Shown here piece by piece: positions 1 through 25,127 of a stretch of DNA of 25,127 nt (position 1 is the stretch's first letter; each line of letters starts with the position of its first letter). The notes under the pieces were generated by a model. That model made no database searches. It had not been told where the DNA came from and saw only the letters and a list, made by a program, of their open reading frames with translations. Source of the stretch: a virus (taxonomy: Duplodnaviria; Caudoviricetes); IMG/VR virus record IMGVR_UViG_3300048855_000184, positions 1-25,127 of that record; one strand, 5' to 3'. The position numbers and the translations under genes were made by a program.

Positions 1-381
1 ATGATTGAAATGTCCGAACCCCGGAATCTGCACGAGGCTCCGCTGGCGATGCCGCCGGTCGCCCACGCCCGTTTCTCCATCGGCGACGTGGTGCGCCACC
101 GCCTGTTCGACTTTCGCGGGGTGGTCTTCGACGTCGACCCGGTCTTCGCCAACAGCGACGAATGGTATGAGGCGATCCCGGCCGAGGTGCGTCCGCGCAA
201 GGACCAGCCTTTCTACCACCTGCTCGCCGAAAATGCTGAGTCGAGCTACGTCGCCTATGTCAGCCAGCAGAATCTGGTGGTCGACGAGAGCGAGGAGCCG
301 GTGGAGCATCCCGCGATCATCGGCTTGTTCGACGCCTTTGCCGACGGCCGCTATCGCCTTCGCCCCGAGCACCGCCACTGA
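1..381 (+). CDS. hspQ: Heat shock protein HspQ (YccV-like), host gene
   Basis: ARFSIGDVVRHRLFDFRGVVFDVDP...PRKDQPFYHLLAEN...YVAYVSQQNL matches the HspQ/YccV pattern; true start may be a downstream Met. Confidence 0.92.
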   Translation: MIEMSEPRNLHEAPLAMPPVAHARFSIGDVVRHRLFDFRGVVFDVDPVFANSDEWYEAIPAEVRPRKDQPFYHLLAENAESSYVAYVSQQNLVVDESEEPVEHPAIIGLFDAFADGRYRLRPEHRH

Positions 382-467
382 AGGACGCCAGCAAAGGCGA
401 TCAGGTACCGCAGTCGACGTCGGGAGATCTTAAGGGTCGCAGCGCCGGTCCGTCGGCGGCGAAGGGG

Positions 468-518
468 TGGTGGAGCTGAGGGGAATCGAACCCCTGACCT
501 CTGCAGTGCGATTGCAGC
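468..518 (-). repeat. 3' fragment of tRNA-Ala(CGC); prophage att core
   Basis: Reverse complement reads CTGCA-ATCGCAC-TGCAG (anticodon arm, CGC) AGGTC AGGGG-TTCGATT-CCCCT CAGCTCCACCA; D-arm and 5' acceptor strand are absent beyond 518. Confidence 0.9.
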
Positions 519-570
519 TACCCGTGCGTCAGCAGAGGGGAAGCGCCTACTCGCATCGGTCGATTAGGCG

Positions 571-585
571 GAACAGCAAAAGAAC
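571..585. promoter_or_regulatory. Alphaproteobacterial LexA (SOS) box
   Basis: GAAC-agcaaaa-GAAC, exact GAAC-N7-GAAC, about 50 bp inside att. Confidence 0.65.
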
Positions 586-597
586 ATCGGGCGATTT

Positions 598-648
598 GCG
601 GTCCCGGTGCGGTCCCAGATTTGCAGGGCGGGTGATGCGCTGGTCCCG
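598..648 (+). repeat. Three GGTCCC direct repeats, candidate integrase arm-type sites
   Basis: gcGGTCCCg, gcGGTCCCa, tGGTCCCg 80-130 bp inside the att core. Confidence 0.45.
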
Positions 649-775
649 CGACTGGAGGAAGCACCGGTGTTGATGCTCGGGTGAACAGCCTCACCCGTTG
701 CATGCACAGCCCGGCGGTCACCTGCTTGCACCCCGGCACGAGGGTCAGTCTAAGCGCCCCAGAGGAGCGCGAGCC

Positions 776-961
776 ATGATCCATTACCTGACAGATACCG
801 AGTTCGTGCGGCAAATGTCCGATGAGGGCTTGTTGCGCGTGTATCAGGCGATGTCCAGTGCGGAGGGGGGTGCCGAAGCTGAGGCGCTGCTTACAGAGAT
901 CAAACGGCGAAAGCTCGATGCCCCCCTCCGCGCCGGGTCTCAGCAACGTGTATCTAAGTAA
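776..961 (+). CDS. Small helical hypothetical protein (61 aa)
   Basis: AGAGGAG SD before ATG 776; MSDEGLLRVYQ...AEALLTEIKRRKLD. Confidence 0.65.
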   Translation: MIHYLTDTEFVRQMSDEGLLRVYQAMSSAEGGAEAEALLTEIKRRKLDAPLRAGSQQRVSK

Positions 962-1067
962 AACATCATACTCGAAAGCACGAATCGGGCAGCTCAGACT
1001 CGCCGCCTAACCCCCGCTTGCGCCCCGCCCGCCCGGAGCGCAGGCTAGGGGCGGAGGAGAGCGAGTC

Positions 1068-1292
1068 GTGACGGACCTGGCGGCAGTTGACGCAGCGTAC
1101 CGGCGGCTTGAAGCTTTCCGAGAGCGCTATGTCGATGACAACGCGGTGATCGATGCGCCCAGCGGCCTCACTGTCGCTGATCTCGATGTCCTCCTGATGC
1201 GGTTACAGCAGACGAAGAACATATCGACGGTGCCGATGTTACATGCTGCCGACGTGCAGGCCTTCCTTGCAAGCCGGCGGACCAACCCGTGA
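1068..1292 (+). CDS. Hypothetical protein (74 aa)
   Basis: GGAGGAG SD before GTG; protein-like composition. Confidence 0.7.
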   Translation: MTDLAAVDAAYRRLEAFRERYVDDNAVIDAPSGLTVADLDVLLMRLQQTKNISTVPMLHAADVQAFLASRRTNP

Positions 1293-1450
1293 CGTATGAC
1301 CCATCAGACCCGAGCCTCCGAAGCTCCATTGTCTAGGAAATGAGTCCAGCCGCGTACCGGTGCGGGACAGGCGGGCCCGAAGTGCATTCCCACCCGTTCA
1401 GCCCAAGAACCGTCGAGCCGCCCGTGCCACGATGCGATAGAGGACCTCCC

Positions 1451-1699
1451 ATGACGCCATCGGTCACGTTCTGCCGGACCCAAGAAGCCCGCCAACTAGC
1501 ACTCGCAGCGTCTGCTCCTTTGGAGAACAGCCGGAGAATTGCTGGAGTGGCGGCCGTGGCATGGGCGAAGGAAGCCGATAGCGCCGAGCGCTCCGACGCG
1601 AGGAAACTGAGAAATGCCGCCCCGCATCAATCGGCGTCGAACGTGCCAGACTCGGAAGACCGGGGCATGAGTGAAAATCCTGACCGGGGCTTCGCCTGA
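1451..1699 (+). CDS. Small Ala-rich helical hypothetical protein (82 aa)
   Basis: AGAGGA SD before ATG 1451; FCRTQEARQ...AAVAWAKEA...SENPDRGFA. Confidence 0.7.
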   Translation: MTPSVTFCRTQEARQLALAASAPLENSRRIAGVAAVAWAKEADSAERSDARKLRNAAPHQSASNVPDSEDRGMSENPDRGFA

Positions 1700-1795
1700 G
1701 ATCGCCTCGACCCGCGAAAATGCGATAAGCAAGCCGGTTGAACCCGGGTCCAAGCTCAGATGCGTCTTGCCCGTGCATCACCCTCAAGGTGAGCT

Positions 1796-1972
1796 TTGAA
1801 CCCGCATCGTCGGTGGACTCAGACCGACATAACCGCGCTTCGGGACCTGCTGCAGCAAGGTCAGTCAGTCGGGGAGATTGCCAACCGGCTGCACCGCAAC
1901 CCGGAGGAGGTCTCCTCGATGATGCGGCGCCTGCGTCTCCGGCTGATGCCGCCGCCGCTGGACAGTGAATGA
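1796..1972 (+). CDS. 58-aa GcrA-N-like helix-turn-helix protein (not in the ORF track)
   Basis: AAGGTGAG then TTG; translates MNPHRRWTQTDITALRDLLQQGQSVGEIANRLHRNPEEVSSMMRRLRLRLMPPPLDSE, parallel to the GcrA N-terminal WT...L...G.S..IA..L HTH pattern. Confidence 0.7.
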   Translation: MNPHRRWTQTDITALRDLLQQGQSVGEIANRLHRNPEEVSSMMRRLRLRLMPPPLDSE

Positions 1973-1985
1973 CAGGAGAGCGGCA

Positions 1986-2165
1986 ATGAAACCCTCGGAT
2001 CGCATCGTAGCCGTCGGGCTGCTGTCCCAGCGTGACCTGGAAGCTCTGGGCGCTGGGTTAATGCGCGTATATCCGGTGGAGGATGCGCCCTGCTTCGATG
2101 ACCTCCTCAAAGCCATAGACGCGGCAGAAGCCCGAAGACCCGGCGAGCGCAAGGAGGGACGTTAA
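1986..2165 (+). CDS. Small hypothetical protein (59 aa)
   Basis: AGGAG SD before ATG 1986; RIVAVGLLSQRDL...PCFDDLLKAIDAAE. Confidence 0.7.
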   Translation: MKPSDRIVAVGLLSQRDLEALGAGLMRVYPVEDAPCFDDLLKAIDAAEARRPGERKEGR

Positions 2166-2204
2166 GTTTCGTCCACAGCGTGCGGCAGATGCGCGCGCGG
2201 GGGC

Positions 2205-2230
2205 GGAACTTAGCGTCAGAGCGGCCCGTT
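2205..2230 (+). promoter_or_regulatory. Sigma-EcfG (SigT, general stress response) promoter
   Basis: GGAAC-N17-CGTT exact consensus (2205-2209, 2227-2230). Confidence 0.7.
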
Positions 2231-2236
2231 GATGAC

Positions 2237-2312
2237 CGCGCGCAACCGGAAGCGAGCAGTTCCCCATACTGCCCGCCTGCACCAGCCCCCCGTTCGTGCA
2301 GGCGGACATTTT
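2237..2312 (+). ncRNA. Candidate small RNA with C-rich loops
   Basis: Downstream of the EcfG promoter; hairpins GCAGT-tccccat-ACTGC and CCGCCTGCAC-cagccccccgttc-GTGCAGGCGG followed by acaTTTT. Confidence 0.55.
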
Positions 2313-2405
2313 CCCCTACCGCTGTTCCTCTACATGCCGCGCTGGTGATCGCGCTCGCTGTGTGACAGATGCTGATCTGGGTTAAGTCGGCACGAAGGCA
2401 GGTCG

Positions 2406-2591
2406 GTGGCACAGGATTGGAAAGCTGAGCAGCAGGTATGGCTCGCAAAAGCGCGCGCAGCGGGCCCCGGCTACCGCGTGTGGCGCTGGCACGAGGTGAT
2501 CGAGCCAGAGAGACAGGAGATCTGTCACTTCAAGCTGCTGGCACCGGGCGAGAAGCTTCCGGACGGCGCGGGTGTGGTGGTCGAGCCGTGA
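2406..2591 (+). CDS. Hypothetical protein (61 aa)
   Basis: GTG start, protein-like composition, GTGA overlap with next ORF. Confidence 0.55.
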   Translation: MAQDWKAEQQVWLAKARAAGPGYRVWRWHEVIEPERQEICHFKLLAPGEKLPDGAGVVVEP

Positions 2592-2776
2592 GCTTCGGGG
2601 CCGACCGGCGCTCGAGACGGCGGCGCGACGACGCGGTCGCTCGGCACGCTTCTGCCGCTGCTGCCGCACGGACACACCGGCGGCGATCTTACCCAGCGGT
2701 ACGCGCGGAAGTTGTGCTGGTCGTAGCGGCGGCGGTGCTGGTGATTGTCGCCGGCATGCGGGCGTGGTCCCTCTGA
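2588..2776 (+). CDS. Small Arg-rich protein with C-terminal transmembrane helix (62 aa)
   Basis: GTGA coupling at 2588-2591; ends EVVLVVAAAVLVIVAGMRAWSL. Confidence 0.5.
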   Translation: MSFGADRRSRRRRDDAVARHASAAAAARTHRRRSYPAVRAEVVLVVAAAVLVIVAGMRAWSL

Positions 2777-2781
2777 CCTAA

Positions 2782-2871
2782 CCGCCACCACTCCGCGCCC
2801 TACGTCACGGGATACGGCTGCTGGCGGGGGTGATCGGGCGGGGGTGACGCGTATCCGAGCAGCTTGCCGCC
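2782..2871. other. Non-coding element with serial, non-nested complementary blocks
   Basis: Consecutive 5-7-nt blocks each find their reverse complement about 40 nt downstream in the same order (see findings); function unknown. Confidence 0.6.
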
Positions 2872-2898
2872 TACCGGCGCCGCATCTAGCTAGCGGCC

Positions 2899-3327
2899 AT
2901 GATCATCCTCGCCGCGCTCGCCGCAGCCGTCATCCCCACCGGATCAACCTTCACCTGTACACCGACCCGCGTCTGGGACGGCGATGGGCCGGTCTGGTGC
3001 AAGGAGGGGCCGCGGTTGCGTCTCGCGGGGATCGCCGCGCGGGAGTCGGACGGGACCTGCCGCAGCAACCAGCCATGTCCGCGCGCGACGGCTGAGCAGG
3101 CGCGCCAGGCGCTGGTTCGGTTGCTCGGGACGGCGACCGGCAAGAGCCCCCAGGGCCATATCCTCGTTCGCGGGCCAGCGCTGCGGTGCACCTCCACCGG
3201 GCAGGCTGTCGGCAGCAGAACCGGCGCGTGGTGCGTGTCTCCGACCGCTGGCGACATCTCGTGCGCCATGGTGGCAAGCGGCACCGTCCTGCGGTGGTCA
3301 CGGTATTGGAAGGGGCACCGGTGTTGA
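2899..3327 (+). CDS. Secreted thermonuclease (SNase-like) family protein
   Basis: Signal-like N-terminus; VWDGDG, RLRLAGIAARE, RTGAWC, DISCAMVASG motifs; Cys-rich. Confidence 0.8.
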   Translation: MIILAALAAAVIPTGSTFTCTPTRVWDGDGPVWCKEGPRLRLAGIAARESDGTCRSNQPCPRATAEQARQALVRLLGTATGKSPQGHILVRGPALRCTSTGQAVGSRTGAWCVSPTAGDISCAMVASGTVLRWSRYWKGHRC

Positions 3328-3349
3328 TGCGGCTACTAGCGCGCCTCGA

Positions 3350-3769
3350 TCAACTCTTCTTACGCATCGCTCCTAGGCCGATCTGTTTCGCGAGATTTCG
3401 CCGGGTGGCGGAATGGTTTTCCGCTACCATAGGGTAGCTCGGATGGAGGCGGTACCGAGCCCGGTATTGCTCGGGCGTGAGGCCATGTGCTGCCGCATGC
3501 CGACGCAGCGCCTTGTACGGTTTCCCGTCAATCATCGAGATGATGTGGTCCTTCGAGGCCAGCGACTCTTCGACGGAGACGGCGGGTACGTGCTCCGGCA
3601 CCCCCGAAGCAGCGGGCGTCGAGGCAGCAGCTCCGGTCGCAAGGGCCGCCAACCCCTCATGGGTCCGCTGAAGCAGGAGCGGTAGATCTTCGGCTTCGAT
3701 CTTATGGCCCGGATTGTTGAGCCAGGCCACGACGATCCGTGTCGCCATCTCCAGAACCGGGTCAGGCAT
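3350..3769 (-). CDS. mucR: MucR/Ros family transcriptional regulator
   Basis: PAVSVEESL...IISMIDGKPYKALRRH...HGLTPEQYRARYRL...YPMVAENHSATRRNLAKQIGLG. Confidence 0.92.
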   Translation of the reverse strand: MPDPVLEMATRIVVAWLNNPGHKIEAEDLPLLLQRTHEGLAALATGAAASTPAASGVPEHVPAVSVEESLASKDHIISMIDGKPYKALRRHAAAHGLTPEQYRARYRLHPSYPMVAENHSATRRNLAKQIGLGAMRKKS

Positions 3770-3947
3770 CGCAAGCGCATCCCCGCGGCCGATGACAGGT
3801 CTTGTCGCGCGCTATGCAGCTGTCACCGCATGCCTTGCCCTTCGAGCAAGTTTTGCAGCAGGCGACCGAAGCCGCGAACGCCGCGTTGCACGGGTTCACG
3901 TTGGCCGGGCCGACGACGAGCATTGCGGCAAGCAGCAGGTAGCGCAT
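3762..3947 (-). CDS. Small secreted cysteine-rich peptide (61 aa)
   Basis: Signal-like N-terminus, then CCKTCSKGKACGDSCIARDKTCHRPRGCACDA; GGGGAG SD; overlaps mucR start by 8 nt. Confidence 0.75.
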   Translation of the reverse strand: MRYLLLAAMLVVGPANVNPCNAAFAASVACCKTCSKGKACGDSCIARDKTCHRPRGCACDA

Positions 3948-4043
3948 GTGATTCTCCCCGGTGCAGAAGTTGGCGCAGAGGCAACCACAAGTCTAACGAC
4001 GATCAGTATCGCGTGACCAGCAAGCTATTCTATCAGAGGCGGC

Positions 4044-4262
4044 ATGCAGGAGGCAGAACTATGGGCCAAAGCCCGGAGGATCGAAGAAGCGCACGGCGAG
4101 CTCGCGCCGGCGTGGATCGCGGCGCAGATCGTGGAATCGATGCGGTCCGGCGACCGGGAAGGCGGAGCCAGGATGCGGCGGATCGCTACGCTACTGATGC
4201 AACTGCAGCACGGTCACACCGAAGGCGAAATTCCGCAGCGACACGCTACGAAGCTCTACTGA
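4044..4262 (+). CDS. Small helical protein resembling DUF6961
   Basis: ELWAKARRIEEAHGELAPAWIAAQI...GDREG..RRIA pattern, recalled rather than searched. Confidence 0.6.
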   Translation: MQEAELWAKARRIEEAHGELAPAWIAAQIVESMRSGDREGGARMRRIATLLMQLQHGHTEGEIPQRHATKLY

Positions 4263-5254
4263 TCGGAACCCTGACCATCCTCGCGATCGGCAGCGCTGCC
4301 GCCTCGCTGCTCTACACCGTCGCCGGCAGCTGACCAAACCAACTCCCGTTTCGGATCGGGATCCTGCGTCACGGTCATCAGCTGCGACGGGAACGACGCC
4401 ACCAGGTCGCCCAGCTCGCCGCGCAGCCAGCGGTCCTCATCCTCCTCGTGCAGGATCAGCGGCATCGCCTTGGGATGGATCGGCGCCACCAGGGAGTTCG
4501 GCTCCGTCGTGAGGAACGCGAACACAGCCTTCCCCTTCACCTCTCGCCATACGCCGGCGAAGCTGAAGATCGGCCGCGACGGCACGTCGAACCAGAACAG
4601 CGGCCGCGCGCCCTTCGACCCGGGGCCGTACTCGCTGAAACTCGTGACCGGCACCAGGCAGCGCTGGAGCGGACGCGACAGAGCCGTGCGCCAGAAGGGG
4701 CTGTCGAGGTTGCGCACGTTCGTGACGAGCGTCTCCACCGGCTTGCCCCGTGCTCCCATCATCGTGCGGGGGAAGCCCCAGGACATCGAAGCGAGATCAC
4801 GCCCGCCGTCGATACTGGCGGGCTTCACCACCCAGGCAGCGCGCTTCGGGAACAGCTCCGGCGGTGGGATCGTGACGTCGGGCAGATACGGCACTTCAGC
4901 CCCGTAGCGCGCCGCCACCTCTGCCTGTCGTTCGGTCATGCGATAGCGGTTGCACATGGCCCAATCTTGCCACGGCACCGCCAACTCCGCCACGTGCCAG
5001 CCGGCGGCGACCATCGCGTGCTCGATGGCAACATAGGCGCTGCGGCAGTTGGCCCACGCCGGCAGTTCGGTCGCTTGCTGCTGGGCGATGCGCCAGAACT
5101 CGTCCAACGGCGCGCGGTTCGGTAGCACGCGCATGAGGGTGCGCAGCGCCAACCGCACGGGCGCGGCCACGGCCTTGTACTGTCCCGGCCGCGACGCCGC
5201 ATCTTCTAGAACAGTCAACGCGAGGGAGAGAAGGTCCGAATCGTCCCGTGGCAT
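4256..5254 (-). CDS. SOS response-associated peptidase (SRAP/YedK; MCNRY starts at 4957) with an in-frame 99-aa N-terminal region
   Basis: MCNRY, MSWGFP, TNVRN, RCLVPVTSFSEY, FAGVW, FLTTEPN, IHPKAMPLIL motifs. Confidence 0.9.
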   Translation of the reverse strand: MPRDDSDLLSLALTVLEDAASRPGQYKAVAAPVRLALRTLMRVLPNRAPLDEFWRIAQQQATELPAWANCRSAYVAIEHAMVAAGWHVAELAVPWQDWAMCNRYRMTERQAEVAARYGAEVPYLPDVTIPPPELFPKRAAWVVKPASIDGGRDLASMSWGFPRTMMGARGKPVETLVTNVRNLDSPFWRTALSRPLQRCLVPVTSFSEYGPGSKGARPLFWFDVPSRPIFSFAGVWREVKGKAVFAFLTTEPNSLVAPIHPKAMPLILHEEDEDRWLRGELGDLVASFPSQLMTVTQDPDPKRELVWSAAGDGVEQRGGSAADREDGQGSDQ

Positions 5255-5259
5255 GTCCG

Positions 5260-5274
5260 GAACATTACAGGAAC
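5260..5274 (-). promoter_or_regulatory. LexA (SOS) box
   Basis: GTTC-ctgtaat-GTTC on the minus strand, 5 nt upstream of ATG 5254 of the SRAP locus. Confidence 0.85.
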
Positions 5275-5406
5275 ATCCAGGCGAGTCGACCTCACTTCGT
5301 CGTCCTATTCGGCCGCAACGGAGAGTGCTGTCCCGCTGGACGGCCGCCGGGACGACAAAATCGGCTCATTTGAGAGAGCATGTTCGATCACGAACGGCGG
5401 GACGTC

Positions 5407-5486
5407 CCGTCCCGGATCGTCCCATCATCGTCGCTGCCGTCGCACTACCGTCTGCCTGCCGGCGCCGCGGGGTCGGAACGCACGGC
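5407..5486 (-). pseudogene. Frameshifted relic of the o-spanin 3' region (diverged copy of 6843-6923)
   Basis: Encodes PCVPTPRRRQADGSATAA versus PCEPTPQRRQADGSATAA; 1-nt deletion relative to the intact copy. Confidence 0.8.
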
Positions 5487-5581
5487 ACTCTTACTCCAGG
5501 GAAATCGTTGGTCGTCTGCTTCGTGGTGGGCAGTCGATCTGTTGCCCTGTAATCAGGGCTCTCTTTGTCGGAAGGAGGGGT

Positions 5582-6535
5582 ATGGGAAAGCGCGAGCGAG
5601 GTGCGTTCTTGGCGCACACGGACAGGTTCCTGAAAGCCAAGAGAAATGTTCTGTTTTGGGCCGTCAGCCTGCTCGCCCTGGAACTGGTGCACACTGGAGA
5701 GCCGCTGAAGCCAACGGCTTTAGGCACAGAGGTGCTGATCCCGCCGAAGCTTCTTGCGATAGGCATCACCCTAACCTTGATCTATCACATTTACGGCTTT
5801 TGGATCGAACGTCGCGCGGTGGTCTGGCAGAATGGAGACTTGCCAGGAGATCCCACGGGCTCGCTGGCGGAACGACTCGAACGGCAAGAGCAGCTAATCA
5901 GAGGCCTTGCTTCAACGTTCACGATCAGCGGCCTTGAGTCGCAAATCGCTCTGAGTGCGCTTCAAACGAACATCGAAGATGCACGCGCTGCTCACCTCCA
6001 TCTGCAACAAGAATGGAAGACCTACGTCGCTAGCCTAGTTGCGGACCATCAACGCCTTACCCTCGCCGGGATCCGGTTTGATCAAGCTGATCCCAGTACC
6101 CACAGCGGCCCCATCGCGTACGAGATAGTCGGTTCAGCTGTACAACCGCATGACACGCTTCAAGGTTTCTTGGAAGACTTGGGAAATCATCTTCCGCCGC
6201 TCGAGAGATCGGCGGAAAGTTCTGAACAGTTATCAGCTGCGCTCAGAGACACTTACGCCAGACTGAATCGAGTAGGCAGCCACGTGGACGTGAGCGAGCG
6301 ACGGACCTTCAGGCTGTACGATACTGCCTTTACGCTCCTGATCGCTGCGCTCGCTCTGCTCGCCACGGGCATGGACCTCGTTGCCAACCAGTCTCTAGGC
6401 ACTATGCTGCCTGAAAGCTTACGCACTGTTGCCGCGAGTAAGAGTGAAAACGCAACCGGTCATATACCGGACCAACAGACCACGCGGGCAAATGAGCAAC
6501 CCAGTAATGGCGCCGCTGGGGCGAGTGGACGCTGA
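5582..6535 (+). CDS. Membrane protein moron (2 N-terminal TM, helical/coiled-coil middle, C-terminal TM)
   Basis: GGAGG SD; 317 aa; visibly lower GC; opposite strand to the late operon. Confidence 0.8.
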   Translation: MGKRERGAFLAHTDRFLKAKRNVLFWAVSLLALELVHTGEPLKPTALGTEVLIPPKLLAIGITLTLIYHIYGFWIERRAVVWQNGDLPGDPTGSLAERLERQEQLIRGLASTFTISGLESQIALSALQTNIEDARAAHLHLQQEWKTYVASLVADHQRLTLAGIRFDQADPSTHSGPIAYEIVGSAVQPHDTLQGFLEDLGNHLPPLERSAESSEQLSAALRDTYARLNRVGSHVDVSERRTFRLYDTAFTLLIAALALLATGMDLVANQSLGTMLPESLRTVAASKSENATGHIPDQQTTRANEQPSNGAAGASGR

Positions 6536-6588
6536 TGGATGAGGAGCCGCACGCCGACCGGCTGCTGCGAAGGGGCGGGCATTCGAGC

Positions 6589-6769
6589 TCAGCGACACGA
6601 TGTAATCGGCCGTGCTCCGGTCGCCGATCTCGGTAGGAGCGTGGGATCGACCTTACACCTTAGCCGCTCAGCGGGCGGCACCAGGACGCTGACCCGCGGC
6701 CTGTTCCTGCCGCATGTGCTCAAGCACGGAAGACACAGCAGGCCCGACGCCAGCACCATTGTCCGGCGC
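6589..6769 (-). pseudogene. Probable relic of a different Rz/Rz1 pair
   Basis: One frame reads RRTMVLASGLLCLPCLSTCG...PPAERLRC (lipobox-like); the overlapping frame reads APDNGAGVGPAVSSVLEHMRQEQ...*. Confidence 0.5.
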
Positions 6770-7039
6770 CTAATCGTGGCCGCGTGGCCATCCCCCCACC
6801 AATAGTCGCCGCTTAGCCTCGCACGCAGCTAGGTCAAACCTTCCGTCGCGGATCGTCCAATCATCATCGGCGGCCGTCGCGCTACCGTCCGCCTGCCGCC
6901 GCTGCGGCGTCGGTTCGCACGGCTCCAGCGCCGCCGCCGGCGGATCCGGCAGCCTCGGCGAGCTCGGCATCGAGGGCGTCGATCGCGCGCACCCGGTCAG
7001 CATCGCGGCACAGCACGCGCCCAGCATCAGTCTGCGCAT
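6770..7039 (-). CDS. o-spanin (Rz1-like lipoprotein)
   Basis: Lipobox LTGC, Pro-rich segment, overlaps the 3' part of the Rz-like gene in another frame. Confidence 0.85.
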   Translation of the reverse strand: MRRLMLGACCAAMLTGCARSTPSMPSSPRLPDPPAAALEPCEPTPQRRQADGSATAADDDWTIRDGRFDLAACEAKRRLLVGGWPRGHD

Positions 7040-7328
7040 ATTCCCTCACGGTGTTGGTGGATCGGACGATGATCGGCTGGCGCGCCGCCAAGCCGTTGGC
7101 ATAGTTGGTCGCGGCCTGGGCAAGGTTGCTGGCAAAGCGGCGTTCAGCGTCCAGCCTCGCCTTCTCGGCATCCTCCAGCACCCCCTGCCAGACCGCCCGC
7201 TCCGCCTTCAGCGTGGCGGTGCGGTCGGCCAACGTCGAGCGTGTGGCGAGTAAGGCGACGGCCAACGCCGCCATCGGTACCAGCCACCAGACACGGAGCA
7301 GGGTCGCCCCTGCCTTCGCCCCGGTCAC
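6882..7328 (-). CDS. i-spanin (Rz-like)
   Basis: N-terminal TM, Ala-rich helices, C-terminal Cys; GTGA-coupled to the endolysin. Confidence 0.8.
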   Translation of the reverse strand: MTGAKAGATLLRVWWLVPMAALAVALLATRSTLADRTATLKAERAVWQGVLEDAEKARLDAERRFASNLAQAATNYANGLAARQPIIVRSTNTVREYAQTDAGRVLCRDADRVRAIDALDAELAEAAGSAGGGAGAVRTDAAAAAGGR

Positions 7329-7834
7329 GCCTCATCCCTCGACACCGGAACGCCGGAGGTAGACAACATCACCGGCCCGCCGATCACCGGCACGCCGGTC
7401 GGCCAGCGCGACGCGACCAACCGGCTCTTCCCGATCCGCATGATCGAGACGCGATCACCCTGGTTGCCGCCCAGCACATGATAGGCCGCCGCGTCCTCGC
7501 CGACGTAGAAGCCGACATGCCCGCCACCGGAGCGCGAGAACACGAGAACCGCACCAGGTGCCAGCCGCTCGTAACGGAGGCGCACGCCCCAGGTGGACCA
7601 AGCCGAGGCACGCACCGCAATCGGCGCGGGCTGGATGCCGGCTTCGCGCATACAGTGCGCGACGAACAGCCCGCACCACGGCACGCTGTCCGCATTGTAA
7701 GCCATGCCGAGCACCTTGGCCCCAAGCCGCTTAGCCCAGCCCATGATCGTCGGATTGTTAGCGGTGCCCGCCGCCTCGCGCGTGCCGTTCAGCGCGCGCG
7801 CAGCTGCGAGCCACGGCGGAGTTGCCGTTGCCAT
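7325..7834 (-). CDS. Endolysin, TIGR02594 family (NlpC/P60-like)
   Basis: PPWLAAAR, NNPTI, DSVPWCGLFV, GGGHVGF, VLGGNQGD; GAAAGGA SD before ATG 7834. Confidence 0.88.
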   Translation of the reverse strand: MATATPPWLAAARALNGTREAAGTANNPTIMGWAKRLGAKVLGMAYNADSVPWCGLFVAHCMREAGIQPAPIAVRASAWSTWGVRLRYERLAPGAVLVFSRSGGGHVGFYVGEDAAAYHVLGGNQGDRVSIMRIGKSRLVASRWPTGVPVIGGPVMLSTSGVPVSRDEA

Positions 7835-8090
7835 GCTTCTTCCTTTCATCTGTAACGGGATGGAAATCGTCGCGAAACGTGCCGCCCTCAGGCAGGCGGG
7901 GAGCGCGGAGCCCCAGCCGCACTCCCGCCCCGGCGACCGTCAGGCAGGGCAGAGCCGGGGCGGACCCGTCTGTCCTATTCCGGGACCTGTCGAACGCGCG
8001 GCGATCCCCGCCTCGTTGACCGTCCTGGGGGCGGGCAGCATGCCCGATGTTGCGGTGCACAATGCGCGCCCGAGACAAACAGGTGTCTGA

Positions 8091-8291
8091 ATGCTGAAGC
8101 TTGTTGCTGCCCTGGCGCTCATAGCCTTTGTCGCCATGTTCGTCCGGCGACTGATGAAACGGGCGGCACGCCGCCGGCGCTACGAAGAGCGGGAGCGCCG
8201 GTTAGAGATCCAGCAGCAGCGATGGGATGAGGCGATGGGCCAAGCGCCGGTGGCGGCCTCCGAAGGAGATCAGCCACCTCTGGTTCGGTGA
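8091..8291 (+). CDS. Small single-pass membrane protein with Arg-rich helix
   Basis: MLKLVAALALIAFVAMFVRR...; antisense insertion in the lysis cassette. Confidence 0.65.
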   Translation: MLKLVAALALIAFVAMFVRRLMKRAARRRRYEERERRLEIQQQRWDEAMGQAPVAASEGDQPPLVR

Positions 8292-8305
8292 CCGGGCCGG
8301 CGGCG

Positions 8306-8671
8306 CTACTTGCGCGGGTTGAAGAAGCCATCGATTGCGCCGCGGACGCGTTCGGATAGCTGCTCTGCCAGATACTCCAGCAGGCCTAGCCCGATGAAGC
8401 CGGCAGCTGCGCCAACACCGAGCGCTCTGAACGGCGTCAGTTCCATGTCTGCCGAGATCGCCACCATCCCCATGCCGAACAACGCGGTCAGCGCGATGCT
8501 GGTGCGGCTGGTGACACGCTCCTCCCCTTCCCTGCGGACGGACTGCGCGATGTACCGCCCCAGCACCACGCCCGAGACTCCGAACAGCGCCGGCATGATC
8601 GCCACGTTCAAGCCGAGCAGAGCTACAGCTGCGGGGCCTACGGCGGCCGCGACCATGTTCTGCCCGGCCAT
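8306..8671 (-). CDS. Putative holin
   Basis: 121 aa, several hydrophobic segments, charged C-terminus, upstream of the endolysin. Confidence 0.6.
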   Translation of the reverse strand: MAGQNMVAAAVGPAAVALLGLNVAIMPALFGVSGVVLGRYIAQSVRREGEERVTSRTSIALTALFGMGMVAISADMELTPFRALGVGAAAGFIGLGLLEYLAEQLSERVRGAIDGFFNPRK

Positions 8672-9117
8672 CAGACGGACATCGCCCAGGCAAGCGCGAG
8701 GCCGAACAGGATCAGGACCGCCATGGTGTCGTGCCGGAACTGGATCTTGGTTCGGTGCTCGCTCGACGCCGGCCGACGCATGAGCTGGTCCACCATGCGC
8801 GGTCGCTCCTTGTCGATGATGAAGGCGGCGATCAGCAGGCCGGCAACCACCACCACCCCGCGCGCCGAGGCCAGGAACGTGACGATCCGCACGGCCATCG
8901 CCTCATCGCCCCAGCCGAACATGACGAACACGCCAGCTGGTGCGATCAGGCCGAGCACTGGCACGATCAGCGCGATCTTGATCCAGCGATAGACGTTGAC
9001 GGGGTGCCACAAGCCGAGCCGGTGATCGTGGCAGATCTGCGCGAAAGCGCGCAGCGACATCGACAGCGGCAGGAAGGTGCCCACCAGCACCGCGAACATT
9101 CCCCAAAGTGGGTTCAT
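8671..9117 (-). CDS. Multi-pass membrane protein (holin/antiholin candidate)
   Basis: About 4 hydrophobic segments; GGGAG SD; TGATG coupling to the next gene. Confidence 0.6.
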   Translation of the reverse strand: MNPLWGMFAVLVGTFLPLSMSLRAFAQICHDHRLGLWHPVNVYRWIKIALIVPVLGLIAPAGVFVMFGWGDEAMAVRIVTFLASARGVVVVAGLLIAAFIIDKERPRMVDQLMRRPASSEHRTKIQFRHDTMAVLILFGLALAWAMSV

Positions 9118-9255
9118 GGGAGGTCTCCCTGCCCGGTGTGCGCCGGGCGTCGCTTTAGGGTGTGGAGGTGGGAGCTGGCGGTTACCGCCATCATGACGCC
9201 GCTATGCGGCCCGGATTTGCTTGCGCTCGGGTAGCAAGGATGGGCAGAGGCCGGC

Positions 9256-9564
9256 ATGAACTTCCCGGCTACATACCATGCGTGGATCCTCGGCATCGCC
9301 GAGACGGCTGAGGTCCCCGACCAGCTCCTGCACACTCATGCGGGTTTGGCTGTGCTACTGATCGCCTGGTTTGTGAGCCGGCGCCCGCTGGCGTCGTTCG
9401 TCCCGTTCACCGCGGTAGTGGCGGCCGAGGGAGCGAACGAGTTGATGGACTACCTCCACGCGGGGCGCGTGGCCTCGGACACCGTTTCCGATGTCGCCTA
9501 CACGCTGTTCTGGCCGCTCGTGCTCAGTGCCTGCGCTCGAACGCGGAGGCTACGGGTCACGTGA
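9256..9564 (+). CDS. Small multi-pass membrane protein moron
   Basis: DQLLHTHAGL...NELMDYL...DVAYTLFWP; opposite strand between tailspike and lysis genes. Confidence 0.7.
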   Translation: MNFPATYHAWILGIAETAEVPDQLLHTHAGLAVLLIAWFVSRRPLASFVPFTAVVAAEGANELMDYLHAGRVASDTVSDVAYTLFWPLVLSACARTRRLRVT

Positions 9565-9585
9565 TGGCTCCCGGTGCTGAAGCCA

Positions 9586-11853
9586 TCAAACAGCGGGGCT
9601 CACGGTCGAGATATACTGCGGCACCCACGTCCCCGGAGACCCGTCCGAGATACATAGTTCGCCCACACGGACCATACTCTTTGCATCAACGATAAGTGCG
9701 GTTCGTTTCACTTGATCTCCAGCGCGCCAATCACCGCTCGTTGGCGCGGCTGCAGCATGAACGGCGCGACGTGGCCCTTCGTCATTGACAGCCGCGTAGT
9801 TGGTGCCACCCAGCCGTACGGGCCCGTCACTTTTCACAGTCATGCTGCGCGTGTTGTCCAAAACGTGAAGGTAATATGAGGACGGAGCGGCGCCGACGTA
9901 CATGGGGTTGATGACCCTGCCACTAGTAGTGCCCGCAACTACGATAGCACTGGTGGCGCCGGTCGTATCAACTACAGGGTTGATGATGTGCAGCCCCTCG
10001 CAGCTGGGTTCAGTGTTGGCGCCAAAGTTGATCCAGCGGCAGCGGATGCGCGTTCCTGACCCGGCGCCGAGCATTTTGACCCCGTCAAGTATGAGGGTCT
10101 TGAACACGTCAGCTTCGATGTTCGAACCGAGGAATAGAGTGCCGGTAACCGAAACATTCGTCGCTGCCTGGATGACCAGCTTGCCCCGAAACTTCCCACC
10201 AACGATCGTCACGTTGAAGATGCGGCCGGAGTGAGTGGCCGCCTGACTCGAGGCAATCAGAATATCAGCCGTCGCATTTTCCCCGGCCAGAAGACCGGTG
10301 ATGGCGATTTCGTGCGACAAGGACGACCCTGCGTCTAGCGAGTGACCGACGTGCACTCCGGCATGACCATTATTGAAGGACGCGACGGCAGTGATGTTGA
10401 CGTCCGACGCACCTTGGTGAAGGCCGATGCCACTATCATTCTCGTTGTCGTGGAACTCTCCACCAAGGACGTCGAACCCGCTTACTGCACCACTGTGCAA
10501 ACCCTTCTTGCCGTTCCCGTAAGAGCGGTGGTTGATGAACGAGATGCGGCCACTGCCTGTCTTGGTGGGAACGCCGGTTCCGTTACCAGTCACATTGCGA
10601 GTGGTGCAGTTGATGATGGTCGCGCCACCATACTGCACCGCGAGCCCGTAGTTGGCGGACCCCTGCCACTGCCAGCTTTGGTTCGCCCGATTACCGTCGA
10701 ACGTGATGCCTTCGACGGTGACGTTCTCGGCAAGAATGGAAGCGACGCTTGCTGTTGCGACGGTACCTGAGGAGAGGTTGTCGACGAACTTGATTACCGG
10801 GTTGCGGTAACCGCGCCAGTTGGTCGTGACCGGCAAGTTTGCGGATGTTCGATATTCGCCAGCAGGTACGATTACTGCAATGCCCAGGAGAGCGGCGGCA
10901 GCATTCGCGCGAATGAACGACTGGGTGTCGTCCGTCACACCATCCCCTTTGGCGCCGAGGTCCTTGACGCTTATGCCAACCTCGAAGAGCTTGTCGAACA
11001 CGTTTCGCTTGATCGCGCCAAGCAGGTCGAGCTTGTAGGCCGACAACGCGGAACCTTTGCCGGGGTCCCCCGAGGCGAGAGAAGCCGTGGTAGCCAGCGG
11101 CGCTGCAACAGCGGAACCCCCCGCCGTCCGTTCATAGCGAGTGTACGTCCGTGGCGTGTCGCCGTTGCTGACGCGGAAGAATTGGCCAGGTTGGGTGGCC
11201 GACTGACCTGCTGCCACCGTGTCATAGGCGATGCCGCCGAACTCTTCCGCAAAGGCGGCAGCATCCTCTGCAGATCCTGCCGCTGTTTCAGCGCGACTTG
11301 CGTCGATGGTGGCTTTCGCTGCCATCGGCCCCAGCAGATCAGCGCCATCAATTTTCAGCGTCGCGCCGCCATCCTGGCTGATCGTTAGCGTCGCGCGGGA
11401 GCTCGCCGCCGCTGCCGTCGCCGTACGTGCGCCATAGCTCGGCGGGCGGTTCAACGGCGCATTGTCGCTGCCATAGACCTGCGCCGGAACAGAGACCTTG
11501 CCCTCGATGCGAGTAACCCCGGCGATAAGCAGGCCCCACTCAAGCGTTGCGGTGTCACCAACCTCGCCCGCGTAGGGGAAGGCCTGCCGCGTGCTCTTGT
11601 TCAACCGGATCCGGAAGTCATTCGACCAGGTGCCGTCCGCCTGCTCCGTGACGCTGGCGAGCCGAACCCCTTCCGCGTTGCCGTTCGTCACCAGCTGGAG
11701 GTCTGCAAGCGGCGCACCGGGCGTGTCACCGGCAAGCCGGATCTGCGCGCGCATGTCGACGCCGGTCAGATTCGGCCCGATGATCCGGAGCGGCCGTTCC
11801 CATACGTCATCGTTGCGCCGGACCGTCAGGTCCCAGCGGGTTTCGGTGTTCAT
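9586..11853 (-). CDS. Tailspike/tail fibre with pectate-lyase-like beta-helix (putative depolymerase)
   Basis: SVKDLGAKGDGVTDDTQSF cap motif, Asn/Gly-rich beta-helix repeats, N-terminal anchor, C-terminal APTSGDWRAGD...GSPGTW. Confidence 0.85.
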   Translation of the reverse strand: MNTETRWDLTVRRNDDVWERPLRIIGPNLTGVDMRAQIRLAGDTPGAPLADLQLVTNGNAEGVRLASVTEQADGTWSNDFRIRLNKSTRQAFPYAGEVGDTATLEWGLLIAGVTRIEGKVSVPAQVYGSDNAPLNRPPSYGARTATAAAASSRATLTISQDGGATLKIDGADLLGPMAAKATIDASRAETAAGSAEDAAAFAEEFGGIAYDTVAAGQSATQPGQFFRVSNGDTPRTYTRYERTAGGSAVAAPLATTASLASGDPGKGSALSAYKLDLLGAIKRNVFDKLFEVGISVKDLGAKGDGVTDDTQSFIRANAAAALLGIAVIVPAGEYRTSANLPVTTNWRGYRNPVIKFVDNLSSGTVATASVASILAENVTVEGITFDGNRANQSWQWQGSANYGLAVQYGGATIINCTTRNVTGNGTGVPTKTGSGRISFINHRSYGNGKKGLHSGAVSGFDVLGGEFHDNENDSGIGLHQGASDVNITAVASFNNGHAGVHVGHSLDAGSSLSHEIAITGLLAGENATADILIASSQAATHSGRIFNVTIVGGKFRGKLVIQAATNVSVTGTLFLGSNIEADVFKTLILDGVKMLGAGSGTRIRCRWINFGANTEPSCEGLHIINPVVDTTGATSAIVVAGTTSGRVINPMYVGAAPSSYYLHVLDNTRSMTVKSDGPVRLGGTNYAAVNDEGPRRAVHAAAAPTSGDWRAGDQVKRTALIVDAKSMVRVGELCISDGSPGTWVPQYISTVSPAV

Positions 11854-11904
11854 CGGCTTCTCCGGTGGAGGGTGATCAGGTGGAGAGGTTAGGCGCGGCG
11901 CGCC

Positions 11905-14496
11905 TCAGGCCTGGCTCGGTTGTTCCGGCTGATTCATCTTGATGTTGTGCGAGAGGATGCCGTTGGAGACGTAGGTGTGGGCGTCACGCACCATCGCCTT
12001 GACGATCCAATGCGAGCCAGGAAGCAGCGTGCCGATGTCGCGCATCTTCACCCAGGTACCGGTGTAGACGAGGTGATCGCCGGTAGCGCGCACCAGCCGC
12101 TCGCCGATCTTCGCCTCCCACACGTCGTCGCTGCCCGCGATCTGCACCGCCTCGACCGGGAAGATGCCCCAGCCGCCCGCCACATCGTTGAGCCGCAGCT
12201 CGTGGCGGGTGCGGACGCAGTCACCGACCACGATGTCCCCGGCCGGCTTTTCGCTGCCGTCGGCCATCAGGATCGGCGTATCGACGGTCACGCACTGCCC
12301 ACCCGGCGGGGTCGCACCGCCGCCGCTCGACGGCGGACTGCCTGCGGTCGGGATGATCGCATAACCGAGATAGTGCCGCCCCGGATGGTCCGGCGAAGCG
12401 CGAGCGTCGATGTCGTCCTCGAACAGCTGGTACGCCACCGCGCCGCCCACGCGGTCAGGGTCGTCGTAGCCAATCGCCCGGAAGGCCCCGGGAGCGAGGC
12501 CCGTCTCGATCGTGGCGCCGGTGACCGCAACGTCGGCGTGCCCGTCGGTATAGCGGCGCGTGTGGCCGCTGATCGTCACGGTGCCACCGTCGGCTGCGTT
12601 GATGGTTAAGCCGATCGGGAACGAGGTCGCGATTGCCGCCTGAGTCCCCCCGGCAGCGCTGAACACGCCGGCCGTGACCGGACCCAGCACCAGCCGGTCG
12701 CTGTACGTGCCACCAACCATGTAGCGCACCGCGACCTCGTACTGCGTGTCAGAGGTGACGCTGGCGATCTCCTTCCGGGTGATGCCCGGGCCATCGATGC
12801 CGCCGCCGCTCCAGCCGACGTCCGGGTCCGCACCGGCGACGTAGGGCCGATATTCGAACAGCACGCCCGCCATAGGCCGATCGTCGGCCGCGCCGGTGAC
12901 GATCACCGCCGGGAACGACACGCCATTGGCGCTGAGCACTGCGCCGTTCGCTGTCCAGTCGGCGGCATCGGGCGCGCTCAGGTCCACCGTCGGGATCGAA
13001 AGATCGGGCGTCGGCGGCGCGGTACCGCCCTGCCCGAGCGCGAAGCTGTGCTTGGACGCGGTCTCCGACCGGCAGGTGAAGGTCACGCCCACCGTGCCCA
13101 TGTCGATCTCCCGCGTGCGCACCACCACGTCGCGGCCGACCAGTGCCGCCTCCGGGATGTCGGCGGTCAGGCAGTCGCCCGGCCGGTAGCCGATCATGGT
13201 CGCCTTACAGGGAAGAAGAATGCCGTCGAGCTCTCGACCGTTCAGGATCTCGTACAGCCCCAGCTGCGCGCCCTGGTCGACCTGCTGCACCAGGGGGAAT
13301 TCGATCTCCCGCGGGCGACTGCCGCCGTCGACCGCCACATAGTCGGGAATAGCGATCGCGTTCAGCGGCACCACCTGCCAGCCGTGGCTCTCCAGCCGGA
13401 CCTTCGGGATCACCGTGTTGCGGCGCGCGCGGCGTGAGGCGGTGCCCGGCACGTCGACGTCGCTGATCGTGATGTCGGCGCTGGTGATCCGCCCAATCGC
13501 CACGCGGGGAGCATTGAAGGTGACAGACAGCTGCCCGCCGACCGGCATCGGCTCGCCGCCGCCCGCTTGGCAGATCATCTTCAGGATGTCCCAACCGTTG
13601 TCGGCACTGGTGTAGACAACCCCGCCCACCTTCCAGTTATTCGCCTCGCAGACGTTCGCCCATTCTACGAATGGCGGCAGGTCGATGCCGACCAGCTTCA
13701 TGCCACCGCCTGCGATTAGGACCCCATTCTGCACCCGGCCATACGCCCAGGTGAGCGCGTGCAGCGCCGGGTTCTCGCTATAGACATAGGTCGCCTCCTG
13801 CCCCACCCGGCAGGCGCCAGCGCCGCCCGGATAGGTGCTGTCGAGGCGGGGATCGTAGACGAACACGCCTTCCAGGATCCTGCCCCGCTCCGGCACGCCG
13901 TTCGGGTACTTCTTCCCCTTGGTGTCGAACTTCAGCGTCCAGAGATCCGCGGCCAGGCCCGAAAGCTTGGAAGTAGCGGTCCAGCCGGGAAACGCCCCCT
14001 GCGGCCCCTGCAGCGCGCGCGCCTCCGGACATGCGCCCAGCTGCTGGTCGAGCCACATGTACCCGGAATAGGTGCCTAGAGCCGCCGTGTTCTGGAAGGA
14101 GACGGTGGCTTTTTCCACCTGGAACGGTCCGATGCTCTTGATCGGACCGATGCTGTGCACCGCGACCCAGCTCTCCAGGCTGTTCTTCGAGCCATAGTAT
14201 TGCCGGTGCACGACCTTCCCGGCCGAATAGGTCCTGCCCATCGCGTACGGCAGGCCCGATTCCTTATCAATCGTGAACTCGGTCGGGTTGCCGCCGAGCG
14301 AACCCTTCGGCGTAGCAGCCGCCGACGCGATCGAGAGCGCGGCTGCGCTAACCTGGGCCACCGTGGCGACGGTGGCGATCGTGGCAGTGGTGGCGCTGGC
14401 CGCGATGGCGCCCAGCGACACAGCCGGGCCGACGCCAGTTGCGGCAAGCGCGACAGCGCCCACGACGAAGGCCGCCGTCCTGAAAGCTTTTGGCAC
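11905..14496 (-). CDS. Tail tip/host-specificity (central fibre) protein with C-terminal Hint domain
   Basis: PYAMGR, VYDPRLDST, YSENPAL, FnIII-like YEVAVRY; Hint from C735 to HN851. Confidence 0.85.
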   Translation of the reverse strand: MPKAFRTAAFVVGAVALAATGVGPAVSLGAIAASATTATIATVATVAQVSAAALSIASAAATPKGSLGGNPTEFTIDKESGLPYAMGRTYSAGKVVHRQYYGSKNSLESWVAVHSIGPIKSIGPFQVEKATVSFQNTAALGTYSGYMWLDQQLGACPEARALQGPQGAFPGWTATSKLSGLAADLWTLKFDTKGKKYPNGVPERGRILEGVFVYDPRLDSTYPGGAGACRVGQEATYVYSENPALHALTWAYGRVQNGVLIAGGGMKLVGIDLPPFVEWANVCEANNWKVGGVVYTSADNGWDILKMICQAGGGEPMPVGGQLSVTFNAPRVAIGRITSADITISDVDVPGTASRRARRNTVIPKVRLESHGWQVVPLNAIAIPDYVAVDGGSRPREIEFPLVQQVDQGAQLGLYEILNGRELDGILLPCKATMIGYRPGDCLTADIPEAALVGRDVVVRTREIDMGTVGVTFTCRSETASKHSFALGQGGTAPPTPDLSIPTVDLSAPDAADWTANGAVLSANGVSFPAVIVTGAADDRPMAGVLFEYRPYVAGADPDVGWSGGGIDGPGITRKEIASVTSDTQYEVAVRYMVGGTYSDRLVLGPVTAGVFSAAGGTQAAIATSFPIGLTINAADGGTVTISGHTRRYTDGHADVAVTGATIETGLAPGAFRAIGYDDPDRVGGAVAYQLFEDDIDARASPDHPGRHYLGYAIIPTAGSPPSSGGGATPPGGQCVTVDTPILMADGSEKPAGDIVVGDCVRTRHELRLNDVAGGWGIFPVEAVQIAGSDDVWEAKIGERLVRATGDHLVYTGTWVKMRDIGTLLPGSHWIVKAMVRDAHTYVSNGILSHNIKMNQPEQPSQA

Positions 14497-14505
14497 GAGC
14501 GCCTC

Positions 14506-14925
14506 TCAGATCCGCCAGGCGGCGACATATTGGACAGGCTGCAGGATCTCTGCGCCGCCCAGGTCTTCGTGATAGCCAAGCACGCGGCCGTTCCCGACCG
14601 CCACGCTCAGCGCGCCGCCGAAGGGCGCGCCGGCTGGTAGCAGCACGAGGTCTGCGACCCACGCCGCCGCCGGCGCGATGCGCGGCAGCCCCAGCGCATC
14701 GACCGCCGCAGCGAGATCTTCGAACCCGGCGCGCTGCAGGGCCCGGGCGGCGCCGAGCGCGGTGCGGTAGCTGCCAGCTTTCGCCAACTGCGGCCGGTGG
14801 CCCATCTTGCGCAGAACGAAGGCTGCAAGCCGAACGCAGTCGTTTTTGCCGTACACAAGCGGCTGGTCCTTGAACCGATCGATCGCGGCCTGCGCCGCCT
14901 GCTGACGGCGGAGGAGCACGGTCAC
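14506..14925 (-). CDS. Tail-associated NlpC/P60-like protein (DUF6950-like)
   Basis: YGKNDCVRLAA, terminal AWRI, position equivalent to lambda K. Confidence 0.75.
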   Translation of the reverse strand: MTVLLRRQQAAQAAIDRFKDQPLVYGKNDCVRLAAFVLRKMGHRPQLAKAGSYRTALGAARALQRAGFEDLAAAVDALGLPRIAPAAAWVADLVLLPAGAPFGGALSVAVGNGRVLGYHEDLGGAEILQPVQYVAAWRI

Positions 14926-15566
14926 AGCCCGAGGTTCCCGAGGAACGACGGGTTGAGGCTACCGCCGGTCGTTCGCACCGCAGATGGCGGCTTTTCGACG
15001 CCCCAATTCGACGTCTTGTCGATGCCAGTCATGTTCGCCAGGCCCGTCTCGCCGGGCCACACCAGCTGGTGCCAGCTGTCGGACAGGCGGGCGCCTTTCT
15101 CCTCATCGTGGAAGGGCTCGAGCGCGGATGCGCAGCGCCACTCCAGCGAGCGCGTGCCTTTACCGACGCGGATCCTCGGCACGTCGAGTTCGCCCCCGAA
15201 TAGTTGGACCGGCTCTGGCAGTAGCTGCCCGGTTGTCGGGTCGATCAACCCTAGCCAGCCGCTGACCTCGCCGCCCTGCGCGGTCGCTGCGGCCAACTCG
15301 GCTGCGACGACCTCGTCCGGCGGAACGAAGGTCAGCAACCAGTCGGGCGCCTCATCGGCGGCGCCATCCTTCAGGTTGCTCGCCGCGACCAGGGCGCCGA
15401 ACCGGGGATCCCGGCCGACGAACGTCTGCCCGTTGAACTTCACCTCCGCGGACCCGACCAGATGGCAGAGCGTGTAGTTTGGCAATTGCACCCGCACGAG
15501 AGGCGCAAACGGGTAGCGCCCGGTGCGCAGCTTCGCGGCCAGCGCCGGATCGAGGCGGAAGCTCAT
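14922..15566 (-). CDS. Tail tip/hub minor tail protein
   Basis: GGAG SD and ATGA overlap at 15563-15566 give MSFRLDP...; RLSDSWHQLVWPGETGL; synteny. Confidence 0.75.
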   Translation of the reverse strand: MSFRLDPALAAKLRTGRYPFAPLVRVQLPNYTLCHLVGSAEVKFNGQTFVGRDPRFGALVAASNLKDGAADEAPDWLLTFVPPDEVVAAELAAATAQGGEVSGWLGLIDPTTGQLLPEPVQLFGGELDVPRIRVGKGTRSLEWRCASALEPFHDEEKGARLSDSWHQLVWPGETGLANMTGIDKTSNWGVEKPPSAVRTTGGSLNPSFLGNLGL

Positions 15567-16165
15567 GCTCGCTCCTGAATGCTGAACGACAGCGGCTCGG
15601 TCTTGGCCCGCACGAAGCTGGCGCCCTTGTCGAACCCGAGCAGCTTGCCCTCGATCATCGGCGCGTCGAACTCGCTCGCCTCGCCGTCGATCGTCAGGAA
15701 CCGGAGCATGGGCCAGATCGGCAGAGCGACCCGGCCGTTGGCCGGCACCAGCATCTGCCCGGGGCATGCGATCATGTGGACGTAGCGCTGCCCGAGGTGG
15801 ACGATGCTGAAGAAGTTGCCGCGGGCCAATGCCGCACCCGGCTGGAGGCAACGCAGCGAGAGCGTCATGCCGCCTTGATCGGTGCCGTCCACGACTGCGG
15901 CATAGCCAGGCGAGCGACCGCTACGGTTCGGCTGCACGATGCGCATGATCGCGCTGCTGTTGCTCGCTTCGAACAACGCTGCAGCCATCCGCCGACCTTC
16001 CGCGTCGTTGCGGAACTGCGTCGTTGCCACGTCGACTGCGAAGCGGTCGCCCAGCCGCGGGATCGGCAAATCCGGGCCACCAAGCGCACCCTCCTGCTCA
16101 CCGCTGAACAGGCGCGGCCGAAGGGCGAACGACTTGATGCGCAGGTGCGGGATCTCGATGGGCAT
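15563..16165 (-). CDS. Distal tail-like protein
   Basis: Immediately after the tape measure gene (TGATG coupling); RLGDRF, IWPMLR. Confidence 0.7.
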   Translation of the reverse strand: MPIEIPHLRIKSFALRPRLFSGEQEGALGGPDLPIPRLGDRFAVDVATTQFRNDAEGRRMAAALFEASNSSAIMRIVQPNRSGRSPGYAAVVDGTDQGGMTLSLRCLQPGAALARGNFFSIVHLGQRYVHMIACPGQMLVPANGRVALPIWPMLRFLTIDGEASEFDAPMIEGKLLGFDKGASFVRAKTEPLSFSIQERA

Positions 16166-19100
16166 CAGCGGTACCGCCCCAGCCGGCGGGCGCCAGCGGC
16201 CATATCGTTTGCCTCAGCCATCTGCGCGCCTCCTGCAGCTGCCGCTGTTGCGCCCTGCGCCACCAGCGGACCGCTGACCGAGGCAACACGTGCATCGAAG
16301 TAGGACGACGGGGTGAGTTCCAGCTTGAGCTTCATCTCGCCCCCCATCATCCCACCGCCGCCGAGCAGCCGCCGCGTCTCCCCGGCCGGTGTCACCTTGG
16401 AGCCCTGCGGCAGGTTGACGATCTCGGGCCCGTTCTCCGCCAGCCAAGTCGCCCCGCCTGACCACCACTCGGTGCCGGCCGCGTTGTTGCCGACGCCCTT
16501 GGAGCCGAACAGGTTGCCGATCTTGCCGACCAGCCCGCTCAGCGTCGGCAGGGCCTTGTCGCCATTGATCAGGTTCTTCAGCGGGTTGAGCAGCGCGAGC
16601 TTCACGAACTCACTTTTGAGCATGTTCAGGACCGTCTTGCCGGCGTTGCCCCAGCTCGACCAGGTATCCTCCGACAGCACCGTGTCGACAAAGTCGTTGC
16701 CGAAGTCGCGCAGCTCCTGGAAGCCGGCTGCGGCGAGCTTCGCCTTGACCGCGACGCCGTCGAGGTGCTCCTGGTTCTCCAGCAGCTTACGGCCTTCCTC
16801 GCTATCGGCAGTGATCCCCTCCCGCTTCATGCGCAGGATCAGGTCCAGCTTCGACACCGCGCGATCGCGCTCGTCGTTGCCAGCGGCAGCCAGCGATAGG
16901 TCGAGCTTCGCCATCTCAAGCGAATCCCGCTGATCGTCGGAGGTGCTGACGTAGAACTGCGCACGGCGGTAGCCCTCAGTGGCGCGGGCTTCGTTGACCC
17001 GGGCGTCCACGAACCCCGTCCTGTCCTCGCCGGTCAGCTTCTTTGCATCGGCATCGCGCTCAGCGGCACGGCGGGCAGCGTCGAGCGCGCGGGTCAGCGG
17101 ATCCTTGCCGAGGTCCCGAATGCTCTCGATCGTCTCGGCGAAGCGGTCCTTGGACGCCTTGGTCTCGACGGCCCCGCTGCTCCTGGCCTCCTCCTCGTGC
17201 GCGTCCGCGAGCGCCTTGCGATAGGCCTCGATCACCTTCGTCAGCTCGGTCAGCGCCTCGCCCTGGGCGACCGTCTGGAGCTTCAGCAGCGGGCGAAGCG
17301 CCGCCTCGTCGGACAGCGCCTGCGCCATGCCCTCCACCGGCAGCGTGCCAGCGAGGACCTGGGCGCGGACAGCCGCTCGCGCGGCCGTTTCCTCGCGGAG
17401 CTGGGTAACCGACTTGGCGCCGTTCGCCACTTGCTCGCCGACCATAACCTGCAGCTGGCGCTGCACCTGCGCATCGGTGTCGATCCCGCGGCGGGTCGCA
17501 TCGGTCAGGCCCTTGCGCGCGGCTTCCGCGCGAAGCGCGGCATCGCCGCCGACGAGATAGGCTCGCGCCAGATCCAGGGACGCCTGTGCGTTCACGTCCA
17601 TCGCCGCGGCCTGGCGGGCGAGCGACTGACCGTGCCGGTCGGTCTTCTCGCGGGCGGCGTTCACCGCCGCCTCCAGCGGGGCCAGCCGAGCCGTGTACTG
17701 GTCCCCGGTGATGATGCCCTTGTCGAGTTCGTCCTTCGCCTTCTCGCGGGCAATCGTGAGCTTTTCCTGCGCCTCCTGCAGCTTGCTCAGGTTCCCGGCC
17801 TGCAGACGAGCCTGAGCATCAAGAATGGCGGTGTTCGCCGGATCATTCCGACCGGCGCTGAAGTCACCGAACGCGATCGCCGCGTCGCCCGGGCGGCCGC
17901 CGCCACTCAGCAGCCGGGACTGCGCCTGAGCGCTTACGCCGGTGCGCGCGGTGTCCACCACGCTCTTGAGGAGTCCCTGCAGGTGTTCCACCTGCTTGTA
18001 GCCCGTCGTCCCGTATTTGAACTCGCGGGTCAGGTTCGCCAGTTCGGACGAGACCTGGGCGGCACTCTTCTCGCCCCGGGCAAACTGCTGCTGCAGCTGC
18101 GCCAGGCCGGGGATGGGAACGGCCGTGTTTACGAAGTCGGTCCGCGCATCGACATAGGCTTTGCGCGTGTCGTTCACGTCCTTGCGAGCGGCCAGGATGG
18201 CGTTCTGCAAAAGGGCCGCGTTCTGCTCTTTGATCCGACCTGTGGTCTTGTCGATGATGCCGGAAAGCGACTGCTGGCGCTTCGCCAGTTCATCAGCGGC
18301 GTTCCCCGCGTCGCTGGAACGACTGATCATCTGCCCGATGATCATCACGGCGCCGAGCAGTACAGCGCCCCAGGTGCCGGCCATGAACGAGATGAAGCGA
18401 TTTGCGCCGCCCGTCATTAGATCGAGCGCCTGCACAACCTGGCCGCCCTGCTGGGCAAAGATCACCATCAGGGGCGTGTTCAGCGCCCACTGCTGCGTGA
18501 TGTCTCCGATCTGATACGCGAGCTGCTGACCGCCCGCGCGAAGCTGCCCCGTCGACACGTTCGCGCGCATGTGCGCAGCCGTCGCATCGTCCAGCGCATC
18601 CTGCTCAAGCCGGAGCTTGGCGACATACTGGTCCAGCGAGATCGCGCCCTGGCTGATCAACTCGCGCGCGTTGGCCATCTCGGCGTCGAAGCGCATCTGG
18701 GCGGCGGCAGCGGGGTCGATGGCCGCGATCAGCGCGCGGGTGCGCGCCTCCAGCCTCTCTTCTTCCGCGAGCAGCTCGCCCATCGCCAGCGCGGAACGCT
18801 TTGCGGAGCCTTCCCACTGGCCGAAGCCGGTGCCTGCGGCCGCCTCTACGCGGGCCTGCATCGCCGTCAGTTCGGCCGTCTCAGCGGTCACCGTGCGGGT
18901 GATGCCGGCAACCTTGTCCAGAACCGCCGCCGCCTGAGCCTCCGCGGCGAGGAACTGGTCAAGGCTGATCCGGCCGGCGTCGAACAAGCCGGCAGCATCG
19001 CGCATCTCGGCGTTGTACCGCTGCTGCGCCGCGAATGCCGGATCGATCGCGCTCACCAGCGCGCGGGTGCGGGCGTCCAGCTGCTCTTCGGCGGCGATCA

Positions 19101-19392
19101 GGTCCTTGAATGCCGCGGCGGACTGCCGGGCCGAGCCCTCCCACTGGCCGAAGCCCGTGCCGTTCGCGTCTGCAATCCGCATCTGCACGGGCGACTGGGG
19201 CGCGATGGCAGCGATCTTTGCGGCAGCGCTAGCCTGGCGCTGAATTGCCGCCTCTACATCCTCCCCGGCACGCTCGTAGGCCTTGCTCCAGCGCTTCGCC
19301 GACGCGTCACCAGACGCGGCGATCTCGTCAAAGGTGCGGGTGACATCGGCCTTGCCGGTCGTGCCCATGCGGATCGAGACGGACTTTTCCAC
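16165..19392 (-). CDS. Tape measure protein
   Basis: 1075 aa, Ala-rich helical; QLAYQIGDI...FAQQGGQ; C-terminal AENGPEIVNLPQGSKVTP. Confidence 0.93.
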   Translation of the reverse strand: MEKSVSIRMGTTGKADVTRTFDEIAASGDASAKRWSKAYERAGEDVEAAIQRQASAAAKIAAIAPQSPVQMRIADANGTGFGQWEGSARQSAAAFKDLIAAEEQLDARTRALVSAIDPAFAAQQRYNAEMRDAAGLFDAGRISLDQFLAAEAQAAAVLDKVAGITRTVTAETAELTAMQARVEAAAGTGFGQWEGSAKRSALAMGELLAEEERLEARTRALIAAIDPAAAAQMRFDAEMANARELISQGAISLDQYVAKLRLEQDALDDATAAHMRANVSTGQLRAGGQQLAYQIGDITQQWALNTPLMVIFAQQGGQVVQALDLMTGGANRFISFMAGTWGAVLLGAVMIIGQMISRSSDAGNAADELAKRQQSLSGIIDKTTGRIKEQNAALLQNAILAARKDVNDTRKAYVDARTDFVNTAVPIPGLAQLQQQFARGEKSAAQVSSELANLTREFKYGTTGYKQVEHLQGLLKSVVDTARTGVSAQAQSRLLSGGGRPGDAAIAFGDFSAGRNDPANTAILDAQARLQAGNLSKLQEAQEKLTIAREKAKDELDKGIITGDQYTARLAPLEAAVNAAREKTDRHGQSLARQAAAMDVNAQASLDLARAYLVGGDAALRAEAARKGLTDATRRGIDTDAQVQRQLQVMVGEQVANGAKSVTQLREETAARAAVRAQVLAGTLPVEGMAQALSDEAALRPLLKLQTVAQGEALTELTKVIEAYRKALADAHEEEARSSGAVETKASKDRFAETIESIRDLGKDPLTRALDAARRAAERDADAKKLTGEDRTGFVDARVNEARATEGYRRAQFYVSTSDDQRDSLEMAKLDLSLAAAGNDERDRAVSKLDLILRMKREGITADSEEGRKLLENQEHLDGVAVKAKLAAAGFQELRDFGNDFVDTVLSEDTWSSWGNAGKTVLNMLKSEFVKLALLNPLKNLINGDKALPTLSGLVGKIGNLFGSKGVGNNAAGTEWWSGGATWLAENGPEIVNLPQGSKVTPAGETRRLLGGGGMMGGEMKLKLELTPSSYFDARVASVSGPLVAQGATAAAAGGAQMAEANDMAAGARRLGRYR

Positions 19393-19401
19393 AGGCCCTC
19401 C

Positions 19402-19746
19402 TCAATCCTCGCCGTCTTCACCGGCGAACTGCGCGACGATCGCCGCTTCCGCTGACGGCAGCACGTCCGCCAGCATCTCCATGTCGGCGCCCAGCGCGGC
19501 GCCGATCGCCATCACTGCGGCGTAGTCGAGGGCGAATGGCTTACCCGTCATCCCCGCGACCCGCAGCTGCCGGTCACAGGAGGTCAGGACCTCCCAGACA
19601 CCTTCCGCTTCCGCGGTGTCCGGCTCTTCGATCCGGTACGGGCACTGCTCGCACCGGCGCCCTTCGCCCCCCTGGCAGGTGAGCTGGCAATACCGTTCCC
19701 CGGCGTCGCCGCCTCCCCAGTGCCATTCTGAGAGGCGGCGGAGACG
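19402..19746 (-). CDS. Tail assembly chaperone GT-like extension (-1 frame; not in the ORF track)
   Basis: Open frame RLRRLSEWHWGGG...YCQLTC...CEQCPY...FALDYAAV...EDGED* after the slippery site; TGA at 19402-19404 abuts the TMP SD. Confidence 0.8.
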   Translation of the reverse strand, partial: RLRRLSEWHWGGGDAGERYCQLTCQGGEGRRCEQCPYRIEEPDTAEAEGVWEVLTSCDRQLRVAGMTGKPFALDYAAVMAIGAALGADMEMLADVLPSAEAAIVAQFAGEDGED

Positions 19747-20150
19747 TTTTTTGTCCGCTCCCGCAGCACGAATGGCATGACGTAGGCGGCGTCGAACGCC
19801 TCGAAGGTGAGCGGGTCAGAGAGCGCGTGCTCCAGGTTCTCGCGGCTGAACGGCAGCGGCTCGCCCTGCCCGGTATCCTCGGGCCCTGCCATCAGGCAGA
19901 CATCCTTCCAGTCGCGCGCGCCGGCCAGGATCAGGGCCACGCTCAGTGCGTCACCCAGCTCCTCAAGCTGCTCGGCTGCTGGTGCGTCAGCGGCCTCTTC
20001 GCCTTCGTCGGCATCTTCGCCGCGGATGGACTTGACCGCAGCACGACGCGCGGCGCGCATCATCTTGCGGTCGATGGGCGCAAACAGCACCTGGGCGCCC
20101 ATCACGGGCAGCCAGGCGGGGCCGTTGGCCTTCTTGCTGACGACGAGCAT
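19584..20150 (-). CDS. Tail assembly chaperone G-like
   Basis: TGATG coupling at 20150; between tail tube and TMP; contains A-AAA-AAC. Confidence 0.8.
   Translation of the reverse strand: MLVVSKKANGPAWLPVMGAQVLFAPIDRKMMRAARRAAVKSIRGEDADEGEEAADAPAAEQLEELGDALSVALILAGARDWKDVCLMAGPEDTGQGEPLPFSRENLEHALSDPLTFEAFDAAYVMPFVLRERTKNVSAASQNGTGEAATPGNGIASSPARGAKGAGASSARTGSKSRTPRKRKVSGRS
19746..19752 (-). promoter_or_regulatory. -1 programmed frameshift slippery heptamer A AAA AAC
   Basis: X XXY YYZ in correct phase (ACA AAA AAC) linking the two chaperone frames. Confidence 0.8.
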
Positions 20151-20428
20151 CAGGCGGCGTCCCCGATCCATTCGAGGCGGACCTTGCGCTCCTCCTCGAT
20201 GACCTTCAGGTCGCTGCCTTCGCGGACGAAGTTGCCCTGCTCGACGGCGTAGCGGCGGATGAAACCCTTGTCCGTGTCGACCTCCAGCACATGGTCGATC
20301 CGCTTGCCGGTTTCCGCGTCGACGACGCGGAGCTTGGCGAATTCGGGTGGCACGCCGACGGCGACGTGGGTCGGCAGCGGCACGGTCTTCTCGGTCGCCG
20401 CAGGCGCGGCGGTTTCTTCCTTCTTCAC
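20150..20428 (-). CDS. Hypothetical phage protein (92 aa)
   Basis: GGAG SD then GTG 20428; VKKEETAAP...LEWIGDAA, the 3' part of track ORF 20150..21148. Confidence 0.75.
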   Translation of the reverse strand: MKKEETAAPAATEKTVPLPTHVAVGVPPEFAKLRVVDAETGKRIDHVLEVDTDKGFIRRYAVEQGNFVREGSDLKVIEEERKVRLEWIGDAA

Positions 20429-20448
20429 GGGCGTTCTCCGCTGGAGGA

Positions 20449-21405
20449 TCAGTAGCTGGCGACGTCGTTGGTCAGCACGGCGGTGAGCGTGTGACCACCG
20501 GCACCCGACGCCTGCCAGTTGGACGTTGCCTGGATGCCGCCGGGCCCGCTGATCGGCCGCTTCACGCGCGGCAGGAACACGCGCGGGACGGTGAAGATCA
20601 GGCTGGCGTCGCCCCGCTTCCAGCCGAACTCGAGGTCGATCGGCGTGCCGTCGACCGAGGCGTCGTAGAGGTCGAGGCGATCGAACCGCATCGTCAGTTC
20701 GCCGGTCATCATCGCCTTGAGCGGATCCGCGCCGTCGATCCGGCCGTCCTCGCGGATCGCCTCCACCTTCTCGAAGTTGTTGGAATAGGTGAAGCCGGCG
20801 GCGGTGACGCTGCCCAGGACCTCGCCGCCCCGCTTGATGGAGCCGGTCGCCTGCTGGAAGCGATCGCCATGGAACAGGTCGGGCGTGCCGGCGACGCTCA
20901 GCGCCTGCTTGCGGGTCTCGCCCTGCGCGATCACGCCGATGGTGGCGTTCAGCATGCCGGACCGCGCCATCGACACCCGCAGCTGGTTGGCGAGCGCACC
21001 GAAGTTGACCGAGTAGCTGGGGATCTCCGGGTTGCCGAGCTCGATGGACGCCGACGGCAGGTCCGTCTGTCCAGAGACGAAGGTGTGGGCATAGCCGCCG
21101 CCTTCGACGCCCGCCGTGGTCGCACCACCCAGCAGCAGTTTGAGCCACCAGCCGAACGCGCGGGTGTCCATCGGCACCACGACATCGCCGTCATTGGTCG
21201 CGACGTCGTATTCCGGGTCGAGCCCCTCACGGCCGAAGCCGAGCTGGTCGTCCTCGATCAGCGGTCGCTCCTCGCCGAGCGCGTTGCTGACGAACGGCAG
21301 GCGCTTGAAGCCGGTCGTGGGCGTCTGCCCGTAGCTGGTCTCGAACACGGCCGACTGCACGGCGTTGATGCCGAGCGCGCGCCGGCGGGTAGGCTGTACG
21401 GCCAT
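20449..21405 (-). CDS. Major tail tube protein
   Basis: FETSYGQTP, DDQLGFGRE, YAHTFVSG, PISGPGGIQA, LTNDVASY; AAGGA SD. Confidence 0.88.
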   Translation of the reverse strand: MAVQPTRRRALGINAVQSAVFETSYGQTPTTGFKRLPFVSNALGEERPLIEDDQLGFGREGLDPEYDVATNDGDVVVPMDTRAFGWWLKLLLGGATTAGVEGGGYAHTFVSGQTDLPSASIELGNPEIPSYSVNFGALANQLRVSMARSGMLNATIGVIAQGETRKQALSVAGTPDLFHGDRFQQATGSIKRGGEVLGSVTAAGFTYSNNFEKVEAIREDGRIDGADPLKAMMTGELTMRFDRLDLYDASVDGTPIDLEFGWKRGDASLIFTVPRVFLPRVKRPISGPGGIQATSNWQASGAGGHTLTAVLTNDVASY

Positions 21406-21422
21406 GGTGGGTTCCTTCGGGC

Positions 21423-21863
21423 TCAGTTGAGGGGGGAAGTGGTCGAGTAGGAAGCGACCAGGTCGAAGTCGCCGCCGCGGGCTGGGTTCGCGCCCTCGAC
21501 GTAGATGTCATCCGTGTTGGGGCCGGTCGGCTCCAGCCAGTCGCAAAGGCCACCGAGCGTGCGGTCCGCTTCGACCGCCGCGCCGATCTTGCCCATCATC
21601 TCGTCGATGACTTCTTCGCCGGTTCGGACGGTAGTCTGGTAGCCGTCCACCTCGATCGGGATGCGGTGCTCGTAATGGTAGACGGGCGGGCAGAGATCGA
21701 CCTCGGGCTCACCCGGCTCGCCGCTGCGCACGACAACGCGGCCGTTGGGCGGCACCCGCGTGGGCGCTGCGTCCTTGCCGTCCATCCCTAGCACCTGCGC
21801 ACCAGGAAGGGCCGCCTGCACCAGCGCCTTCACGGCGGCGAGAACGTAGAGGCGCTTGCTCAC
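21423..21863 (-). CDS. Tail terminator-like protein
   Basis: 146 aa, acidic, ADRTLGGLCDW, just upstream of the tube gene. Confidence 0.7.
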   Translation of the reverse strand: MSKRLYVLAAVKALVQAALPGAQVLGMDGKDAAPTRVPPNGRVVVRSGEPGEPEVDLCPPVYHYEHRIPIEVDGYQTTVRTGEEVIDEMMGKIGAAVEADRTLGGLCDWLEPTGPNTDDIYVEGANPARGGDFDLVASYSTTSPLN

Positions 21864-22510
21864 CAGTTCTTCTCCAGGCCACGGGCGAAGGCGGCGATGT
21901 AGGCTGCGCTCCAGCGCGCGGCGGGGCCGTCCAGGTCGAGCAGCTTGGGCATGCGCGCCACGGGAACGAGGGTGAACATCAGCACGCGCTTGAGCACCCG
22001 TCCCTGCGCCAGGCGGCGCTTCGTACCCTGACGAATGCCGCGGCCGCGCCTCGCGCCGACCGCGTTGATGAACGCCAGCACGCGGCCGTTCTTGCCGCGC
22101 TGGTAAAACAGGTCCTGGTTGAAGCTGTGCTCGACCTGCGCCGGCGTCATGCGGCGGGAGGATCCGCGCCGGCCGAGCGCCCGGGGCACATTGTCGGTCG
22201 GGATGGCGAGAAACCGCGTGCCGTTGACCGGCACGATGGCGGCGCCTCGCACAAAGCTGGCGATGATGTCAGGCGCGCGGCTGTAGATGTAGCCGGGCGG
22301 GTTCATGCCGTTTCGCGACTTCGGATACACGTTGCCGCGCCACGTGTTGGCCAGGCGCTGGCCTAGACCGGCCGATGTCACCTGCCCGCGCAGCTCGCGC
22401 AGAGCGTCGCCAGTGGTGGCGCGCATCGCGACGGTGGCCGCGCGCGCGACGCTGCCTTCGGCTTCCCGCATCACCTTGGCGAAGTCGGGGACCTCGACTT
22501 CGAATTTCAT
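21860..22510 (-). CDS. Tail completion protein (DUF6441-like)
   Basis: Basic; GLGQRLANTWR, FLAIPT; synteny. Confidence 0.7.
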   Translation of the reverse strand: MKFEVEVPDFAKVMREAEGSVARAATVAMRATTGDALRELRGQVTSAGLGQRLANTWRGNVYPKSRNGMNPPGYIYSRAPDIIASFVRGAAIVPVNGTRFLAIPTDNVPRALGRRGSSRRMTPAQVEHSFNQDLFYQRGKNGRVLAFINAVGARRGRGIRQGTKRRLAQGRVLKRVLMFTLVPVARMPKLLDLDGPAARWSAAYIAAFARGLEKNW

Positions 22511-22845
22511 GCTTCCGGCGCCTCACAGGCCCACGTCATGCCCTCAACGTCGAGCGCCGGGTCCCCGGTGATGATACACACGGTCTCGACCTCCGCCCGG
22601 CTGGCAGGGTCGATCTCCCGGATCAGGAAGCGATCGCCTGCGGCTGGCGTCGGCACCTCGGAGCGCCGTACATCGATCGTGCAGGTGTCCTGCCGAATCC
22701 GGCTGCCGCCGTAATTGGCATCGGCGGTCGGGCGGGACCGGATGATCCGCACACCCTCCTGCACGCCGCTTTCGGAGACATAGTCCGCCGCCTCGGAGCC
22801 CGGCCCGTGGAATAGGGCGTCGAGCGCCGAGGCGAACGGATCCAT
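22507..22845 (-). CDS. Head-tail joining/head closure protein
   Basis: IDVRRSEVPTPAAGDRF; synteny. Confidence 0.75.
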   Translation of the reverse strand: MDPFASALDALFHGPGSEAADYVSESGVQEGVRIIRSRPTADANYGGSRIRQDTCTIDVRRSEVPTPAAGDRFLIREIDPASRAEVETVCIITGDPALDVEGMTWACEAPEA

Positions 22846-22848
22846 GGC

Positions 22849-23190
22849 TCAGGCGGCGATCTGGCCGGTGAGCAGCACGCGGCCGACGGTGTCGGCGGAG
22901 GCCTGCGACTGACGAGCGACACCGATCAGCGTGTTGCCGGTTGCGGTCGCGGTCACGCGCTTGGCGGTGTTGTCCCAGTAGAGCTTGGTGGTGTCGGCCA
23001 CCCAAGCTTCGCCGGGAGCCTTGGCGAGGTCCCAGACACCGGTCCGCTTCGCCTCGACAGGCGCCGACTGTGCGGCGTTGGCGAGGGCGACGGCGAACAC
23101 GACGCCGACGAGCATGCCCGCACCGCTGGTAACGGCGGAGGGGGCAATCATGGTGATCGTGTCACCGGGCTGGACGAAATTGCGTGCCAT
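22849..23190 (-). CDS. DUF2190-family capsid decoration/cement protein
   Basis: MARNFVQPGDTI, GVWDLAK, LYWDNTAKRVT, GNTLIG. Confidence 0.85.
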   Translation of the reverse strand: MARNFVQPGDTITMIAPSAVTSGAGMLVGVVFAVALANAAQSAPVEAKRTGVWDLAKAPGEAWVADTTKLYWDNTAKRVTATATGNTLIGVARQSQASADTVGRVLLTGQIAA

Positions 23191-23196
23191 GTCGGC

Positions 23197-23502
23197 TCAC
23201 TCCTTGCTCGCCGAGGCCCGGGCAGGCTTCGGCTTCGGGGCGTCGTTGGTCGCCTGCGGAGCGACTTCGGACTGGTGGGGTTCGGAGGAAGGCGCGGTCG
23301 CTGCGGCACCACCGGTGGCCGCGATCGCGTCAACGCCCGTCTCCTTGTTCTGCTTGGCGGTGAAGTCGTCGGTGACGTCCTCCGCCGCCTTGTCAGCGAG
23401 CAGGCGCTCAGCCTGATCGTCCTCGACGTGCAGCACGCCCTCGTGCGGGTGCCGCAGCACGCCCGCGACGTGCGCCGCGATCAGCAGCTTCACGAACTTC
23501 AT
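23197..23502 (-). CDS. Hypothetical head-associated protein
   Basis: AGGAG SD; 101 aa with low-complexity tail, after the capsid gene. Confidence 0.75.
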   Translation of the reverse strand: MKFVKLLIAAHVAGVLRHPHEGVLHVEDDQAERLLADKAAEDVTDDFTAKQNKETGVDAIAATGGAAATAPSSEPHQSEVAPQATNDAPKPKPARASASKE

Positions 23503-23517
23503 GGGCAGTCTCCTGAA

Positions 23518-23549
23518 GCGGTCAGGGCGGCCGAAGCCGGCCCTGCCGC
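23518..23549 (-). terminator. GC-rich hairpin with C-UUCG-G loop after the capsid gene
   Basis: cagggccggcTTCGgccgccctg on the minus strand; no strong U-tract, so may be a stabiliser or attenuator. Confidence 0.45.
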
Positions 23550-23570
23550 GGGTTCACGGGTGTGCTCGGC

Positions 23571-25127
23571 TCAGTTCGCGCCGGGCTGCTTGTAGGCCGA
23601 GCGCCAGTTCACGGCGCCGACGCCGTAATCGTGGCGGACCTTCCACTCGACACCATCGACGCGCCAGCCGTCCTGGCTATCGGTGAACGGCTCGGTGACG
23701 CCGTTGAGGAACACCACCTCGATCGCCGGCGCGACGTTCGGGTCCGCGAAGGCGTACTGCGCGGTTCCGGCGAGCCGCGGAGTGTCGACGATATCGGAGA
23801 ACATGCCGTTCACGATGTTCGGCACCTGGAACTTACCCGTGGTGTCGGGATCGTACAGCGCGCCGTTGATACGCCGCGCTGCGCCGCCGAGCTCGATCGG
23901 CAGCAACAGGATGCTCGGGCGGATATCGAGGAACTCGTTCCCGCTGAGGTCCTTCTGCTTCGACATTGCGACGCGGATCGCGTCGAACGATGCAACCGAC
24001 GGTGCAGCGCCGGACCCTGCGAGATTGAAGTGCTCCGCCGCGAACAGCGCGATGCCATCGTTCATCGTCGGGTTGCTGTTGAGCAGAGCGAACACGTCGA
24101 TCTCGATCGTCAACTTGGCGGCGCGGCCAAGGTCCACGGCGAGACCGGAGAACACCTCCATGTCGTCGTTGACGATCGCCTGACGCGACAGGTTGATGAT
24201 GTTGCCCTTCGTGGTCGCTCGGATCTTCTCCTTCGCGAGATCCGGGATCGGCTTGTTCTTGAACTCGCCGACCTCGTTGACGTTGTCGAGGGCGCCGAAC
24301 GAACCGCGCAGGTAACGGCTGTGATCGCGGAAGTCGGTGACCGTACCCACGCCGCAGAACCGGGTCCAAGTATCCGGCGTGGTCGCATACGCCGCCTGCA
24401 GGGTGCGATGGATCGCGTTCTCGAACAGGACCGGGAAGTCGCTTGTCGACTGCGTCATGACTGCACCCTGCCAGGTCATCGCCTGCCGCACGATCTGGTC
24501 CGGATCGCGGGTGGTGATATTCACGCCCAGGTTGCCGAGCGATTCACGCGCGAGATCGACGTTGCGCACACCGCGGAACTCGCCCGGGTCGATCTTGATG
24601 GGCTTGCCGTTCATCGCGGCCGCCTTTTCGACGAGGTGGGCGACGCCCGCCTTGACGAGCAGCCAGTTGGTGGCGCCCTCCCGGAACTTCTCGCGCTGGT
24701 CGACGGTCACGCGCGCGGGGCTGTTGTGACCGACGTTGGCCGCGTCACCTTCCTCGGCGAGCTTGTCGAGGATCTTCTCGCGAGCGGTGGCAAGCGCCGT
24801 GCCGTCGTTAACAAGGCCGTCGATGAAGTCTCCGGGCAGGTTGTGCTTCGTACCGAGGGCGCGGATCGTCCCGACCCGGAGACGTTCGGCGTTGACGGCG
24901 TTCTGAACGTCGGCGGACGTCAGCGCGACGACCGACGTGTCGGTCTGGGGCGCCGGACTGTTGGCGGCCGGCGTCAGGGCGAGAGCACCGGTTGCCGGGA
25001 GCGCATCCTGTGCGTTGAGCGCCACGGCAGACTTGACGATCTTGTCGATCTCGTCCTGCGTGCCGCCGTCCTTTTGGAACGTGGCGATCGCGGCAACCAG
25101 CGCCGCGCGGGTCTTATAGAGGTCCAT
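23571..25127 (-). CDS. Major capsid protein with N-terminal scaffold-like region (may extend upstream as a protease fusion)
   Basis: QSTSDFPVLF, VTDFR, SRQAIVNDD, WKVRHDYGVGAVNWR; ORF touches the window edge. Confidence 0.9.
   Translation of the reverse strand: MDLYKTRAALVAAIATFQKDGGTQDEIDKIVKSAVALNAQDALPATGALALTPAANSPAPQTDTSVVALTSADVQNAVNAERLRVGTIRALGTKHNLPGDFIDGLVNDGTALATAREKILDKLAEEGDAANVGHNSPARVTVDQREKFREGATNWLLVKAGVAHLVEKAAAMNGKPIKIDPGEFRGVRNVDLARESLGNLGVNITTRDPDQIVRQAMTWQGAVMTQSTSDFPVLFENAIHRTLQAAYATTPDTWTRFCGVGTVTDFRDHSRYLRGSFGALDNVNEVGEFKNKPIPDLAKEKIRATTKGNIINLSRQAIVNDDMEVFSGLAVDLGRAAKLTIEIDVFALLNSNPTMNDGIALFAAEHFNLAGSGAAPSVASFDAIRVAMSKQKDLSGNEFLDIRPSILLLPIELGGAARRINGALYDPDTTGKFQVPNIVNGMFSDIVDTPRLAGTAQYAFADPNVAPAIEVVFLNGVTEPFTDSQDGWRVDGVEWKVRHDYGVGAVNWRSAYKQPGAN

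Follow-up and report, generated by a model that had tools for sequence, protein, structure and literature searches.

Blocks that are complementary to each other in the same (parallel) order are a feature of synthetic switchback DNA and RNA, in which two strands pair through uniform 6-bp half-turn domains without linkers and which, in the accessible parts of the two reports, have been tested with two domains (PMC10680705, PMC11667664). In those parts, the authors call for a search for such structures in nature (PMC10680705, PMC11667664), and switchback RNA is described as forming without Mg2+ and as being cut by RNase III as much as the duplex (PMC11667664). Within one strand, mutually crossing helices of the order ABC...A'B'C' make up L-type and higher k-crossing pseudoknots; the L-type (ABCABC) is called exotic in the available text of one source (PMC4708108), and the largest crossing (clique) number tabulated for bpRNA-1m(90) in the available part of another is 4 (PMC13221419). 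With regard to transcription, the accessible text on Zymomonas mobilis gives a sigma-A layout of TTGNNN and TANNNN with a spacer of 17 and a discriminator of 6, together with many leaderless transcripts (PMC7566282).

Here we analyze a 122-nt gap between two genes of a virus record that holds six complementary blocks in unchanged order, hereafter the ladder. The preliminary description of this DNA had matched it to switchback geometry. The same block order and near half-turn lengths stand, whereas the uniform 6-bp domains without linkers do not occur, the ladder being one strand with blocks of 5-7 bp, linkers of 0-3 nt and a hypothetical formation. As a pseudoknot it would comprise 5 or 6 mutual crossings in 82 nt, as against the 4 tabulated. 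Our literature search, with most subscription papers outside its scope, returned no natural switchback example. Type III toxin-antitoxin systems such as ToxIN and CptIN, in which direct repeats of one pseudoknot unit are cotranscribed with a cytoplasmic RNase, resemble the ladder in placing a pseudoknot-like RNA upstream of a small nuclease gene. They differ from it in that the ladder units are not repeats, a predicted promoter stands between them and the gene, and the N-terminus of the protein is hydrophobic; the only direct repeat found here is of 11 nt, and the protein matches no toxin family.

The ladder in its prophage setting

The window, that is, the whole stretch of 25,127 nucleotides analyzed, encodes head, tail and lysis functions on its minus strand and also has an accessory region, in which genes for MucR and SRAP occur. 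Its first 620 bases are matched at 82% by a genome of the genus Sphingomonas (G097), and positions 464-518 are matched at 100% over 55 nt at a second place in that genome (L407). This segment, found twice in G097, looks like an attachment-site repeat, which we take to be a tRNA 3' end; ARAGORN detected no whole tRNA there. The repeat adjoins the host hspQ/YccV gene, and the closest related prophage (L038) begins at the same place. The window is a Sphingomonas-type prophage. A 456-nt Logan contig from sequencing run X1 covers positions 2565-3020 with 0 differences, which rules out an assembly artefact across the gap, with the reservation that X1 may be the source sample; run X2 contained relatives only. 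The features of the region are the following.

2406 to 2591, plus strand: 61-aa ORF, first gene of the upstream pair, with 90-93% relatives in two viral contigs
2588 to 2776, plus strand: 62-aa ORF, stop codon 5 nt before the ladder, common to L038, L277 and L278
2782 to 2822, plus strand: ladder unit 1, six blocks of 5-7 nt with a 7-nt period, first half C-rich
2822 to 2863, plus strand: ladder unit 2, six reverse-complement blocks, order unchanged
2823 to 2847, plus strand: direct repeat GGCGGGGGTGA, two copies with a 14-nt period, supplying partners for three to four blocks and permitting a nested alternative hairpin
2864 to 2892, plus strand: predicted sigma-A promoter of the nuclease gene, -35 TTGCCG (2864-2869), 17-nt spacer, -10 TAGCTA (2887-2892), 6 nt to the ATG
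2899 to 3327, plus strand: 142-aa protein, named thermonuclease/YncB-family by sources, phrog_18798, hydrophobic N-terminus

All six complementary pairs of the preliminary description are present, and they are better described as two 41-nt units (2782-2822 and 2822-2863) of six blocks each, which together make 36 bp including one G-U. The blocks are, in order, CCGCCA/TGGCGG, CACTCC/GGGGTG (with the G-U), CGCCC/GGGCG, CGTCAC/GTGACG, GGATACG/CGTATCC and GCTGCT/AGCAGC, of lengths 6, 6, 5, 6, 7 and 6 at offsets of 40, 38, 40, 41, 40 and 41, with linkers of 1, 1, 2, 1 and 0 nt on the 5' side and -1, 3, 3, 0 and 1 nt on the 3' side. The ladder thus spans the gap between the 62-aa and 142-aa ORFs from 5 nt past the upstream stop codon to the base preceding the -35 box. 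The pair E/E' of that description (2823-2827/2867-2871) draws on bases that the first block already uses. The direct repeat, 11 nt repeated, allows as nested alternative a 15-bp hairpin of -22.5 kcal/mol. The single G-U, which had been read as weakly favoring a plus-strand RNA, is too little to fix the strand. Four G-tracts (3, 5, 3 and 5) lie at 2809-2845, and a G-quadruplex is possible from them; the folding model did not pick it. A hidden ORF over the spacer was likewise rejected, the minus-strand frame having no start codon and no convincing translated match among the loci compared.

The nuclease gene and its predicted promoter

The 142-aa protein has 1,975 relatives and found no match in sequence searches of Pfam, NCBIfam and PDB; its hydrophobic N-terminus makes export likely. 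It has four cysteines in pairs and a stretch RLAGIAARE, in which Ala takes the place of the acidic residue of staphylococcal nuclease-like proteins. The predicted promoter ahead of it has the layout TTGNNN-17-TANNNN-6 and a start at the ATG in common with the alphaproteobacterial leaderless sigma-A promoter, as given in the available part of that source (PMC7566282), with the difference that ours is predicted and that several relatives have TGG for TTG. The layout is kept in all five loci of at least 85% identity (the window, L038, L159, L160 and L278), with TA at -12/-13 and TTG or TGG 23 nt before. Among 81 distinct upstream sequences, drawn from those 107 loci (of 122) whose start was usable, TA is most frequent at -12 (18 sequences) and TTG/TGG at -35/-36 (15 and 11), and a Shine-Dalgarno-like word occurs in only 16. 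Three further contig ends carry TGGACG at the -35 place next to unrelated spacers. The boxes are conserved across the nuclease-like family while the 17-nt spacer between them varies freely. An E. coli-type promoter scan missed this promoter because it demands a T at -7. Beside a tRNA-like 3' end, locus L159 carries repeated TACCCC/GGATACCCCC motifs (2040-2170 and 2850-2900), which resemble integrase arm sites.

The nuclease gene would accordingly have its own conserved, predicted leaderless promoter, starting where the ladder ends. The six-block ladder stops one base before the -35 hexamer and E' overlaps the hexamer, so that block E' is explained by the -35 box lying there. With a predicted leaderless promoter separating it from the ATG, the ladder probably does not belong to the nuclease mRNA, and this contradicts the earlier suggestion of a leader switch, which would place the ladder within the transcript of that gene. 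If transcribed, the ladder would be the trailer of the upstream ORFs, with read-through from upstream possible; the pattern scan detected neither a terminator pattern nor a promoter for a ladder RNA.

Relatives of the spacer

Searches with the spacer itself returned little. BLAST against phages and plasmids gave only chance pieces of 20-60 nt, and against 401 Sphingomonas genomes a best E value of 1.8e-5 over 29 nt. Exact gapped patterns of the ladder occurred in none of the viral contigs, none of the metagenome contigs and 0 of the 401 family genomes (these 401-genome tallies include two unpublished genomes, G148 and G315, used nowhere else). A 14-nt exact scan of the viral contigs reached at least 118 loci, and among the matches listed there was no likeness to the spacer beyond 19 nt. 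A metagenome scan with the 62-aa upstream ORF yielded 598 candidates, none of which was confirmed as a relative. In the genomes related to G001 (151) and to G097 (61), the only matches were to the nuclease. Rfam gave nothing meaningful at either threshold and no family at the gathering threshold. The ladder belongs to no known RNA family, and it is like synthetic switchback RNA in block order only. A tie to the nuclease family is ruled out, since an upstream ladder of more than 16 bp was present in 0 of 120 nuclease loci (40 viral, 80 genome). The ladder of the window was equally absent from the four nuclease loci of at least 85% identity (L038, L159, L160 and L278) and from the three fetched loci with the upstream ORF (L038, L277 and L278). 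Near L159 there is a ladder containing CGTCAC/GTGACG, with 21 bp at offset 80, but it has no homology to that of the window.

A family that freely changed all its blocks would escape sequence searches, and for this reason a shape-only scan was made of 94 related prophage loci and 2 Mb of host-genus DNA. It detected no ladder of the window's rank; ladders near that rank do occur there, some of them inside genes.

The closest prophage, L038, has a nuclease 92% identical to that of the window and the same upstream ORFs, with an 86-nt spacer versus 122 nt in the window. L277 and L278 have the upstream ORF in common with the window and then other sequence. Aligned in register, the first 33 nt past the upstream stop codon are identical to L277 at 19 of 33 positions (p 0.002), and positions 2829-2863 (-70 to -36) to the L038 spacer at 17 of 35 (p 0.015). 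L277 retains CATCAC in place of the window block CGTCAC and has no partner for it downstream; L038 retains GTGAC and CCGAG without the partners that these have in the window. In L277 (1870-1990), the reading frame of the upstream ORF continues past its TGA through 38 open codons that look coding, and the window has 'PY(V/I)T' at the corresponding position; the spacer may therefore be what is left of a gene end.

Under a relaxed ladder score limited to offsets 34-48, L038 shows a ladder (offsets 37-44) whose score was equalled in 3 of 400 shuffles; four of its six 5' arms lie inside the ORF, and some bases are used twice. The other five of the six relatives tested are unremarkable, 47-238 of 400 shuffles reaching theirs. 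An L038-like contig from run X1 has 7 listed changes at paired positions of this weak ladder, of which five break the pair, one turns it into a wobble and one turns a wobble into G-C; none of the seven is compensated, no partner position being listed as changed. Covariation among homologous spacers, put forward in the preliminary description as the means of checking each helix, thus gave no support, as no homologue was found and no listed change was compensated; absence of covariation is a weak test here because true orthologous spacers are few.

Chance, fold and competing readings

Against shuffled sequence the ladder stands out. With Watson-Crick pairs only (blocks of at least 5, gaps up to 4) it scores 29, a value reached by 0 of 5,000 dinucleotide shuffles (best 23). 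With G-U allowed it scores 40, counting seven helices of which two are mutually exclusive, and 0 of 250,500 shuffles scored identically reached this (best 31; extrapolated rate 8e-8 per 122-nt region). Equal patterns in shuffles, which the preliminary description had named as a refuting result, did not occur. The best ladder in 22.6 Mb of Markov sequence was 32 versus 40, and an iid count, which runs 2-3-fold low, gives one ladder per 3.3 Gb. It had also been claimed that neither a hairpin nor a simple duplication produces such an arrangement. When the 5' unit was shuffled and the repeat-bearing 3' part left intact, the best score in 1,210 tries was 20, so that the direct repeat by itself is not enough to yield the ladder; the converse gave at best 23, again in 1,210 tries.

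Real sphingomonad DNA has a heavier ladder tail than shuffles: L262 has a six-block pure Watson-Crick ladder of 31, which exceeds the window's 29, and by the G-U score the best other ladder in 4.9 million strand-bases of loci is 34 (L366), while G001 and G097 (4.0 million strand-bases) have best ladders of 33 and 32. A composition-aware score, weighted by local composition and using no base twice, was applied to 8.03 million strand-bases (loci L159-L275 and L293-L490 and the window, exact duplicates removed) and ranked the window ladder first at 27.3 bits, followed by 24.9, 23.3 and 22.4. The tail fitted without the ladder itself predicts 0.16-0.37 ladders of such rank in this sample, or 1.0-2.3 per 1,000 windows. 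Over a scan of about 250,000 windows, if one third are assumed to be equally GC-rich and 10-15% of their DNA to be intergenic, roughly 10-30 intergenic chance ladders would be expected; the stricter estimate, from shuffles, gives about one. All ladder scores were devised after the ladder was seen, a bias in its favor.

Several other same-order arrangements were encountered. The window itself has a second one, of three blocks and 22.1 bits, inside the capsid gene (23977-24071), an example of a chance ladder. Long REP-like hairpins of TCGAG units in G001 (L391:1110-1200, L451:13940-14040 and L422 near 10100) score as parallel ladders through their internal repeats. L469 (1940-2020, minus strand) has a compact ladder scoring 32, with blocks of 6, 6 and 8 bp at offset 20-23, just before an ATG.

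We consider it probable that the window ladder, too, is a chance product of a fast-changing spacer, helped by the 14-nt duplication, and it probably does not fold as one structure. The spacer would be a mosaic of three parts: a C-rich stretch behind the stop codon of the upstream ORF, of which L277 has a decayed version, a 14-nt duplication rich in G, and the flank just ahead of the predicted leaderless promoter, of which L038 has a decayed version. The C-rich stretch facing the duplicated G-rich stretch would give three weak blocks, and three or four further blocks would be added at a level met about once per megabase. Duplication, strand skew and promoter box explain the ladder in part; it is real and rare, but it stands alone, the few orthologous spacers that could be compared do not keep it, and chance could produce it in a scan as large as this one. 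Against chance stand its top rank in everything scanned, its distance from the shuffle and Markov nulls, the poor nested folding of the region, its neat fit to the gap with blocks of 5-7 bp and one G-U in 36, and the relaxed ladder of L038, in one of six relatives. An origin by serial micro-inversion of a 41-nt duplication is unlikely, as it requires six separate events at one offset.

The same neat fit and local significance against shuffles, together with the block lengths of 5-7 and the 7-nt period, are what a real plus-strand RNA (about 2777-2863) would show, either a 3' trailer or a small RNA gained recently in this lineage; we regard this as unlikely. Pairing could be cotranscriptional, unit 2 blocks joining unit 1 in a raft of three to six side-by-side half-turn helices, or unit 1 of one molecule could pair with unit 2 of another in a true two-strand switchback. 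Stacking contributes -11 to -14 kcal/mol in every helix, synthetic switchback RNA is reported to form without Mg2+, and the region nests worse than 193 of 200 shuffles (z +1.6), which would leave room for such a fold. The lack of homologue, covariation, promoter and terminator pattern speaks against it, as do the irregular linkers of 0-3 nt, compared with none in the synthetic design. By geometry, a single strand could hold all six helices only as a closed ring in which helix 6 abuts helix 1 without a linker and with the wrong end facing, so that three or four helices, or pairing between two molecules, would be more plausible; moreover, the available part of the bpRNA source gives no natural 6-crossing (PMC13221419). 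A first natural switchback RNA of 82 nt, with the second half wound along the first in up to six half-turn helices, whether folded into a ring with six crossings or joined head to tail into dimers or polymers, is a reading that we hold to be unlikely. The preliminary idea of a nuclease-resistant RNA loses its ground, since switchback RNA is no more resistant to RNase III than duplex in the accessible text (PMC11667664), and with it falls the reason given for a protective role.

Smaller parts of the ladder could also be functional, readings that are quite unlikely even when those at partial and at DNA level are taken jointly. Any two neighboring blocks have ordinary H-type topology, and either a conventional hairpin or a pseudoknot of two helices could lie where the upstream transcript ends or by the -35 box, the rest being chance extras. 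This would fit the nested 15-bp hairpin that the 14-nt repeat permits and the 9-bp stem of L038 (offset 40), the 3' arm of which extends over the -35 box of that locus. That stem is not the window's stem by alignment and has an uncompensated mismatch in the X1 variant, and in the nested ensemble of the window no listed helix rises above probability 0.14; this reading is highly unlikely. More improbable still is a role in double-stranded DNA, in which the repeat (-76 to -52) and CGTCAC/GTGACG would bind proteins ahead of the nuclease promoter and the ladder would be a by-product: the repeat lies just upstream of the predicted -35 box and GTGAC at -55 is common to L038, but neither the viral contigs searched nor the closest relatives contain the repeat, and the GTGAC-CCGAG-promoter pattern was found only in L038 and in one chance match.

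Were the fold real, it would provide the natural example that the switchback papers call for, with more crossings than are tabulated for known RNAs. If the ladder arose by chance, as we favor, it serves as a calibration: GC-rich genomes yield same-order ladders far more often than shuffles suggest, and sightings of this kind therefore need homologues. The ordinary role of the region is most likely to end the upstream two-gene transcript and, if the promoter is used as predicted, to carry the start of nuclease transcription. A predicted leaderless promoter ahead of this phage nuclease family is a modest result, and it is new here.
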